Shown: positions 1 to 64,000, counted from the stretch's first letter. The stretch: DNA of 64,000 nucleotides from Bacteroidales bacterium (GCA_016285145.1 JAEEQE010000009.1:13304-77303), one strand, 5' to 3'. Made by a program: numbers and translations. Notes: generated by a model not told the origin, from the sequence alone.

Positions 1-1
1 G

Positions 2-1030
2 ATTACGGGTGCCGCAGGCTCCATAGGCAGCGAAATTGTACGCCAGTTGCTACAATTCCCCTACAAACGGCTCGTTCTCATTGATGAAGCGGAAACACCC
101 TGCTTCTTCCTGCAGGGGGAAATCACCCAGATTAACGGCATGAAGGATATAAACATGCACATCTTGGACATTTGCGACACCGAGCAGATGGAAAAACTGA
201 TGGAGCGTTACCGTCCCAATATCGTCTATCATGCTGCCGCCTACAAGCATGTGCCCATGATGGAGAAAAACGTGCGTTCGGCCATTAAGGTCAATGTGGA
301 GGGCACGAAGCGGCTGGCCGACATGGCTGTGAAGTACGGTGCGAAGAAGTTCGTGATGGTCTCCACCGACAAGGCCGTCAACCCGACGAACGTGATGGGG
401 GCGTCCAAGCGCATTGCGGAGATGTATGTGCAGGCGTTGAATTTCCACCAGCCGACCACGAAGTTCATTACTACGCGCTTTGGTAACGTGCTGGATTCCA
501 ATGGTTCGGTGATTCCGATTTTCCGCCAGCAGATAGAAAAGGGCGGCCCGATTACCGTGACCCACCCTGACATCACCCGTTATTTCATGACCATCTCCGA
601 GGCGTGCCAGTTGGTAATCACCGCCGGCGCGATGGGCAATGGCGGGGAGATTTTTATTTTCGATATGGGTAAATCAGTGCGTATCAGTGATTTGGCTAAA
701 AAGATGATCCAGCTCTCCGGACTTACCCTCGACAAGGATATTTCCATCCAATATACAGGCCTTCGGCCGGGTGAGAAACTGTACGAGGAGTTGCTGGCCA
801 CGGAGGAGAATACCATCAAGACGGAACACAAGAAAATCAAGATTGCCAAGGTGCGCACGTATGAGTACGAAACGCTGGCCCCTGCCATACAGAAACTCAT
901 TGACTTGCAAAACGAAGACGATTTCACGATTGTGGCCCAAATGAAGGAGGTGGTTCACGAATACAAGAGCCAGAATTCCGAATTTGAAGTTATTGACAAG
1001 CAGAACAGCTATTTAGAATCATCAAGATGA
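2..1030 (+). CDS. CapD/WbpM-like NDP-sugar 4,6-dehydratase/epimerase (polysaccharide biosynthesis), 5'-truncated by window edge
   Basis: The frame is open from base 2 (ITGAAGSIGSEIVRQ, a Rossmann GxxGxxG) and continues into listed ORF 47..1030. It has YHAAAYKHV (YxxxK) and VMVSTDKAVNPTNVMGASKR, typical of extended-SDR CapD proteins. Confidence 0.85.
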   Translation: MTGAAGSIGSEIVRQLLQFPYKRLVLIDEAETPCFFLQGEITQINGMKDINMHILDICDTEQMEKLMERYRPNIVYHAAAYKHVPMMEKNVRSAIKVNVEGTKRLADMAVKYGAKKFVMVSTDKAVNPTNVMGASKRIAEMYVQALNFHQPTTKFITTRFGNVLDSNGSVIPIFRQQIEKGGPITVTHPDITRYFMTISEACQLVITAGAMGNGGEIFIFDMGKSVRISDLAKKMIQLSGLTLDKDISIQYTGLRPGEKLYEELLATEENTIKTEHKKIKIAKVRTYEYETLAPAIQKLIDLQNEDDFTIVAQMKEVVHEYKSQNSEFEVIDKQNSYLESSR

Positions 1031-1992
1031 AAAATTTCGCCATAATAGGAGTGGGTGGCTATGTGGCCCCGCGTCATCTGAAGGCTATCGCCGAAACGGG
1101 TAACAGCTTAGTGGCCGCATACGACACATCGGACAGCGTCGGCATTATCGACAGCTATTTCCCGGATGCTTCCTTTTTCACGGAGTTGGAACTCTTCGAC
1201 CGCCATTGTACGAAGCTGAAGGGTACGCCCGGACAGGTGGACATGGTGTCGGTGTGCACGCCCAACTACCTGCACGATTCGCATACGCGCTACGCGTTAC
1301 GTCTCGGCGCGGATGTCATCTGCGAGAAGCCGTTGGTGCTGAATCCCTGGAATATCGACGGCATTCAGAAAGTGGAGGAGGAGACGGGCCGGAAGGTCAA
1401 CAATATTCTCCAGCTGCGGTTGCATCCCTCTATTGTGGCCTTGAAGAAGAAGGTGGAGGAAGGTCCTCGCGACGTGGTGTATGATGTTGATTTGACGTAT
1501 ATTACCGCCCGCGGGAAGTGGTACTATATCTCCTGGAAGGGCGACGCTCGCAAGAGTGGCGGCATAGCTACCAACATTGGGGTGCATTTCTACGATATGT
1601 TAGCGTATATTTTCGGCGATGTGGAGGAGAATATTGTGCACGTCTCCTCGTTTGATCGCGTGGCCGGCTTTTTGAGGTTGAAGAAGGCCCGCGTGCGTTA
1701 TTTCCTGAGTATCAATCCCAACACCTTGCCTGCCGAGGCTTTGAATAGTGGTCTGCGCACGTACCGGTCCATCCGCATTGGCGATGAGGAGTTCGAGTTC
1801 AGCGGCGGCTTCACCGATTTGCATACGGAGAGTTACCGGCAGATTTTAGCTGGTAATGGCTTCGGATTGGATGATGTAAGAAACTGCATCCAAATCGTTT
1901 ACGATATCCGCAATGCGGTGCCTGTGGGCTTGAAAGGTGATTATCACCCGCTGGCTGCGCTTCCCTTGGAGCCGCACCCGTTCGGGTGGTGA
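1027..1992 (+). CDS. Gfo/Idh/MocA family oxidoreductase (WbpB-like sugar-nucleotide dehydrogenase)
   Basis: N-terminal FAIIGVGGYVAPRHLKAI Rossmann motif and an EKP motif (ICEKPLVL). A 4-nt ATGA overlap with the upstream CapD-like gene suggests one operon. Confidence 0.8.
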   Translation: MKNFAIIGVGGYVAPRHLKAIAETGNSLVAAYDTSDSVGIIDSYFPDASFFTELELFDRHCTKLKGTPGQVDMVSVCTPNYLHDSHTRYALRLGADVICEKPLVLNPWNIDGIQKVEEETGRKVNNILQLRLHPSIVALKKKVEEGPRDVVYDVDLTYITARGKWYYISWKGDARKSGGIATNIGVHFYDMLAYIFGDVEENIVHVSSFDRVAGFLRLKKARVRYFLSINPNTLPAEALNSGLRTYRSIRIGDEEFEFSGGFTDLHTESYRQILAGNGFGLDDVRNCIQIVYDIRNAVPVGLKGDYHPLAALPLEPHPFGW

Positions 1993-2007
1993 TTTGAAAG
2001 GGATTAC

Positions 2008-2100
2008 CTACTGCCTCACCAACTTCAAATAATACACTTTCCTGTCGTTGGTCATCACGCGGACGATATAGCTCGCCTTGGCGAGGCGACTGAGAATATT
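2008..2100 (-). pseudogene. Remnant of a T9SS C-terminal sorting domain, in frame with but cut off from the PKD protein by TAG and TGA stops
   Basis: The minus-strand translation reads NILSRLAKASYIVRVMTNDRKVYYLKLVRQ*, which matches the last strands of T9SS CTDs (..GxYIVRV....G....KLV..). It is in the same frame as ORF 2119..3567. Only about 30 aa remain, against roughly 75 aa for a full CTD. Confidence 0.55.
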
Positions 2101-2118
2101 TCAGATGCTGTCAAGATT

Positions 2119-3567
2119 CTATTTTTGGCGCCCCTGCCTGCGAACAGCAAGCCGTGCTTCCTTTTCCGCCGCACACCCGTCAGGACTTATAACCATGAGG
2201 TGAACCCGATATATGCCCGTCTTGCGAGGCTTGAAGACGATATTTGGACTGGTAAAGGAAAACTTCTCAGGGCCCATGATACTCCAAAGGTATGTGTTGC
2301 GGGTTCCCGTGTTGCCAACAAGTCGCACTTTTCTCCCCATTTTGCATAACGTATCGCCCACGATTTCGGCTACTGGCACGTTTCGGAAGGCCACATTGAT
2401 AATCGAGTTTGTGCGGCAGTTGCCGTACCGTTCGCGGACATCCACAATGTAGTTTCCTGTTTGCCTGACCGTCAACATGTTGCCTACGGTCACCGTATCC
2501 AAGGGCTTCCAATAATAGTCATTTACAGTTAATGGGGGTGAGAATCCGAGAACCCGACCGCTCTCTGAACAAGAGGTTTCCGCATACATAGTGTGTAAAA
2601 AACCGTCATCCATCTTGTTTTCCCTTACTACCAGGTAAGTTTGTCCAGTGTCGGTTCGGCCGAAAGTGTCAGTCACCGTCAGCGTCACGGTAATATGCGT
2701 CATCGAACGTACGTTGTAAGAGTGATAGACGGGATTTCCATAATTGAATGTGCCATCCCCAAAATCCCAGCGATAGCGAAGATTCTCGCCCGATGCCACT
2801 GCCTGAAACATTGCCGGACGCTCTTCACACATGCGGGTGGGTGCGATGATGGTGTCTATGACGGGAGCAGGATGTGCATCCGAGGAGACTACCGATGGCA
2901 CTTCATGCGCAACCGCTGCTTTTTCGATGGAAAGAATCACACTATGTCTGTATTCCGCACCATTACTACATTTTCTCTTTAGCGTGACATACGTGCGATG
3001 CGGATAACGGGATTCACTTCCGTTATTCAGATAGTTTACCGACACCTCCACCGATGGAACGAAATTGTCGCCCACGATGGAGGCGGCTCTGTCGCTGGTA
3101 ATCCACTCATAAACCACATGTTTGGACTGGTCCGGCAATTCCAGACGGAAGCGGTCGCCCTCGTAAACGGTCATCATGCAGGGGATGTCGCCATTGGAGA
3201 GAGAAAAAGTATCCACCGGATGGATATAGGCCTCGGAGCGGCAGCCTGTCACCTTGTCAATCTGCCGCACGGCAATTCCGTTTATAGCCTTGTAATCGTA
3301 GCTGAACGTCACCCTGTTGCCTTCGGCAAATGCAGGGAAGGTACTGTTTGTGTCAAGCGGTTCCCAACTCAGATAGTAGCGTTCGTTGGTTGGAGTGGCT
3401 TCGAGCAGAATACTGTTGCCGAAGCATACCTCCGTAGAACCCCTGACAAACGTCGGAGGAGGTACTGTTTTGCATTGCCTGGAAACACGATCGGTTGGCT
3501 GGGCGCATAATGTTGTCACCAGCAATACCCATAACACAAGAAAAAACAAAATTTCACGTGTCTTCAT
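2119..3567 (-). CDS. Secreted PKD/Ig-like repeat protein
   Basis: Signal peptide MKTREILFFLVLWVLLVTTLCAQ. PKD signature RYRWDFGDGTFNYGNPVYHSYN...VTLTVTDTFG. Ig-like ending GIYRVHLMVISPDGC. Confidence 0.75.
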   Translation of the reverse strand: MKTREILFFLVLWVLLVTTLCAQPTDRVSRQCKTVPPPTFVRGSTEVCFGNSILLEATPTNERYYLSWEPLDTNSTFPAFAEGNRVTFSYDYKAINGIAVRQIDKVTGCRSEAYIHPVDTFSLSNGDIPCMMTVYEGDRFRLELPDQSKHVVYEWITSDRAASIVGDNFVPSVEVSVNYLNNGSESRYPHRTYVTLKRKCSNGAEYRHSVILSIEKAAVAHEVPSVVSSDAHPAPVIDTIIAPTRMCEERPAMFQAVASGENLRYRWDFGDGTFNYGNPVYHSYNVRSMTHITVTLTVTDTFGRTDTGQTYLVVRENKMDDGFLHTMYAETSCSESGRVLGFSPPLTVNDYYWKPLDTVTVGNMLTVRQTGNYIVDVRERYGNCRTNSIINVAFRNVPVAEIVGDTLCKMGRKVRLVGNTGTRNTYLWSIMGPEKFSFTSPNIVFKPRKTGIYRVHLMVISPDGCAAEKEARLAVRRQGRQK

Positions 3568-3572
3568 GGAAA

Positions 3573-5600
3573 TTAATCGTTTGCTTTGACAAACTTCTCA
3601 ACCGACACCTCCCCATTGCTGACCGCCTCCAGAATATAGGTTCCCGCCGGCAGCCGCGAAACGTCTATCGTAGCAGAACCGTCCCGGATCACCTCCCGCA
3701 TAAGCGTACGTCCGTTCAGGTCCATAATAGTGACGTAATCCATGGGCGACCGGCCGCCCTCCACATGGATGATGCCGCCAGCGGGGTTCGGCCACAGTTT
3801 CAGATCCGATGCTCTTTCCCCATAACCGGCAATCCCCACGTAAGGTTCCGCATATTCCGGATTCCTGTACAACGCGAACACCGCATTGTCAGACCCCGGA
3901 TTGCTGTTGGCCACAACATTGTCGCTAAACGTCACCGGTGAAAACGATGTCAGCGACAACAGCAGGGACCCATCCGAATTTGCGGTCACCCCATACGATC
4001 TGTCTATTCTTGAATTCATACTATATATGGTGTCTTTTCCTATCAAAATTCCGTTATCATTCCATTCTGTTAATAGACAGTTAAATGTGTTATCATAAGA
4101 ATAAGCAGCAAACACTCTGTTGTTCTTACACGAAGGCATGTTGCTCTCGGCAACCTCTAAAGCGGGAACTATGCCTTGGGAAACATAATGCCCTGTGTTT
4201 TTATTGTATTTGACAAAAAAACCTATGGCGGAACTATATGGGACATAACGTTGCAAGCTGTTTTCTTCCGAGTCAAAATATATATTCGCCGAGCTTTCAG
4301 GTGTATAGGCCCCACTGCCACACAAATACACATGTTCACCTTCCAAACAGTTTCCGTGCCAAATAACTCTGGCAAATGGCGAACCTATGGAATTCCCCTT
4401 TGTATATATCTGGTTGCACCACTGCACACGGCCGTATGTGTCATATTTTATAATGAAGTTCGTACGGTATGCCCCACTCATATCCTGTATGGTGGCGCAG
4501 TGGGTGCTGTCCCACCAGATGTGGATGGGGTACTGGTGCAGATGCCCGCCTGTCTCATAGTCGAACATATAAATTAATATATAGCCTGACAGATACATAT
4601 TGCCATCCTCATCGTAAGATATACCCTCCGGCCTGATATCATAATGAGGGTTCACACTATCCGCTAAAAATTCCCACGATGCGGCAATCCCGTCCGTCTG
4701 CTGCACAACCAGTTTGGCAAACTCCAATTCCCAATCCGGCGTGAATTTGTAAAACATGGCATTACAAAACACCCTGTTTGGATTGGAGATGTTGCCCGGC
4801 AGATACAGGTCGTATGTCTTGTTAGAGTCCCCGTCCACCACTATTGTAAACGGGTCCTCCTCATTTCCCGCATAATAAAAACGCGCAAACAGGTAAACAT
4901 TGCCTCCATCATCCACGTGCATAGGCATTGTTCCTTCCTGACCAACAGGTCGCACAGGTCGGATATATGTTGTGCCGTTCAAGATTTTATCTCTCGTGTA
5001 CGATTCCACAAAATGGTCCTCCAACAGATTCCCGTCCAGGTCAAATTGCGCGAAAAAGGTCCACCTGCTACGTTTGAAGGGCGGCCTCCGTTCGCTTTCA
5101 GGCATGCTGTCAACCTGCCCTTTCCGTATCAGGGTGTCCATGTAATACAGCCATGTGCCGGTCGGAAAATCACCCCACAAACCAGTTATCCCCGATATGT
5201 AAACCCTCCGGTTCCGCACTTCCATCCATTGGGGGGAGGATATGTGCCCTCCGTCATTGCTGCATTTCACAATCTTGTACCAGAGCATGTTGCCCAACGT
5301 GTCAAATTTGGCCAGCAAGATGGTAGGGATAGCCCCGTTCGAAACCTCCGAAGGGACATCAGTGAGAAAGTCTTGCCCGTCCATCTCGGGATTGCCGCCC
5401 ATGGAGCCATACACGTATATGTTGCCATCCTCGTCAAACGCCGTGTTGGTTATCTGGTTGAAAATCTGAGTGTATGAGCCGCCGCTGCCGGTCCAGCTGT
5501 GCGCCCACTTCCACTCGCCCTGCGGGTACGCAGTCAGGAATGAGAAATTGACAATGAGGAATGCAAGAAGCCATTGGTAAAGGAAAAGATTGTGTTTCAT
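3573..5600 (-). CDS. T9SS-secreted repeat (beta-propeller-like) protein with C-terminal sorting domain
   Basis: The last ~75 aa (LKLWPNPAGGIIHVEG...LPAGTYILEAVSNGEVSVEKFVK) form a type-A T9SS CTD. I moved the start to MKHNLFLYQWLLAFLIVNFSFLTAYPQ (ATG at 5600), which gives a signal peptide. The ORF-track extension to 5711 has none. Confidence 0.8.
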   Translation of the reverse strand: MKHNLFLYQWLLAFLIVNFSFLTAYPQGEWKWAHSWTGSGGSYTQIFNQITNTAFDEDGNIYVYGSMGGNPEMDGQDFLTDVPSEVSNGAIPTILLAKFDTLGNMLWYKIVKCSNDGGHISSPQWMEVRNRRVYISGITGLWGDFPTGTWLYYMDTLIRKGQVDSMPESERRPPFKRSRWTFFAQFDLDGNLLEDHFVESYTRDKILNGTTYIRPVRPVGQEGTMPMHVDDGGNVYLFARFYYAGNEEDPFTIVVDGDSNKTYDLYLPGNISNPNRVFCNAMFYKFTPDWELEFAKLVVQQTDGIAASWEFLADSVNPHYDIRPEGISYDEDGNMYLSGYILIYMFDYETGGHLHQYPIHIWWDSTHCATIQDMSGAYRTNFIIKYDTYGRVQWCNQIYTKGNSIGSPFARVIWHGNCLEGEHVYLCGSGAYTPESSANIYFDSEENSLQRYVPYSSAIGFFVKYNKNTGHYVSQGIVPALEVAESNMPSCKNNRVFAAYSYDNTFNCLLTEWNDNGILIGKDTIYSMNSRIDRSYGVTANSDGSLLLSLTSFSPVTFSDNVVANSNPGSDNAVFALYRNPEYAEPYVGIAGYGERASDLKLWPNPAGGIIHVEGGRSPMDYVTIMDLNGRTLMREVIRDGSATIDVSRLPAGTYILEAVSNGEVSVEKFVKAND

Positions 5601-5791
5601 AATTGGGAGTGTGTTTGGGGGTTGGAATTTTTTTTTCGGGCGGTAAAGATAGGAAAAAGGACAATACGAAAGCATCCTCAAAACAAAACCATAAAATTTT
5701 TCTTTTGTCAAAACAAATAAGAACTAACGAATATTTCTTAAATTTTCCTAAAAATATTCTTCTGGTCTTGACAAGCCCCAGGACTTTGCTG

Positions 5792-5799
5792 TATCTTTG
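5792..5799 (+). promoter_or_regulatory. Bacteroides-type -7 promoter box (TATCTTTG)
   Basis: Exact TAnnTTTG, 22 nt upstream of ATG 5821. Confidence 0.55.
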
Positions 5800-5820
5800 T
5801 CCCCTGAAAAAAGGAATGTG

Positions 5821-6855
5821 ATGAAGAAGTGGTTTATGTTGGGTTTGTGTTTGGGGATGTGGGGGATGTTCCTGATGGGGCAGACGGATTCCCTTTACAG
5901 GGTGGCATTCTACAATGTGGAGAATCTGTTCCACCCATCCGATGATTCCCTGACGGCGGACGAGGCTTTCACGCCAACAGGCTCGTATCATTGGAGCTAT
6001 GCAAAATATTATCGTAAAATAAGCAATGTGGCGAAAGTCCTGATCGCCATGGGACGGGGGCATCCTCCGGCTGTGGTGGGGCTGGCCGAAATCGAATGTG
6101 AGCAGGTACTCAAGGATTTGTGCTACCGTTCGCCGTTGCGGAAGTTCGGCTACCGTTATGTGCATCACGACTCGCCCGACCGCCGGGGCGTGGATGTGGC
6201 GCTGCTCTACCACGACAGCCTTGTGAGCGTGCTGCGGGAGCAAAAACTGCCGGTACGCTTCCCTTTTGACACGCTGGCACGTACCCGCGACCTGTTGTAT
6301 GTTTGCCTTCGTTTCCAGGGCGGCGATTCGTTGCACGTGTTGGTCAACCATTGGACATCGCGCTATGGAGGCTATGCCGCCACCGTGCCCAAGCGGAACG
6401 TCTGTGCGGATGTGGCACGCGCCTGCGTGGATTCTATCTTGGCAGGCGACTCATTAGCCAATATCCTGTTGATAGGCGACTTCAATGACTATCCCACAGA
6501 CGAGAGCATGGAACGGCATCTGCGCGCCCGCAGATGTTCGCCCGACAACAGACGAGATACGCTCTTTAATTTGATGTATGCCTTTGAAAAAGAACCGAAT
6601 ATGGGTTCTCATAAGCATGAGGACTTTTGGGGCTGTTTGGACCAAATGGTGGTGTCGCGGGCCTTGATGTTCGGGACGGGTGGAATGTGCATCGTGGGAC
6701 AAAAGGCCCATATCTTCCGGGACGATTTCCTGTTAGTGCCAGATGAAAAATATGGCGGGGTGAAGAACTATCGCACTTTCCTTGGTCCGCGCTATGTGGG
6801 CGGCTTCTCCGACCACCTGCCGGTGTTTATGACAGTTTCGTTACAAAGAAGGTGA
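5821..6855 (+). CDS. Endonuclease/exonuclease/phosphatase (EEP) family protein, secreted
   Basis: Motifs FYNVENLF, GDFNDYPTDES and GFSDHLPV are EEP-fold signatures. The start was taken at MKKWFMLGLCLGMWGMFLMGQ (signal peptide) downstream of the -7 box. Confidence 0.8.
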   Translation: MKKWFMLGLCLGMWGMFLMGQTDSLYRVAFYNVENLFHPSDDSLTADEAFTPTGSYHWSYAKYYRKISNVAKVLIAMGRGHPPAVVGLAEIECEQVLKDLCYRSPLRKFGYRYVHHDSPDRRGVDVALLYHDSLVSVLREQKLPVRFPFDTLARTRDLLYVCLRFQGGDSLHVLVNHWTSRYGGYAATVPKRNVCADVARACVDSILAGDSLANILLIGDFNDYPTDESMERHLRARRCSPDNRRDTLFNLMYAFEKEPNMGSHKHEDFWGCLDQMVVSRALMFGTGGMCIVGQKAHIFRDDFLLVPDEKYGGVKNYRTFLGPRYVGGFSDHLPVFMTVSLQRR

Positions 6856-7252
6856 ACTGCTTGTCGATTTTGTGCCGGAAATGCTTTAACAGGAAATAGT
6901 ATGCCACCAGGAAGAGAAGACTGGCTATGACGCTTGCCAGCTCGTTGTGGAAGATGGCGTAGGAACCGAACAGGGCCGCTATCAGGACGAGGAACGGAAT
7001 GAGGTAGGCGATCAGGATGGCTTTCCAGCCCGTCTTCTGTTTCAGCACGAGGTGTACGCGCTCGCCAAGCTCGAAGGCTTCTCCGTATAGTGCTTGGGCG
7101 GTGACGAACTCCTGCCGCTGGTCGGAGGGCATGCAGATGCTTTTGGCGTGGCACTCGCTGCATGCCGAGCTGACGGTGATTTCCACATCGATATCCTTGC
7201 CGCGTATGGCTCGCACGATACCTTCCTTGCAAATGGTGTTTTCTTCTGTCAT
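6827..7252 (-). CDS. RseC/MucC (SoxR-reducing system) family protein
   Basis: N-terminal CKEGIV...ITVSSACSECHAKSIC cysteine motif followed by two TM helices, which is the classic RseC architecture. Confidence 0.7.
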   Translation of the reverse strand: MTEENTICKEGIVRAIRGKDIDVEITVSSACSECHAKSICMPSDQRQEFVTAQALYGEAFELGERVHLVLKQKTGWKAILIAYLIPFLVLIAALFGSYAIFHNELASVIASLLFLVAYYFLLKHFRHKIDKQFTFFVTKLS

Positions 7253-7268
7253 GGGATTCGGATTTGAA

Positions 7269-8642
7269 TTAGGCTTCGAACAGCAAACGGAACATCTCTT
7301 CCACCTTGACGATGGGGATGATGGTCAGCTGGAAGTCTTTGGGATTGAGGCCTTTCATGTTGTATTTGGAGATGAACATCCGTCGGAAGCCGAGTTTGTC
7401 GGCCTCGGCAATGCGCTGGACGATACGGGGCACGGGGCGCACCTCGCCGCTGAGGCCCATCTCGCCGGCGAAGCAGGTCTTGGCGTCGATGGCGATGTCG
7501 GTGGCTGAAGAGAGGATGGCCGCCACGATGGCCAGGTTGATGGCGGGGTCATCCACACGCACGCCGCCCGCGATGTTGAGGAACACGTCCTTGGCACCCA
7601 GTTTGAAGCGGCATCGTTTCTCCAACACCGCCAGCAGCATGTTCATGCGGCGGATGTCGTAGCCGGTGGCGGAACGCTGTGGCATACCATAGACCGCAGA
7701 GCTTACAAGTGCTTGTGTCTCAATCATCATGGGGCGGTTGCCCTCCATGATCGAGGCCACTGCATGTCCACTGTAGTCCTCCTCATGCTGCGAGAGCAGG
7801 ATCTCCGACGGGTTGTGGATTTCGTTGAGACCGGTCTGTGTCATCTCGAAGATGCCCATCTCGGAGGTGGATCCGAAGCGGTTCTTGATGCAACGCACAA
7901 TACGGTAACCATAATGCTGGTCGCCCTCGAACTGCAGCACCGTGTCCACGATGTGTTCCAGGATCTTGGGACCAGCCAGCGTGCCGTCCTTGGTGATATG
8001 CCCGATCAGGAAGACAGGGATGCCGCTGGTCTTGGCCAGATGCTGGAATTCGGCGGCGCACTCCTTGAGCTGGGAGATGGAACCGGCGGCGGAGTCCAGC
8101 AGGTTGCTCTGCATGGTCTGGATAGAGTCGGCAATGACCATGTCAGGTTTTAGCTCTTCGATGTGTTTGAATATCTGCGATGTGTCGGTTTCGGTGAGCA
8201 CGTAGCAGTGGGGTGCCGGCTGGTTTGAAAGGCGGGCGGCTCGCATTTTGAGCTGCGCTTCGCTCTCCTCTCCGGAGACGTACAGGATTTTGCAGTTCCG
8301 GATGTGCAGTGCCATCTGCAGCAGCAGGGTGGACTTGCCGATGCCGGGCTCGCCGCCCAGCAGGATGATGGAGCCGGCCACGATGCCGCCGCCTAACACG
8401 CGGTCGAACTCGGTGAATCCGGTGGACACGCGGGGCAGTTGCAGCAGCGACACCTCGTCAATGGGTTTGGGCGCGCTTTTGGCAACCACGGTGGTGGAAC
8501 GGCCTTTGGCAGGTGTCTCCTCCCGCTGCACGACCTCCTCCACGAATGTGTTCCACTCGCCGCACGACGGGCAGCGGCCGATCCATTGCGCCGACTGCGC
8601 CCCGCAGTTCTTGCAGAAATATTGGGTTTTGCTCTTTGCCAT
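7269..8642 (-). CDS. radA: DNA repair protein RadA
   Basis: N-terminal zinc finger CKNCGAQSAQWIGRCPSCGEWNTF, Walker A GGEPGIGKST, KNRFG motif and a Lon-like C-terminal domain. Confidence 0.95.
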   Translation of the reverse strand: MAKSKTQYFCKNCGAQSAQWIGRCPSCGEWNTFVEEVVQREETPAKGRSTTVVAKSAPKPIDEVSLLQLPRVSTGFTEFDRVLGGGIVAGSIILLGGEPGIGKSTLLLQMALHIRNCKILYVSGEESEAQLKMRAARLSNQPAPHCYVLTETDTSQIFKHIEELKPDMVIADSIQTMQSNLLDSAAGSISQLKECAAEFQHLAKTSGIPVFLIGHITKDGTLAGPKILEHIVDTVLQFEGDQHYGYRIVRCIKNRFGSTSEMGIFEMTQTGLNEIHNPSEILLSQHEEDYSGHAVASIMEGNRPMMIETQALVSSAVYGMPQRSATGYDIRRMNMLLAVLEKRCRFKLGAKDVFLNIAGGVRVDDPAINLAIVAAILSSATDIAIDAKTCFAGEMGLSGEVRPVPRIVQRIAEADKLGFRRMFISKYNMKGLNPKDFQLTIIPIVKVEEMFRLLFEA

Positions 8643-8678
8643 GCGTTACGTTTTTAACCCGCAAAGGTGAATATTACC

Positions 8679-9086
8679 TTATTGGATTTTTTGTTGAACA
8701 AGAGAAATGACTTTGGTTATAAGTTGCGACGCAGGTTCCACAAGAGGTTTGACATCCGTTTCCTGCAAATCAAAGCAATCGCCATAATCTCCAGTTATAC
8801 GCATAGTGAAAAGCCGATTGTACTGTCTTCCAAGTTCCATTTCAATCTTCCCTGTATTGATAAAATGCATGTTAAACATCCTAATAATACCCTCATGTGT
8901 TTTGGCATTCAAGCCGTTGGCAATTAATAGCGATGACACAGCGTAATACGCCGCATAGTACAACCTGTTGGCTGCTGTTGCCCAAAGACCTAATTCTATA
9001 ACCTTTTGGGCTTCATTTAAGGTTTTGCTCGCCTTATCTAATCTATAGGCGATAACCATTTGTTTTTCCTCGTCGTTCAAACTCAT
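8679..9086 (-). CDS. HEPN domain protein (toxin-like partner of a HEPN/MNT pair)
   Basis: NRLYYAAYYAVSSLLIANGLNAKTHEGIIRMF matches the HEPN core. It overlaps the upstream nucleotidyltransferase gene by 4 nt. Confidence 0.8.
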   Translation of the reverse strand: MSLNDEEKQMVIAYRLDKASKTLNEAQKVIELGLWATAANRLYYAAYYAVSSLLIANGLNAKTHEGIIRMFNMHFINTGKIEMELGRQYNRLFTMRITGDYGDCFDLQETDVKPLVEPASQLITKVISLVQQKIQ

Positions 9087-9433
9087 ATTAAAACTATTGC
9101 GTCTTCCATTACGTTTTTATAGAAGGGGGTGAAATACTTTTGGTTCCATTCTTCTCTTGTCTGGATAATAGTATTCACATCCTGATTATGTTTCCAAAAG
9201 ATCATATTCAAAGGATATCCAATAGTATCATAATCTTGCCAATTGGAACGTCCATTGCGATTCAGGAGAACTAACACATCCCAGTCGGAGTCAAGCCGAT
9301 GGCTTCCACGAGCTCTGGAGCCGAATAGCAGTACACTCGTCCCCGCTGGCAGCAAGGCATGGATATCACGTTTTAGGATGTTCAGCATTGTGTCTTGAGT
9401 AGCAGTGGAATCATTAATTATAGGATTCTTCAT
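9083..9433 (-). CDS. Minimal nucleotidyltransferase (MNT) domain protein
   Basis: LLFGSRARGSHRLDSDWDVLVLL is the GS...DxD pol-beta NTase motif. ATG 9433 (MKNPII) is preferred over the TTG at 9448. Confidence 0.8.
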   Translation of the reverse strand: MKNPIINDSTATQDTMLNILKRDIHALLPAGTSVLLFGSRARGSHRLDSDWDVLVLLNRNGRSNWQDYDTIGYPLNMIFWKHNQDVNTIIQTREEWNQKYFTPFYKNVMEDAIVLI

Positions 9434-9478
9434 TTTGCCTCCTTTCAAATATTACAGCAAGAAATAAACTTGCAGCTG

Positions 9479-9486
9479 CAAAAATA
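9479..9486 (-). promoter_or_regulatory. -7 promoter box (TATTTTTG on minus strand) for the MNT/HEPN operon
   Basis: Exact TAnnTTTG, 46 nt upstream of ATG 9433. Confidence 0.5.
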
Positions 9487-9678
9487 CATAATTCTTTTAA
9501 TCGTTCAAGAGAAGAGTTGTAAATCTGATTTTTTCCTATCTTTGCCTCGCCAATCCGAAGGCACAATTTTGCTGGAGATTTGGTGAATATTTTAATAGAA
9601 ATCCTATAGCGTAATCACGAAGTTCACTCAAATCATGTAATACCTGCACCTTTCTCCTCCACAAATCCCCGCAAGCCA

Positions 9679-10119
9679 TCAGTAATGACCTAGAATCTCG
9701 TTTAGCAGTCCCTCACAGCCCTCTTGAACATCATCCCAGGTGGCTTGGAAGTTGCCAGTGTACCAGGGAACGGCCACGTCGCGCGGCGTGCTGGTGTAGT
9801 CCATCAGCAATGAAATCTTGCCGTCCACATCCGGTCCCACAATCCGCTGCATGTTCCGCAGGTTGTTCCGGTCCATCGCAATGATGTAATCATAATAGTC
9901 GTAGTCGGTGTGCGTCATCTGTCGGGCGGTCTTGCCTGCACAGGAGATCCCGTGCGCCTGCAATTTCCTGCGGGCGGGCGGATATGTGGGATTGCCGGTC
10001 TCCTCCCGGCTTGTGGCAGCGGAGGTGATCTCAAACTGCGCGGAAAGCCCCCGTTCCGTTACCTTCTGCTTCAGCACAAATTCGGCCATCGGACTTCGGC
10101 AGATGGTGTTGTGGCACAC
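9679..10119 (-). CDS. Low-molecular-weight protein-tyrosine phosphatase
   Basis: P-loop CHNTICRSPMAE (CX5R-S) and the DPYY-like C-terminal region (VPWYTG). The only available start is a GTG immediately before the catalytic Cys. Confidence 0.8.
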   Translation of the reverse strand: MCHNTICRSPMAEFVLKQKVTERGLSAQFEITSAATSREETGNPTYPPARRKLQAHGISCAGKTARQMTHTDYDYYDYIIAMDRNNLRNMQRIVGPDVDGKISLLMDYTSTPRDVAVPWYTGNFQATWDDVQEGCEGLLNEILGHY

Positions 10120-10233
10120 AGTGAGAATTCGGAACGTGTTTGTTTATATATATAAATGAAAAGGAAGATTTTTAATCGAAGCGAAATAATACAACAACTC
10201 TCAGAAAGAAAGGAATGTATGCGACATTTTTCC

Positions 10234-10241
10234 TATTTTTG
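10234..10241 (+). promoter_or_regulatory. -7 promoter box (TATTTTTG)
   Basis: Exact TAnnTTTG, 22 nt upstream of ATG 10263. Confidence 0.55.
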
Positions 10242-10262
10242 CACCCCCAATTCAATAAGTCT

Positions 10263-13262
10263 ATGAGAAATTTCTACATTCCGATTATCGCCATCATCCT
10301 GTGTTTTTGTCCGATGATGACCCCTGCAGCGCCAGTGGATTCCCTTACCGCCAAGAATATCGCTATGAACTTCGTGAACACCCGTGCTTCTGTTCGGGAT
10401 GGCCAACAGGTGCATAGAGTGTCCACAACGTTCCCGCATCTTTTTGTGTTCAACGTGGAGGGTGGTGGATTCGTGGTGGTGAGCGGCGATGACCGCACAC
10501 GCCCTGTGCTGGCCTATTCCGAAACCGGCAGTTTTGATCCCACCGGAATGCCCGATGCCGTTGCCGGATGGCTCTCCCGCTATGAGGAGCAATTGGTCGC
10601 TTTGGCTGGCGGGGCTGAGGCATACGATTATCATCCTATCCGGAACGACCGAGCTGTGAGCCCGCTTATTTCTACCCGTTGGCACCAGTATTCCTCTAAT
10701 GGGAACAGCTATAACGCCCTGTGTCCGGTGGATTCCACGTTGCCCCAAATGGGCGGACATCCCTCGGTAGGTTGTGTGGCATTGGCTTTGGGACAGGTGA
10801 TGCGCTATTGGCAGTGGCCGTTGCAGGGCAGAGGTTCCCGTTCTTACTCCTTGGCATCCTCCAATCCTTGCTGGCATTACGACACCTTGTCGGCAAATTT
10901 CGGTGCCACCACCTATGACTGGAACAATATGCCCGTGGTTCTCACCGACACCAACCCCTTGGCCGAGCGCACGGCGGTAGCCACCTTGCTATACCACTGC
11001 GGCGTGGCCATAGGCATGAACTATAATAGCGACTGCCAAGGAAGCAGCTCCGCCTTGACCTCGTCCCAGTATTATGCGGCCACGCGCTATTTTGGATATT
11101 CAAGCTCAGCAACCCTTTGCGAAAGAGAAAACTATTCAGACAATCAGTGGAAAGCCATGCTCAAGAACGACCTTGACAATCAAATTCCTGTCCTATATTC
11201 AGGGAGTTCCTATTATGATCCTGTCAATGGCACGTACTCCTCCGCACACGCCTTCATCATCGACGGTTACGACAATGATGACTACTTCCACGTGAATTGG
11301 GGATGGGGAGGGGCTTATGATGCCTATTATGCCATGGAAGCACTGACACCCGCTTATTATAATTACTCGCACGATGAGACTGTTATTTTCGGACTTGTAC
11401 CTGCCGTTGCCGGCAATCCGCCGTTCACAGACTTGTTGCAACCAACCGTTCTTGACACCACCCACGTGCAGAAGGGCGGCGTGTTGGGCGGCCACAACCT
11501 AATGGTGAATATCGGTGACACTACTGACAGTTTTTTCGTTGGCCAGGCCATCATCGAAAATCTCAGTCAGCAGTTCGTGAAATGGCTGGATGTACAGCAT
11601 CTTTCCATCGCTGCTGGTGACACGCTGCAATACTCCTTCCAGCGCACGGTTGACTTGCCCGTGGGCAGCTATTACGTGATGATGTACCGCAGCGCCGACA
11701 CTATAGATATTAATGCCCCTAATACGCTGGGCTCCATGCAATTCCCGGCACGTTTCCATACGGATATTGATTTTTGGGTGGTGGACAGCAACAGGTCGGA
11801 ACTTACAAACTTGGTGATTTTCATCCGTTTTGCCGATGATGGACAAATTGATCATGATTTTGCCCAAATCGACTCCATGTTCAACGACAAAACACCGGGC
11901 TTCCTGAGCGTGTATAACTTCTTCGATGCCATGTCATACGGCAAAATAAAATACGTTACGAAGTATGCCAACCAAGTATATGGGAACCGGATAATCGCAT
12001 ACAGGGATCCCCATCCACGAGGCTATTACGAACCCTACAGCGACGCCAATCCGGATGGCTACCACGGTCCGAATCCCTTTGTAGGCATATCCATGCGCGA
12101 GGCACAGCTGCTGGCCGCCGCCATGGATTATGTCAACACTAACGGGTTGGTGGATAAGTACGTGACCTTGGATGGCGATGGAGACGGTATTATTGACAAT
12201 ATCAGCTTCATTGTGAAGGGAGGCACTGGGGCTTGGGCAAGCATCCTCTGGCCGCACATGGAGTATTTTCCCCATGATTCCATCGATTATCCTGTCCGCA
12301 TCAATGGGATGAAACCCAATACATTCAATTTCGAGTTTGAGGGCGCATCCCCTTCTCTTTTCTCTGCCAATGTCTTCCGGCATGAGATGGGACATTCGCT
12401 CAATATGCCCGACCTGTACCATTATACGAACTACTCGGACGTTGACCCTGCAGGTTTCTGGGATATGATGTGCTACAACTACGCGCCGAATCATACCAAT
12501 ATGATGTTCAAATCCAAGATTCTGAAGGTGGCGGATGAGCCTGTGGAGATTACGGAGGATGGGGATTACACCTTGTTGAGCAACGCATCCTCTCCTACGC
12601 AGAGTTGCTATTATATTCGTTCCGCCATTGATCCTACCCAGTGGTTCACGTTTGAATATCGTAACCAGGCCGACCTGTTTGAAGAGGGTATTCCCGGCAC
12701 GGGGCTGATTGTCGGACGATGGAACGACACGGTTCCGCTGAACTATGACGGCATGTTCGCCAATGCCTTTTTCGATTATGAGCATCAGGCGCACCAATAC
12801 TGGATTTTCCGTCCCGGCAGCAATTGTGACACGGTGAACGGTGACATCAACAGGGCGCATTTTTGTGCGGCGGAAGGTCGCACCTCCTTCGGCCCCACCA
12901 CGGATCCGTATCCCTATCTGACGGACGGCACGCCGGAGCAGAGCTTTGAAATCACGAATATACAAGAAAACGGGAGCAATCTTACATTCCATGTACACTT
13001 TTTCAACAGCGGCGTTCACGATGCGACTTTGGCAGAGGATGTACGCGTGTATCCCAATCCGGCATCCGATCAGCTTACCATTTCAGGTTCTGATTTGCAG
13101 CGTGTTGAAATATATAACCTTACCGGGCAACTTTTGATGACAGAAAGTTGTAGCCAAGACCAAACCAGAATTTCCATCGGGCAAATGCCGTCAGGAATGC
13201 TGCTGATGAAGGTTGTGCGCAACGATGGCTCGATGTGCGTTCGGAAGGTGGTGAAACGTTAG
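10263..13262 (+). CDS. Fused C10 (streptopain-like) cysteine peptidase / M6-like (immune inhibitor A-like) metallopeptidase with T9SS C-terminal domain
   Basis: - Signal peptide: MRNFYIPIIAIILCFCPMMTPAAP.
- Spi-like propeptide: AKNIAMNFV..FVFNVEGGGFVVVSGDDRTRPVLAYS.
- C10 core: TRWHQ...GCVALALGQVMRYWQWP, with AHAFIIDGY..HVNWGWGG.
- Zinc motif: FRHEMGHSLNMPDLY (HExxH at 12381-12395).
- Terminal T9SS CTD: VRVYPNPASDQLTI...GMLLMKVVRNDGSMCVRKVVKR. Confidence 0.8.
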   Translation: MRNFYIPIIAIILCFCPMMTPAAPVDSLTAKNIAMNFVNTRASVRDGQQVHRVSTTFPHLFVFNVEGGGFVVVSGDDRTRPVLAYSETGSFDPTGMPDAVAGWLSRYEEQLVALAGGAEAYDYHPIRNDRAVSPLISTRWHQYSSNGNSYNALCPVDSTLPQMGGHPSVGCVALALGQVMRYWQWPLQGRGSRSYSLASSNPCWHYDTLSANFGATTYDWNNMPVVLTDTNPLAERTAVATLLYHCGVAIGMNYNSDCQGSSSALTSSQYYAATRYFGYSSSATLCERENYSDNQWKAMLKNDLDNQIPVLYSGSSYYDPVNGTYSSAHAFIIDGYDNDDYFHVNWGWGGAYDAYYAMEALTPAYYNYSHDETVIFGLVPAVAGNPPFTDLLQPTVLDTTHVQKGGVLGGHNLMVNIGDTTDSFFVGQAIIENLSQQFVKWLDVQHLSIAAGDTLQYSFQRTVDLPVGSYYVMMYRSADTIDINAPNTLGSMQFPARFHTDIDFWVVDSNRSELTNLVIFIRFADDGQIDHDFAQIDSMFNDKTPGFLSVYNFFDAMSYGKIKYVTKYANQVYGNRIIAYRDPHPRGYYEPYSDANPDGYHGPNPFVGISMREAQLLAAAMDYVNTNGLVDKYVTLDGDGDGIIDNISFIVKGGTGAWASILWPHMEYFPHDSIDYPVRINGMKPNTFNFEFEGASPSLFSANVFRHEMGHSLNMPDLYHYTNYSDVDPAGFWDMMCYNYAPNHTNMMFKSKILKVADEPVEITEDGDYTLLSNASSPTQSCYYIRSAIDPTQWFTFEYRNQADLFEEGIPGTGLIVGRWNDTVPLNYDGMFANAFFDYEHQAHQYWIFRPGSNCDTVNGDINRAHFCAAEGRTSFGPTTDPYPYLTDGTPEQSFEITNIQENGSNLTFHVHFFNSGVHDATLAEDVRVYPNPASDQLTISGSDLQRVEIYNLTGQLLMTESCSQDQTRISIGQMPSGMLLMKVVRNDGSMCVRKVVKR

Positions 13263-13265
13263 CGA

Positions 13266-14672
13266 CTACTGGCCGAAGCTGGACCCGTCGAAACAGTGGG
13301 TGCAGATGCGGTCTTTGGGTAGGCCGAGTGCTTTGGAAATGGTGGACAGCTTGTTGAATTTCAACGTGTCCACGCCGAGGTGCTGGCGGATGCGTTCCAC
13401 AAGGTTGGCATATTGCGGAGTGGTGTCATCGCAATAGAGATGCAGGTTTTTGGTGCTGTCGCCCTCCAACTCCTCAACCACCCGACGGGTTATCAGTTCC
13501 ATTTCTGTTTTGGATGCGGAAAAGTTCAGGAAATGGCAGCCGTAGAGCAGCGGCGGACAACTAATGCGGATGTGGACCTCTTTGGCCCCATACTCGTAGA
13601 GCTTGCGTACGTTGTCGCGCAACTGTGTGCCGCGCACAATGGAGTCGTCGCAGAAGACAATCCGCTGGCCCTCCAGGATTTTCGTGTTGGGCAGCAGTTT
13701 CATGCGGGCCACATGCTCGCGGGTTTCCTGATTGACGGGCATAAAGCTCCTTGACCAGGTGGGCGTGTATTTGATGATGCCTCGGCGGTAGGGTATCTGC
13801 TTGCCCATGGCGTAGCCTAAGGCCATGCCGATGCCGGAGTCGGGGATGGCGGACACGAAATCGGCTTCCACATCGTCCTCGCGGCCCATCTCGTAGCCGT
13901 ACATGTATCGTGTATTCTCCACATTCACACCTTCATATTCGGCGGATGGATACCCGTAGTAAATCCACAGGAAAGAGCATATCTGCATCTTCTCATTGGG
14001 AGCCAGCAGCTGCTCGTACCCGTTGGCAGTCACCTTGACAATCTCGCCCGGACCCACAAAACGTTCGATGGCGTAGTCCAGATTGGCGAAACTGTGGCTG
14101 TCGAAGGCGAGCGCGTAGCCGGAGCTTTTCTTGCCGATGACGATGGGCGTGCGCCCGTAATAGTCGCGGGCGGCGATGATACCGTCGTTGGTCAGTATCA
14201 GCATGGAACAGGACCCCTTGACCTTGCGATAGACATTCTGGATGCCGTCCACAAAGCTTTTGCCCTGCGTGATCATCAGGGCGACGAGCTCGGTGGGGTT
14301 GGTGGTGCCGGAACTCAACTCGGTGAACTGCTGGTTCTTGTTGAGGCATTCCTGCTCCAATTCTGCTATATTGTTGATTTTAGCCACCGTGACAATGGCG
14401 AAACGGCCCAGATGGGAGTTCACCACGATAGGTTGTGCGTCCGTGTCGCTTATGACCCCGATGCCGAGGGTTCCCCTGAATTTGTCCAGGTCTTCGCCGA
14501 ACTTGGTCCGGAAGTAGGAGTTCTGGATGTTGTGGATGGAACGATGGAAGAGATTGTCCTCAAGGGTTACCATACCGGCGCGTTTCGTGCCGAGGTGGGA
14601 ATGGTAGTCTATGCCATAAAAAAGGTCGGGATTGCAAGGTCCGTTAGAGACAACACCGAAAAAACCGCCCAT
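13266..14672 (-). CDS. Amidophosphoribosyltransferase-like protein (PurF family) lacking the N-terminal Cys nucleophile
   Basis: Ntn-amidotransferase-like N-domain plus a PRTase domain with PRPP loop IVFCDDSIVRGTQL. The N-terminus is MGGFFG rather than MCG, and the frame is closed by TAA two codons upstream. Confidence 0.75.
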   Translation of the reverse strand: MGGFFGVVSNGPCNPDLFYGIDYHSHLGTKRAGMVTLEDNLFHRSIHNIQNSYFRTKFGEDLDKFRGTLGIGVISDTDAQPIVVNSHLGRFAIVTVAKINNIAELEQECLNKNQQFTELSSGTTNPTELVALMITQGKSFVDGIQNVYRKVKGSCSMLILTNDGIIAARDYYGRTPIVIGKKSSGYALAFDSHSFANLDYAIERFVGPGEIVKVTANGYEQLLAPNEKMQICSFLWIYYGYPSAEYEGVNVENTRYMYGYEMGREDDVEADFVSAIPDSGIGMALGYAMGKQIPYRRGIIKYTPTWSRSFMPVNQETREHVARMKLLPNTKILEGQRIVFCDDSIVRGTQLRDNVRKLYEYGAKEVHIRISCPPLLYGCHFLNFSASKTEMELITRRVVEELEGDSTKNLHLYCDDTTPQYANLVERIRQHLGVDTLKFNKLSTISKALGLPKDRICTHCFDGSSFGQ

Positions 14673-14838
14673 AATTTATTGAGTATTAAAAGATTAATAA
14701 ATAAATCCGATAGGATATGGAACGGGTGCAATAATACGATTTTTGCTTTTTACAGCCTTTTCAAAAAACAGGAAGTTATTACCGATTTATGAACAATGGG
14801 CGGAGAGCCCATGCGAAGACCGTGGAAAATATGAAAAA

Positions 14839-14863
14839 GGGCGGACATTTTAATTTCCGCCCC
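14839..14863 (-). terminator. Rho-independent terminator (bidirectional hairpin GGGCGGA/TCCGCCC)
   Basis: A 7-bp GC stem is followed on the minus strand by a T-tract (forward AAAAA 14834-14838), 41 nt downstream of the stop at 14904. Confidence 0.6.
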
Positions 14864-14903
14864 ATATAAGTTTTTGGAAAGATCTTAGATTTGCGTCAAA
14901 ACA

Positions 14904-15377
14904 TTATTTTTTTACCCCGGTACCGTCGCAAGAATAACAATATTTTTTACCAAGACCGTCGCAGCTGGAACATCTTCGATCATTATAATTCCAGCCACTT
15001 CCTTTGCAACTACTGCAAATAGTATATCCTTTTCCAGCACATGAACCGCATAATTTCGTGTCTCGCTCTTCTATCGGTTTGTAAATGCCATTGCTTTCGT
15101 TGGCATATTCGATTTCTTCATCAAGGGCTATATGCCAGCCTTTGTTTTTCTGAATCCAAATCGTGCTGCCATGTTTTAAGGCCTGGCTTTCATAGTATCC
15201 GACCGGTCCGGAAATAACCCTCACCTGTGCGGCAGTGCGCTCGTTGTTAAGTCTTTCCACAATACCGTAAAGAAGACCGTTATTATGGCTTACGCAGACC
15301 TGGTCCCCCTCATGCCACTTGCTCATATCCATTCCTTTTGCAATATTGCTCTCGCGGGAAGGCAAGTTACTTTTCAT
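14904..15377 (-). CDS. Small protein with N-terminal SH3/Tudor-like region and C-terminal DnaJ-type CR zinc finger (4x CxxCxGxG)
   Basis: The C-terminus reads CGSCAGKG..CSSCKGSG..CSSCDGLG..CYSCDGTG. There is no J-domain. Confidence 0.6.
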   Translation of the reverse strand: MKSNLPSRESNIAKGMDMSKWHEGDQVCVSHNNGLLYGIVERLNNERTAAQVRVISGPVGYYESQALKHGSTIWIQKNKGWHIALDEEIEYANESNGIYKPIEERDTKLCGSCAGKGYTICSSCKGSGWNYNDRRCSSCDGLGKKYCYSCDGTGVKK

Positions 15378-15390
15378 TTTAGAATCTCAA

Positions 15391-15418
15391 AATTTATAAC
15401 ATGCAATTTATAACATGC
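15391..15418. repeat. Perfect tandem duplication of a 14-mer (AATTTATAACATGC x2) just upstream of the zinc-finger gene
   Basis: Read directly: 15391-15404 equals 15405-15418. It lies 14-41 nt upstream of ATG 15377. Confidence 0.9.
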
Positions 15419-15570
15419 AGACTTCCGATGCAGATTAGTTTCGACAGTAAAGCATAAAGACCACAAAAAGCGCGGGGGTCGGATTCTAACGCTTTTTCAG
15501 GTGTGTCTCCCGTCCGAGCCCCGTCAAGGTCTCATCGCACGTTTGACGCTGCAAAGCGTAAGGATTTTTT

Positions 15571-16824
15571 CTAATACCCAAACAGGGCTTCCGCTTGTTT
15601 CATGCGCTCGCGCACGGGCACACTGAAGGGGCAGCGTTCCTCGCACGCGCCGCATTCCACACACTCGCCCGCGTGATGCGCCAGCTGCTTGTACTCCGCA
15701 GCTAACTGGGCGGAAAGACCGTCTTTTTGAGCCTCGTCGTAGAGCTCGTTCACCTTGGCGATGTCAATGCCGACGGGACAGGGGGCGCAGTGCTTGCAGT
15801 AAGTGCAGCCACCCGTGCCGGCCTCCGCCTGCGCCGTCTGACGGTTCAGCACGGCGTTATAGTCTTTTTCCTCCTCGGTGGCTTTCAGATAATGCAGGTA
15901 TTCGTCCAATTTGTTGGCGTTGTCGGCGCTGCAGAAACTCACAGCCACACAGGGTTTTGCCAACGCGTAGGCCACGCACTGGTCGCGGGTGAGGGCCACC
16001 TTCAGCGGCGACTTCTCCGCATCCAACAGACGGTCGCCGCCACCGTAGGCTTTCATGACCGTAATGGCGATGTTGTGCTGGGCGCAGTAGTCGTACAATT
16101 CCACACGCACTGGGTCGATGCCGGGCAGCATGTTATTGAATGTTTCCGGATCCCACGGGCTTTTCCCCGACAGCACACGGTCGAAGGCGGGGTTGAGGCT
16201 GAACATGATCACCTCCACCAGCCCGCTTTTGGCAATGGCGAGGGCTACCTCGGCGTTGTGGCTGCTCACACCGATATGTTTGATTTTGCCCTGTGCTTTC
16301 AGGTCTTTTACATATTGCAGATAATCACTGCCTTGTACAGCCTTCCAGTCTTCCATCTTGTCGAAGATGTGCATCATGCCTATATCTATATAGTCGGTGT
16401 TCAGGCGTGTGAGCAGATCTTCGAAGCCTTTTTTGCACTTGTCCACGTCGCGGGTGCGTTCGTAGCTGTCGCCGTTCCACCAGCAGCCGATGTGGCCTTG
16501 GATGATCATCTCCTTGCGGCGGTCGCCGAGGCCGTAGCCGATGTTGCTGCGCACCTTGGGGTTGGCATCGTACAGGTCCATGCAGTTCATGCCGCGGTCG
16601 AGGGCGGCGGTGACCAGCTCGCGGGAGGTGGCGGAGTCGATCTCGTCGAAGCCGCCGCAGCCGAGGCCGATGACCCCCACGCGCAGGCCTGTGCTGCCTA
16701 ACGTGCGGTATTCCATGTCGGGGTTCTCCTTGAAAGTGTTGCTCTTGCTGTTGCAGGCGGTCAGCAGAAGCACCGCGCACACGATGGCGAGGCACGGCAG
16801 TAGAATGGTGTGGATCTTTTTCAT
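15571..16824 (-). CDS. Aldo/keto reductase fused to a C-terminal 4Fe-4S ferredoxin-type domain, with in-frame lipoprotein-like signal peptide
   Basis: AKR core begins MEYRTLGSTGLRVGVIGLGCG. C-terminal cysteine clusters are CTYCKHCAPCP and CVECGACEERCP. ATG 16824 gives MKKIHTILLPCLAIVCAVLLLTAC (lipobox). The track's extension to 16959 overlaps the neighbouring gene and was rejected. Confidence 0.75.
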   Translation of the reverse strand: MKKIHTILLPCLAIVCAVLLLTACNSKSNTFKENPDMEYRTLGSTGLRVGVIGLGCGGFDEIDSATSRELVTAALDRGMNCMDLYDANPKVRSNIGYGLGDRRKEMIIQGHIGCWWNGDSYERTRDVDKCKKGFEDLLTRLNTDYIDIGMMHIFDKMEDWKAVQGSDYLQYVKDLKAQGKIKHIGVSSHNAEVALAIAKSGLVEVIMFSLNPAFDRVLSGKSPWDPETFNNMLPGIDPVRVELYDYCAQHNIAITVMKAYGGGDRLLDAEKSPLKVALTRDQCVAYALAKPCVAVSFCSADNANKLDEYLHYLKATEEEKDYNAVLNRQTAQAEAGTGGCTYCKHCAPCPVGIDIAKVNELYDEAQKDGLSAQLAAEYKQLAHHAGECVECGACEERCPFSVPVRERMKQAEALFGY

Positions 16825-16895
16825 TGTATTTTTTTTGATGAAACAATTTGCAGAAATATGAGAACATAATGTGCGGGTTTCCCGATGTGGTTGCA

Positions 16896-17978
16896 CTAAA
16901 TCTTCCGGCCGACTTTCTTGAGCAGTCGCCGTACCTTGCTGTTCCGTTTGACCAACCACTCCTCAATCATCTCGTTTTCGTCCATGGGAGTTTCCAGAAT
17001 CTCTTTTTTGCGCCTTTTTAATTGATGAAAACGAAGATAGGTTCCTATATGGCGGCTCTTCTTGTCATGGTAGATTTCATCGAACGGAATAAGTACAGCC
17101 GTGTCTTCGATGTTGTGCATCAGGCGGTTCACCGCCGTGCCGAACATGAGCATCTGGGAGGTGATGGAGATATAGGCCGTCATGTTCGGCGGAACGTTCA
17201 CACCCCTCATTCGGGCCGCCGCCTTAAGCAGTTTGTAGTCTTCTAACAGGTCGTCCTTGTTCAAAATCAGATCCATCAGTTCGGGGTCGGAATCCGGCAT
17301 TATCGCATAGTCGTCCCATGGGCGGATAAGCTCCTCCTTGTCTCCGAAATGCTTCCAGAGGAAATGGTAGATCAAGTCTTTGGCGATATGGTCGTATGAA
17401 GGATACAGGGTTATTTTCCCAAAGAAGTAGAGCAGTCTGGGGTATTTCATGATAATGGCCACGAGTCCATCCCACAGGTTGTCGAAGGCGAAAATGGATT
17501 TTGCGCCATTCTTGGAACTCTGGTACTCCGGAGCCACAAAGTTGCGGCCAAGCTCCAGAACGTGCGGCAGGTACTCGTCGATGAATTTCTGGGAAAAGTG
17601 GAACTGATGGGCACTTGCCATTATAGGCTGGCCCTTTTCGTCAAACGTCGCTTCGGAACCGAATAGGAAGCGGTACCCTCCGATTATCGCTTCGTTGTCC
17701 GGATCCCAGACAATCAGCTGTTTGTAAGGATTCTCCATCTTGTCGTATTCATCCAGATCTATGTCTTTGCCCGTGGAACCGCCGGCCTCGCGGAAGGTCA
17801 GCTCACGCAGTCGGCCGATCTCGGTGACAACATTGGGGGAGTCCTGCCAGGTGACGATGTAAAGCTCGTTGTGCCCCTTGTTGGTGTCTTCCAGCTTCTT
17901 GGATTTGGTGAGTTCTGCCTTGAGCAGTTCTACCGGTACAGGATCTATTATTTTTTTCATAATGTTAGAAAAGGTCAA
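16896..17978 (-). CDS. glsB: GNAT-fold N-acyltransferase (OlsB/hemolysin-like), probable glycine-lipid N-acyltransferase
   Basis: Size, the family-typical N-terminus (..ELLKAEL...NELYIVT..PNV..EIGRLRE.TFR) and a 4-nt overlap with a lysophospholipid-acyltransferase gene match the Bacteroidales glsB-glsA arrangement as I recall it. Confidence 0.6.
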   Translation of the reverse strand: MTFSNIMKKIIDPVPVELLKAELTKSKKLEDTNKGHNELYIVTWQDSPNVVTEIGRLRELTFREAGGSTGKDIDLDEYDKMENPYKQLIVWDPDNEAIIGGYRFLFGSEATFDEKGQPIMASAHQFHFSQKFIDEYLPHVLELGRNFVAPEYQSSKNGAKSIFAFDNLWDGLVAIIMKYPRLLYFFGKITLYPSYDHIAKDLIYHFLWKHFGDKEELIRPWDDYAIMPDSDPELMDLILNKDDLLEDYKLLKAAARMRGVNVPPNMTAYISITSQMLMFGTAVNRLMHNIEDTAVLIPFDEIYHDKKSRHIGTYLRFHQLKRRKKEILETPMDENEMIEEWLVKRNSKVRRLLKKVGRKI

Positions 17979-18832
17979 TCAATACTGGATGGCCACGGAT
18001 TGGAGACTATGCCGGCCATGTCAAGCATAGTCTTGTGTGCGAGGTCGCGCATTCGTGCCGTTTCTTCTTTGCGGGATGCGGTGAGGTCTGGGATGATGGG
18101 GTCGCCCACATGGATGGTGACCAAAGGTTCGCCTTGGCAGAAGAATCTGCGCCATCCGGTACGGGGTCTGAAGGAGATTACCATTGGAATAATCGGGAGA
18201 GCATACTTGTAGGCCATGTTGAAAGCGCCTGTCTTGAAGGGCCTTAGCGGAGAATAGAATCTCCAACTGCAGCTTTCGGGGAATATGTGTATCCACTGTT
18301 TCTTAGCGTGCAGCTCGTCCAGAGCCTTGTCAAACGCTCTCAGTCCGCTGCGCTCCTCCGGAATGGCGATGCCTCCGATGTTTTTCATCAGGAATCCATC
18401 CTTGCCCCGGAAAGGCTGGGCGTACATGGGAATCCATGCTTTGCGGTAGCGCATCGCCTGCAACACGCTTATCATGTCCCACCGGTGCACATGGTTGCAA
18501 ACGGTCATCATGCCGTTGGCGAAGAGTTTACGGTTCTGGCGGATCTTCTCACGGCCTTCAATCCGAAGGCCATAGCGGATACGGTTTAATGGGAAAGCCG
18601 CAATCCAAAGTGTAAGGTAAATGAGAAAATGCCAGATTTTGAATTTCAGGGATTTGTCAAGATACGGGTACGTCCCGTCGAATTTTATGTCCTTGAGCTC
18701 CCCGCGTATGGGGGCCATCCTTGTGAAAGGATTGTCTCCCGAGAATTCCTCTGCCGGTTCGGGGACATACACCCCTTCGCGAACCTTGAAGTTCCGATAC
18801 GCAGGGCCAAAAGATGAATAGTCCTCTATCAT
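17975..18832 (-). CDS. glsA: Lysophospholipid (PlsC-type) O-acyltransferase, probable glycine-lipid O-acyltransferase
   Basis: HX4D motif CNHVHRWD and the FPE motif (IHIFPES). Operonic with the N-acyltransferase. Confidence 0.6.
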   Translation of the reverse strand: MIEDYSSFGPAYRNFKVREGVYVPEPAEEFSGDNPFTRMAPIRGELKDIKFDGTYPYLDKSLKFKIWHFLIYLTLWIAAFPLNRIRYGLRIEGREKIRQNRKLFANGMMTVCNHVHRWDMISVLQAMRYRKAWIPMYAQPFRGKDGFLMKNIGGIAIPEERSGLRAFDKALDELHAKKQWIHIFPESCSWRFYSPLRPFKTGAFNMAYKYALPIIPMVISFRPRTGWRRFFCQGEPLVTIHVGDPIIPDLTASRKEETARMRDLAHKTMLDMAGIVSNPWPSSID

Positions 18833-18894
18833 TTCAGGTGTTTCAGAGCGATGGCGGATTTCATGCCACCAGGTTATTATTCATTTTACGAGCG

Positions 18895-18902
18895 CAAAGA
18901 TA
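18895..18902 (-). promoter_or_regulatory. -7 promoter box (TATCTTTG on minus strand) for the acyltransferase operon
   Basis: Exact TAnnTTTG upstream of 18832. It is divergent from the + strand box at 18951. Confidence 0.5.
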
Positions 18903-18950
18903 ATAAAAAAAACTTTTTTTAACCTGACCGTTGTTTTTTATAAAATAGAT

Positions 18951-18958
18951 TATCTTTG
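18951..18958 (+). promoter_or_regulatory. -7 promoter box (TATCTTTG)
   Basis: Exact TAnnTTTG, 23 nt upstream of ATG 18981. Confidence 0.55.
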
Positions 18959-18980
18959 CACCAATCTTATAATAATTAAA

Positions 18981-20621
18981 ATGAAAAGGCAGATTCTTTC
19001 TTTGCTTCTTTTGTTTGTGAGCATTGCCGCGTCGTCCCAAACCGTTACCATCTCCTTTACGGCCCAAGACACGAATGCCTATCCTGTGCGGCTGAATCGT
19101 GTGACAATCACGAACTTAAGTAAAAACTGGCAGGAGACCATTTTCTGGCCCGACACTGCGCTGACGATGCAACTTGGAACAGGAATTGACGATTATGGGA
19201 AAGTCAGCAGGGTAGTTGTGTTGCAAAACAAACCAAATCCATGCGACGGTACTACGGAGGTGTGTTTGGCAGTGCCGGAAGACGGCCCGGTACAGTTGGA
19301 GATGACGGACTTGCGTGGGAGGTTGGTGTCTTCTCAGGAGATGTCACTGCAACGGGGGGTCCACTGCTTCCGCGCCACCCTCTCGTCGGCGGGCACATAC
19401 GTGATGACCGCACGTCAGAACGGCCAAAGCGGCTCCGTCAAAATGGTCTGCAACCGAGGGGCGGGATCCGATAACATAGATTACTTGGGTGCTGGTCCGG
19501 ACATCGACTATATGTTGAAATCCGTCAACACCAATCCGTACAATCATGGCGACACGATGGAGTATGTGGGCTATGCCGATATATGCGGTGCGGAGGCGGA
19601 GAGCCGGCATGTTGTGACACAACTTTTCCATATCACGTGCACACTGCATTTCTCGGAAGCGCAGTGCTTTCTGCCGGAAGTGCTTACGAATGCCATTGTG
19701 GAATTTACGGACACTACAGCGACAGGAGGCGGCCGTGTGATATCCGGTGGCGGCGCCCCTGTAACGGCCCGCGGCTTGTGTTGGAGCACCTCGCCTAATC
19801 CTATTGTCAGCGACAACCACACGACAGAGGGTGACAGTTTGGGAAGTTTCACCAGCTATCTCACGGGGCTGACACCCGGAACCCGGTACTACGTACGGGC
19901 ATACGCAGTGAACATAATGGGCACAGCGTATGGCGACACTGTGAGTTTCACCACCTGGCCCGCCTTTCATTGCGGAATGGATTTGGTTGTCGATATTGAC
20001 GGAAACACATACACCACATTGCAGCTTGGAACCCAATGCTGGATGAAAGAGAATCTGCGCACGACGCACTATTCCGACGGCACTCCCATCCAACAGGGAA
20101 GCTCAACGTCTGTGGATGTGGCTTATTGGTACTATCCGCACAACGATGCCACCACTGTGCCACTATACGGGTTGTTGTACAATAGGACGGCAGCGGTGGG
20201 GGTAACCGCATCCGGTATGCCGAATCGGAATATTTGTCCTGTCCGTTGGCATTTGCCCGATATAAATGAATGGTTTGATCTTACAAACTATGTTGGGAGC
20301 CAGAGTCAATATTGGTGTAATAATAATTCTAATTATATTGCCAAAGCGTTAGCCTCCACGGAAGGATGGGGAACATCGCCCAATACCTGCAGCGTGGGTA
20401 ATAATCCCTCCGCGAATAATGCCACCGGTTTTAGTGCGATGCCGGCAGGGTGTTACTACGGTTCTTATGGTGATTTCTGGGGAGCTGCTCATTTTTGGAC
20501 TCCTAACATGCAACAGAATCAAGGTCAAGTCTTCTCCCTGACTATGGGTGGAGCCTCTCCAAATCCATTTAATACAAGACAATCACATTACGGACATTCG
20601 ATCCGCTGTGTGCACGATTAG
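18981..20621 (+). CDS. Secreted protein with Fibrobacter-succinogenes-major-paralogous (FISH) C-terminal domain, Fn3-like module and an internal T9SS-CTD-like module
   Basis: - Signal peptide: MKRQILSLLLLFVSIAASSQ.
- FISH motifs: CWMKENLRTTHYSDGTPI and FSAMPAGCYYGSYGDFWGAAHFWT.
- Fn3-like module: GLCWSTSPNP...YYVRAYAVNIMGTAYGDTVSFTT.
- Internal CTD-like module: residues ~78-156, LQNKPNPCDGTTEV...MTDLRGRLV...GTYVMTARQNG. Confidence 0.75.
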   Translation: MKRQILSLLLLFVSIAASSQTVTISFTAQDTNAYPVRLNRVTITNLSKNWQETIFWPDTALTMQLGTGIDDYGKVSRVVVLQNKPNPCDGTTEVCLAVPEDGPVQLEMTDLRGRLVSSQEMSLQRGVHCFRATLSSAGTYVMTARQNGQSGSVKMVCNRGAGSDNIDYLGAGPDIDYMLKSVNTNPYNHGDTMEYVGYADICGAEAESRHVVTQLFHITCTLHFSEAQCFLPEVLTNAIVEFTDTTATGGGRVISGGGAPVTARGLCWSTSPNPIVSDNHTTEGDSLGSFTSYLTGLTPGTRYYVRAYAVNIMGTAYGDTVSFTTWPAFHCGMDLVVDIDGNTYTTLQLGTQCWMKENLRTTHYSDGTPIQQGSSTSVDVAYWYYPHNDATTVPLYGLLYNRTAAVGVTASGMPNRNICPVRWHLPDINEWFDLTNYVGSQSQYWCNNNSNYIAKALASTEGWGTSPNTCSVGNNPSANNATGFSAMPAGCYYGSYGDFWGAAHFWTPNMQQNQGQVFSLTMGGASPNPFNTRQSHYGHSIRCVHD

Positions 20622-20654
20622 AAGAAAACGATGTGGCGGTGTCCGTGCGTCTGA

Positions 20655-21851
20655 TTACGGCAGTTCCATCTTCCCCCTAACCCCATTATCGGGCATGGTT
20701 TCAATGTCTTTAAAAATAAATGGCAGAAATTCGGACAGATAGAGCCTCCAGTTGCGCCATACATGTCCTCCTGGGGTTTTATAATAAATGTATGGGATTT
20801 GTTGATGATGTATTTTCCGGACAAAACGCCTGCTCTGTGGATGGAAGATGTCCCGTTTGCCGGTTCCAATCCAATAGATGGTGTTCCGATGGCTTGGCAG
20901 TTGTTTTCGATGTACAATCGGGGAGAATAATCCCACATATTTGAAATTGTCCTCGTACATGTTGGCAAGTGTGGCTGACTGGGAAGCCCCCGCCGATAAA
21001 CCGGCCACCGCTCGCATGTTCATGTCGGAGGATATATGGTAGCGGGCGGAAAATGAACTGTCCAGTTGTGGGAATATTTGCTCGAAGTCGTGGTGAAACC
21101 AGGAATAGTAAAGGAGCAGATTCCGCATCATCCCCACACTTTCGTTCTGACCGATAAGTTTTTCGGGGTTGGCGTCAGGCATCACGATAATCATCGGTTT
21201 GGCTTTCCCTTGCCGTATCAGGTTGTCAGCCATCTGCACCACTCGTCCCCGGTCGTGCCAAGCCATTTCATTGCCGTCAACGCCGTGCAACAGATATAGT
21301 ACGGGATATGTTTGCTCTGTGTTGTCATAGTCAGGTGGCAGATATAGTAGGATGCGGCGTGTCTTCCCGCAGGCGGAATCCCAGAACTCGCACGTTTCTG
21401 TTCTCCCGGCCAACGAGTCAGTGTGGCACAAGTCCGACAAGGTGGAACCGGGAATGATGAACACACTTCGTTTCCCGTTCGAGATCCGGATGGAGTCTGC
21501 ATTGCCGGGGTCTATCAGCTTTTGCCCGTGTGATTGGAAACGATAGGTATAGACTTCCGGTGCGAGTGGAGGCGTGGTGTAGGTGAAACGACCGCTTGGG
21601 TCAGGGTGCATGCGCGCCGAGTGCAGGTTTTCCCTGTTCACATTGTATTTCTTGTTCCGCAATGCGCAATCGCAAAAGATGCGTACATGACGGCTCTCCG
21701 GCCTTTTGAGGACAAATGTCACAGACCCGTCTTCATTATATATGGGAGAACTGGATTCGCTTGGTTGCGCTTCCGTGAGTGCATGAAACAGCAGGAGCAG
21801 GATAATCAGTCTGCATCTATTTCTTCTGGATGGTTTTCTCATGATCCGCAA
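20655..21851 (-). CDS. Secreted esterase (alpha/beta hydrolase, esterase D/enterochelin-esterase-like) with N-terminal Ig-like/CBM48-like domain
   Basis: YPVLYLLHGVDGNEMAW and nucleophile elbow GLSAGASQS. Signal peptide RCRLIILLLLFHALTEAQ. The start is ambiguous (21851 or 21842) and overlaps the end of the GT4 gene. Confidence 0.7.
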   Translation of the reverse strand: MRIMRKPSRRNRCRLIILLLLFHALTEAQPSESSSPIYNEDGSVTFVLKRPESRHVRIFCDCALRNKKYNVNRENLHSARMHPDPSGRFTYTTPPLAPEVYTYRFQSHGQKLIDPGNADSIRISNGKRSVFIIPGSTLSDLCHTDSLAGRTETCEFWDSACGKTRRILLYLPPDYDNTEQTYPVLYLLHGVDGNEMAWHDRGRVVQMADNLIRQGKAKPMIIVMPDANPEKLIGQNESVGMMRNLLLYYSWFHHDFEQIFPQLDSSFSARYHISSDMNMRAVAGLSAGASQSATLANMYEDNFKYVGLFSPIVHRKQLPSHRNTIYWIGTGKRDIFHPQSRRFVRKIHHQQIPYIYYKTPGGHVWRNWRLYLSEFLPFIFKDIETMPDNGVRGKMELP

Positions 21852-22956
21852 TTTCCTCCATCAGCATTTTCTCGAAATTCGCCACAGATTCTGTTATACT
21901 GTATTGTTTGGCAAGTTCAGCGTATTTTCTTTCCATTTCTTTTCTGGCGTCCGGATGTTCAATCCAATAATCGATTTTTTGCGCCAGAATACGCGGCTTG
22001 CCGGGCGTGAACAAGCTGCGGCTGTCTAAGGCGAACTGGGGCGTTGCGCTCTGCGAACTGCTTGAAATAAGCGGCACCAGCCCGGAGCCCATTGCCTCCA
22101 AGCACGAAAGGGATTCCAATTCCACTTCACTCGCATGCACATACAGGTCCGCATATCCTAATGCGTTCATCAGTTGCCGGTCGGACATGTAGCCGATGCA
22201 GGGCGGATTGGAAAGCTTTTTCCCTTTCCTGCGGAATTTTTTCTCACTCAGGCCTGTTCCCACCAGAATCACTTGTATTTTGGATTCGTACGCCGAATGT
22301 CGGACAGCCTCCAGAATGATGTCCTGATGTTTTTCCGGCGACAGACGGCCCACCATCAGCACCACGAACTTGTCGGCACACCAGGAGGGTTTGTCGCATT
22401 TGTGCCAACTGAATTGCGGAGGACAACCGTTGCTGATAACGTGCATTTCAGAGGTGTATCCGAGTTGGACCAGATAGTCGGTTATAAACCGGCTCGGACA
22501 GTGTATATGGCGGAAAAATCTGAAGAAGTATCGGTTGAAGCAATTGTATATCAGTGTGTTTATCCATTTTACATTTTGCATGTGGAAAGAGGCCGTCACG
22601 TTTTCCGGTTGCACATGAAAGGCCGCTGTACAGGGCTTCCCCATTTTGTCGGCCATACGCTTCGTCGCCACCTCCAATCCAAAGGGCATGAAACAATGCG
22701 CTATATCACACCACTCCAAAGCTTCACGAACAACATCTTTATCCACTTTGGAATACTGAAAGCCATGCCGTTTGACCAGTCCGTTGAACAGTGGAAGGTG
22801 CAATTCCGGGACCACAAAACGATTGGTGTCCGGTATCCCGGTTGCAAGAAACTTCACCTCATGTCCGCGGCATCTCAATTCTGAAGCAAACCGCTTGGCA
22901 GAAATACTTGTTCCATTTTGGATGTCTATGGCTTCAATGACAAAAAGTATTTTCAT
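21817..22956 (-). CDS. Glycosyltransferase family 4 (GT-B fold)
   Basis: N-terminal MKILFVIEA..NGTSISAKRFA and the C-terminal E-x7-E-like region YVHASEVELESLSCLEAMGSGLVPL. Confidence 0.8.
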   Translation of the reverse strand: MKILFVIEAIDIQNGTSISAKRFASELRCRGHEVKFLATGIPDTNRFVVPELHLPLFNGLVKRHGFQYSKVDKDVVREALEWCDIAHCFMPFGLEVATKRMADKMGKPCTAAFHVQPENVTASFHMQNVKWINTLIYNCFNRYFFRFFRHIHCPSRFITDYLVQLGYTSEMHVISNGCPPQFSWHKCDKPSWCADKFVVLMVGRLSPEKHQDIILEAVRHSAYESKIQVILVGTGLSEKKFRRKGKKLSNPPCIGYMSDRQLMNALGYADLYVHASEVELESLSCLEAMGSGLVPLISSSSQSATPQFALDSRSLFTPGKPRILAQKIDYWIEHPDARKEMERKYAELAKQYSITESVANFEKMLMEEIADHEKTIQKK

Positions 22957-23003
22957 ATTTCAAGTATGTCTTCTATATAAGAATCGTGATTTTAAATCGG
23001 CGG

Positions 23004-23011
23004 CAAAAATA
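23004..23011 (-). promoter_or_regulatory. -7 promoter box (TATTTTTG on minus strand) for the GT4 gene
   Basis: Exact TAnnTTTG, 48 nt upstream of ATG 22956. Confidence 0.5.
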
Positions 23012-23329
23012 GTACTTTATATGTTACAAAATGATTTTATGATTTTTTATATAATATAGTAGATTGAATATAAGTATATTACAAATGTTAAAATATGTTA
23101 ATCAAGGAAAACAAGGGATTTTCCGTTACACTCGCGGATAGTCTGATCACTGTCGCGTTATACTTTACGGAAGGTTCAGTTTGTCAGCCCCATTAGACCT
23201 GTTTGAAATCGAGGAGGTCGGCGGAGTGGGGGCACAATAAAACAACGGGAAGCGAAAGGTCTCGGCCCAGTAGCGAAGAGGTGACGTAAAAGGCGGTGAT
23301 TAGCATCCGCTGGGTCTGGAAAACGGAAA

Positions 23330-23385
23330 GGTTGCTTGTGCTCTGGTTAGCAGGCTATTAGCCGGCAGATTGAGCAGAAGCAACC
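23330..23385 (-). terminator. Long hairpin (14-bp stem, 13/14 paired), probable terminator of the DUF937 gene
   Basis: GGTTGCTTGTGCTC (23330-23343) pairs with GAGCAGAAGCAACC (23372-23385). On the minus strand it is followed by TTTCCGTTTTCC. It lies 47 nt past the stop at 23432. Confidence 0.55.
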
Positions 23386-23431
23386 ATATCCTTTTCTTGC
23401 GCGGGAATGTAATGTGAAAACCCGGAAGGCT

Positions 23432-23932
23432 TTATTTCTTGATAATCTTTCCCAACAGGCCGCCAAGGAGTTTGCCTGCGCCGGAGGCTGAAGAGGAGCT
23501 GCCGCCGCCTAACAGGGAACCCAGCACATTGCCGATATTGCTTCCGGCGGAAGCGTGGTTCTTGCCGAGGATGGAGAGCAGGTTGGGGGCGATGGAGGCC
23601 AGGATGTTGGAAACTTGGTCGTTGGTCGTGCTGGTCTGGCTTGATAGCCCGGAGATGACGGAACCAAGGTTGCCGCCGAAAATCTTGCTGAGAATCTTCT
23701 TGCCGTCTTCGATGTTGATGCCCATGCCTTGGCCCGCGTGACTGCTCAACGCCTGTACCAAAGCGGATGCGCCCGCGGCAGTGCCGGCGTTCTTCTGCAT
23801 GGCACCTATGAATTTCGGAATGGCCGCCTTGATGACGTTGACGATCTTGTTGGTGTCGATGTTGAATTTTTTGCTGATTTCACCGATTATGTTGTTGCCG
23901 GTGAGAGAATTGATAATGCTGGTTAAATCCAT
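23432..23932 (-). CDS. DUF937 family protein
   Basis: MDLTSIINSLTGNNIIGEISKKFNID..., a Gly/Ser/Ala-rich C-terminal half and the repeated LLGGLLGK ending typical of DUF937. Confidence 0.7.
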   Translation of the reverse strand: MDLTSIINSLTGNNIIGEISKKFNIDTNKIVNVIKAAIPKFIGAMQKNAGTAAGASALVQALSSHAGQGMGINIEDGKKILSKIFGGNLGSVISGLSSQTSTTNDQVSNILASIAPNLLSILGKNHASAGSNIGNVLGSLLGGGSSSSASGAGKLLGGLLGKIIKK

Positions 23933-23958
23933 AATTCAGAGGTTTAAGGTTAAACATT

Positions 23959-23966
23959 AATGTTGC
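23959..23966 (-). promoter_or_regulatory. -7 promoter box (TACCTTTG on minus strand) for the DUF937 gene
   Basis: Exact TAnnTTTG, 27 nt upstream of ATG 23932. Confidence 0.5.
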
Positions 23967-24049
23967 GGCAAAGGTATAAAAAATTTTGGCAATGACAGTG
24001 TATCTGACCCCAGGGTAAAAAGGAAGTTCCTGAATCGTCATCCCAATAA

Positions 24050-24370
24050 GGGCCAATATCATTGCTCAATAAGTTGTTCCGGCAATCGTCAGTTACATAG
24101 AATGACATCAAAGTTACGGGCACGGAGGTAGGTGTTGGGAATTATGATGATGATCAGGTGATGGTGTGGCCCAATCCCACAACAGGTGTGGTGCGCATTT
24201 CGGCCACAGATCCTGTGACGCAGGTTGATGTATATAACGTACAAGGCATGTTGATGAAGCGAGTTCATGGGGAGAGCACCCTTGACCTGGGCAATCTGTC
24301 GTCAGGTGTTTATCTGCTCCGCATCCAGACTGAAAATGCGGTGAATATGAAGCGTGTGGTTTTGCAATAA
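24050..24370 (+). pseudogene. Orphan T9SS C-terminal sorting domain (3' fragment of a lost cargo gene)
   Basis: The frame is open only from 24050. It reads ..NDIKVTGTEVGVGNYDDDQVMVWPNPTTGVVRISATDPVTQVDVYNVQGMLMKRV..LSSGVYLLRIQTENAVNMKRVVLQ*, a complete type-A CTD with no signal peptide or cargo domain. Confidence 0.7.
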
Positions 24371-24397
24371 AAAGGAATCTGTGATCTGTAGTGGAAA

Positions 24398-26746
24398 TCA
24401 CGAGGCTTCGGCGATAACCACCGTTCCCTTGCCTGCGTCCATCCGGATCCGGTCGCCGTTTTTCAGCAACTTGGTGGCCCCTTTCATATTGACAATGGCA
24501 GGAAGCCCATACTCACGAGCCACGACCGCCCCGTGCGACAAAGACGATCCGATTTCGGTAATCATACCGCTCACGATGGAGTAGTACGGTGTCCAACCGA
24601 TATCGGTGAACCGCGCTACCATGATTTCTCCTTTTTTCAGCTTGTTTGCATCGTCAACGGAGTAAATGATATGCACAATCCCCTCACATTCCCCGTTGGA
24701 AACGGGGACGCCCTTCATCACGCCATCGTTCTCTTCCACAGTGAAGACATCCGCCGTGGGTTTGCCGATATAAATATCGTCAAAAGAGAGATTTTCTTGG
24801 ATGGCGTATGCTTTCCGGCGCCTTTCGGCAACATCGGGAAGGGTTGAATCGCCGTCAATCAGTTTGCCGATCTCGGGGTGTGTCAGAAAATAGATAAGAT
24901 CCGTGTCCGCCAAGAGCCCCGCCGCCACTAACTGATGGGCCAGACGTGCGTATTGTTGTTTGAACAGGTCAATGATTTGAATCAACCTCGATTTTGTGTA
25001 TTCGCGATCCACGACCGCCTGTCTGGCTCTTTTGGCAAATTGGATGGAGGCCCGTTTCAACAGCGGATTGCGGATAAAGGCAAATGCCTTGCGAAGGTCT
25101 ATCTTTTCTTCGCTTTGAACCAGATTCATTGGCGAGTGGATGATGCTCTGCAGGTAATTCATCAGCGGAATCTCGTCCTCTCTCCAGGGCTTGCTTCTCA
25201 TTTCCGCCTCCTTGATGCAGCGATGACCGTGACGGGACAGAAAATCCTGATATTTAGCGTGGATTTCGGCATCGTTTTTAATGTATTCCAACAATTCGTC
25301 GGCAGTGAAATGCAAGGCTTCCGGGTTGCGCTTTTTGATCAATGCAGCCAACTCTTGCAAGCGCGATAAAATATCGGCACTTTCGATGTTTGGAATGTTG
25401 GTGAGCAGATGCGACAGGAAAGACTGATACATCTTTTTGTCAGGAAAATACTTGTCGAGCATCATGTACAAGGTGCTGGAGGCGCTGCCGGACGACGATG
25501 ACGAGGCATAATGGTAGATGAGACTCTCATCCAAATAGGCAAGATTGTGGTCAATGTTTTTATAAAGTTCTTGGTATGAGGAGGTTTTAGTAAAATGAAC
25601 TTTGGTCAGCAGTGTGTCGAAACGCTTCATCGCGCGTTTGCCGGACAGCACATAACGCAGGAACTTGACGGAATTGACACCGCGTACAATCGGATTCGAG
25701 AACTTGGCGGTGATGGGAGGGTAGTCGTGGTATTCGCCCATAATGGACAGATTCATCGACTGCGGATTGGCAATCCCGACTTTGGTGTACATGTTGTATA
25801 GCAGATTCATATCGAAGAACAGATGCCCCGATATGGAAGAAATCAGCCGCAACGGCTTTTCCTCGTATGGAGAGCGATAAACGCCAGCCTTGTAGAGCAT
25901 ATAACGCATGCCGTAGTCGATGGCTTTCGCGGAGGTGGACAACGTCAGCGGCGTGACAGCTCCCGGCATCATCTCGCCCACATTCCGTTTGGTGAACAGA
26001 TGCCCGCTCAAGTCATCGTCGCGGTCAAACTCCTCAATATCTATGATTTCCGTCGTGATGGGACGCATTTGCAGCAAATAGAGTTTCCCGTCTTGAATAG
26101 CCCATTCCAGGTCTTTCTCCTCTGCAAAAATCGTCCTGACCTTTTTCCCGGTCTCGTAAAGTTCCCGGATTTCGTCATCATTGAGCAAATCATCGCTGCA
26201 GGGACGGTAGCACTTGCGGGAAATCTCGTAACGGTGGGCGGCAACCTGGCCGGAAACCAGATTTTCGCCTTGCCCGCTGACCGCTTCAATGAGGATGGCT
26301 GATCCGTTGGTTGGGCCAGCGGTGAAAAGCACTCCAGCCTTGTCGCTGTTGATCATCTCCTGGACAACGATATTCATCGAGCCCTGGCCCAACTCAAAGT
26401 GTCGGGCATAGTCCTCCACGCGACGGGAATTCAGCGATTCCAGACACTTGTTGACGCTTTCCATCAGATGAGCACGGTCCACAAACAGGCAAGTCTCATA
26501 TTGGCCGGCATTGGAGGCCGACGATTGATCCTCGTTGGAGGCGGAGGAACGCACCGATACCAGCCCCGTATTTATGGAATCAAAGGCTTGATAAACAGCA
26601 TCTTCGTCTATCTGGTCCGTGTCAGTGATGACAAATCCTTGCGGAACAGCAAATCCATTCCGGACCAAAAGGTCCAATCCTTTCGCCTTTCCTCCCACGG
26701 ACGGGTAAATGTTTTCTGGCAATTGTCCTAACGGATATATTTTCAT
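24398..26746 (-). CDS. PEP-utilising-enzyme family phosphotransferase (PPDK_N ATP-grasp domain, central domain, C-terminal swivelling phospho-His domain), rifampin-phosphotransferase-like architecture
   Basis: The N-terminus GGKAKGLDLLVRNGFAVPQGFVI is the pyruvate-phosphate-dikinase nucleotide-binding domain. The C-terminus TDIGWTPYYSIVSGMITEIGSSLSHGAVVAREYGLPAIV is the mobile His domain. No PEP/pyruvate TIM-barrel domain is present. Confidence 0.75.
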   Translation of the reverse strand: MKIYPLGQLPENIYPSVGGKAKGLDLLVRNGFAVPQGFVITDTDQIDEDAVYQAFDSINTGLVSVRSSASNEDQSSASNAGQYETCLFVDRAHLMESVNKCLESLNSRRVEDYARHFELGQGSMNIVVQEMINSDKAGVLFTAGPTNGSAILIEAVSGQGENLVSGQVAAHRYEISRKCYRPCSDDLLNDDEIRELYETGKKVRTIFAEEKDLEWAIQDGKLYLLQMRPITTEIIDIEEFDRDDDLSGHLFTKRNVGEMMPGAVTPLTLSTSAKAIDYGMRYMLYKAGVYRSPYEEKPLRLISSISGHLFFDMNLLYNMYTKVGIANPQSMNLSIMGEYHDYPPITAKFSNPIVRGVNSVKFLRYVLSGKRAMKRFDTLLTKVHFTKTSSYQELYKNIDHNLAYLDESLIYHYASSSSSGSASSTLYMMLDKYFPDKKMYQSFLSHLLTNIPNIESADILSRLQELAALIKKRNPEALHFTADELLEYIKNDAEIHAKYQDFLSRHGHRCIKEAEMRSKPWREDEIPLMNYLQSIIHSPMNLVQSEEKIDLRKAFAFIRNPLLKRASIQFAKRARQAVVDREYTKSRLIQIIDLFKQQYARLAHQLVAAGLLADTDLIYFLTHPEIGKLIDGDSTLPDVAERRRKAYAIQENLSFDDIYIGKPTADVFTVEENDGVMKGVPVSNGECEGIVHIIYSVDDANKLKKGEIMVARFTDIGWTPYYSIVSGMITEIGSSLSHGAVVAREYGLPAIVNMKGATKLLKNGDRIRMDAGKGTVVIAEAS

Positions 26747-27759
26747 CGTTTGATTTTTATTAATTCTCTTTGATTGAAATAACGACTGCTGTCAGCGTTG
26801 AATCCGATTTCCAGAATGCCCCGGCAGCGTTTGCCGTCAATGTTGAATTCCGCGATGTTCTCGTGCAAAATGTATTGTCCGTCTTGGAAATGATACGACA
26901 GCCCTGTCAGGAATTTGGCTTCGACGGCAATTGTTCTGGAATTGTCCAGTTTCATGCGAAAAGCCAGCTCGCGGGGAACGGTTCCTTGATTGATTCGTTG
27001 AAAATCCAAATCCGCCTGCAGCATGAAATGCAGTCCCGTTTCGTTCCGGTAATGACCTACCTCCAAGACAGTCATCACGGGATAGGAGACCAGCGAGTAG
27101 TTGAACTGTTGGTGTGGTGAGACGGCCATCAACCAGAGGTGGTTGTTCATATAGTTCCAATCTCTCTTCCCGAACGAATGGTCGCGCACACATGGCAAAT
27201 GGAAATCTATTGTTCTGCCGTTCAGGGTCAGCTGGCCTTCAAGCACCCCTTCTTGTTCGTAATGGCACTGGCCGCTAACATTTTGCAACTGACCGAAAAA
27301 TGCTTTGCTCCACTTTTCGTTGGCAATGCCGGCAGCCATTCTCTCTGCCGGCATATCGCTTGTGAAATCGATGGGTTGTTGGTTGCCGACAAAGGTTGCC
27401 AGAACACTGGCTTCATCATTTTCATTGAGTTTGCCTTGGAAGGAGAGAAGCCAGTCGGAGCCGTTTTTTCCCACATGGATGGGTGCTGTGCCAACGGGGA
27501 AAAATTCCTGATGCAGAGAATAAAGTTTACCATCCAAATAGACACAAAACCATGTTTCCTCCACATTAACCCTCTTTCCCAAACGGGCAAAGATGGACAT
27601 GTTCTCATCGTGGGCGGAAAAATAGTAGGAATTGTTCAACCATGTGTCCTTTTCTCCTTCAAGAGAAAAGTTCTCGGCATATTGATAATCAAATGGATTT
27701 TGCTTGTTCCGTTTGACCAATGTCCGGCACATGATTCGTTTTTTGAAACTGTATAACAT
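26743..27759 (-). CDS. Hypothetical protein, translationally coupled to the dikinase-like gene
   Basis: ATGA stop/start overlap at 26743-26746. I recognised no signal peptide or catalytic motif. VRDHSFGKRDWNYM weakly recalls the RDxSWGxRxW box of AttH/CrtC-like beta-barrel proteins. The start is ambiguous (27759 or 27732). Confidence 0.55.
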   Translation of the reverse strand: MLYSFKKRIMCRTLVKRNKQNPFDYQYAENFSLEGEKDTWLNNSYYFSAHDENMSIFARLGKRVNVEETWFCVYLDGKLYSLHQEFFPVGTAPIHVGKNGSDWLLSFQGKLNENDEASVLATFVGNQQPIDFTSDMPAERMAAGIANEKWSKAFFGQLQNVSGQCHYEQEGVLEGQLTLNGRTIDFHLPCVRDHSFGKRDWNYMNNHLWLMAVSPHQQFNYSLVSYPVMTVLEVGHYRNETGLHFMLQADLDFQRINQGTVPRELAFRMKLDNSRTIAVEAKFLTGLSYHFQDGQYILHENIAEFNIDGKRCRGILEIGFNADSSRYFNQRELIKIKR

Positions 27760-27919
27760 AATACAAAAATATGATGCTGCAAATCTACATAATATTCGAT
27801 TATTTTTTTAAGTTTTTTTAAGATACATATATTATTGATAATAAAACAATTATTTATTTTAATTTGCAATAAAGCGAAAAAGTACGCCGCTATTTTGGTT
27901 GCATTTTCGTATCTATGAC

Positions 27920-28047
27920 AAAAAAAAGTCGGCCCGATGGACCGACTTTTTTCGTTAGTAGCGGTAAAGACTACTCTTTGTCGCGGTATTCTTTCACGAA
28001 GTCTTTGACCATGGCGGGAGCCAGACGGCCATACACCTTGCCGTCCA
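27920..28047. repeat. Direct repeat copy A (~128 bp): duplicated terminator plus 3' end of the NuoE-like hydrogenase gene
   Basis: Aligns base by base with 28799..28926 at roughly 90% identity (about a dozen differences including one indel, counted by eye). Confidence 0.9.
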
Positions 28048-28048
28048 T
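27971..28048 (-). pseudogene. 25-codon fragment duplicating the C-terminus of the NuoE-like hydrogenase subunit
   Basis: The minus strand reads MDGKVYGRLAPAMVKDFVKEYRDKE*. The real gene ends DGKVYGRLAPAMVKDIVKEYRDKE*. Confidence 0.8.
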
Positions 28049-28066
28049 AGCTTGCGGGTTAAATCG

Positions 28067-28408
28067 TTATTGTTCGTTCAGTTTGGACAAATACTCTTTC
28101 AATTGCGGAATATTGATGGTGACTATACTCCAAATTGTCTGGTCGTCAACACCAAAATATTCGTGAATAATCAGGTTTCTCAAACCGATAATTCGAGCCC
28201 AGGGAGTGTCGGGATGATTCATGAGAAATTCCTCGCTGAGGCCGTTTGCTGCCTCTCCTATGATTTCCAACTGGTGCAATGTGGCGTTAAACATCATGGA
28301 GTTGTTTGCAAAAGTATCTTTGTCTGCCCCTTGAATGTAGTTTTCAATTTCTTTGATGGCATCCAAAATGTGCATCACTCTTATATGGTCTGAGATTTTA
28401 GCATTCAT
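28067..28408 (-). CDS. hepT: HepT-like (DUF86) HEPN RNase toxin
   Basis: RNLIIHEY is the Rx4HxY HEPN motif. The start was moved to MNAKISDHIRVMHILDAIKEIE (ATG 28408), which overlaps mntA by 11 nt. The track's 179-aa extension is out of character. Confidence 0.8.
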   Translation of the reverse strand: MNAKISDHIRVMHILDAIKEIENYIQGADKDTFANNSMMFNATLHQLEIIGEAANGLSEEFLMNHPDTPWARIIGLRNLIIHEYFGVDDQTIWSIVTINIPQLKEYLSKLNEQ

Positions 28409-28685
28409 AGAGTAACAGCTTTTCTGAATCAACGTACGGTTTAATGTATTTTGACAGCCCACGAGAGGAAACAAGGTCAATGGATTTTTGCAAAAGAGAT
28501 TGCAAGTCCAGTTGCATTTGTATAAATTCCAAACCGACAGGCTTGGAATAATCCAAGTCCACCAATATGTCCACATCACTTTCCGGTGTTTCTTCGCCAC
28601 GGGCATACGAACCGAATACCCATGCCTTCAGCACCGGCTGTGTCTTGAAATACTCACAAATGGTCTCAATCATTTTGCTGTCCAT
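28398..28685 (-). CDS. mntA: MntA-like minimal nucleotidyltransferase antitoxin
   Basis: VFGSYARGEETPESDVDILVDL is the GS...DxD motif. The start was moved to MDSKMIETICEYF (ATG 28685), directly downstream of a -7 box. Confidence 0.8.
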   Translation of the reverse strand: MDSKMIETICEYFKTQPVLKAWVFGSYARGEETPESDVDILVDLDYSKPVGLEFIQMQLDLQSLLQKSIDLVSSRGLSKYIKPYVDSEKLLLYEC

Positions 28686-28706
28686 AATTCGGGTCTTTTG
28701 CAATGG

Positions 28707-28714
28707 CAAAGATA
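28707..28714 (-). promoter_or_regulatory. -7 promoter box (TATCTTTG on minus strand) internal to the TA cassette
   Basis: Exact TAnnTTTG, 22 nt upstream of ATG 28685. Confidence 0.55.
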
Positions 28715-28798
28715 CATTTTTTCTTTTATATAAAATGTTGAAATGTATAATTTTGAGGATATAAGACTTTGTGTCCATACAACGTATTCCTTAATAAG

Positions 28799-28926
28799 AA
28801 AAAAAAAGTCGGCCCAAGGGACCGACTTTTTCATTCGTAGCGGTAAAGACTACTCTTTGTCTCTGTATTCTTTCACGATGTCTTTGACCATGGCGGGAGC
28901 GAGACGTCCATACACCTTGCCGTCCA
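28799..28926. repeat. Direct repeat copy B: authentic terminator plus 3' end of the NuoE-like gene
   Basis: See copy A. Contains terminator hairpin GTCGG...CCGAC (28808-28826) flanked by A/T tracts. Confidence 0.9.
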
Positions 28927-29347
28927 CGAGGCAGACAGGTGCCAGACCGCAGGCGCCTACGCAGCGCAAAGAGGTGAGGGAGAAGATGCCTTTGGCATCG
29001 GTTTCGCCCACTTCCACGCCGAGTTCTTTCTTGAAGGCGTCCAAAATCTTCTCGCCACCACGCACGTAGCAAGCGGTACCCATACATACAGATACGGGAT
29101 ATTTGCCCTTCGGGGTCATGGTGAAGAATGCGTAGAAGGAAACCACACCGTAAACCTTGGCGGTCGGCATGTGCAGTCTTTCAGCAATCAACTCCTGGAC
29201 TTCTGCGGGCAGATAACCGAGGAAATCTTGTGTCTGATGTAAGACATTGATGAGTTCGCCAGGGTTGTTGTTGAAGTTATTGCAGATTTCAATAACTTTT
29301 TCCCTGACTTCGGGTTTCATTTTTATTATAATCTTCTTATTATCCAT
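28850..29347 (-). CDS. hydC: [FeFe]-hydrogenase NuoE-like [2Fe-2S] subunit (HydC-type)
   Basis: Thioredoxin-like [2Fe-2S] NuoE pattern (CMGTACYVRG..LRCVGACGLAPV). Last gene of the hydrogenase operon. Confidence 0.8.
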   Translation of the reverse strand: MDNKKIIIKMKPEVREKVIEICNNFNNNPGELINVLHQTQDFLGYLPAEVQELIAERLHMPTAKVYGVVSFYAFFTMTPKGKYPVSVCMGTACYVRGGEKILDAFKKELGVEVGETDAKGIFSLTSLRCVGACGLAPVCLVDGKVYGRLAPAMVKDIVKEYRDKE

Positions 29348-29369
29348 GTTTATGCTTTTTTCAGATTAA

Positions 29370-31157
29370 TTATTTGTTTAAATCCACTTCCACGGTGGTC
29401 TGTCTGTCGAAATAGTGCGTGTGCAGCAGTTCGTGAGACTTGTGACCGCAAGGTTCACCCAAGAACTCTTTGTAGATGGCCTGGATGGACGGGTTTTCGT
29501 GGGATTTACGGATCGGCATCTCTCTATCGGCGCGGTAGATAGCTTCCCAACGGGCCTTGATGATGTCGGCGTTTCCGTGGTGCAGCGGCTGGCCAGCGCC
29601 GTCGATACAACCACCAGGACAAGCCATGATCTCGATGGCGTGGAACTGGCACTTGCCGGCTTTGATGTCTTCCAGCAGCTTACGGGCGTTCTTCAGACCG
29701 TGGGCGATACCGATGTTCAGCTTCAAGCCGTCCACATCGATGGTGGCGCTACGAACGCCTTCCAAACCACGCAGCTCTTCGAAGTCAATCTTCGGAAGCG
29801 GTTTCTTGGTGATGACCTCGTAAGCGGTACGGACAGCGGCCTCAATCACACCACCCGTGGTACCGAAAATCACAGCAGCACCGGTGGATTGACCGAGCGG
29901 GCTGTCAAATTCAGCATCCGGCAGGGATTTGAAATCGATGTTGGCCATCTTGATGAGGCGTGCCAACTCGCGGGTGGAGATGGAGTAGTCCACATCAGGA
30001 TTGCCATTTACCTTGAACTCGTCACGGCCAACTTCATATTTCTTGGCCAAGCAAGGCATCACGGATACGCTGATCATATCTTCGCGTTTGATACCGATTT
30101 TTTCAGCAAAATAGGATTTGGCGATAGCACCGAACATCTGTTGCGGAGATTTTGCCGTGGAAGGAAGATCTCTCATTTCAGGGAACTGGTGCTCGAAGAA
30201 GTTCACCCATGCAGGGCAGCAGGAGGTGAGGATAGGAAGCGGAACGCTCTTGTCACCACCCAGATATTTGGTCAGACGGCCGATAAGCTCGGTGCCTTCT
30301 TCCATAATCGTCAAGTCGGCAGACCAGTCAGTGTCGAACACATAGTCGAAACCGAGGGCCTTGAGAGCGGCGGTCAGCTTGCCCGTGGCAATCGTGCCGG
30401 GTTCCATGCCGAACTCTTCGCCGATGGCCACACGCACAGCGGGAGCCACTTGGACAACCGTCTTCTTGTTCGGATCCACGATAGCGCGAAGCACTGCGCC
30501 GGTGTGGTCAACCTCGGTGAGAGCGCCCACCGGACAAACGGCAACGCACTGACCGCAGAAGGTACACGGTGAGTGATCCAGATGCTGGTTGAAAGCGGTG
30601 GAGACCACTGCCGGGAAACCACGCTCGATGGCGGACAAGGCGCCCACCGTCTGCATCTCATTACACATCGTCTCGCAACGACGGCACATGACGCACTTGT
30701 TCATGTCGCGGATGATGGACGGGGAAACCTCAATCTGATAGGAGGATTGGGAGTGCTCCGGTCCGATGAACGGGTTCTTGCGGATGCCGAAACGCACGGC
30801 GAGATCTTGCAATTCGCAGTTGCCGTTCTTGGCGCACTGCAGACAGTCGGCCGGGTGGTCGGAAAGGATCAGCTCGAGAACGGTTCTACGGGCGTTGATG
30901 ACGCGCATGGAGTTGGTTCTCACCACCATGTCGGGCATACACTCGGTGACACAGGCAGGAGCCAGGTTACGACGACCGGCCACTTCCACCACACAAATAC
31001 GGCATCCGCCGGGTCTGTTGTGCACGCCTAAATTGTTCAGCTCGAAATGGCAAAGGGTAGGAATATCGATACCCATGCCTTGAGCGGCTTTCAGAATAGT
31101 AGTACCTTTCGGCACTTCAACTTCTCTATTGTCTATTGTTAATTTTATCATATCCAT
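29370..31157 (-). CDS. hydA: [FeFe]-hydrogenase catalytic subunit (group A3-type, multimeric)
   Basis: H-cluster motifs TSCCPAW, MPCLAKKYE and EIMACPGGCIDGAGQP. N-terminal 2Fe-2S and 4Fe-4S ferredoxin modules (CRICVVEV; CVMCRRCETMC; CTFCGQCVAVCP). Confidence 0.9.
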   Translation of the reverse strand: MDMIKLTIDNREVEVPKGTTILKAAQGMGIDIPTLCHFELNNLGVHNRPGGCRICVVEVAGRRNLAPACVTECMPDMVVRTNSMRVINARRTVLELILSDHPADCLQCAKNGNCELQDLAVRFGIRKNPFIGPEHSQSSYQIEVSPSIIRDMNKCVMCRRCETMCNEMQTVGALSAIERGFPAVVSTAFNQHLDHSPCTFCGQCVAVCPVGALTEVDHTGAVLRAIVDPNKKTVVQVAPAVRVAIGEEFGMEPGTIATGKLTAALKALGFDYVFDTDWSADLTIMEEGTELIGRLTKYLGGDKSVPLPILTSCCPAWVNFFEHQFPEMRDLPSTAKSPQQMFGAIAKSYFAEKIGIKREDMISVSVMPCLAKKYEVGRDEFKVNGNPDVDYSISTRELARLIKMANIDFKSLPDAEFDSPLGQSTGAAVIFGTTGGVIEAAVRTAYEVITKKPLPKIDFEELRGLEGVRSATIDVDGLKLNIGIAHGLKNARKLLEDIKAGKCQFHAIEIMACPGGCIDGAGQPLHHGNADIIKARWEAIYRADREMPIRKSHENPSIQAIYKEFLGEPCGHKSHELLHTHYFDRQTTVEVDLNK

Positions 31158-31172
31158 ATTAATACCCTTTTA

Positions 31173-32966
31173 CTATTTAATACTAATTGCGTTAAACTTA
31201 CATTTCTCAATACAGGTACCGCACTTGATACAGAGTTCTTGGTTGATTTCGTGCGGCATCTTCACTGTACCCTTGATGGCACCGACCGGACAGTTGCGGG
31301 CGCAAGCCGTACAACCTTTACACTTGTCAGGATCGATGACGTATTGTTTCAGGGCCTTGCACTGGCCGGCGGGACATTTCTTGTCCACCACGTGTGCCAC
31401 ATACTCGTCCCAGAAGTTGTCGATGGTGGACAACACCGGGTTCGGGGAAGTCTGGCCGAGGCCGCAGAGGGCGGTGTCTTTGATGACGTGTGCCAAGTTG
31501 CGGAGCTTCTCGAGGTCTTCCATGGTGCCTTGGCCCTTGGTGATCTTGTCGAGGATTTCGCACAGACGCTTGTTGCCGATACGGCAGGGTGAGCACTTGC
31601 CGCAGGACTCTTCCACGGTGAAGTCGAGATAGAACTTGGCCACGGAAACCATACAGGAGGTCTCGTCCATGACGATCATACCACCGGAACCCATCATGGA
31701 ACCGGCAGCCACGAGGTTGTCATAGTCGATCGGGGTGTCGAGGAACTTCTCGGTCAAGCAACCGCCGGAAGGACCACCGGTTTGAACGGCTTTGAATTTC
31801 TTGCCGCCCTTGATACCGCCGCCGATTTCGTAGATGACCTCACGCAGGGTGATGCCCATCGGGACCTCGATCAAACCGACGTTGTTGATTTGGCCGGCCA
31901 ATGCGAACACTTTCGTACCTTTGGATTTCTCGGTTCCAATGGAGGAGAACCATTCCCAACCCTTGTTGATGATAACAGGAATGTTAGCGTAGGTTTCCAC
32001 GTTGTTCACGTTGGACGGTTTCTTGAGATAACCTTCAACGGCCGGGAATGGCGGTTTGAAGGTGGGTTCGCCGCGGAGACCTTCCATGGAGTGGATCAGA
32101 GCGGTTTCCTCGCCGCAGACGAATGCGCCGGCACCGTAGCGGAGGATGATGTCGAAATCGAAGCCGGTTCCGAAGATGTCCTTGCCGAGCAGGCCGTATT
32201 CGCGGGCCTGGTTGATGGCCACCTGCAGACGGTGGATAGCCAGCGGGTATTCAGCACGGATATAGACCAAACCGATGGTGGCACCGATACAGAAACCGCC
32301 GATGGCCATTGCCTCGATGATGGAGTGCGGGTCGCCTTCCAAGATGGAACGATCCATGAATGCACCCGGGTCGCCTTCGTCGGCGTTGCAGATGATGTAT
32401 TTCTGGTCAGCGGCGTTCTTGGCGCAGAGTTCCCATTTCAAACCTGTGGGGAAGCCAGCGCCGCCACGGCCACGCAAACCGGATTTCTTGATGAGGTCGA
32501 TGGTGGCTTTGGGGTCGTTCTGTTCCAGAACGGAGGCCAATGCCTTGTAACCGTCACGTGCGATGTATTCGTCGATGTTTTCAGGATCGATGAAACCGCA
32601 GTTACGCAACGCGATACGCATCTGTTTCTTGTAAAAACCCATGTGCTTGGAGTCGGAAATGTGTTTCTGATCCTCCGGGTTTTCGTACAGCAGGCGCTGC
32701 ACTTTTCTACCTTTGATGATGTGCTCGTCGATGATCTCGCGGCAGTCTTCCGGTTTTACCTGTGTGTAGAACGTGTTGTCGGGCAGGATCTTGACGATGG
32801 GGCCCTTCTCACAGAAACCGAAACAGCCGGTGGTGACCACTTGCACGTCGTCGGTAAGGTTCTTTTCAGCCAGTAATTGGATGAAGTTTTCTTTGATTTT
32901 CGGGCTTTCGGAAGCGGTACATCCAGTACCACCGCAAAGCAGAATGTGATATTTGTAATTTGCCAT
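31173..32966 (-). CDS. hydB: NuoF-like NAD(P)H-binding flavoprotein subunit of the hydrogenase (HydB-type)
   Basis: GLRGRGGAGFPTGLKW FMN/NADH motif, ESCGKCSPCR N3-cluster motif and two C-terminal 4Fe-4S motifs (CKGCTACARNCP; CIKCGTCIEKC). Confidence 0.9.
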   Translation of the reverse strand: MANYKYHILLCGGTGCTASESPKIKENFIQLLAEKNLTDDVQVVTTGCFGFCEKGPIVKILPDNTFYTQVKPEDCREIIDEHIIKGRKVQRLLYENPEDQKHISDSKHMGFYKKQMRIALRNCGFIDPENIDEYIARDGYKALASVLEQNDPKATIDLIKKSGLRGRGGAGFPTGLKWELCAKNAADQKYIICNADEGDPGAFMDRSILEGDPHSIIEAMAIGGFCIGATIGLVYIRAEYPLAIHRLQVAINQAREYGLLGKDIFGTGFDFDIILRYGAGAFVCGEETALIHSMEGLRGEPTFKPPFPAVEGYLKKPSNVNNVETYANIPVIINKGWEWFSSIGTEKSKGTKVFALAGQINNVGLIEVPMGITLREVIYEIGGGIKGGKKFKAVQTGGPSGGCLTEKFLDTPIDYDNLVAAGSMMGSGGMIVMDETSCMVSVAKFYLDFTVEESCGKCSPCRIGNKRLCEILDKITKGQGTMEDLEKLRNLAHVIKDTALCGLGQTSPNPVLSTIDNFWDEYVAHVVDKKCPAGQCKALKQYVIDPDKCKGCTACARNCPVGAIKGTVKMPHEINQELCIKCGTCIEKCKFNAISIK

Positions 32967-32980
32967 TGGAGACCTCCTTG

Positions 32981-33379
32981 TTATTTGTTATCGATTTTTT
33001 CGTAGTTGACGGGGATGACGCCTTCGAGGATTTCACCACTCATGATGTATTTCGTCACCAGTTCTTGACCTTTCTTGGTGTCAACGTGGCCGAACACGAT
33101 GGGATCCTCGCCCGGTTTCTTCACTTCCACGGTGGGCTCGGCATAGCAGTAGCCCATGCAGCCGGTCTGGGAAACCACAGCCTTGACGCTTTGCTTCTTG
33201 CACTCGTCAATGATGGCTTCCATCGTTTGCTTAGCACCGGAAGCGATACCGCAGGTGGCCATAGCAACCTTGATTTGAACCAAGTTTTCTACGTTGTCGC
33301 CTTCTTCGCGCAACTCAATTTTGGATTGGAGCTCTTCTCTCTTTTTCTTGAGATCAGCCAATGATTTAATTTTTTCCAT
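32981..33379 (-). CDS. Small thioredoxin-like [2Fe-2S] ferredoxin (HydD-like accessory subunit)
   Basis: 132 aa with Cys pattern ATCGIASG...GCMGYCYAEP. First gene of the hydrogenase operon. Confidence 0.65.
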   Translation of the reverse strand: MEKIKSLADLKKKREELQSKIELREEGDNVENLVQIKVAMATCGIASGAKQTMEAIIDECKKQSVKAVVSQTGCMGYCYAEPTVEVKKPGEDPIVFGHVDTKKGQELVTKYIMSGEILEGVIPVNYEKIDNK

Positions 33380-33469
33380 GTAATTGGGTTTTAGTTGTTG
33401 ATTTATAGGATTTTACACACAAAAATAAGCGTCTCCGGAACCCCCGAAAAAGGCACACGGATTGCGGGG

Positions 33470-33477
33470 GCAAATGT
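33470..33477 (-). promoter_or_regulatory. -7 promoter box (TACATTTG on minus strand) for the hydrogenase operon
   Basis: Exact TAnnTTTG, 91 nt upstream of ATG 33379. It is immediately followed in the transcript by a 6-bp GC hairpin (33440-33445 pairing with 33464-33469). Confidence 0.5.
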
Positions 33478-33567
33478 AACATATTTTCCTTAATTATCAC
33501 CTGCCCGAAACGAATATTTTTCGTGTTTTTTTCATCCCAAGAAATGGGGATTTTTACCTGAAAAAAA

Positions 33568-33585
33568 AGAGGGCCGAGACCCTCT
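33568..33585 (-). terminator. Rho-independent terminator AGAGGG-CCGAGA-CCCTCT flanked by A8/T7 tracts
   Basis: Perfect 6-bp stem immediately after the stop of the exonuclease gene (33590). T-tract on the minus strand. Confidence 0.7.
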
Positions 33586-33589
33586 TTTT

Positions 33590-34468
33590 TTAGTCAAACA
33601 ACGTCCTGTTGAACTTGCGTTCCAGACGTACATCGTTGTATAATTCGGTGATTTTCGCCTTGGTGTATAATGGGAAATCGGCTTTCATCATCCAGTCGTA
33701 GTAGGCGGGCTCTTTCATGAAAACCTCCTTGACAGGAACATTCTTGTGCTTGCCGAAATTGAAGACGGCTTGGTCCTGGGCGTTCCAGACGATGTGCCCG
33801 GCCATGTCCACGTTGCGGTTCTCGCGGGTGAATGCACTCAACGCCTTGACATCGTTCTGGATGGGTTTGAATACCTTGCGGGTTCTGGGGTCTGTGTATT
33901 CCGTATCGGCATAACGCTCCAATTGCGCCTTGAAGACCTCGTAGGTGGCGCGCGTGTCGGCGTTGGCGCTGTGCGCGTTGTTCAAGTCCTTGTTGCAGTA
34001 GAACTTGTAGGCCGCAATCAGGTTGCGCGGCTCCATCTTATGGAAAATATTCTGAACGTCAATAAGTTGGCGGTTTAGCATGTTGAGCTCCTTTCCGCAT
34101 CTCAAAAACTCCTCCAATAATAAAGGCACGTCGAACTTGTTGGAGTTGAATCCGGCCAGGTCCGCGTCTCCGATGAAGGCCAGCAGGTCGTCGGCCAGCT
34201 CCGGAAAGGTGGGCTTGTCATAGACATCCTCATCGTAGATGCCATGAATGGCGCTGCATTCTTCCGGAATATGCACTTCAATCTCCTGGACATTGCCGTC
34301 AGGCCCTTGTACAAGATTTACTGGGCGGATGCGCTGTGTGCGCTCGATTTCGCTGCCGTCCGGCATGACTTTGATAAGAGATATTTCCACAATGTGATCT
34401 TTGCCGACATTCAGGCCGGTGGTTTCAAGATCGAAGAAAACCAAAGGACGGGAGAGGTTGAGTTTCAT
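33590..34468 (-). CDS. DEDDh 3'-5' exonuclease (DnaQ/PolIII-epsilon-like) with C-terminal extension
   Basis: Exo I FFDLETTGL, Exo II GFNSNKFDVPLL and Exo III HSANADTRATYEVF. Confidence 0.8.
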   Translation of the reverse strand: MKLNLSRPLVFFDLETTGLNVGKDHIVEISLIKVMPDGSEIERTQRIRPVNLVQGPDGNVQEIEVHIPEECSAIHGIYDEDVYDKPTFPELADDLLAFIGDADLAGFNSNKFDVPLLLEEFLRCGKELNMLNRQLIDVQNIFHKMEPRNLIAAYKFYCNKDLNNAHSANADTRATYEVFKAQLERYADTEYTDPRTRKVFKPIQNDVKALSAFTRENRNVDMAGHIVWNAQDQAVFNFGKHKNVPVKEVFMKEPAYYDWMMKADFPLYTKAKITELYNDVRLERKFNRTLFD

Positions 34469-36603
34469 TATTTTTTAACGATTTTTTCGGTGGTGATGAT
34501 TTGATTGTTTTGTAAAATGCGGACAAAATAGAGGCCGTCGGCATAGTCTCCCAAGCGGATGGAGTTGGAGAGGAGGGAGCCTGACTGCAACAGTTTGCCG
34601 TATATGTCATATACTTGATAGGAAAGATTGTCCGGATTATCAGAGGTTTCCACGTGCAGAATGTCGTGCGTGGGGTTGGGGTAAATCCGCAGGTCGTCTT
34701 GTGTGCGTGCGGGAACTCCGGAGTGGTCGAAACGCTTGCCGACGACGGGACGGATCATGGGTGCGCCTGCGTAGTAGGACGGTACCCAGTCGTTGGCGAT
34801 TTTGTAGAAGAAATGGCCGGTGGCGTCGTTGTTCTGGTCGAAGCCGACATTGAGCTGCACATTGTGGTTTTGGTAAAAGCCTACGTAGAAGGTACCTTCG
34901 ATGGCGATGGGCTCTTCGAGGTAATAACTGGCAAATTCCAAAAAGTCGTCCGCGTGGCCGGGCAGTTGTGCAGGCAGTTCGTAGAGCACATCGCCGGGTT
35001 CTCCATTGTTGTCGGCCCAGACCATGAGGGTGAAATAGTCGATGTTTTCATCGTTCAGGGCACTGTTGAACCAGATGCGCACCGACTGCAGCGAGTCGGG
35101 TTGGGCCAGCGTGAATTGCACAGCCAGATAAGACTCGGGGTGTGTCATCGTGGAGTAGAGGCAATAGCCTGCCTCGGCGGTGCCGTCATCGTAGGCGTAG
35201 TAGTTGTGGAATTTCTGCTCGAAGACGCACGTGTCGTTGGACCTGCAGTCATCATTCGCACCGACCAAGCTGAACACGTGCGTGATACGGAACGTGGCGC
35301 TATCCTGACCGTCATACGTGTAGGCGAAATCAATGGACGGGTTGGCGTGGTAGCTGTAGGTGTGCAGACCGTCGTTATAATAGGGATAGGCGTTTGCATT
35401 GTATGTGTCTGTGGCATAGACGAAACTGTTGGGCTCTTTCACAACGGAGTAGGTGTAGTAGGTGTTTTTGGCCGAGGAGGAGAGGTTACTGAGGTCGTTG
35501 CGGAACTCGGAGGCCATGTCCGAAGGACGATATTGTTTCCAGGGCATGGCTTGGTACAGATTCAGCGCGCTGGTGGTCGGTGAGACAAAAGCCACGTCAC
35601 TGGGGTAGAGGTCGCCTGCCGTGCGTCCTATGTCAATCTGTATGTAGTCGATATGCCATTGGTCGCAGTTGCTGGCCCAGCCCACGATGTTGCCGCTACT
35701 CCAGGAATCCAAATCCAGGGAGGCGTAGTTGCGGAAGCGGAACTGGAAATTGTTGCGCAGGTATTGTTCATCGGTGATGGGGATCATCACCTGTTTGAAA
35801 TAATCCAAAGGATTCTCCGCTATCCAGCTGTCTAACGAGCAGCCGTGCGAGGACCAAATCTCGTTCCATACATATTCGGGACCGAACAGGGAGTCGGAGG
35901 GTATCAGGATGACTTCTCCGGGGAATGCGGCATTTTCGAAGATGTAGTAGGTGCCAGGGATGAAAGGGTTGGGCAGACTGTCGCCGGCCTGAAAGTACAT
36001 GCCCTCGCCGACGGTGAAGTCGCCGTATGCGAATCCGGTGAATATCTGGTTGCCAGTGGCATAGCCGAATTCCAGGATGAGTTCGTCGTCATATTCGGGT
36101 TTGTCGCCGACACGCTTCCACTCCACGGGAGGATTCTGGCGGCAGCCTCCGCCCGGCTGGTAGTAAAAGCTGAAATAGAGGGAGTCGCCGATGCGCATAA
36201 GTCTGTGTTGGGTGAAGTTGCTGTCTAACCGGATGGGTGCGGAGGTGAGGGTGTCAGCGGGAAAGGCGGAGCGCTCGGCATGTGCGTAAATACGCCCGTT
36301 TTCGTCCAATGCATCTAACGTGGCCACTCCGATGGAGGGCGGGTAGATGGGATATGTGTTGTTGACAAAAGCCTGCCGGTCGGTCCAATAGTGCGGGTTG
36401 GGATAGCCGATGCCGGTGGAGAAATCCTCGATGAAGGGCAGTTTCACGGGTGTGGGCAGATCACGGGTGGGCTGGCTTTTGGCGGCGGCCTTTGCGATGA
36501 CGGCGTTGCGGACCACTCCCGTCAGCATCTCTTGAGCGTTGAGATGGAAAGAGGCAGTGGCTAAGCAGATTATAAGGAGAAAGGTCTTGGTAACAAGTTT
36601 CAT
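34468..36603 (-). CDS. Large T9SS-secreted protein of unknown function
   Basis: Signal peptide MKLVTKTFLLIICLATASFHLNAQ. Terminal CTD LRIYPNPTHDILHVET...DGLYFVRILQNNQIITTEKIVKK. Confidence 0.75.
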   Translation of the reverse strand: MKLVTKTFLLIICLATASFHLNAQEMLTGVVRNAVIAKAAAKSQPTRDLPTPVKLPFIEDFSTGIGYPNPHYWTDRQAFVNNTYPIYPPSIGVATLDALDENGRIYAHAERSAFPADTLTSAPIRLDSNFTQHRLMRIGDSLYFSFYYQPGGGCRQNPPVEWKRVGDKPEYDDELILEFGYATGNQIFTGFAYGDFTVGEGMYFQAGDSLPNPFIPGTYYIFENAAFPGEVILIPSDSLFGPEYVWNEIWSSHGCSLDSWIAENPLDYFKQVMIPITDEQYLRNNFQFRFRNYASLDLDSWSSGNIVGWASNCDQWHIDYIQIDIGRTAGDLYPSDVAFVSPTTSALNLYQAMPWKQYRPSDMASEFRNDLSNLSSSAKNTYYTYSVVKEPNSFVYATDTYNANAYPYYNDGLHTYSYHANPSIDFAYTYDGQDSATFRITHVFSLVGANDDCRSNDTCVFEQKFHNYYAYDDGTAEAGYCLYSTMTHPESYLAVQFTLAQPDSLQSVRIWFNSALNDENIDYFTLMVWADNNGEPGDVLYELPAQLPGHADDFLEFASYYLEEPIAIEGTFYVGFYQNHNVQLNVGFDQNNDATGHFFYKIANDWVPSYYAGAPMIRPVVGKRFDHSGVPARTQDDLRIYPNPTHDILHVETSDNPDNLSYQVYDIYGKLLQSGSLLSNSIRLGDYADGLYFVRILQNNQIITTEKIVKK

Positions 36604-36612
36604 GCGTTGTGA

Positions 36613-37194
36613 TTAGTTGGTTATTTCTTCGGTGGATGCCTCTGAATCGGGCAGGTATCCGATGTTTTTCCCGACGACAAGGGTTATTTTCTCGCCCATT
36701 TTGATGTCGGTGCCGGCGGCGATGGCATGGCCTTTATAGAGCACTTCCAGCACGGCGTTTTCATACGGACTCGGCTTTTCGATGACGTTGGCCAGCACCA
36801 GTCCCTGCGATTCCAGCATGATCTGTGCCTGTCGGAGCGACACGTCGTGCAGTTCCGGCATCTTGATGGTGGGCGGCACATCGGTGGCCACGGTCAGATA
36901 GACCTTGCGGCCTCGTTTCACCTTCTCGCCGGCGGCGGGGTCCTGTTTCAGCACAGTGCCGGGTGCTTTGCCATCTTCGTAGAGATGATCGTTCACGATA
37001 AACACAAATCCCTCGGACCTGCCGCGTTGGGTGAGGCTTTCTGCATTCTGACCCACGAAGCTCGGCATCTCGAACTCCCTGCCGTGGCGGGTGAAAAGCC
37101 GCAGCAGAAGCACCACCACCACCATCAGCACGATGGTGAGCACGATGGCGGCCAGCAGATGAAAACCGAACTTGTCAGAGTTTAGTTTTTTCAT
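36613..37194 (-). CDS. Membrane-anchored PASTA-domain protein
   Basis: MKKLNSDKFGFHLLAAIVLTIVLMVVVVLLL TM anchor followed by PASTA-like repeats (GTVLKQDPAAGEKVKRGRKVYLTV; VLEVLYKGHAIAAGTDIKMGEKITLVV). The start was moved to 37194 because the track's extension contains the promoter box. Confidence 0.7.
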   Translation of the reverse strand: MKKLNSDKFGFHLLAAIVLTIVLMVVVVLLLRLFTRHGREFEMPSFVGQNAESLTQRGRSEGFVFIVNDHLYEDGKAPGTVLKQDPAAGEKVKRGRKVYLTVATDVPPTIKMPELHDVSLRQAQIMLESQGLVLANVIEKPSPYENAVLEVLYKGHAIAAGTDIKMGEKITLVVGKNIGYLPDSEASTEEITN

Positions 37195-37253
37195 ATTCGG
37201 AAAAGTCGTAACGGTATTAACTTGAAAAAATCGGTTATATTGTAAATCCGCTG

Positions 37254-37261
37254 CAAAAATA
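37254..37261 (-). promoter_or_regulatory. -7 promoter box (TATTTTTG on minus strand) for the PASTA gene
   Basis: Exact TAnnTTTG, 60 nt upstream of ATG 37194. Confidence 0.5.
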
Positions 37262-37336
37262 CAAAAAAAGGGGACAGGGTACATTTTTAGCGTTTCCCGA
37301 TAGATGCAATGCGGAAATCGCCGGAAACTACCTCAC

Positions 37337-37756
37337 TTATAGGTTGTCGTGGTGCGGTTGGACGGTCAGCTTGAGGTCGCTCTTCATTTCGGAAGTCGAT
37401 AAAATCCTGTTCAAGGTGTCGTACAGTCCGTTTTCCCTCCCGTCGATGTCTTCCACGGTGATACGGTAGCCTCTGGAGCCATCTAAGAAACAGGTGGCAT
37501 TGTCGCTGAATCTGCCGTTGTTGTCCGTGGTGTCGGCGAAGTTGATGTCCGGAATGGCGACCCGCATGCCTTCCACCGGCGTGCCGCTCACCGCATCAGT
37601 GACGGTTCCCTGAACGGAAATCTCACTGTAGTAATCCTGTGACGGCATCCCGTAGCAGGCTTGGAAAGTGAACATTAGGGCCGTGGCCGAGAACGATCCG
37701 AAAAGGAATCGCAGCACTTGCTGCTTTTTTTCTTTGATTTTTTGAACGATTTTCAT
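37337..37756 (-). CDS. Small lipoprotein, paralog of the radical-SAM-associated lipoprotein at 61320..61742
   Basis: MKIVQKIKEKKQQVLRFLFGSFSATALMFTFQACYG is near-identical to the N-terminus of ORF 61320..61742. Shared downstream motifs are G.VTDA...PVEG, DTTDN.G.F.D, ENGLY and L.LTV. The start was moved to ATG 37756, just downstream of a -7 box. Confidence 0.75.
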   Translation of the reverse strand: MKIVQKIKEKKQQVLRFLFGSFSATALMFTFQACYGMPSQDYYSEISVQGTVTDAVSGTPVEGMRVAIPDINFADTTDNNGRFSDNATCFLDGSRGYRITVEDIDGRENGLYDTLNRILSTSEMKSDLKLTVQPHHDNL

Positions 37757-37764
37757 AACGCTGG

Positions 37765-37772
37765 CAAAGATA
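37765..37772 (-). promoter_or_regulatory. -7 promoter box (TATCTTTG on minus strand)
   Basis: Exact TAnnTTTG, 9 nt upstream of ATG 37756, which implies a leaderless or near-leaderless mRNA. Confidence 0.45.
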
Positions 37773-37908
37773 GCATTTTTTTCGTTCCTCATCTATATGC
37801 CCGCCGAACTCGCAGAAATACGCAGACAGGGTATTTACAAGATTCAAGGGGATAATTCAGAATTTTTTTCGGCGGTAAAGATACAAAAAAAGTGAACGGA
37901 GAACAGTG

Positions 37909-37951
37909 CAATTAATAATTAACAGTTAATAATTAATAGTCAATAATCAAA
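37909..37951. repeat. AT-rich heptad-repeat element, copy 1 (AATTAAT AATTAAC AGTTAAT AATTAAT AGTCAAT AATCAAA)
   Basis: Six tandem 7-mers read directly. It shares a 16-mer with copy 2 and a 21-mer with copy 3. Confidence 0.85.
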
Positions 37952-38003
37952 TATATGGTAGCACGGAGGACACAGTCGCTTGTCCCTGTTCACTATTCAT
38001 TGT

Positions 38004-38726
38004 TCATTGCTCATTATTAATTACCTCTGCCCGTATGGCATTTTCCACACTGTATTCGCCGATGCGGGTGCGGCGCAGGGCGGTGAGGTGTCCGCCGCTT
38101 TGCAGGGCTATGCCGAAGTCGCGGGCCACGGAGCGGATGTAGGTACCCTTGGAGCATACGATGCGGAAGTCCACGTCGGGCAAGGCGAAGCGGGTAATCT
38201 CGAATTCATGGATGGTGATCTCCTTGGCGGTGATGGCGGCTTCTTCGCCCTTGCGGGCCAGCTCGTACGCCCGCCGCCCGTCTAAGCGTATAGCGGAGTA
38301 CATCGGCGGCACCTGCTGCAGGACGCCCGTCAGCGAGCGGGCTGCTTCGGCGGCCATCTCCGGCGTGATGTGCTCGTAAGGGTACTCCGCATCGATAGGA
38401 TGCTCCAGGTCGAAGCTGGGCGTGGTGGCCCCCAGCCGGATGGTGCCCGTGTATTCCTTGATGCCCTCCTGGATGCGGTCGATCTGCTTGGTCATCTTGC
38501 CCACGCACACGATGAGCAGGCCCGTGGCCAACGGGTCCAGCGTGCCCGCGTGGCCCACCTTGACCTTGTGGCCCGTCTGCCGCTGGACGATGCGGCGCAC
38601 CTTGCCCACAATGTCGAACGAGGTGCAGCTGTAGGGCTTGTCGAAGAGAAGCACGTCTTCCTCCGGGTTTACATTGAAATCCGGCAGTGTGAAGGTTGCG
38701 CTATGGATGAATTTTTTCTTTATCAT
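38004..38726 (-). CDS. truB: tRNA pseudouridine(55) synthase
   Basis: [14 protein letters not shown] catalytic-Asp motif and YSA.R..G.R.YE.AR. The start was moved to MIKKKF (ATG 38726, ATGA overlap with uppP). The 448-aa track ORF is an out-of-character extension through uppP. Confidence 0.9.
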
Positions 38727-39544
38727 GCTCCAAAACAGATGGCGAGGATACCCACAATGGCACAATACAGGGCAAACCAGATGAGTTTGCCTTTTTTCAC
38801 GATGTTGATCATCCATTTGCAGGCAAGACAGCCCGTGATGAAGGCCGCGATGAAACCGATGAGGAGCGTGCCAGCGGAGATGCCGCTCATGGCTGTGCTG
38901 AAGCCCTCCTGGCAGATGTCGATGGTGTCGAGCAGGGCTTCGCCCAACACGGGTGGTATAACCATCAGGAAGGAAAATTGGGCGAGGCTCTCCTTCCGGT
39001 TGCCCAACAGCAGGCCCGTGGCGATGGTGGTGCCTGAACGCGAGAGACCGGGCATCACGGCGACGGCCTGGCCGATGCCGATGATGAAGGCGTGCCACCC
39101 GGAGATGCGCTCGCGCTGGCGAGGTTTGGCATAATAGGAGAAGGCCAGCAACGAGGCCGTGACCAACAACATGATGCCCACAATCAGCAGGCCGGAGCCG
39201 AAAATCTCCTCCACCTTGTCTTTGAAGAGAAAACCCACGATGGCCACCGGAATCATGGAGATGAGGATGTTGATGGCGTATTTCGTACCGTCGTTCAGTC
39301 CCGAATAGGTTTTCCAAGACTGCTTGGTGAAGAGGTCGCGGAAAATCCATACGATCTCTTTCCAGAGGATCACCAAAGTGCTGAGCACGGTGGCCACGTG
39401 CAAGGTCACGATCATGGCCAGGCTCGACTCGCCCGAAAGTCCGAACAGATGGGAAAGGATGGCGAGGTGCCCGCTGCTGCTGACAGGCAGGAACTCGGTC
39501 AACCCTTGGATGATGCCGAGTAGGAGTGCCTCTAATGCGTTCAT
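38723..39544 (-). CDS. uppP: Undecaprenyl-diphosphate phosphatase
   Basis: [27 protein letters not shown] and [10 protein letters not shown] are BacA/UppP signatures. Confidence 0.9.
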
Positions 39545-39556
39545 ATCCGGAAAACG

Positions 39557-39853
39557 CTATGCTTCAGGTTCGCTGTTCTCTTCCTTCTTGGCTCTCGGAT
39601 GCCACATGATGGCGACCACTTCCGTGGCGAGGCCAAGGAACATGAGGATGGGGGCCACCACGATGCGGCGGGTGTTGAAAATCTCGCCGTCGAAGGTGTT
39701 CGGGTCGGAGACGGCACCGCCTCTCAGACAGAAAAGGCCGATGACGAACAGCAGGATGCCGACCGCCATAATGATATAGTTCATCTTCCGGAACAACGGG
39801 GCTTTTTTACCGTCGGAAGGATTGTTTTGGGCACGTTTGGTTTGGATTGCCAT
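39557..39853 (-). CDS. DUF3098 family small membrane protein
   Basis: 98 aa with two TM helices, in the conserved Bacteroidota position between ftsX and uppP. Confidence 0.65.
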   Translation of the reverse strand: MAIQTKRAQNNPSDGKKAPLFRKMNYIIMAVGILLFVIGLFCLRGGAVSDPNTFDGEIFNTRRIVVAPILMFLGLATEVVAIMWHPRAKKEENSEPEA

Positions 39854-39883
39854 GATGATGTTTTTTATCAGATTTATAAATGA

Positions 39884-40768
39884 TTACAAATAAAGCCGCT
39901 CGTCATTGATGCGGATGTACCGGTTGACCGAAATGCTGGAGATGAAGATGGTGAAGAGAATGCTGAACAGCAGGATGCCGCCCAGGATGAAGGCGATGTA
40001 GGTCATCTCGGAGAAATCGATGAATTCGGGCATGGCGCGGTTGCCGAAATAGAGCAGGGTGGCAATGAGGAGGATGGCGATGATGCCGCCCCAGATGCCC
40101 TGCAGGAGACTCTTGGTCACGAAGGGCTTGCGCACGAATTTCGGGGTGGCGCCCACCAACAGCATACTCTTGATGTTGAAACGCTTGGCGTAGATGTTCA
40201 GCCGGATGCAGTTGGCAATCAGCAGCATGGTGATGAACATGAAGACGGCACTGACCGCCAGGATGATCCACTGTATTTTCCGGAAATTGTTGCTCACCGA
40301 CTTGACGATGAAGTCGGGATAGTCCACATCCTGCACAATCTCGTTGCGCTTGAGCTCCTTGGAAATCTTGTTCAGCGAGTCGGAGTTGGCGTAGGCCGGC
40401 ATCACGCTGATGATGATGGAGGCGTTGAGCGGATTCTCGATGATGTCGGTGTAGTTGCTGCCGATAATCTTGATGGCGTTCCGCGTGTTCTCCTCCTTGG
40501 ACGACACGCGTGAGGAGGCAATGTACGGTTTGAGTTTGATCTTCTGCTCCAACGATACGATGTCGGCCTCTTTCACATCGGAATAGAAAAGCACTTCCAT
40601 TTCGATTTTCTGTGACAGGTTGTGCAGGTATCGGGTGGAGAAAAAGGCGAAAAACGCCAGCGCACCGATGAAGAACATGGTGAGGGCGATGCTGAATACG
40701 GAACCGAAAGCCGAAAGCCGCAGCCGTGCTTTGGTGATTTTGTCTATGGAATCCGGATAATTTGCCAT
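39884..40768 (-). CDS. ftsX: Cell-division FtsX-like permease
   Basis: Four-TM FtsX topology with a periplasmic loop after TM1. The start is taken at MANYPDSIDKITKARL (ATG 40768). Confidence 0.75.
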   Translation of the reverse strand: MANYPDSIDKITKARLRLSAFGSVFSIALTMFFIGALAFFAFFSTRYLHNLSQKIEMEVLFYSDVKEADIVSLEQKIKLKPYIASSRVSSKEENTRNAIKIIGSNYTDIIENPLNASIIISVMPAYANSDSLNKISKELKRNEIVQDVDYPDFIVKSVSNNFRKIQWIILAVSAVFMFITMLLIANCIRLNIYAKRFNIKSMLLVGATPKFVRKPFVTKSLLQGIWGGIIAILLIATLLYFGNRAMPEFIDFSEMTYIAFILGGILLFSILFTIFISSISVNRYIRINDERLYL

Positions 40769-40792
40769 CCTGAAAAATTTTTTTTGAGGCTG

Positions 40793-40800
40793 CAAAAGTA
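40793..40800 (-). promoter_or_regulatory. -7 promoter box (TACTTTTG on minus strand) for the ftsX-DUF3098-uppP-truB operon
   Basis: Exact TAnnTTTG, 25 nt upstream of ATG 40768. An identical octamer on the + strand lies 29 nt away. Confidence 0.55.
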
Positions 40801-40828
40801 CGAAAAAATATCACGTGCGAAAAAATAT

Positions 40829-40836
40829 TACTTTTG
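40829..40836 (+). promoter_or_regulatory. -7 promoter box (TACTTTTG) for the ABC exporter gene
   Basis: Exact TAnnTTTG, 16 nt upstream of ATG 40852. Confidence 0.55.
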
Positions 40837-40851
40837 CCCCCGTTTCCGATT

Positions 40852-42681
40852 ATGAAACTTTTACTACGGCTGTTTAAATATTTGCGGGGCTACAAGGGGC
40901 ATATCGTCCTCGTCCTGGTGGCGAATTTTCTTTACGCCATCTTCTCGATTTTCACCCTGTCGATGATCGTCCCGTTCCTGAATGTGCTGTTCCGGCAGGG
41001 CACGACGGTGGCGGTGAAGCCCTCGTTTGCCTTCACCACGCAGTATGTGGTGGACACGTTTTACTACTACATGGGCCAGGTGGTGGCGAGCCACGGTCCC
41101 TCGTCCGCCTTGCTCTTCATCGCCGTGGTGATGGTGGTGCTCTCCCTTCTGTCGAACCTGAGCCGCTATATGGGCATGTACGTGTGGGCCACCATCCGTG
41201 CCGGCCTCATGCATGACATGCGGTCTGACTTTTACGGGCGGTTGCTGCAGCTGCCCCTCTCATTTTTCACTGAGCAGCGGCGCGGCGACATCATCAGCCG
41301 CATCGGGGCCGATGTGTATGAAGTGGAATGGTCGATTTTCTTCACCCTGCAGTCGCTCTGCCGCGACCCCTTCATGATTGTGCTCTTTCTGATCGTGCTC
41401 TTCTCCATCAGCGCCCGCCTCACGCTCATCGCCCTCGTCATTCTGCCGTTGGTGGGCTATGTGTTAGCCCTTATTGGCAAGAACATCAAGAAACACTCCC
41501 TGAAATCGCAGCAGACGCTCGGGAAGATGAGTTCCCTCTTCGAGGAGACCATCGGAGGCCTCCGCGTGCTGAAGGCTTACAACGCCCAGCAGACCGCCAG
41601 CCGCCGCTTCCATGATCAGAACTTCCAGTTTTATAGGCTGAACAAGCGTATTTTCCGTATCAATGAGCTGGGCTCCCCGCTGATTGAGTTTCTCTGCATC
41701 CTCACGCTCTTGCTCATCACCTTGGTAGGCATGGTGGCGCTGCCCACGCCCGCCTTCGCCGACGGCACGATGTTCATGCTCTATTTTGTGATCTTTGCCC
41801 GTATCATCCCGCCGGCCAAGTCGCTGGTTTCCACAATTTATACCATGCAGAAGGGACTTTCCGCCGCCAGCCGCGTGTATGAGGTGATGGATGCCGACGA
41901 GAAGATTGTGGAGTGCGAGAATCCGGTAGCTGTGTCTCATTTGAGTGACAAAATCGAATATAAAGATGTCTCCTTCTCGTATCGCGAGGTCCCCGATGCA
42001 GAGACTTGCGAGGTGCTGCACCATGTGGACTTCATTCTGCGACGCGGCTCTACCATTGCGCTGGTGGGCCCCTCAGGCAGCGGAAAATCCACCATCGCCG
42101 ACCTGATGCCGAGGTTCTATGATGTGCGCTTCGGACATATTCTGCTGGACGGCAAACCGCTGGACCAATATCGTATCAGCGATTTGCGCGCCTTGTTCGG
42201 CATTGTGAACCAGGATGTGATTCTATTCCACGACACCGTTTACAACAATATTGTTTTCGGAATGGAGGATGTGACGGAGGAACAGGTGTATGCGGCGGCC
42301 AAAGTGGCTCAGGCTCACGATTTTATACAAGAATTGGAGGATGGATACCAGACGGTGATCGGCGACCGGGGGATGCGGCTTTCCGGCGGCCAGCGGCAGC
42401 GCATCAGTATCGCACGCGCCATTCTCCGCAACCCGGAGGTGCTCATCCTTGACGAGGCCACTTCTGCCTTGGATAATGAATCCGAACACCTCTTCCAGGA
42501 GGCTGTGTTGCCTTTGCTGAAAAACAAGACGGCGCTTATTATCGCCCACCGGCTGAGCACCATCCGATTCGCCGACGAGATCATCTTCCTCAAAGAGGGA
42601 CGTATTGTCGAGCGGGGCACCCACGAGGAGTTGATGGCGCGGGAAGGGGAGTATTACCGCTTCTATATGGCGCAAGCGTGA
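40852..42681 (+). CDS. ABC transporter permease/ATPase fusion (MsbA-like exporter)
   Basis: Six-TM N-terminal domain, Walker A GPSGSGKST, signature LSGGQRQRISIARA and Walker B ILDEATSALD. Confidence 0.85.
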   Translation: MKLLLRLFKYLRGYKGHIVLVLVANFLYAIFSIFTLSMIVPFLNVLFRQGTTVAVKPSFAFTTQYVVDTFYYYMGQVVASHGPSSALLFIAVVMVVLSLLSNLSRYMGMYVWATIRAGLMHDMRSDFYGRLLQLPLSFFTEQRRGDIISRIGADVYEVEWSIFFTLQSLCRDPFMIVLFLIVLFSISARLTLIALVILPLVGYVLALIGKNIKKHSLKSQQTLGKMSSLFEETIGGLRVLKAYNAQQTASRRFHDQNFQFYRLNKRIFRINELGSPLIEFLCILTLLLITLVGMVALPTPAFADGTMFMLYFVIFARIIPPAKSLVSTIYTMQKGLSAASRVYEVMDADEKIVECENPVAVSHLSDKIEYKDVSFSYREVPDAETCEVLHHVDFILRRGSTIALVGPSGSGKSTIADLMPRFYDVRFGHILLDGKPLDQYRISDLRALFGIVNQDVILFHDTVYNNIVFGMEDVTEEQVYAAAKVAQAHDFIQELEDGYQTVIGDRGMRLSGGQRQRISIARAILRNPEVLILDEATSALDNESEHLFQEAVLPLLKNKTALIIAHRLSTIRFADEIIFLKEGRIVERGTHEELMAREGEYYRFYMAQA

Positions 42682-42690
42682 GGGGATGGG

Positions 42691-42730
42691 GCAATTGACA
42701 ATTAATAATTAACAATTAAAATTGACAATG
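42691..42730. repeat. AT-rich heptad-repeat element, copy 2
   Basis: GCAATTGACAATTAATAATTAACAATTAAAATTGACAATG, starting 10 nt after the ABC gene stop. Confidence 0.85.
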
Positions 42731-42912
42731 TACGTTTGCACTTTCACACTTTTTACTTTATTCATGCAAACATTACGAACCTTATGGACAACTATACACT
42801 GACTATTGGCTACTAACGCTAAAAATTCGTGTAAAGGCACGAGATGTCTTCGTGGGCAGGGGCCAGCAGCAGGCAAAGCACCAAAGCCGCTATGACGATT
42901 ACGGCTATAATC

Positions 42913-44022
42913 CTAACGATTCTCTTTTTCCAAAACATAATCCTTGATTTTCAAATACAGCAGATAGGCCCCGTAGCTGGAATGATGCTGCCAGTCCTGG
43001 AAAACACCGGCAACATCCGACAAGTCGGATGCATCCACGTATGGGCAGCCTTCCGTATCCAAGATGTGTCGAATCTGATTGTAAACCATGTTGAAATGAT
43101 GGATTTCTTCTGGATGCAATTCAGAAAACGCTTTGTGGTTATAGGGTCCAATGACAAATGTTATATCCACTTTGTGCTGGCGGCACAATGCAACCATGGT
43201 ATTCAATTCATCGTAGCGGTAGCGGGCGCTTGTATCCACTTGGAAATGATATGTGCGCAAATGGCTGGTGTCCGACATGTTGTACGTGAAACAATAGTTG
43301 GCGCTGTCAATCCGGCCGAAATGGGGATAGCTGTTTAAAGTCCTGAAAACAGGAAATTTGTTTAGATTTTTTTCAAAATCCGATGAGGTTATTGCAAACC
43401 ACAAGTCCTGTTTGTATTTCCTTTGTGCGCGATTGAATGCAAATTCCAGCCAGTCCACGGCAGTTGTCCAGAAACTCCCCGTTTTGTTGGCCTGCAAAAT
43501 GGCATCCACTTCTGCATTATGCGGACGGTTGGCTTTACGGTAAACGGAATAGGACAGATATCGGTGAAAATATTCCCGGTTGTTTTTACTGAACTGGGTA
43601 GTCCAATAAATGGGATTGATGTAATAGATGATTTTTACATTCTCCACATTGGCATTGCCTTGGATAAGAGGGAAATAGGTACAAGCCGTCCGGCCCGCCC
43701 CGGCAATGACGGAAAAACGGATGGTAAGGTCCGTGTCAGAATTGAGGAAATCGTGGTAATTGCCGCCCTTTTTTAGTTTGTTCGTTTCCGAAGTCCCCAG
43801 TACCAGATATCCGTTATTTTGCTTGATGCTATTTAAAAAAGGATCAAGATAAAGCCTGTTGTTGTCGCGAAGGTCCTGATGGCGGATTGTGTACAACTGT
43901 TCCCCCGTCGTTTTCACATGAAAGGAGGGTATGCTCCATGCCACTATCAGCCAGAAAACGAGTGTTCCTATTGATACGGTGCCAATCCAGGCCAGTGTTT
44001 TCAAACGGTAAAGTGTTTTCAT
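42913..44022 (-). CDS. Membrane-anchored DltD-like/SGNH-like accessory protein of the adjacent MBOAT
   Basis: N-terminal TM anchor and the LVLGTSE serine motif reminiscent of DltD. 4-nt overlap with the MBOAT gene. Confidence 0.5.
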   Translation of the reverse strand: MKTLYRLKTLAWIGTVSIGTLVFWLIVAWSIPSFHVKTTGEQLYTIRHQDLRDNNRLYLDPFLNSIKQNNGYLVLGTSETNKLKKGGNYHDFLNSDTDLTIRFSVIAGAGRTACTYFPLIQGNANVENVKIIYYINPIYWTTQFSKNNREYFHRYLSYSVYRKANRPHNAEVDAILQANKTGSFWTTAVDWLEFAFNRAQRKYKQDLWFAITSSDFEKNLNKFPVFRTLNSYPHFGRIDSANYCFTYNMSDTSHLRTYHFQVDTSARYRYDELNTMVALCRQHKVDITFVIGPYNHKAFSELHPEEIHHFNMVYNQIRHILDTEGCPYVDASDLSDVAGVFQDWQHHSSYGAYLLYLKIKDYVLEKENR

Positions 44023-45215
44023 CCGAGCAACATTTTAAGCATTATCAGCAATTTGTCCATTGGATAGTTGAAGAATATCCATCCCACGGTCACAAAGGCG
44101 AATGTGAGGAGGATGCCAGCCAGGTGGTTGGCCCGTGTGGGCTTCGGCGGCCATTTGGATACGAATATCTTATAGATGGAAAGGCCTACGCCGTGCCATA
44201 ACCCCCATAGCACAAAGTTGAGAGTGCTGCCATGCCAAAGGCCGCACACGAGAAAGGTGACCATATAGGCCGTCACCGATACGGTCATCCGGTATTTCCG
44301 CAAGGACAGGCGATTCAGAAAGGCGATCACCGGTTTGAAAACGTAGGTCTTCAGGAAGGAGGAGAATGTGATATGCCAGCGTTTCCAAAACTCCGCTATG
44401 TTGGCGGCGAGGTAGGGGTTGTTGAAGTTCTCCGGCGTGCGCACGCCCATCATGTAGGCCATGCCGATGGCCGTGTCGCAATAGCCGGAAAAGTCGATGT
44501 AAACATAGGCAGAGTAGAGCACTGCGGCGCACGTTACGGCACACCAGGACCCCATATAGGGCATCAGTGTCTGGTAGTCGGTGGCGTAGGGGAGCAGCAG
44601 CGGCACTACCAACAGCGTCTTTACCGCGCCCATGAAGATGCGCCCCACCCCCGCTAACAGCATCCGCTTGTTGAGACGCACCCGGGTATGTGTCAGCCAA
44701 TAGTGGAAATTGTTGAACGTGTCGATGGGGCCGGCGGTGAACGTGGGGAAGAAGAAAAGATAGTTGATGAAGGTGAGGATGTTATGGCTTCGGAGCGTCT
44801 GCCGGCGGCACTCCACTATCCAGTGTACCATACGGAAGAGGATATAGGAGAGGCCTATCTTTTCTACCGACAGGAAGTGCTTGCCTAAGGTGTCCGTCCA
44901 CCATGCGCCCATCCACGACTGCACTAACGGGTATTGGCGGATGGAGAAGAGAATCACAAGCAGTATTAAAATCAAGGCCAGCAGCCATTTTTGTTGTTTT
45001 TTGTGCAGCAGCCATCCGGCACCATACACTATCAAGGAGAGCAGGAAAAGCAGTAACAGCGATTTGTAGGAAACTATTCCGCTTAAAATGAACACATTGC
45101 CCGCAAGAAGCAGCACGTTGTCCAACCAGTCCCGCTTAAAGATCCACTTGCACGCGACAAACACTCCCACAAAGAGCAGGATTTTCAAGGCGATATGTAA
45201 ACTGGTGAAAAGCAT
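44019..45215 (-). CDS. MBOAT family O-acyltransferase (AlgI/DltB-like), copy 1
   Basis: Polytopic protein with FWKRWHITFSSFLKTYVF and the conserved His in GLWHG. Confidence 0.8.
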   Translation of the reverse strand: MLFTSLHIALKILLFVGVFVACKWIFKRDWLDNVLLLAGNVFILSGIVSYKSLLLLFLLSLIVYGAGWLLHKKQQKWLLALILILLVILFSIRQYPLVQSWMGAWWTDTLGKHFLSVEKIGLSYILFRMVHWIVECRRQTLRSHNILTFINYLFFFPTFTAGPIDTFNNFHYWLTHTRVRLNKRMLLAGVGRIFMGAVKTLLVVPLLLPYATDYQTLMPYMGSWCAVTCAAVLYSAYVYIDFSGYCDTAIGMAYMMGVRTPENFNNPYLAANIAEFWKRWHITFSSFLKTYVFKPVIAFLNRLSLRKYRMTVSVTAYMVTFLVCGLWHGSTLNFVLWGLWHGVGLSIYKIFVSKWPPKPTRANHLAGILLTFAFVTVGWIFFNYPMDKLLIMLKMLLG

Positions 45216-45224
45216 GGGGTTATA

Positions 45225-45407
45225 CTACTCTGCTACCCGAATGGAGAAATCTCCTGAAATTTGGACAAAAGAGGTTAGGGCAATAAAACGTTCACCCGCA
45301 ACCAATCCCACATGAAAACCCTTGAACGGGTAACCGATAGTCGTTTTCCGGGCAGGAAGACAGAATATAATCGATAATAAAACAACAAACGACAGACACT
45401 TTTTCAT
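45225..45407 (-). pseudogene. Possible truncated paralog of the neighbouring beta-barrel OMP (signal peptide plus first strand only)
   Basis: MKKCLSFVVLLSIIFC..GYPFKGFHVGLVAG resembles MKTTHIIPTLFFLCLL..NYPNGFHLGLVQA of ORF 45447..46232. The similarity covers only ~12 aa. Confidence 0.3.
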
Positions 45408-45446
45408 GATGCAGAATTATAAAATCATAAAACTCAATAAAATGTG

Positions 45447-46232
45447 TTACCTCGAGTTGACGAAGGCCGTGCGCTGCTCCTTGGTGCGGAAACAGTGGAT
45501 ATATCCAAACTCCAACCCTATGAGGTTGTGGCGGTAGCTGAGGGTGCCACCCGCGTTACCCTCATTCTGGAATTGGTAATATCCATGCAGCTTGTCGCGG
45601 AACGCGATATTGGTGGAAACACCGAAACGGAGCAGATCATTGTAAGGCAATCGATAGTATATTCCCATGCTTATCAACATGTCAACATTAAAACGCTCAT
45701 ACTCTCTCATGTTTATGTAGAGAGAAGTTCCATTGTTTAATCCTCCATAAATAATGTTGCCGAACTGTGGGTAAAACACATATGCGTTTTTCAAATTGAC
45801 ACCCAAGGATCCATAAAACAATACGCTTTTTGATACAGGATAGTGGAATTCAAATTTGATCGGTATAAAGAAATCAGCAAGGCGTGTAGATTTAAGCGGC
45901 CATCTGTTATTTTCATGTGGATTTCCGTCAGCATCATATTCTTTTAGGTTGTATTGAAGACATGAACCATAATCCAAGCCAATAGAGACCCCGAAATATC
46001 TGGCAAAGTGATAGGAAAACTCTATGCCGATTTTCCCTCCAAAAGTCGGTTCTGATTTCAGGGCACTGAGGCTGGTTCCATCGGGTATCACGCTCATGGC
46101 GGGTGCAACACTCACGGCCTGCACCAGACCAAGGTGGAATCCGTTGGGATAGTTGGGGCGGATTTCCTGAGCATTTGCACTTATTAAAAGACAAAGAAAA
46201 AAGAGTGTTGGGATAATGTGTGTGGTTTTCAT
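45447..46232 (-). CDS. Outer-membrane beta-barrel protein
   Basis: Signal peptide ending ANAQ, alternating hydrophobic strands and aromatic-rich strands such as GLEFGYIHCF near the C-terminus. Confidence 0.65.
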   Translation of the reverse strand: MKTTHIIPTLFFLCLLISANAQEIRPNYPNGFHLGLVQAVSVAPAMSVIPDGTSLSALKSEPTFGGKIGIEFSYHFARYFGVSIGLDYGSCLQYNLKEYDADGNPHENNRWPLKSTRLADFFIPIKFEFHYPVSKSVLFYGSLGVNLKNAYVFYPQFGNIIYGGLNNGTSLYINMREYERFNVDMLISMGIYYRLPYNDLLRFGVSTNIAFRDKLHGYYQFQNEGNAGGTLSYRHNLIGLEFGYIHCFRTKEQRTAFVNSR

Positions 46233-46331
46233 ATTTAGTTGTTTTAATAAAAAATATAAGAGATGTCTGTTTATAAATGTTTGTGAAAAGAACTAACCTC
46301 TTTGAGACCGAAGGGTTGTCTTTTTCTGCTC

Positions 46332-46339
46332 CAAAAATA
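46332..46339 (-). promoter_or_regulatory. -7 promoter box (TATTTTTG on minus strand) for the OMP gene
   Basis: Exact TAnnTTTG, 100 nt upstream of ATG 46232. Confidence 0.45.
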
Positions 46340-46390
46340 ACACATTCCCACGCGCAGATTCCGCCGTCAAAGGCCGAAGGGGTGGAAATG

Positions 46391-46432
46391 TGACGAAACG
46401 GCTAAAAATGAGAGAATAAATGAGAGAATAAA
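46391..46432. repeat. Regulatory-region repeat R1 (TGACGAAACGGCTAAAAATGAGAGAATAAA) plus tandem extra TGAGAGAATAAA
   Basis: 28/30 identical to R2 at 46517..46546. The 12-mer TGAGAGAATAAA is duplicated in tandem (46409-46420 and 46421-46432). Confidence 0.85.
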
Positions 46433-46470
46433 TTTTGCTATATGTAATTGTTAATCACTGTTTTATGGTC

Positions 46471-46497
46471 TTTTGAAAATTCCAGAAATTTTCAAAA
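46471..46497. promoter_or_regulatory. Perfect 11-bp inverted repeat TTTTGAAAATT-ccaga-AATTTTCAAAA
   Basis: Read directly. It lies between repeats R1 and R2, upstream of the LytTR gene. Confidence 0.6.
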
Positions 46498-46503
46498 AAC
46501 CGA

Positions 46504-46546
46504 TTTCGTCACATTATGACGAAACGGCCCAAAATGAGAGAATAAA
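46504..46546. repeat. Repeat R2 preceded by 8-bp palindrome TTTCGTCA-catta-TGACGAAA
   Basis: The right arm of the palindrome is the start of R2 (46517..46546). It ends 5 nt before the -7 box. Confidence 0.85.
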
Positions 46547-46550
46547 ATCG

Positions 46551-46558
46551 TATTTTTG
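46551..46558 (+). promoter_or_regulatory. -7 promoter box (TATTTTTG) for the LytTR regulator gene
   Basis: Exact TAnnTTTG, 22 nt upstream of ATG 46580. Confidence 0.55.
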
Positions 46559-46579
46559 CGGGTGAAAAAGCAGGAAAAA

Positions 46580-47599
46580 ATGAAGAAAAAAGAAGCAATC
46601 CGGATTTCCCTTGGGGTAGTGATACAACTTGTTTTTTGCGGTATAATGCTATTCGCTTTTCACCAGGTATCCTTGATGCGTCCAGTGGCCTACCCGTGCT
46701 TGTACAAGGAGTACCTGTGCGCCATCATGGTGCTGGCAGCCATGCTGGTGAATGAGAAGCTCTGGTTTCCCTTGTTCTATGCCAAGAATGAAGCTTGGAA
46801 GTATGTGATTTTCAGTTTATTAACAACCTTGTTGGCGGCAGCGGGCGAAATAGCCCTTGTGTACCCGCAATCGTATGCAAATCTGTTGTGGACGAGGACG
46901 CCGGTAACAAAGTTTTTCCTTGTGTACAGCTGTATCTGTATCTTTCTACGGGATGCAGGTTTTATGCTCTTTTCCTTTACAATATGTGCGCTTCGCGAGG
47001 CACACCGTCTCAAGGAAATCTCTGAAACGCTCCTGTATAAGGAGAACATGCAGATAGAGGTGATAGAAGAAAAAGGCCAGCATCAGCTGGTCAAGACTTC
47101 GGATATCGCCTGCTGCAATCAGAATGGCAATTTCACTAATGTGTATCTTAAGGATGGAAAGAAGTATTACCGTTACGGGTCTCTTTCCCAGTTGCAGAAT
47201 ATGCTTGCCACGGAAGATATCGTGCCCATATCCCGCAATTGCTTTGTGTCGCGTCATGCAGTGGCGGAATTTAGCAAAAAGAATGTCGAATTGCGAGGGG
47301 ACGGCGGATGGTGTATGCAACTTCCCATTTCGGATGCTTATCGTGAAAGTGCGATTCCTTTGTTGCAGGGAAAGACCAAACAGACGGAATGGGAACAGCC
47401 GCGAAACGAGAAGACCTACAAGGCCATTTACGACTACATTGCCACTCATCCGCGCTGTTCGGCGCAGGACATCCAGAAACAGACGGGGTTGGCTCCGAGC
47501 AGCGTTTACCGCTACATCCGCCTGCTGAAGGAGGACGGCCTCATCGACCGTGAAGGCTCCAACAAGGCGGGCGGGTATTATGCACATTCCGCTGTTTGA
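46580..47599 (+). CDS. Membrane-bound LytTR-domain DNA-binding protein with additional C-terminal winged-helix domain
   Basis: About four or five N-terminal TM helices. LytTR core LVKTSDIACCNQNGNFTNVYLKDGKKYYRYGSLSQLQNML..IVPISRNCFVSRHAV. C-terminal wHTH YDYIATHPRCSAQDIQKQTGLAPSSVYRYIRLLKEDGLIDREG. Confidence 0.7.
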   Translation: MKKKEAIRISLGVVIQLVFCGIMLFAFHQVSLMRPVAYPCLYKEYLCAIMVLAAMLVNEKLWFPLFYAKNEAWKYVIFSLLTTLLAAAGEIALVYPQSYANLLWTRTPVTKFFLVYSCICIFLRDAGFMLFSFTICALREAHRLKEISETLLYKENMQIEVIEEKGQHQLVKTSDIACCNQNGNFTNVYLKDGKKYYRYGSLSQLQNMLATEDIVPISRNCFVSRHAVAEFSKKNVELRGDGGWCMQLPISDAYRESAIPLLQGKTKQTEWEQPRNEKTYKAIYDYIATHPRCSAQDIQKQTGLAPSSVYRYIRLLKEDGLIDREGSNKAGGYYAHSAV

Positions 47600-47640
47600 A
47601 AAACGGTTGGGCACCCTGCCGTATCCCCACGGAAAACCTA

Positions 47641-47648
47641 TATCTTTG
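47641..47648 (+). promoter_or_regulatory. -7 promoter box (TATCTTTG) for ddl
   Basis: Exact TAnnTTTG, 26 nt upstream of ATG 47674. Confidence 0.55.
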
Positions 47649-47673
47649 CCCAATTTGAAATTATTGTATTATT

Positions 47674-48687
47674 ATGTATAATATAGCTCTTATTGCCGGC
47701 GGGGATTCCGGCGAATATGAAATATCCCTCAAGACAGCTGACAACATCTTCAACCAGTTGGACAGGAACCTGTTCAATCCCTATCTGATCCATTTCAAGG
47801 GGGCGGACTGGCACTACACCGATGCCGACGGGCGCGTGTGGCAGGTGGACAAGAACGACTTCACGCTGGCCCTTCCCGACGGGAAGGTGACCTTCGATGC
47901 GGCCTTCATCGCCATCCATGGCACACCCGGTGAGAACGGACGGCTACAGGCCTATTTCGAGCTGGTGGGACTGCCTTACACAGGCTGCGGCGTCTTCTGC
48001 TCTGCCTTGACCTTCAACAAGTACTACTGCAATTTAGCGGTGGCCGACCTCGGCATCCCCATCTCGCCGTCGCTGCATTTCTACGTGAACGACCCGATAG
48101 ACTTTGACCGCATCGAAGCGGTGTGCAGTTACCCGTGCTTCGTGAAGGCCTGCAACTCGGGCTCCAGCGTCGGCGTGACGAAAGTGCATAACCGTGAGGA
48201 GCTGACTGGCGCGTTCGCAGAGGCGTTCAAGTACGACAACCAGCTGATGGTGGAGAAGTTCGTGCGCGGGCGCGAGTTCACCTGCGGTGTGACCTCCGTA
48301 TATGGCAAGGTGCAGGTGCTGGCTGTCACCGAGGTGGTGGCCTCCAACGAATTCTACGATTACAACGCCAAATACACCGCCGTGGGACACAAACTCATCA
48401 CTCCCGCCGTCATCGACGATGACAAGACCGCCCTCATGAGCGACTACGCTGCCCGTATTTTCCGCAACCTTGACTGCCACGGCGTGGTGCGGGTGGACTT
48501 CATCCTCTCCGAAACCGACGGCATCCCCTACTTCTTGGAGGTGAATACAATTCCCGGCCAGACAGCGATGAGCATCGTGCCGGGACAAGTGGAATACAAT
48601 AAATTGGATATTAAGGAGTTTTATACGAAGATGGTGATGGAAGCGTTTGAACTCAGGAAGTTGCATCTGGAGATGGGGAGGAAATAA
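47674..48687 (+). CDS. ddl: D-alanine--D-alanine ligase
   Basis: IALIAGGDSGEYEISL, HGTPGENG.LQ and the ATP-grasp C-terminal VRVDFIL..DG.PYFLEVNTIPG. Confidence 0.9.
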   Translation: MYNIALIAGGDSGEYEISLKTADNIFNQLDRNLFNPYLIHFKGADWHYTDADGRVWQVDKNDFTLALPDGKVTFDAAFIAIHGTPGENGRLQAYFELVGLPYTGCGVFCSALTFNKYYCNLAVADLGIPISPSLHFYVNDPIDFDRIEAVCSYPCFVKACNSGSSVGVTKVHNREELTGAFAEAFKYDNQLMVEKFVRGREFTCGVTSVYGKVQVLAVTEVVASNEFYDYNAKYTAVGHKLITPAVIDDDKTALMSDYAARIFRNLDCHGVVRVDFILSETDGIPYFLEVNTIPGQTAMSIVPGQVEYNKLDIKEFYTKMVMEAFELRKLHLEMGRK

Positions 48688-48728
48688 TTGACAATTAATG
48701 ATTAACAGTTAATAATTAATAATTGATT
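48684..48728. repeat. AT-rich heptad-repeat element, copy 3
   Basis: ATAATTGACAATTAATGATTAACAGTTAATAATTAATAATTGATT. It overlaps the ddl stop codon and abuts the next gene's start. Confidence 0.85.
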
Positions 48729-49816
48729 TGGTGAGAAAAATATTCTGTATCGGATGTCTGCTTGTGATGGCAGGGCTGGTTCCCAATCATGTGCTTGCCC
48801 AATACACCGAGGCTGACATTCGGGATTATATTGTGAAATACCAGCATGTGGCCATGGATAAGATGCGTGAGTATCGCATTCCGGCCAGCATCACACTGGC
48901 GCAGGGCATTTTCGAGAGCGCCTGCGGCATGAGCCGGTTGGCCACAGATGGCAACAACCATTTCGGCATCAAGTGCCACGAAGACTGGATGGGCGACACC
49001 ATCCTCATCGACGATGACGAGCTTCAGGAGTGCTTCCGCAAATACGAGGATGTGGCCGGTTCCTATAACGACCATTCGAAGTTTCTGACGACCCGCAAGC
49101 GCTATGCCAACCTCTTCCAGCTTGACATTCTGGATTACCGTGCCTGGGCCCGCACGCTCAAGGCCGACGGCTACGCCACCAACCCGCAGTACGCCGACCG
49201 TCTGATCAGCCTGATCGAACGTTTCAACATTGCCCGGTTGGACACTATGTGCATGAGAGGGGAGGCCGGACAGGAGGTGGCGGAAAACCCGTACGGGAAT
49301 GGCGGGAAACCGGTGGATAACGGCAGCACAATCCCGTCTGTTATCCCCACAAAACCCAATCAGCCGGTGAAACCTGCTACGCCGGACAAGCCCGTCACGG
49401 TGCCGCCTGCCAAAACGGCGATCAAGGTGTTCACGGCCATCGGCAGCGAGTATCCCGCCGGAGCCAGCCCTTTCAGCTACCGCAAGGTTTTTGAGAACAA
49501 CCACACCTATTTCATCATAGCCCAGAAGGATGACACATACGAGAAGATTGCCGGTGACGTGCAGGTGGCCGCAGTGAGCTTGCGGAAGTTCAACGACGTG
49601 CTTGATCCTCATTCGCAGCCGGTGGAGAACGAGATCGTCTATATCGAGACCAAGGCGAAGACGCATAATAACAAGGTTCACATCGTGCAGGCGGGTGAGA
49701 CGCTGCGTTACATCGCCCAGCGCTACGGCGTGCAGCTGCACTACATCTTCAAGTATAATTCGTTGGATGAGAATTCCATCATCCATCCCGGTGACCAGAT
49801 ATTGTTAAAACATTAA
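48728..49816 (+). CDS. Glucosaminidase (GH73-like) domain plus two LysM domains, peptidoglycan hydrolase, copy 1
   Basis: IPASITLAQGIFESACG..NNHFGIKC is the glucosaminidase motif. C-terminal LysM repeats (YFIIAQKDDTYEKIAGD; HIVQAGETLRYIAQRYGV). The start must be TTG 48728 or GTG 48731, because no ATG precedes the signal peptide. Confidence 0.8.
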   Translation: MVRKIFCIGCLLVMAGLVPNHVLAQYTEADIRDYIVKYQHVAMDKMREYRIPASITLAQGIFESACGMSRLATDGNNHFGIKCHEDWMGDTILIDDDELQECFRKYEDVAGSYNDHSKFLTTRKRYANLFQLDILDYRAWARTLKADGYATNPQYADRLISLIERFNIARLDTMCMRGEAGQEVAENPYGNGGKPVDNGSTIPSVIPTKPNQPVKPATPDKPVTVPPAKTAIKVFTAIGSEYPAGASPFSYRKVFENNHTYFIIAQKDDTYEKIAGDVQVAAVSLRKFNDVLDPHSQPVENEIVYIETKAKTHNNKVHIVQAGETLRYIAQRYGVQLHYIFKYNSLDENSIIHPGDQILLKH

Positions 49817-49829
49817 ATACAATACGATT

Positions 49830-51134
49830 ATGAAACGAATTCTGATTTTGAGCATCCTCCTGTTCGGCATGGCCGCCACTTATGCCCAATACACGTTGGA
49901 AGACCAGATTTACGATTATATAGATGAGTATAAGGATTTGGCTATGAGGGAGATGGAGCAGTATAAGGTGCCCGCCAGTATCACATTGGCCCAGGCTATC
50001 TATGCTTCCAAATGTGGCACCAACCGCATTGCCAAAGAGGCGCACAATCATTTCGGCATCATGTGTCACACGAAAGAGTGGACTGGCCCTACCTTTTACG
50101 AGACGGAGAACCACAGCAGCGAGTACTGCTTCCGGAAATACGCCACGGTGGAGGAATCCTATCGCGACCATTCGCTGTTCCTGTCACAGCGCAGCCGTTA
50201 TATCAAACTCTTCTATCTGCCCATCACCGACTACAAATCTTGGGCCTACGGCTTGAAAGAGGCCGGTTATTCCGGCAATCCGCGCTATGCCGACACGTTG
50301 ATTTCCATTATAGAGAAATATTATCTGATGCATTATGACCGCAAGGTGGCCCAACGGATAGGCGACACGGCGGCGTTGGCATCTGCAGCTACACCCAAAA
50401 CCAGTCCTATTACGTCTAACAGCGCCTCTCAAACTCCGGTCACAAAGCCTGTGGAGAAACCTGAGCCCAAGCCTGCCCAACCTGAAACAGTGGCCACTGT
50501 TCCTGAGAAACCGGCGGAGTCCCAGCCGGCGACGCCTGTACAAACGGAACCCGCCAAGACCACCCCGGAAAAGCCGGCGGCCACGAAGACGGAACCCGCC
50601 CCAAAACCAAAAGCCGACACGATGGAGGTGAATGGCATTCAGGTTATTGTCAACAAGTCGGAGAAACCCAAACAGCCCAAAGCGGACACCATCGTACGGA
50701 AGGTCCCGGAGCCGGAGCCGGAAAAAGTGCAGGGCAAGAATGTGTTTGTTCTCAACCCCTATGCCGTGCCGTACAAATCGGCATATTACCCTTATACGAG
50801 CCGTCCTGTGTATGAGAACAACAAAACCAAGTTCCTCATTGCGCGGAAGGGTGACACCTACAAGTCGTTAGCCACATCCATGCAGATGTCCGAAAAGAAT
50901 CTTCGTTTGTATAACGATGTGTATGACGATTCGGAGCCCATAGAAGATGAGGTGATTTATTTGGAGATGAAGAGCACCAAATCGCCGGAGGAGTACCACA
51001 CGCTACAGAAGGGCGACACGTATCGTTATATCGCGCAGAAATATGGTGTGCAGTTGAAAATCATCATCAAGCGGAACAGTGGTGCCATCAGCAGCTATGG
51101 CATCGGCGACCGCATTTGCATCGGATGCAAATAG
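49830..51134 (+). CDS. Glucosaminidase plus LysM peptidoglycan hydrolase, copy 2, with Pro/Thr/Lys/Glu-rich linker
   Basis: VPASITLAQAIYASKCG..HNHFGIMC. Low-complexity linker about 50395-50740. Two LysM repeats (FLIARKGDTYKSLA; HTLQKGDTYRYIAQKYGV). Confidence 0.8.
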   Translation: MKRILILSILLFGMAATYAQYTLEDQIYDYIDEYKDLAMREMEQYKVPASITLAQAIYASKCGTNRIAKEAHNHFGIMCHTKEWTGPTFYETENHSSEYCFRKYATVEESYRDHSLFLSQRSRYIKLFYLPITDYKSWAYGLKEAGYSGNPRYADTLISIIEKYYLMHYDRKVAQRIGDTAALASAATPKTSPITSNSASQTPVTKPVEKPEPKPAQPETVATVPEKPAESQPATPVQTEPAKTTPEKPAATKTEPAPKPKADTMEVNGIQVIVNKSEKPKQPKADTIVRKVPEPEPEKVQGKNVFVLNPYAVPYKSAYYPYTSRPVYENNKTKFLIARKGDTYKSLATSMQMSEKNLRLYNDVYDDSEPIEDEVIYLEMKSTKSPEEYHTLQKGDTYRYIAQKYGVQLKIIIKRNSGAISSYGIGDRICIGCK

Positions 51135-51167
51135 AGATGTCTTAATAAAAGTGTATTAATCAAGCAA

Positions 51168-52130
51168 ATGCCAAACTCGTTTTATCATTTTAACCCCAAA
51201 ACGCTCTCGTTTGAGAAAGTGAAGGTGAGCTTCAAGCACATCTTCAAGCGGTTAGTGTGGGTTTTCTTCAGCGGGGTGGCGTTTGCCGTGGTGTTCGTTT
51301 GGATTGCTTTTTATACGATAGATTCTCCAAAGGTGAAGATTTTGGAACGGGAGAACAACGAGTTGCGTGGGGAGGTGGAGAATCTGTCGCACCGCCTTGA
51401 CATACTTTCGGATGTGTTGGCCGACATTGAGGATCGTGATGACAATGTCTATCGCACGGTCTTTGAGGCTGATCCGGTGCCGGCATCCGAGCGGTATCCG
51501 CTTTTGTTGGCAGACCCGCGGTTTGACAGTCTGTCTCGTTCGGAGGCGTTTGCCGAGCTGAAGGAGGCCAATAAGAAGGCCGACCAGTTGGTGGTGCGGT
51601 TAGCGGCGCAATCGCGTTCGCTGTCGGAGTTGGAACAGATAGCCAGCAAGAAGTCCGACATGCTGAGTTCCATTCCGGCCATCCGCCCATTGAAGAACAT
51701 GCACACGATCACATCGGGTTTCGGGCGGCGTTATCATCCGATTTTAAAGACGTTGCGCGCCCATACGGGGGTGGACATCACGGCGCCCAAGGGCACGCCT
51801 GTGTATGCAACCGCCGACGGCACGGTGTCAGGCGAGAATCCGGGCAGCGGTTACGGTATCGCCGTACTCATCAACCATGGATATTCTTATCAAACGCTCT
51901 ATGCCCATCTTTCAAAAAAAGCAGTGAAACCCGGACAAAAGGTGAAACGAGGACAACTTATTGGGTATGTGGGTTCTACGGGTATGTCGTCCGGCTCCCA
52001 TCTCCATTATGAGGTGATTAAGAACGGCACCCCTGTGAATCCGGTCTATTATTTCAACGCCGACATCACACCGGAAGAGTACAATTCCATTTTGGAGTCC
52101 TCCAAGAAGGTCAATCAGGCATTGTCTTAA
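51168..52130 (+). CDS. M23 family metallopeptidase (membrane-anchored, coiled-coil)
   Basis: HTGVDITAPKGTPVYATADGTV and GSHLHYEV zinc-ligand motifs. N-terminal TM helix. Confidence 0.85.
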   Translation: MPNSFYHFNPKTLSFEKVKVSFKHIFKRLVWVFFSGVAFAVVFVWIAFYTIDSPKVKILERENNELRGEVENLSHRLDILSDVLADIEDRDDNVYRTVFEADPVPASERYPLLLADPRFDSLSRSEAFAELKEANKKADQLVVRLAAQSRSLSELEQIASKKSDMLSSIPAIRPLKNMHTITSGFGRRYHPILKTLRAHTGVDITAPKGTPVYATADGTVSGENPGSGYGIAVLINHGYSYQTLYAHLSKKAVKPGQKVKRGQLIGYVGSTGMSSGSHLHYEVIKNGTPVNPVYYFNADITPEEYNSILESSKKVNQALS

Positions 52131-52153
52131 TAATTATATAGTTTACAATAAAC

Positions 52154-53794
52154 ATGAGGAGATTGTGGTTTTGTCTGGTTTTGATGATGGTGGTGATGGC
52201 CGGTTGCAGACCGAAGTTTGATCATTCGGACAAGAAGATATTTCATTATAATGAGTCCAGTGGCATACAGTCGTTGGATCCGGCATATTCTTCGGGGCAG
52301 GCTACGCTCTGGCCCTGCAACCAACTCTATAACGGTCTGGTGGATCTGGATGATTCGCTGAATATTGTGCCCTCTATCGCCAAAAGCTGGACTCTTTCTG
52401 CGGACGGGATGACTTATACGTTCTTTTTGCGCGATGATGTGACGTTTCACAATACGAAAGAGTATCCGTTTGACAAACCCAGGAAGGTCACGGCGCAGGA
52501 TTTCGTCTATAGTTTTTCTCGTATTCTGGATCCTGAGGTGGCCTCGCCCGGGGCATGGATTTTCCAGAAAGTACGTCGCGATGCCGCTGGCAATCCTTGT
52601 TTCAAAGCATTGGATGATACAACGTTCCAAATACAATTGTCGGAAGCTTTCCCGCCATTTCTTGGGATTTTGACGATGAAATATTGTTCTGTAGTCCCGA
52701 AAGAGGTGGTGGAGCATTACGGAAAAGATTTCCGGAAACATCCCGTGGGTACAGGTCCCTTCCAATTCCAGCTATGGCAGGAAGGGGTGAAATTAGTGTT
52801 GCGCAAAAATCCCGACTACTTTGAGTGTGATGAGCAGGGTAACCGTTTGCCCTATATTGACGCAGTGGCGATCTCGTTCATTGTGGACAAACAATCTGTT
52901 TTCATGGAGTTTATGAAGGGCACTCTGGATTTTATGTCGGGTGTGGAGGCTTGTTACAAGGATGCACTGCTGACCAAGGACGGGAATCTCAATCCCGAGT
53001 ACAAAGGGAAAATACAGATGCTTACAGGGCCGTATCTGAATACGGAGTATTTGGGATTTATGTTAAAACCGGGTGATAAGTCTAATCCGTTGTTAGACAA
53101 GCGGGTGCGTCAGGCCATCAACTACGGCTTCGACCGAGTGAAAATGATGAAATATTTGCGTAACAATGTTGGTTATCCAGGTACGGCGGGTTTTGTGCCC
53201 CGGGGAATGCCTCCGTTTGATCCCGCCCGCACGGGAGGGTACGACTATAACCCCAGGAAGGCGGCTCAGTTGTTGGCCGAGGCTGGTTATCCCAACGGCA
53301 AGGGTCTGCCGCCTATCTCGGTGGCTGTGTCTGCCTCTTACGCCGATTTAGTGCAGTATATCCAACACGAGTTGGCTGACCTTGGCATCGAGCTGAAATT
53401 GGATGTGGTGCAGGGTGCCCAGCAGCGGGAAATGATGCGCAACTACCAGCTGCCCTTCTTCCGGGGTTCATGGATTTGCGACTACCCGGATGCGGAAAAT
53501 TATCTGGCCCTCTTCTATTCCAAGAATTTGCAGCCCGTGGGTTCCAATTACACCCATTATGTGAACCCGTCTTTCGATAAACTGTATGAAGCTTCTCAGC
53601 GTTGTACGGATGAGGTTAAACGTAATGACTATTATACCCGTATGGATGCAATGCTGATGGCCGATGCGCCGGTGGTGGTGCTTTACTACGACAAGGTGGT
53701 GCGCTTCACAAGAGCTAATATCAGTGGTTTGGGCACTAATCCTGTGAATATGCTGGATTTGAGAAGGGTGCGGATACTGGATGAAAAACAGTAG
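52154..53794 (+). CDS. ABC transporter substrate-binding protein, family 5 (peptide/nickel type) lipoprotein
   Basis: Lipobox LMMVVMAGC and SBP_bac_5-like core (SLDPAYSSGQ..., YNGLVDLD, PFQFQLWQEGVKLVLRKNPDYF). Confidence 0.75.
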   Translation: MRRLWFCLVLMMVVMAGCRPKFDHSDKKIFHYNESSGIQSLDPAYSSGQATLWPCNQLYNGLVDLDDSLNIVPSIAKSWTLSADGMTYTFFLRDDVTFHNTKEYPFDKPRKVTAQDFVYSFSRILDPEVASPGAWIFQKVRRDAAGNPCFKALDDTTFQIQLSEAFPPFLGILTMKYCSVVPKEVVEHYGKDFRKHPVGTGPFQFQLWQEGVKLVLRKNPDYFECDEQGNRLPYIDAVAISFIVDKQSVFMEFMKGTLDFMSGVEACYKDALLTKDGNLNPEYKGKIQMLTGPYLNTEYLGFMLKPGDKSNPLLDKRVRQAINYGFDRVKMMKYLRNNVGYPGTAGFVPRGMPPFDPARTGGYDYNPRKAAQLLAEAGYPNGKGLPPISVAVSASYADLVQYIQHELADLGIELKLDVVQGAQQREMMRNYQLPFFRGSWICDYPDAENYLALFYSKNLQPVGSNYTHYVNPSFDKLYEASQRCTDEVKRNDYYTRMDAMLMADAPVVVLYYDKVVRFTRANISGLGTNPVNMLDLRRVRILDEKQ

Positions 53795-53820
53795 TTTTTT
53801 CCTGCGGGGTTCCTTTTTTT

Positions 53821-53831
53821 CCGAAATTCGG
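53821..53831 (+). terminator. Short hairpin CCGAA-A-TTCGG followed by CTTTTTG
   Basis: 27 nt downstream of the stop at 53794, between T-tracts. Confidence 0.45.
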
Positions 53832-53941
53832 CTTTTTGTTTTAACAAATAGTTGTTAAAATATTCATACTGATTATTAAATAGCTAATAATCAAGGGCGA
53901 AAAATTTTGTTTTTACACTTGACAAGCGGTGGGTTATATTG

Positions 53942-53949
53942 TATCTTTG
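53942..53949 (+). promoter_or_regulatory. -7 promoter box (TATCTTTG)
   Basis: Exact TAnnTTTG, 28 nt upstream of ATG 53977. Confidence 0.55.
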
Positions 53950-53976
53950 CTGTGTTGAATTTTAAAAATAAATTAA

Positions 53977-54930
53977 ATGATCAGAGGTCCTATTAAGTAT
54001 TATAGTCCCATCACCGATGTTACGTTTCGTAAAATTTTCGGACAACACATTGACCTGGCCACGAGTCTCCTTAATGCTTTCCTGCCGTTAGAAGGAGGAC
54101 GAACCATAACATCTCTACATTACATCTCATCTGAGCTCATGCCTGAGACACCTGCTCGCAAGAACAGTATTGTGGATGTCTGTTGCGAGGATTCTTCCGG
54201 TTCCCAGTTTCTTGTGGAGATGCAGCTCAACTGGGCGGAAAGCTTTTACCAGCGGGTTCTTTTCAACACCTCAAAAGCTTATGTGAATCAACTTCAGAAG
54301 GGTGGCACGTATGATTTGCTACAACCTGTATATTCCTTGAATTTCGTCAATGGGAATAGCCATCCGGACATCGAGGAATGGTATCATCCTTATCGCATTG
54401 TTCACGAATATCATACTGACAGAGTACTCGAAGGACTTAAAATCGTGTTTGTTGAGATGGATAAATTTCAGAAGTTACAGAATAAAGGCTCTTCCAAGCG
54501 GGATCTATGGATGCGTTTTTTCACAGAAATGCAGGAAGAGACTCGCTTTCCGCCTTCTGATTTGCTTGCCGATTGCGACATTGCCAAGGCCATCGATCTA
54601 TTGGAGGCTATCAACTACAGCGATGCAGAACGTTACATCTATGACAAATATTGGGATGCTGTCAGCGTGGAGGCCACATGGATAAAAGTAGGCTTGAAGC
54701 AAGGAATGGAAGAGGGAAAGGAAATGGGGATGAAAGAGGGCATGGAGAAAGGCATGGAGAAAGGAATGGAAAAAGGAATGGAAAAAGGAATGGAAAAAGG
54801 AATAGAAAAAGGTCGTATAGAGGAACGTCGATTGCTCATACGGAATATGTTGGTTAACGGGATGAACCCAGCTGTTGTCGCCAAAATCGTAGGGGTAGAG
54901 GAAGGGGAAATATTGGCTATGGAGGTATAA
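53977..54930 (+). CDS. Rpn/YhgA-like PD-(D/E)XK recombination-promoting nuclease (putative transposase family)
   Basis: Typical N-terminus (PITDVTFRKIFG..LATSLLNAFLPL) and nuclease core IVDVCCEDSSGSQFLVEMQ (D...E.Q). C-terminal (G-M-E-K)n repeat. Confidence 0.75.
   Translation: MIRGPIKYYSPITDVTFRKIFGQHIDLATSLLNAFLPLEGGRTITSLHYISSELMPETPARKNSIVDVCCEDSSGSQFLVEMQLNWAESFYQRVLFNTSKAYVNQLQKGGTYDLLQPVYSLNFVNGNSHPDIEEWYHPYRIVHEYHTDRVLEGLKIVFVEMDKFQKLQNKGSSKRDLWMRFFTEMQEETRFPPSDLLADCDIAKAIDLLEAINYSDAERYIYDKYWDAVSVEATWIKVGLKQGMEEGKEMGMKEGMEKGMEKGMEKGMEKGMEKGIEKGRIEERRLLIRNMLVNGMNPAVVAKIVGVEEGEILAMEV
54703..54810 (+). repeat. In-frame 12-nt tandem repeat encoding (GMEK)n inside the Rpn-like gene
   Basis: Six clean units lie at 54739-54810 (GGCATGGAGAAA x2, GGAATGGAAAAA x3, GGAATAGAAAAA), preceded by three degenerate units. 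Confidence 0.9.
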
Positions 54931-54955
54931 GGAGTAGTGATGTTGGGGGTGATTC

Positions 54956-56521
54956 CTATTCGTCCGAGAAACTCTTGGTGGCGGTTATCGCGGTTTTGAG
55001 GCCATCGATGGCGGCGCTCATGATGCCGCCGGCATAACCGGCACCTTCGCCTATCGGGTAAATTCCCTTGACGGTGCATTGTCGGTCATCGCCACGTAGG
55101 ATGCGTACAGGCGAGGACGAACGGGTTTCCACACCGGTCAGGACCGCATCTGGGTCGGCAAAGCCATGCATTTTGTGGTCAAAGAGAGGCAGGGCCTCGT
55201 GGAGGGCGTGCACCACATAATCGGGCAGACAGCGGTTGAGGTCGCAAAAGACGATGCCGTGCGGATAGGAAGGTTGTACGCTGCGGTGGCCCGTGGCGAT
55301 GCGTTGTCGCAAAAACTCGCCCACAAGATTGCCGGGTGCGCGGTAGTCGCCGGCCACGTCAAAGGCCATACGTTCGTATTTCTCCTGATACAGCAGACCA
55401 TCCAGTGGATTATCCACATAATAGTCCTCCGGGGTCACGTTGACCAGCAAGGCGCTATTGGCGTTGGTCTTGTCGCGGAGGCGTTCGCTCATGCCATTGG
55501 TGACGATGGTGTGCGGCTCGCTGGCGGAAGCCATCACGGTGCCGCCGGGGCACATGCAGAAAGTATAGACGCTACGCTCTTTCAGGTGCACCACGCCCTT
55601 GTAGGATGCCGGTGGCAACAATCTGGCGGCGGCACCGTACTGCATCTTGTTGACACGTTGCTGGAGATGCTCGATGCGCACTCCCATGGAGAAAGGCTTG
55701 GGCTCCATCTGCAATCCATGGGCGTGCATCTGCCGGATGGTGTCCCGCGCTGAATGCCCCAACCCCAATAGAAGATGTTGTGTGTCAATGGGAGTCGGCG
55801 GGTCACAAACCAGTTGCAGATGGTCGCCCTCCTGCCGGAAGTCCAAAAAGGTGGTGTTGAAATGGAACTCTCCACCCAATGATTCTATTTCTAGCCGGAT
55901 GTTGCGGACCACTTTCTCCAAATAGTCGGTGCCCACATGCGGATTCTGCATATAAGTGACATCCTCATTGGCTCCATGTTTGTAAAACTCTTTGAGGATA
56001 AAGGTGTTGTATTCGCTGTGGACGTTAGTATTCAGTTTCCCGTCGGAGAAGGTGCCGGCACCGCCTTCGCCGAACTGCACGTTGGAATGGGCCTTCAGCA
56101 TTTTATGATTCAGGAAATCCGTCACGGATTTTTTACGTTCTTCAATCTTCTCGCCGCGTTCAAGGATGATGGGACGGGCTTGGCAGCGGGCGAGGTATAG
56201 GGCCGCGAACATTCCGGAGGGCCCAAAGCCGACTACAACAGGCCTGTGTGTGCCGCGCCATCGGGGGTAGTCAACCTCTATGGGTGGCTGCCATGCGGAT
56301 ACACCCGCTTGATTCATAAGGTGTTGATATTGATCGGGCAACGTGACCAATACTTGGTAATCGAAGAACACGTGGTCCCGCTTGCGAGCATCTGTGGCCT
56401 TCCGCACAATCCGAAAGTCGTTCAAGTCTTCCGCCCGTATGCCGAATTGCCGGACTATCGCATCCTCCAACCCGTTTTTACTGCCGACGGGAATCCGTAT
56501 GTTCGAGAGTTTTATTTGCAT
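54956..56521 (-). CDS. FAD-dependent oxidoreductase (COG2509-like uncharacterised dehydrogenase)
   Basis: Dinucleotide fold VVVGFGPSGMFAALYLA, C-terminal GIYPIGEGAGYAGGIMSAAIDG, and the N-terminal KRDHVFFDYQV beta-domain typical of this family. Confidence 0.7.
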   Translation of the reverse strand: MQIKLSNIRIPVGSKNGLEDAIVRQFGIRAEDLNDFRIVRKATDARKRDHVFFDYQVLVTLPDQYQHLMNQAGVSAWQPPIEVDYPRWRGTHRPVVVGFGPSGMFAALYLARCQARPIILERGEKIEERKKSVTDFLNHKMLKAHSNVQFGEGGAGTFSDGKLNTNVHSEYNTFILKEFYKHGANEDVTYMQNPHVGTDYLEKVVRNIRLEIESLGGEFHFNTTFLDFRQEGDHLQLVCDPPTPIDTQHLLLGLGHSARDTIRQMHAHGLQMEPKPFSMGVRIEHLQQRVNKMQYGAAARLLPPASYKGVVHLKERSVYTFCMCPGGTVMASASEPHTIVTNGMSERLRDKTNANSALLVNVTPEDYYVDNPLDGLLYQEKYERMAFDVAGDYRAPGNLVGEFLRQRIATGHRSVQPSYPHGIVFCDLNRCLPDYVVHALHEALPLFDHKMHGFADPDAVLTGVETRSSSPVRILRGDDRQCTVKGIYPIGEGAGYAGGIMSAAIDGLKTAITATKSFSDE

Positions 56522-57678
56522 GAAAATTCTAATGTTTTGTAAATGTTTCGGATGTGCGGTTCGTAAATCATCAGCACCACAATGTCGGGATTCACTTGTC
56601 GTATGATGTCGTAATTAGCTCCGTATTGCCATGCGTCGAAAATGAAAAGCGACTCATGGAAGTAGGGCGAGACAAATGGGATGATGTTGTTGCAATAAGA
56701 GTCTCGGATAAACAGAATCTTTGGATGGTCGGTGCGGTTGGTACGGAATTGTTTCTCATACGCGTCCGGGTAGGCAAACCCTTCAGTTGGGGTGAAATCC
56801 TGTTTGGTATCCTCTATAGAGGTAAAACCAAGAGTATCCGTGTAAAGTACGCTATATTCCTGATCTGCACGATATTTTGGCGAATTTCCCCGTATGGAGA
56901 TCCAAGAATAAAGATTGCCGCCGTCATAAACGTAAGGGCTAAGATAAAAATCCTGACAAATGGTTGTAGGCAGCATGGGATAATTCTTGGAGAGTGTATT
57001 CAGGATTTTTTCAGCACTATATTGAGCCGCAAGCATGTTCCAATGGTTGTCGTTTTTGCGGTAAAGCAACGTGTCCCCCTTATGCTTGAGCAGTGTGGAT
57101 TTGAGGTAGGTGAGAGGAACCTCTGGCGCCCGATCGCGCATCACCCTGCAAAATATATCTGTGGCCGTTTCTGGAGCTCGTTGCATGTAGGGCGGCAGGT
57201 ATTCCGGATGAATCTCATACGATGTGGGAGCGAGAAAAACGTAGTAACGGATGCCCATCTTCTGAAGAGTGTCGAAACGCCGTGCCAGCTCATCTGCCAC
57301 AATGGCCATCTGCTCCACTGTAAACTCCAATTTCCCTTCGAAAAGTTCTTTCTCTTCTTTACCACTGAAAAGGAAATCCTCTTTGCCGATAACAACGGAC
57401 TGCGTGGGCGACTGTTGGTTGAACATGGCGTAGAGGAAGTAAGCATCCAAAAAACGGTCGCGGAAAGGGAAATGGTCGTTGAAATAGTAGTCGAACTGGG
57501 CTGGGAATTTGTCCAAACGGGCCGGATTCAGGGATGGGAAAGAAGCCAAGGTCCTGTTCTCCCGTTGACTTTCTGTGGCATGACCACGTTGGCATATCAA
57601 CCAGAAAGCCGGGATGGTCAACATTCCCACGAAGAGAATGACAGTAAGAATAATATAGGGGTTTTGGCGCTCTTTCAT
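56512..57678 (-). CDS. AlgJ/AlgX-like SGNH-type accessory protein of the adjacent MBOAT
   Basis: N-terminal TM anchor, ENRTLASFP motif and DNHWN motif (KNDNHWNMLAAQY). Confidence 0.65.
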   Translation of the reverse strand: MKERQNPYIILTVILFVGMLTIPAFWLICQRGHATESQRENRTLASFPSLNPARLDKFPAQFDYYFNDHFPFRDRFLDAYFLYAMFNQQSPTQSVVIGKEDFLFSGKEEKELFEGKLEFTVEQMAIVADELARRFDTLQKMGIRYYVFLAPTSYEIHPEYLPPYMQRAPETATDIFCRVMRDRAPEVPLTYLKSTLLKHKGDTLLYRKNDNHWNMLAAQYSAEKILNTLSKNYPMLPTTICQDFYLSPYVYDGGNLYSWISIRGNSPKYRADQEYSVLYTDTLGFTSIEDTKQDFTPTEGFAYPDAYEKQFRTNRTDHPKILFIRDSYCNNIIPFVSPYFHESLFIFDAWQYGANYDIIRQVNPDIVVLMIYEPHIRNIYKTLEFSCK

Positions 57679-57680
57679 GG

Positions 57681-59117
57681 TTAGAATCGGAAATAGATGA
57701 AGGGATTATAACTGCCTGCCAACAGAAAACTGCTTACTGTCAGCAGCAGGAGTGCGATGGCGACGATTGTTCCGATATGCAGCAAATGCCAAAGAAGTTT
57801 GTTGCCTCTGGCGATGGCTGTCTGAATGACTTCATGAAAGCGGGCGAACAGCGGAGTGCATCCAACTACGCCTACAATGGTGAATAGGATGAACGAAGGC
57901 TGAAGGTATTGCTGCAAGAAAAGGCCGCTGCCTGAGCCGCCAGCGAAGGCGAACATCTGCCGCACATAGTGCAGCGCGTAGATGATTCCGTCGGCTCGGA
58001 AGAAAACCCAGGCTATGATCACCACAAACAATGCATACAGATGTTGCACAGACTTGAAGAGTTTACCCAAAATGCGGTCGAAACCGATGCGTTCCAGCAC
58101 CATGAAGGAGCCGTGAAGGAGTCCCCAAACGACAAAGGTCCAGTTGGCTCCATGCCAGAGACCTGTGAGGAAGAATACGATGTAAAGATTGAGGAAGGTG
58201 CGCTTTTCACCCTTTCGGTTTCCACCCAACGGGATGTAAAGATAATCCTTGAACCAGGCCGAGAGCGTGATGTGCCAGCGCCGCCAGAAATCACGGATGG
58301 AAGTGGCGAGGTATGGAAAATTGAAGTTCTCGGGGAACCGGAACCCGAACATCCGTCCCAATCCAATGGCCATGTCGGAATAGCCGGCGAAGTCGTGGTA
58401 GATTTGCAGCGAGTAGCAAAGAGCGCCAATCCAAAGCGCCCACCATGGCATGGTTTCCGGTGCGCGTGCGAAAATGCTATCGGCAATGATGGCCATTTGA
58501 TTTGCAATGAAAACCTTACGTGCCAATCCAATGCAGAAGCGCCGAATGCCCTCATACATGTTCCCGAAACTGAAATCACGGTTCGAAAGTTGCGGCTCGA
58601 TTTCATGGTAGCGAATGATAGGACCGGCTATAAGCTGCGGGAACAAGGCGATATAGGTGCCCAACTTGATGATATTGGCCTGCGCCTTTGCTTGACCCCG
58701 ATATACGTCCACCAGATAGGAGATGCCTTGAAAGGTGTAGAAGGAGATGCCGATGGGCAGGACTATGTTTCGAAGCGTGAAGGGTGAAATGCCGAACACA
58801 CCACCCAAGATGTTGAAGTTGTCCACCAGGAAGTTGGCGTATTTGAAGAATGCCAGTGCCGACAAATCCAATACAATGGCAAGGGAAAGCCACCATTTCC
58901 GATGCCTTTCACGACGAGCAATGAGCCGTCCTCCAACATAATTTACCAATATGGAGGCGAGAAGAATCAGGGTATATGTAACCCCGCCCCACGCGTAAAA
59001 AAGGATACTCGCAAAAAACAGGAGAGTGTTCTGATAGGGTACCCGCCGACATATTGCCAGCAGGCAGATAACAACAGGGAGAAATAGGAATAAGAAGGTC
59101 AGCGAGCTGAAAATCAT
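57681..59117 (-). CDS. MBOAT family O-acyltransferase (AlgI-like), copy 2
   Basis: MIFSSLTFLFLFLPV start, FWRRWHITLSAWFKDYLYIPLGGNR and the conserved His in GLWHGANW. Confidence 0.85.
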   Translation of the reverse strand: MIFSSLTFLFLFLPVVICLLAICRRVPYQNTLLFFASILFYAWGGVTYTLILLASILVNYVGGRLIARRERHRKWWLSLAIVLDLSALAFFKYANFLVDNFNILGGVFGISPFTLRNIVLPIGISFYTFQGISYLVDVYRGQAKAQANIIKLGTYIALFPQLIAGPIIRYHEIEPQLSNRDFSFGNMYEGIRRFCIGLARKVFIANQMAIIADSIFARAPETMPWWALWIGALCYSLQIYHDFAGYSDMAIGLGRMFGFRFPENFNFPYLATSIRDFWRRWHITLSAWFKDYLYIPLGGNRKGEKRTFLNLYIVFFLTGLWHGANWTFVVWGLLHGSFMVLERIGFDRILGKLFKSVQHLYALFVVIIAWVFFRADGIIYALHYVRQMFAFAGGSGSGLFLQQYLQPSFILFTIVGVVGCTPLFARFHEVIQTAIARGNKLLWHLLHIGTIVAIALLLLTVSSFLLAGSYNPFIYFRF

Positions 59118-59147
59118 CTTCCTGCAAGATTATGGACCATCGCCCGA

Positions 59148-60200
59148 CTATCGTCCCTCGTACATTTTCTTGTAGTAGTCCACGTAGGCACCGGAGGTCA
59201 CGTGTTTGAACCATTCTTCATTGGCCAAATACCAATCCACGGTTTTCTCAAAACCCTCATCGAACTTCACTTTTGGCTGCCAGCCCAACTCGTTTTTGAT
59301 CTTGGTGGGGTCGATGGCGTAGCGGAGGTCGTGGCCGGCACGATCGGTGACGTAGGTGATGAGGTTCAACGAGGTGCCTTCCGGACGGCCCAGCTTTCGG
59401 TCCATGATCTCAATCAGCTTCTTGATGAGATCGATGTTGCGCCATTCGTTGTTGCCGCCGATGTTATATGTGCTGCCCGGAGCGGCTTTGTGAAAGATGA
59501 GGTCAATGGCCTCGGCATGGTCCTCCACGTAGAGCCAGTCGCGAACGTTGATACCCTGCCCATACACGGGAAGCGGTTTGTTGTGTTTTATATTGTTGAT
59601 GAACAACGGGATAAGCTTTTCTGGAAATTGATATGGGCCATAGTTGTTAGAGCAGTTGCTGATGACGGTCGGCATTCCGTATGTATCGTGGTAGGCACGC
59701 ACGAAATGGTCGGCACTGGCCTTGGCGGCAGAGTAGGGACTATGCGGATTGTATGGAGTAGTCTCCTGGAACGCGCCCGTAGCGCCCAACGCTCCGTAAA
59801 CCTCATCCGTGGAAATCTGGTAGTATTTCTTGCCTTCCCAGTTGCCGTTCCAAATGGTGCGGGCGGCATTCAGCAGATGCACGGTGCCTAACACGTTGGT
59901 GTGCACGAAAGTCATCGGATCGGTGATGGAACGGTCCACATGCGATTCAGCAGCCAAGTGGATGACTCCGTCAAACTGGTACTCTTGAAAAAGTTTCATG
60001 ATGAAATCCTGGTCGGCAATGTCGCCTTTGATGAAATGATAGTTGGCCTTGCCTTCCACATCCGCCAAGTTTTCAAGATTTCCAGCGTAGGTGAGGTTGT
60101 CCAGATTATAAATGTCGTAATCGGGATATTTGTTGACAAAAAGTCTTACAACATGGGAGCCAATGAAACCGGCGCCTCCAGTGATCAGGATTTTTTTCAT
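59148..60200 (-). CDS. rfbB: dTDP-glucose 4,6-dehydratase
   Basis: MKKILITGGAGFIGSH, HLAAESHVDRS and YSAAKASADHFVRAY (YxxxK). The start was moved to ATG 60200. Confidence 0.9.
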   Translation of the reverse strand: MKKILITGGAGFIGSHVVRLFVNKYPDYDIYNLDNLTYAGNLENLADVEGKANYHFIKGDIADQDFIMKLFQEYQFDGVIHLAAESHVDRSITDPMTFVHTNVLGTVHLLNAARTIWNGNWEGKKYYQISTDEVYGALGATGAFQETTPYNPHSPYSAAKASADHFVRAYHDTYGMPTVISNCSNNYGPYQFPEKLIPLFINNIKHNKPLPVYGQGINVRDWLYVEDHAEAIDLIFHKAAPGSTYNIGGNNEWRNIDLIKKLIEIMDRKLGRPEGTSLNLITYVTDRAGHDLRYAIDPTKIKNELGWQPKVKFDEGFEKTVDWYLANEEWFKHVTSGAYVDYYKKMYEGR

Positions 60201-60236
60201 ATTAGGATGGTTTTTATTTACTTGATAAAATCGGGG

Positions 60237-60244
60237 CAAAAATA
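60237..60244 (-). promoter_or_regulatory. -7 promoter box (TATTTTTG on minus strand) for rfbB
   Basis: Exact TAnnTTTG, 37 nt upstream of ATG 60200. Confidence 0.5.
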
Positions 60245-60274
60245 CGAAAAAACAGGGAATCTACAGGATGTTTT

Positions 60275-61333
60275 TTAAAACTTCCAACAGCGCATGATAT
60301 TCTGTCCTTGGCTTTCCCGCAGGTGCATGGCTCCGCCTAAACATTGCCGGTAGTCGGAGCAGTGGGCACAGGGACCGCGGCGCATCCATTCCCGATCGCG
60401 CATAATCTGGAAACGATTGTTCCAAACCTCCATAAGGTCATCATGGTATATGTTTCCTTGCACGAATGATCGGTTGATATTGGGGCACGCGGAGATGTCT
60501 CCGTTGATGAGCACGGAGCCGATATTGATGCCAGCACGGCAGAAGAAGTAGCTGTCGCGGACGCTCTCTTCGTATTTTCCTGTGTAGGCTTCGCAGCTGA
60601 ACTTGAGGTCGATTTTCCCTTCTCGGCGTGTGTTGGCGATGAAAAGGAACAAGGATTCTACCTGTGTGCGGGTGAGTTGCAGCTCGTGGTCGCGGGCGGC
60701 ACGTCCGATGGGGGCGATGGTGAACAGCCGCCAGTGCCGGATGCCGTTGGCGATGAGCACCTCCTTGAGAGCTGGAAGTTCCGCCAGATTTCGTTGGTGA
60801 ACGCAGGTTACCACGTCGTAAGTTAGTTGCGGTGCGCTGGCAATGAGTCTCAAAGCCCGCAAGGCCCGCCGAAAACTCTCGGGATGCTGTCGCAGCCAAT
60901 TGTGCGTCTCCTCCAGACCATCAAGACTCACCGTTACAGAGCCCATACCCGCCGCCAAAAGCTCTTTATGGCGAGCTTCGTCGTATAACATGCCGTTAGT
61001 GACGATTCCCCATTGGAAGCCATGCTGGCGCAACGCACGCCCGCAGTCGGCCAAGTCTTTGCGCAACAACGGCTCGCCACCCGTAATGGCAATGATGGTG
61101 GTGTTGCGCGGATAGCGTTTCTCCAAAGGCTTTATGGCATTGAGAAAGTCGTCAAAGGGCATGTCTTGGACACACGCTTCGGCCTTGCAGTCGCTACCGC
61201 AATGCCGGCACGACAGATTGCACCGCCAGGTACATTCCCAAAACAAATAGTTCAGTTCGTGAATTTCTGTCTCATTACGACGAAAGACCCGAAACAGCCA
61301 TCTCTTGAAAGGGTTTCGCCTATTCGTCTTCAT
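60275..61333 (-). CDS. Radical SAM enzyme with C-terminal SPASM domain
   Basis: CNLSCRHC is the CX3CX2C motif, with GGEPLL downstream. SPASM cysteines lie in CRAG...CPNI...GPCAHCSDYRQC. It overlaps the upstream lipoprotein gene by 14 nt. Confidence 0.85.
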   Translation of the reverse strand: MKTNRRNPFKRWLFRVFRRNETEIHELNYLFWECTWRCNLSCRHCGSDCKAEACVQDMPFDDFLNAIKPLEKRYPRNTTIIAITGGEPLLRKDLADCGRALRQHGFQWGIVTNGMLYDEARHKELLAAGMGSVTVSLDGLEETHNWLRQHPESFRRALRALRLIASAPQLTYDVVTCVHQRNLAELPALKEVLIANGIRHWRLFTIAPIGRAARDHELQLTRTQVESLFLFIANTRREGKIDLKFSCEAYTGKYEESVRDSYFFCRAGINIGSVLINGDISACPNINRSFVQGNIYHDDLMEVWNNRFQIMRDREWMRRGPCAHCSDYRQCLGGAMHLRESQGQNIMRCWKF

Positions 61334-61742
61334 GAACCCGGTTAACTGTCAGCTGTATGGGTGAATGCAGGTCTTCGAATGAAAGCGTGGTGGTCTTCGA
61401 CTCATACAGGCCATGTTCTGTGCTGTCGGTATCCCATAGATAGACATGGTAAGTGTCGAACCATAGAATGTACTTGGGGTTAGCATCTCCGAAGGAGCCA
61501 GTGTTGTCGGTCGTGTCTATTATGCCCTCCGGCACTCCTTCTCCAAAACCAATGGCGATACCTTCCACGGGCTCTTGGGTTTCGGCATCTGTGACAACGC
61601 CAAAAATCTGGACTTCCTCTTCGAAAGTCGGCGGCCCATAGCAAGCCTGGAAGGTAAACATCAGAGCGGTGGCGGAGAACGAGCCGAACAAGAACCGGAT
61701 CAGCTGTTGCTTTTTCTCTTTGATTTTCTGAATGAGCTTCAT
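61320..61742 (-). CDS. Small lipoprotein translationally coupled to the radical SAM/SPASM gene (carboxypeptidase-regulatory-like fold suspected)
   Basis: MKLIQKIKEKKQQLIRFLFGSFSATALMFTFQACYG (lipobox FQAC), then GVVTDAETQEPVEG, reminiscent of CarboxypepD_reg. Paralog at 37337..37756. Confidence 0.75.
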   Translation of the reverse strand: MKLIQKIKEKKQQLIRFLFGSFSATALMFTFQACYGPPTFEEEVQIFGVVTDAETQEPVEGIAIGFGEGVPEGIIDTTDNTGSFGDANPKYILWFDTYHVYLWDTDSTEHGLYESKTTTLSFEDLHSPIQLTVNRVHEDE

Positions 61743-61771
61743 TGTTCTCTTTTAAGATTGACAAAGATGCT

Positions 61772-62977
61772 CTATTCGTGCGCATAGACTGGTAGCGGCT
61801 GGTCGATGACTTCGTGCCAGGGCAGTCCGTAGCCGCCAATTTCCTTCATGAAGGGATCCGGATCGAACTGTTCCACGTTGAACACGCCCGTGCCTTTCCA
61901 GGTGCCGGTGAGGATCATCTTGGCGCAGAGCATGGCGGGCACGCCCGTGGTGTACGAAACGGCCTGTGCTCCAATCTCTTTGAAACATTCGGCGTGGTCG
62001 CAGTTGTTGTACACATAGTAGGTGCGCTCTTTCCCGTCTTTTATACCTTTGATTTGGCAGCCGATGGATGTCTGTCCGTGGTAGCCTTCGCCCAAGGAAG
62101 AGGGCTCTGGCAATACGGCTTTCAGGAATTGCAGCGGCACGATGTCGATACCTTGGTATTTAATGGGTTTTATGCTGGTCATGCCGATTTCCTGCAGCAC
62201 GTTGAGCACGGTGATGTATTTCTGGCCGAAAGTCATCCAGAAGCGGGCGCGCTTGATGGAAGGATAGCTGCGCACCAGCGATTCCAGTTCCTCGTGGTAG
62301 AGCAGGTAGGATTCGCGTTCGCCGATGTTGGGGTATTCCACGGGGCGGTGGATCGACATCGGGTCAATCTCAATCCATTGGCCGTTCTCCCAGTATTTGC
62401 CGCGTTGGGTGATCTCGCGGATGTTAATCTCGGGATTGAAATTGGTGGCGAAGGCCTTGCCGTGGTCGCCGGCGTTGCAGTCCACGATGTCGAGATAGTG
62501 GATTTCATCGAAATAGTGCTTGGCGGCGTAGGCAGTGTAGATGCTGGTCACGCCCGGGTCGAAGCCGCAGCCGAGCAATGCCATGATGCCGGCCTCTTTG
62601 AAGCGGTCCTGGTAGGCCCACTGCCAGCTGTACTCGAATTTGGCCTTGTCGCGGGGCTCGTAGTTGGCCGTGTCCATGTAGTTGGTTTTCGTTGCCAAAC
62701 AGGCATCCATGAGCGGAAGGTCCTGGTAGGGCAGGGCCACGTTGATCAGCAGGTCGGGTTTGTAGCTTTCGATCAGGCGGATGGTTTCCTCCACATTGTC
62801 GGCATCCACCTGCGCGGTCTGGATGCGGTTGCCTCCGATTTCGGCTGCGATCTTGTCGCATTTGGATTTGGTGCGGGAGGCGAGCATGATTTCCGTGAAG
62901 ACTTCCGGTACGGAAGCGCATTTGTGGGCTACTACGGCTCCTACGCCGCCGGCCCCGATGATGAGAACTTTTGCCAT
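61772..62977 (-). CDS. Carboxynorspermidine/carboxyspermidine dehydrogenase (saccharopine dehydrogenase family)
   Basis: MAKVLIIGAGGVGAVVAHKCA Rossmann motif, GCGFDPGVTS, about 400 aa, typical of the Bacteroidales alternative spermidine pathway enzyme. Confidence 0.8.
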   Translation of the reverse strand: MAKVLIIGAGGVGAVVAHKCASVPEVFTEIMLASRTKSKCDKIAAEIGGNRIQTAQVDADNVEETIRLIESYKPDLLINVALPYQDLPLMDACLATKTNYMDTANYEPRDKAKFEYSWQWAYQDRFKEAGIMALLGCGFDPGVTSIYTAYAAKHYFDEIHYLDIVDCNAGDHGKAFATNFNPEINIREITQRGKYWENGQWIEIDPMSIHRPVEYPNIGERESYLLYHEELESLVRSYPSIKRARFWMTFGQKYITVLNVLQEIGMTSIKPIKYQGIDIVPLQFLKAVLPEPSSLGEGYHGQTSIGCQIKGIKDGKERTYYVYNNCDHAECFKEIGAQAVSYTTGVPAMLCAKMILTGTWKGTGVFNVEQFDPDPFMKEIGGYGLPWHEVIDQPLPVYAHE

Positions 62978-63014
62978 ATTCGTTGTTTTATTTGGGTTAT
63001 TTCATAATGAGCCG

Positions 63015-63022
63015 CAAAGATA
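63015..63022 (-). promoter_or_regulatory. -7 promoter box (TATCTTTG on minus strand) for the dehydrogenase-lipoprotein-rSAM transcription unit
   Basis: Exact TAnnTTTG, 38 nt upstream of ATG 62977. Confidence 0.5.
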
Positions 63023-63070
63023 AATAAAATACAGAAACGGAACGTTTTTGATATTCCCCCAAGTTTTTTG

Positions 63071-63078
63071 TATTTTTG
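63071..63078 (+). promoter_or_regulatory. -7 promoter box (TATTTTTG)
   Basis: Exact TAnnTTTG, 10 nt upstream of ATG 63088. Confidence 0.5.
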
Positions 63079-63087
63079 CACCCTTTT

Positions 63088-64000
63088 ATGAAACGAATCA
63101 TCGCCTATATCATCCTGATCTGCTGCGGCCTCAGTGTTGCCGCCCAGAAGGACTACGGCTTCCGCCTGTGGGAAGACTCGCTGATCACCCTGCGAGACCA
63201 GGTGATGAACGAGCCCGACGAGACCGCCCGCTTGGCTCTGAACGAGGATTTCATGACCCTGCTGGAAGAGGTACTGCAACAACCGCACTCGTTTGAGCAC
63301 AAATGGGATTCTGTCAAGAACTTCGCCGTGCTGACCTCCCCCGACAATGTGTTCCGCATTTTCACTTGGTATGTGATGAAACAGGATTATTCCGTGGAAA
63401 ATTTCGGTTTTATCCAGATTTATAACGAGGGTAGAAAAAAATTCCTGCTTTTCCCTCTGTATGACAAACGTAATACCATCGATTATCCCAAAACGATGAT
63501 TGGCAACCATAACCGCTGGTATGGCGCGGTTTATTACAAGATAATTCCCGTGAAGGAAAAGGATTTCACCTATTATACACTGTTGGGCTGGAATGGCAAT
63601 AATTTGCTCACCAATCAGAAAATCATCGAGGTTTTGCATTTCAATAAAGAGAAAGTGCCGATTTTCGGAGGACGTATTTTCAAGAACTACCCCGAAAAGG
63701 TCAGCCGTGTCATCTTCGAATATTCCAAAAACGCCACGCTTCACCTCAATTACGAGCAACAGCAGTATCTGGTCAGCACGGGGAAATACAACCCCAAGAC
63801 GAGAGAGGTGGAATACAGGACAATAAATTCGCCGATGATCATTTTTGACGAGTTGATCCCGATGGAGGAGGGCCTTTCCAGCGCCGCCTTCATGGTGCCC
63901 GAGTCCAGCCTGAGCCAGGGTTTCGTGGAGGAATCGGGCCGTTGGGTCTTCATGAAGAACGTGCGCGGCACTAACCCCGACAAGGTGAAGCCCGACTACC
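63088..64000 (+). CDS. Secreted hypothetical protein (3'-truncated by window edge)
   Basis: The frame stays open from ATG 63088 to the window end. It is absent from the ORF track, presumably because no stop is reached. Signal peptide MKRIIAYIILICCGLSVAAQ and a -7 box upstream. The opposite-strand ORF 62941..63759 is judged a shadow ORF. Confidence 0.65.
   Translation, partial: MKRIIAYIILICCGLSVAAQKDYGFRLWEDSLITLRDQVMNEPDETARLALNEDFMTLLEEVLQQPHSFEHKWDSVKNFAVLTSPDNVFRIFTWYVMKQDYSVENFGFIQIYNEGRKKFLLFPLYDKRNTIDYPKTMIGNHNRWYGAVYYKIIPVKEKDFTYYTLLGWNGNNLLTNQKIIEVLHFNKEKVPIFGGRIFKNYPEKVSRVIFEYSKNATLHLNYEQQQYLVSTGKYNPKTREVEYRTINSPMIIFDELIPMEEGLSSAAFMVPESSLSQGFVEESGRWVFMKNVRGTNPDKVKPDY

Follow-up and report, generated by a model that had tools for sequence, protein, structure and literature searches.

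A gene for a radical S-adenosylmethionine (SAM)/SPASM enzyme and an overlapping gene for a small pre-lipoprotein, found in a 64,000-nucleotide stretch of a Bacteroidales genome (the window), may form a self-contained cassette in which the enzyme modifies an X-Tyr-Gly motif of the pre-lipoprotein, with the excision of tyramine as the candidate chemistry. We consider this the best explanation of the data and hold it with slightly less than even confidence. Its parts differ in strength. A functional link between the enzyme and the small protein is nearly certain. The small proteins are probably the substrates of the enzyme, and the X-Tyr-Gly motif is, by a modest preference, the likely site of modification. 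Tyramine splicing, suggested by analogy with characterized enzymes, is a tentative assignment that we would not yet call likely.

The enzyme and pre-lipoprotein genes overlap

The enzyme gene (positions 60275 to 61333, minus strand) encodes a protein of 352 amino acids. Upstream of it lies the reading frame of a 140-amino-acid pre-lipoprotein, copy A (61320 to 61742, minus strand), which appears to be translationally coupled to the enzyme gene: the two overlap by 14 nt (61320 to 61333, minus strand), and the shared sequence, ATGAAGACGAATAG on the coding strand, contains both the start codon of the enzyme gene and the stop codon of copy A. Overlaps of 14, 11, 4, or approximately 0 nt between the small gene and the enzyme gene were found repeatedly at related loci. 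Both reading frames and their overlap had been described in a sequence-only reading of the window and are present on the minus strand as described; translation verified FQAC (residues 31 to 34 of copy A) and, in the enzyme, both CNLSCRHC and the SPASM motif.

Co-transcription of the pair from a box at position 63015, also proposed in that reading, is plausible. A Bacteroidetes-type –7 box, TATCTTTG, is located at 63015 to 63022 on the minus strand, upstream of a carboxynorspermidine-synthase-like gene, and is a putative promoter driving the synthase-like gene together with copy A and the enzyme gene. It was identified by consensus match only; between 59000 and 63400 the minus strand has two TAnnTTTG boxes, this one and another (60244 to 60237) upstream of rfbB. 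Scans for sigma-70 promoters and terminators gave counts at the level of shuffled sequence and were uninformative, and an Rfam scan of the whole window detected no RNA elements.

The enzyme is a member of the TIGR04133 family

The enzyme scored 476.8 bits against TIGR04133 (rSAM_w_lipo; E = 3.4e-143, cutoff of 425), in an alignment covering model positions 9 to 344 of 350, and this was the sole NCBIfam model whose cutoff it passed. Its Pfam matches were Radical_SAM (61.3 bits) and SPASM (30.4 bits vs. 21.5), and the radical SAM and SPASM family matches far exceed chance. Its profile score makes the enzyme a true member of TIGR04133; its identity across the Bacteroidales ranges from 63% to 91%. 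On the AhbD, NirJ, MftC, PqqE, and PlpX-type models it scored between 78 and 119 bits, against cutoffs of 265 to 725. Membership in AhbD/NirJ (105 to 119 bits, cutoffs of 500 to 515, with no tetrapyrrole genes conserved nearby) was rejected, as was membership in MftC or PqqE, where scores fell far under the cutoffs. The profile searches thus placed the enzyme in TIGR04133 alone and in no characterized family with an unlinked substrate, anaerobic sulfatase maturase (anSME) being remote. The earlier statement that characterized SPASM enzymes act on peptides or proteins proved too broad, because AhbD, NirJ, BlsE, and Tes occur among this enzyme's own matches.

TIGR04133 and its partner TIGR04134 (lipo_with_rSAM) are hypothetical equivalogs in NCBIfam that are described as an "rSAM/lipoprotein system" with no function assigned. 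A partial literature search found no paper on either family; the single match arose from a misprint in which the T9SS type-B CTD was meant. The sequence-only reading, which had mentioned such a pairing with no assigned function, was therefore right on this point.

The radical SAM cluster motif, CX3CX2C, reads CNLSCRHC (residues 38 to 45; 61199 to 61222, minus strand), and none of C38, C42, and C45 varies among 94 homologues. The SPASM region, as placed by alignments, comprises residues 247 to 349 (60287 to 60595, minus strand) and contains seven Cys residues (C247, C265, C283, C322, C325, C331, and C349), among them those of a CX12GX4C element (C265..G278..C283) and of GPCAHCSDYRQC at residues 320 to 331; the assignment of these Cys to individual clusters comes from motif alignment only. 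A full SPASM domain had been claimed for the enzyme. The domain is indeed present, but the fourth Cys of CX2CX5CX3C is absent from it: aligned to CLSCGLLKICEGGC of SuiB, the enzyme reads CX2CX5C-LGG-A335, with Ala at the fourth position. The residue is Gly in enzymes of the class-2 branch (see below), and this Cys is missing throughout the TIGR04133 family, leaving seven rather than eight Cys in the SPASM region. Three Cys outside the clusters (C49, C97, and C177) are also invariant.

When an AF2 model of the enzyme (pLDDT of 86.5) was searched with Foldseek, the top structures by E-value were SuiB, SkfB, BlsE, and PqqE, with EpeE structures among the fold hits, and the top full-length TM score (0.68) belonged to anSME. 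The enzyme has no detectable RRE (PqqD-like) domain, as Pfam gives Radical_SAM and SPASM only and the cluster motif begins at residue 38. Since no RRE is fused to the enzyme or conserved alongside it, we rejected the RRE-dependent RiPP maturase type (sacti- and ranthisynthases, PqqE/PqqD, and MftC/MftB).

The gene pair is conserved across the Bacteroidales

The pairing held up in a gene-neighborhood census: the enzyme and the small protein were encoded together at 75 of 80 species-level loci, and two of the five loci lacking the pair lie at contig ends and could not be judged. The pair was co-oriented, often with overlap, at 63 loci and divergent (head-to-head) at 12, where the motif is still kept. 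Searching from the small-protein side also confirmed the pairing. One metagenome-assembled genome (MAG; locus L003) has lost the small gene and retains an intact enzyme gene, and no partner gene was seen at locus L036.

ORF clustering within 8 kb on either side of the 80 loci revealed no conserved third gene, the next most common family occurring at no more than nine. No peptidase, exporter, RRE, or sulfatase partner was conserved in these neighborhoods, which bears out the absence of a sulfatase, peptidase, or exporter noted previously in the window. The flanking polyamine gene and rfbB/MBOAT cluster, to which that reading had drawn attention, are truly syntenic, but only locally and without functional signal; polyamine, rfbB, MBOAT, and AlgX-like genes are common to only four to seven close relatives, and we rejected them as parts of the system.

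Several loci carry more than one small gene. Two copies are present at each of L041 and L052, additional "mini" genes occur at L035, L089, and L090, and at L087 three YG-bearing lipoprotein genes, of which one contains two MYGP sites, surround a single enzyme gene. Several small genes per enzyme are more readily reconciled with a substrate than with a 1:1 subunit. The earlier proposal that the lipoprotein is a substrate or partner of the enzyme is thus supported by the family scores and the conserved pairing, and of these two roles we infer that of substrate.

The small pre-lipoproteins share an X-Tyr-Gly motif

Copy A scored 31.0 bits against TIGR04134 (E = 2.2e-7), under the cutoff of 39.8, and on this score is best described as a divergent relative of that family. 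An HMM scan of the window detected exactly two small-protein copies and one radical SAM enzyme. The second small protein, copy B (139 amino acids; 37337 to 37756, minus strand), is unlinked, with the nearest radical SAM gene 24 kb away; it has the same leader and passes the TIGR04134 cutoff with 40.7 bits. For annotation, this means that TIGR04134 at its present cutoff overlooks the enzyme-coupled copy A and names the unlinked copy B. Neither copy B nor the X-Tyr-Gly motif had been noted in the sequence-only reading. The two copies are 46% identical overall, and 33 of their first 36 residues are identical. Their first 38 codons differ by 17 synonymous and five non-synonymous (conservative) changes, and the number of synonymous differences rules out gene conversion as the source of the shared leader. 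The orphan synteny of copy B recurs on a 180-kb contig.

The small proteins (96 homologues of copy A) include a class 1, to which copy A belongs, and a class 2 with canonical lipoboxes, and an HMM built from class-1 proteins retrieved class-2 members with E-values of 1e-8 to 1e-17. TIGR04134 is built on the class-2 branch, which it scores at 108 to 127 bits; class 1 scores low (31 bits), and the divergent-orientation and minimal forms are missed entirely. The copy A lipobox fits a PROSITE PS51257-style pattern with Cys34 as the lipobox Cys, and 65 of 71 complete family members fit it likewise. An AF2 model of copy A (pLDDT of 81) predicts a helix over residues 2 to 35 followed by a beta-sandwich (residues 41 to 133) of a transthyretin/CnaB/CarboxypepD_reg-like fold, and the mature domain bears a semi-conserved DxDxxxNGxY loop. 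Minimal variants of 62 to 81 amino acids have no beta-sandwich and keep the leader, the YG, and the coupling to the enzyme gene.

From the alignments, X-Y-G is the sole universal element of the small proteins. Y-G is kept in each variant inspected (class 1, class 2, minimal, and mini), at a distance of 0 to 14 residues from the lipobox Cys among HMM-detected members: it follows directly in class 1 (C34-Y35-G36 in copy A) and 5 to 14 residues on in class 2. The residue X is C in class 1, E, M, or K in class 2, and M in the minis. In copy A, the proposed modification site, X-Tyr-Gly(-x-Pro), consists of C34 and Y35-G36-P37-P38 (61629 to 61640, minus strand, for Y35 to P38). Copy A thus reads C-Y-G-P-P and copy B C-Y-G-M-P; Pro at position +3 of the motif is frequent, not universal. 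Each small protein has a Cys upstream of YG, and several class-2 members have an extra Cys just ahead of it (MCEYG, GCAKYG, and ICMYG). A conserved YG beside a lipobox could instead reflect a role in lipoprotein sorting or folding.

Invariant alignment columns mark residues 1 to 34 of copy A, which comprise its signal peptide and lipobox and end in RFLFGSFSATALMFTFQAC (61641 to 61742, minus strand). Mean pairwise identity among class-1 proteins was 51% in the signal region vs. 29% in the mature part, and the signal region was the more conserved of the two in 97% of class-1 pairs; conservation of the class-2 signal peptide does not exceed that of the mature part. All synonymous codons are in use at the invariant leader residues, and a conserved nucleotide element is therefore ruled out as the cause of the conservation. 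This pattern indicates that the class-1 signal peptide is under protein-level selection. A leader-only search of 1.84e9 proteins found the small-protein family alone and the leader on no other protein family, a match to a 469-amino-acid repeat protein being judged a chance hit. The copy A signal peptide is accordingly a candidate enzyme-binding helix. Because signal peptides of the ordinary kind are found on the mini lipoproteins, the class-1 leader is not the sole recognition element.

The enzyme is related to, and separate from, the spliceases

The spliceases PlpX and PcpX are radical SAM-SPASM enzymes that act on XYG motifs (MYG and LYG), and their natural core sequences include PIRPLYGLPI and AVAAMYGVVFP. 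Non-cyanobacterial splicease systems are binary, with a leader helix that binds and activates the enzyme. A TIGR04133-family profile gave 114 bits for PcpX and 85 bits for PlpX, compared with 67 bits for the best solved SPASM/Twitch structure and 29 to 41 bits for anSME, SuiB, and PqqE, and BLASTP aligned the window enzyme to PlpX with 24% identity over 309 residues (E = 1e-20). By these scores, PlpX and PcpX are the closest characterized peptide-modifying relatives among those compared. The enzyme nevertheless falls outside the splicease clade, as a related but separate family: it scored 111.9 bits on TIGR04103 (cutoff of 725) and 109.7 bits on TIGR03913, no higher than on AhbD, NirJ2, MftC, and TIGR04053, whereas PcpX scored 728.7, 342, and 125 bits on TIGR04103, TIGR03913, and TIGR04133, respectively. 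Judging from OCR-derived sequence, the fourth SPASM Cys, missing in the TIGR04133 family, seems to be retained in PlpX and PcpX.

DISCUSSION

Proposed mechanism and its alternatives

We propose that a cytoplasmic TIGR04133 enzyme modifies small pre-lipoproteins ahead of Sec export and lipidation. The window genome would supply two substrates, one coupled to the enzyme gene and the other 24 kb away, and the target would be the invariant X-Tyr-Gly(-x-Pro). The alpha-helical signal peptide just upstream of this motif most likely doubles as an enzyme-binding or enzyme-activating helix, a dual role that would account for conservation far above the needs of export. The leading candidate reaction is a splicease-type removal of a tyramine equivalent (C8H9NO, –135.06 Da). 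The Cys thiol and amine would stay free after such an excision, leaving the way open for normal lipidation with diacylglyceryl and cleavage by signal peptidase II. What would result is a lipid-anchored protein of the envelope or, from the minimal variants, a lipopeptide, with an electrophilic ketoamide group. This group is an established pharmacophore of protease inhibitors, and the products may perhaps be envelope-tethered inhibitors of this kind. The most specific form of this proposal, in which TIGR04133 is a new, lipoprotein-dedicated branch of tyramine spliceases that converts the lipidated Cys of class 1, is activated by the signal peptide, and yields ketoamide products, we consider rather unlikely as a whole.

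A serious but less probable contender keeps the same pair and the same region and invokes other radical chemistry: thioether formation, epimerization of Tyr or Gly, a Tyr cross-link (cyclophane), or Cβ oxidation. In its thioether variant, a sactionine- or ranthionine-type bond would be made from the neighboring Cys, and the substrate Cys would coordinate auxiliary cluster I at an open site. The seven SPASM-region Cys, with Ala or Gly in place of the cluster-I ligand of CX2CX5CX3C, are compatible with this, since AlbA and CteB are classic seven-Cys, open-site sactisynthases and the substrate Cys of CteB binds cluster I; so are the Cys that lies 0 to 14 residues upstream of YG in all HMM-detected substrates and the extra Cys of the MCEYG, GCAKYG, and ICMYG members, while C49, C97, or C177 could donate H atoms, as in epimerases. 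Use of the lipobox Cys in a thioether would block lipidation, however, yet the class-2 lipoboxes are canonical. Where Cys and Tyr are adjacent, as in class 1, the resulting ring would be very small; class-2 and mini substrates mostly contain only one Cys, placed at varying distances; and the precursor is not rich in Cys and there is no RRE domain. For any Cys-centered chemistry, the variation of X (C, E, M, or K) beside a fixed Y-G is a better fit to XYG splicing. We therefore downgraded a Cys-Tyr thioether as first choice, given the variable X, the canonical class-2 lipoboxes, and the tiny class-1 ring.

It is improbable that the enzyme acts instead on a small molecule (a tetrapyrrole-like cofactor, sugar nucleotide, or lipid) and that the lipoprotein binds, carries, or uses the product or anchors the enzyme to the membrane through its N-terminal helix. 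AhbD, NirJ, and NirJ2 are among the nearest non-self NCBIfam models, the best solved-structure sequence matches are the small-molecule enzymes BlsE and the lipid synthase Tes, and a generic transthyretin-like sandwich with its semi-conserved DxDxxxNGxY loop could bind a ligand. Against this, the 62- to 81-amino-acid variants without a sandwich keep the leader, YG, and enzyme coupling, conservation is concentrated where a cytoplasmic enzyme could reach before export, cofactor or lipid genes do not co-occur in the 80 neighborhoods, and a stable complex of an exported lipoprotein with a cytoplasmic Fe-S enzyme would be impossible after export. An anSME-like activity, whether formation of formylglycine from the lipobox Cys (or another residue) or some other reaction of the sulfatase-maturase type, is very improbable despite a shared architecture (approximately 350 amino acids, a radical SAM core plus SPASM, and no RRE) and the best full-length TM score: the PDB match is remote (E = 8e-7 with the family profile), anSME is absent among the best 25 NCBIfam matches, copy A has C-Y-G-P-P and no C/S-x-P/A-x-R motif, no sulfatase occurs in the 80 neighborhoods, and anSME has eight ligating Cys rather than seven. 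That the genes are neighbors by chance or mere synteny would agree with the local nature of the polyamine, rfbB, and MBOAT context and with the one MAG that lacks the small gene. We give this reading almost no weight, as it is effectively refuted by the 80-locus census: enzymes as little as 51% identical still have the small gene beside them, in either relative orientation and in otherwise unrelated surroundings, with start and stop codons that overlap, and curated NCBIfam models were built on the pairing.

If modification of X-Y-G in pre-lipoproteins by tyramine excision is correct, the products would be the first RiPP-lipoprotein hybrids made by radical SAM enzymes, in anaerobic gut and rumen Bacteroidales, and backbone β-amino-acid/ketoamide formation would reach beyond secreted peptides to envelope lipoproteins. 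Radical SAM enzymes would join the lipoprotein-pathway RiPPs that have recently been described, a signal peptide would prove to be an enzyme recognition or activation element, and compact two-component splice tags might become usable in protein engineering. A different modification would still be the first chemistry given to the TIGR04133/TIGR04134 family. In either case, the sole universal feature of the partner, X-Y-G, gives an orphan family a hypothesis that can be tested directly and, because X-Y-G is a known splicease target, the test is concrete and cheap.

Comparison with known systems

The pair most directly resembles the NCBIfam rSAM/lipoprotein system, as the enzyme passes TIGR04133 and a TIGR04134-homologous partner lies immediately upstream in a member of the Bacteroidota. 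It differs from the TIGR04134-type system in that the coupled copy A is of class 1, with the lipobox fused to Y-G and a near-invariant signal peptide, and in that the genome has an unlinked second copy, itself above the cutoff. With anSME/AtsB the enzyme shares its size, domain order, lack of an RRE, and best full-length structural superposition, as well as, in the proposed mode, action before translocation on a protein bound for export, for which anSME is a precedent. It is unlike anSME/AtsB in being remote in sequence, in the absence of a sulfatase and of CxPxR, and in having one cluster-I Cys ligand fewer. The seven-Cys SPASM region is like that of AlbA and CteB and suggests that auxiliary cluster I is left with a free coordination site, to which a substrate Cys could bind; unlike those enzymes, the TIGR04133 member has no N-terminal RRE, and the single Cys of its precursor doubles as the lipobox Cys. 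CteB was not among the sequence matches of the enzyme.

Bufferins, made by MNIO enzymes, and DAG-RiPPs, made by the MNIOs ChrH/DybH (PNAS 2026), derive from signal-peptide-bearing precursors that are modified in the cytoplasm and then exported; the DAG-RiPPs and some bufferins also receive a diacylglyceryl lipid, and the bufferin signal peptide is suspected to form part of the sequence that is recognized. By analogy, these systems offer a precedent for cytoplasmic modification of the pre-lipoproteins described here. The likeness extends to a Sec or lipoprotein signal peptide in place of a classical leader, to minimal clusters of precursor and enzyme, and to the prominence of Bacteroidota. MNIOs, however, are multinuclear non-heme iron oxidases that act on Cys motifs with oxygen present, whereas the TIGR04133 system combines an oxygen-sensitive radical SAM enzyme, in anaerobes, with a conserved Tyr-Gly site. 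We rejected DAG-RiPP or bufferin membership: the signal peptide and lipobox are present, but the enzyme is a radical SAM protein and not an MNIO. The text of the DAG-RiPP paper (PNAS 2026) nowhere mentions radical SAM enzymes.

The spliceotide systems (PlpX/PcpX and RhaX/RcsX/RasX) differ from the TIGR04133 system in having eight rather than seven SPASM Cys and in the Nif11/NHLP leader peptides of their precursors, where the TIGR04133 partners are Sec/signal peptidase II lipoproteins. In class 1 of the latter, X is the lipidated Cys itself, and there is mostly one site per protein and, in most members, a folded beta-sandwich domain. The two share a radical SAM and SPASM enzyme encoded next to an X-Tyr-Gly precursor, hydrophobic residues or Pro after the motif, and several sites in some precursors. 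Like the non-cyanobacterial spliceotide systems, the TIGR04133 system is binary and has no RRE protein; no Y protein gene is conserved nearby, and the helix predicted directly N-terminal of X-Y-G in copy A is the signal peptide.

Identification of the gene pair

Both genes were found on the minus strand where the sequence-only reading had placed them, the radical SAM gene at 60275..61333 (352 aa) and the small lipoprotein gene, here called copy A, at 61320..61742 (140 aa). The two overlap by 14 nt (ATGAAGACGAATAG), and this stretch contains both the start codon of the radical SAM gene and the stop codon of the small gene. Translation confirmed CNLSCRHC at residues 38-45 and GPCAHCSDYRQC at residues 320-331 of the enzyme, as well as FQAC at residues 31-34 of the small protein. 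In profile searches, with matches well past what chance would give, the enzyme matched TIGR04133 ("rSAM_w_lipo") at 476.8 bits (cutoff 425, E = 3.4e-143) and carried the Pfam domains Radical_SAM and SPASM, while copy A matched TIGR04134 ("lipo_with_rSAM") at 31.0 bits (E = 2.2e-7), below the cutoff of 39.8. These models are the curated rSAM/lipoprotein pairing named in the sequence-only reading. The pair is already catalogued in them without a function, the window enzyme being an ordinary TIGR04133 member, and a literature search on TIGR04133 and TIGR04134 found no paper for either family. The public gene call for the enzyme (protein P0098) is 295 aa long, which implies a start at Met58 and would drop the CX3CX2C motif. 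Because homologues span the full 352 aa, the long form is correct.

Conservation and genomic context of the pair

We scanned one genome per species with an alignment of the enzyme, which returned 231 relatives, and kept 80 loci (91-51% identity). Nearly all came from Bacteroidota MAGs from rumen, horse and termite guts, and sediments; across Bacteroidales, the enzyme is 63-91% identical. Carriers that can be cultivated include a Prolixibacteraceae or Sunxiuqinia strain and the Porphyromonadaceae COT-184 isolate. With an HMM of the small protein, a partner was found adjoining the enzyme in 75 of the 80 loci, 63 of them upstream on the same strand, where overlaps of 14, 11 or 4 nt are common, and 12 head-to-head. 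A reverse census from the small-protein side agreed. Two of the five loci without an HMM match lie at contig ends. A third, L036, has unrelated genes upstream of the enzyme, and L068 encodes a divergent lipoprotein whose EYGP and AYGT motifs lie well away from the Cys. In the last, L003, a rumen MAG locus with an intact enzyme 91% identical to ours, an internal deletion of ~300 nt reduced the small gene to a 27-codon remnant at 7868-8000; the deletion could reflect true gene loss or faulty assembly, or an unlinked copy could compensate for it. We regard a functional link between enzyme and small lipoprotein as almost certain, and the chance that their adjacency is meaningless as negligible.

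Complete pairs also occurred on contigs binned outside the Bacteroidota, namely L041, L042 and L048 (Treponema/Spirochaetia, termite gut) and L066 (Bacillales UBA5732), which points to horizontal transfer or binning errors.

When all ORFs within ±8 kb were clustered across the 80 loci, no third conserved gene was found, the next family occurring in at most 9. The window's own neighbours (a carboxynorspermidine-synthase-like gene, rfbB, an MBOAT gene and an AlgX/DHHW-like gene) are common to only four to seven close relatives. We conclude that the rSAM/lipoprotein module stands on its own and that the genes around it offer no clue to its role. The gene at 61772-62977 (minus), read earlier as a polyamine gene, is a relative with the saccharopine-dehydrogenase fold, while its orthology is unconfirmed at 421 bits against the cutoff of 800 for the carboxynorspermidine synthase model. 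On the minus strand between 59000 and 63400, Bacteroidetes-type TAnnTTTG boxes matching the consensus were present only at 63022-63015, upstream of this synthase-like gene, and at 60244-60237, upstream of rfbB. The former would fit co-transcription of the synthase-like gene, copy A and the enzyme gene. Downstream of rfbB, the region 56512-59117 (minus) encodes the MBOAT protein (DltB/AlgI-like, 478 aa) and then the AlgX/DHHW-like SGNH protein (388 aa); these resemble an O-acylation pair of the polysaccharide or teichoic type and are unrelated to the rSAM module. Elsewhere in the window, successive genes at 28850-33379 (minus) have N-termini that are NuoE-like, [FeFe]-hydrogenase-like and NuoF-like. 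This run resembles an electron-bifurcating hydrogenase, in keeping with a strict anaerobe, and the corresponding place in the related locus L084 has an annotated Complex1_51K/2Fe-2S protein.

The small lipoproteins and their conserved leader

AlphaFold2 predicted copy A to consist of a helix (residues 2-35) and a transthyretin/CnaB/CarboxypepD_reg-like beta-sandwich (41-133), and the protein matches a PS51257-style lipobox pattern. The signal peptide is its best-conserved portion. Across 92 homologues, the leader consensus KKQQLxRFLFGSFSATALMFTFQACYG[MP]P is invariant or nearly so, whereas the mature domain is just ~30-50% identical. Every synonymous codon occurs at the invariant leader positions, which places selection on the leader at the protein level. 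When 1.84 billion representative proteins were searched with the leader alone, this leader, which defines class 1 below, was found in the small-lipoprotein family only.

The window holds a second, unlinked small lipoprotein gene, copy B (37337-37756, minus; 139 aa), flanked by truB/uppP on one side and by a PASTA protein gene and a T9SS cargo gene on the other, with the nearest rSAM gene 24 kb off. Copy B has the same leader as copy A and a C-Y-G-M-P motif; the two proteins are 46% identical overall, and 33 of their first 36 residues are identical. Their first 38 codons differ by 17 synonymous and 5 conservative substitutions, which argues for purifying selection on the leader rather than gene conversion. 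At 40.7 bits, copy B clears the TIGR04134 cutoff that the coupled copy A misses. A 180-kb metagenomic contig shows the orphan arrangement too and seems to carry a coupled copy as well.

Partners fall into two leader classes that, for the most part, track the enzyme tree. In class 1, to which the window's proteins belong, the lipobox is fused straight to Y-G (FQAC-YG), and mean pairwise identity is 0.51 in the signal region against 0.29 in the mature part, the former being more conserved in 97% of pairs. In class 2, a canonical lipobox (LLAILGFATAC) is followed 5-14 residues on by (E/M)YG(T/M/V)P. TIGR04134 derives from class 2, whose members score 108-127 bits, and leaves most of class 1 undetected. 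Minimal variants of 62-81 aa, such as the L015 and P0095 types, are reduced to the leader, C-Y-G-P-P and an acidic tail, and those with known flanks are still coupled to the enzyme. One sub-lineage also has mini lipoprotein genes (76-81 aa; L087 1421-1657 and 2784-3023, L035 7384-7614, L089 86-331, L090 67-312), whose products have ordinary signal peptides and carry (L/V)MYGP.P once or twice, and which cluster around the enzyme or class-1 gene; the order in L087 is a mini with two MYGP sites, the enzyme, a second mini and a class-1 protein. These minis look like additional precursors. A semi-conserved sandwich loop, D-x-D-x-x-x-N/H-G-x-Y/F (DTDSTEHGLY at residues 104-113 of copy A; 61398-61430, minus), resembles a Ca2+-binding DxDxxG-type loop; it is found too in copy B and class-2 proteins and is missing from the divergent-orientation clade.

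The sole feature universal to all partners is X-Tyr-Gly near the lipobox Cys, with C, E, M or K at X and usually a Pro two residues after the Gly. The presence of several YG-bearing genes per enzyme, together with the sandwich-less variants, favours an enzyme-substrate relation over a fixed complex. We consider that the small lipoproteins are probably substrates of the enzyme, and we lean slightly toward X-Y-G as the modification site. The earlier proposal of a substrate or partner is supported, with the caveats discussed below. The same multiplicity of genes and the sandwich-less variants speak against a ligand-carrier role, and we think it unlikely that the enzyme acts on a small molecule for which the lipoprotein is the user or anchor. 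Since radical SAM enzymes are cytoplasmic Fe-S proteins, any modification must precede Sec export, the established logic for anSME with sulfatases.

Candidate chemistry of the enzyme

No N-terminal RRE domain was found in the enzyme. Its AlphaFold2 model (pLDDT 86.5) resembles SuiB, SkfB, BlsE and PqqE, with the top full-length TM score for anSME (0.68). The SPASM region holds seven Cys (247, 265, 283, 322, 325, 331 and 349) that are invariant or nearly so, and its CX12GX4C is intact, while the CX2CX5CX3C region reads C-AH-C-SDYRQ-C-LGG-A, with Ala at the fourth Cys position; in the other TIGR04133 branch this position is Gly. We take the fourth Cys to be a ligand of auxiliary cluster I, as in the anSME structure, and infer from the alignment that the enzyme lacks this ligand. 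A 7-Cys SPASM pattern has been discussed for AlbA and CteB, in which an open site on cluster I binds a substrate Cys.

X-Y-G is the defining target of the tyramine spliceases, the rSAM-SPASM enzymes PlpX, PcpX, RhaX, RcsX and RasX, which excise C8H9NO (-135.06 Da). In the natural splicease cores PIRPLYGLPI and AVAAMYGVVFP, X-Y-G is followed by hydrophobic residues or Pro; non-cyanobacterial systems are binary, with a leader helix that binds and activates the enzyme. Scott et al. (2022) mined rSAM-SPASM genes with YG-rich neighbours, and their set of 939 predicted splicease systems may therefore already list TIGR04133.

The sequences of PlpX and PcpX were read by OCR from published supplementary material, and single residues may be wrong. 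The OCR-derived PcpX scored 728.7 bits against TIGR04103, which identifies that model as the splicease family. On TIGR04133, PlpX and PcpX reached 103-125 bits, level with AhbD, TIGR04053 and NirJ2. They scored 322-342 bits on the sister model TIGR03913 ('GDL motif peptide-associated radical SAM/SPASM maturase'), well above any family but their own, so TIGR03913 may be another splicease type. The window enzyme is 24% identical to PlpX over 309 residues (BLASTP, E = 1e-20). Family-profile scores, computed at equal database size, were 114 bits for PcpX, 85 for PlpX, 67 for BlsE (the best solved structure), 41 for PqqE, 31.5 for anSME and 28.7 for SuiB. By these scores, the spliceases are the nearest experimentally characterised peptide-modifying relatives among those tested. 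TIGR04133 is nevertheless a branch separate from them, and sequence similarity by itself does not set spliceases apart from AhbD or NirJ. Chemistry of the anSME type is, in our judgement, very improbable.

Tyramine splicing is a possible chemistry for TIGR04133, which we put forward tentatively. Splicing at C-Y-G would leave the Cys thiol and amine intact and would thus be compatible with processing by Lgt and LspA. Several observations weigh against splicing. The enzyme falls outside the splicease clade, and the conserved leader is absent from the minis. Some partners have no Pro at +3, the signal peptides of class 2 show no excess of conservation over the mature parts, and L003 is without its small gene. 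Other radical chemistry at the X-Y-G site is only slightly less likely than splicing. A thioether or Cys-anchored mechanism stays in play because a cluster-I Cys is missing and a substrate Cys is close by, but a thioether that consumes the Cys of C-Y-G is incompatible with Lgt/LspA processing.

Comparison with known systems

The class-1 partner subclass, the unlinked second copy and the putative minimal and mini substrates appear to be new, as do the family-wide 7-Cys SPASM pattern and the X-Y-G link to spliceases. Like the spliceotide systems, the family pairs an rSAM-SPASM enzyme with candidate precursors that carry X-Y-G, although it forms a separate branch. With bufferins and with the DAG-RiPPs, the latter matured by the lipoprotein pathway, for both of which cytoplasmic modification before export was described recently, it would share modification of a signal-peptide precursor before export. 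We propose that the system may combine spliceotide-like chemistry with the logic of lipoprotein-pathway RiPPs.
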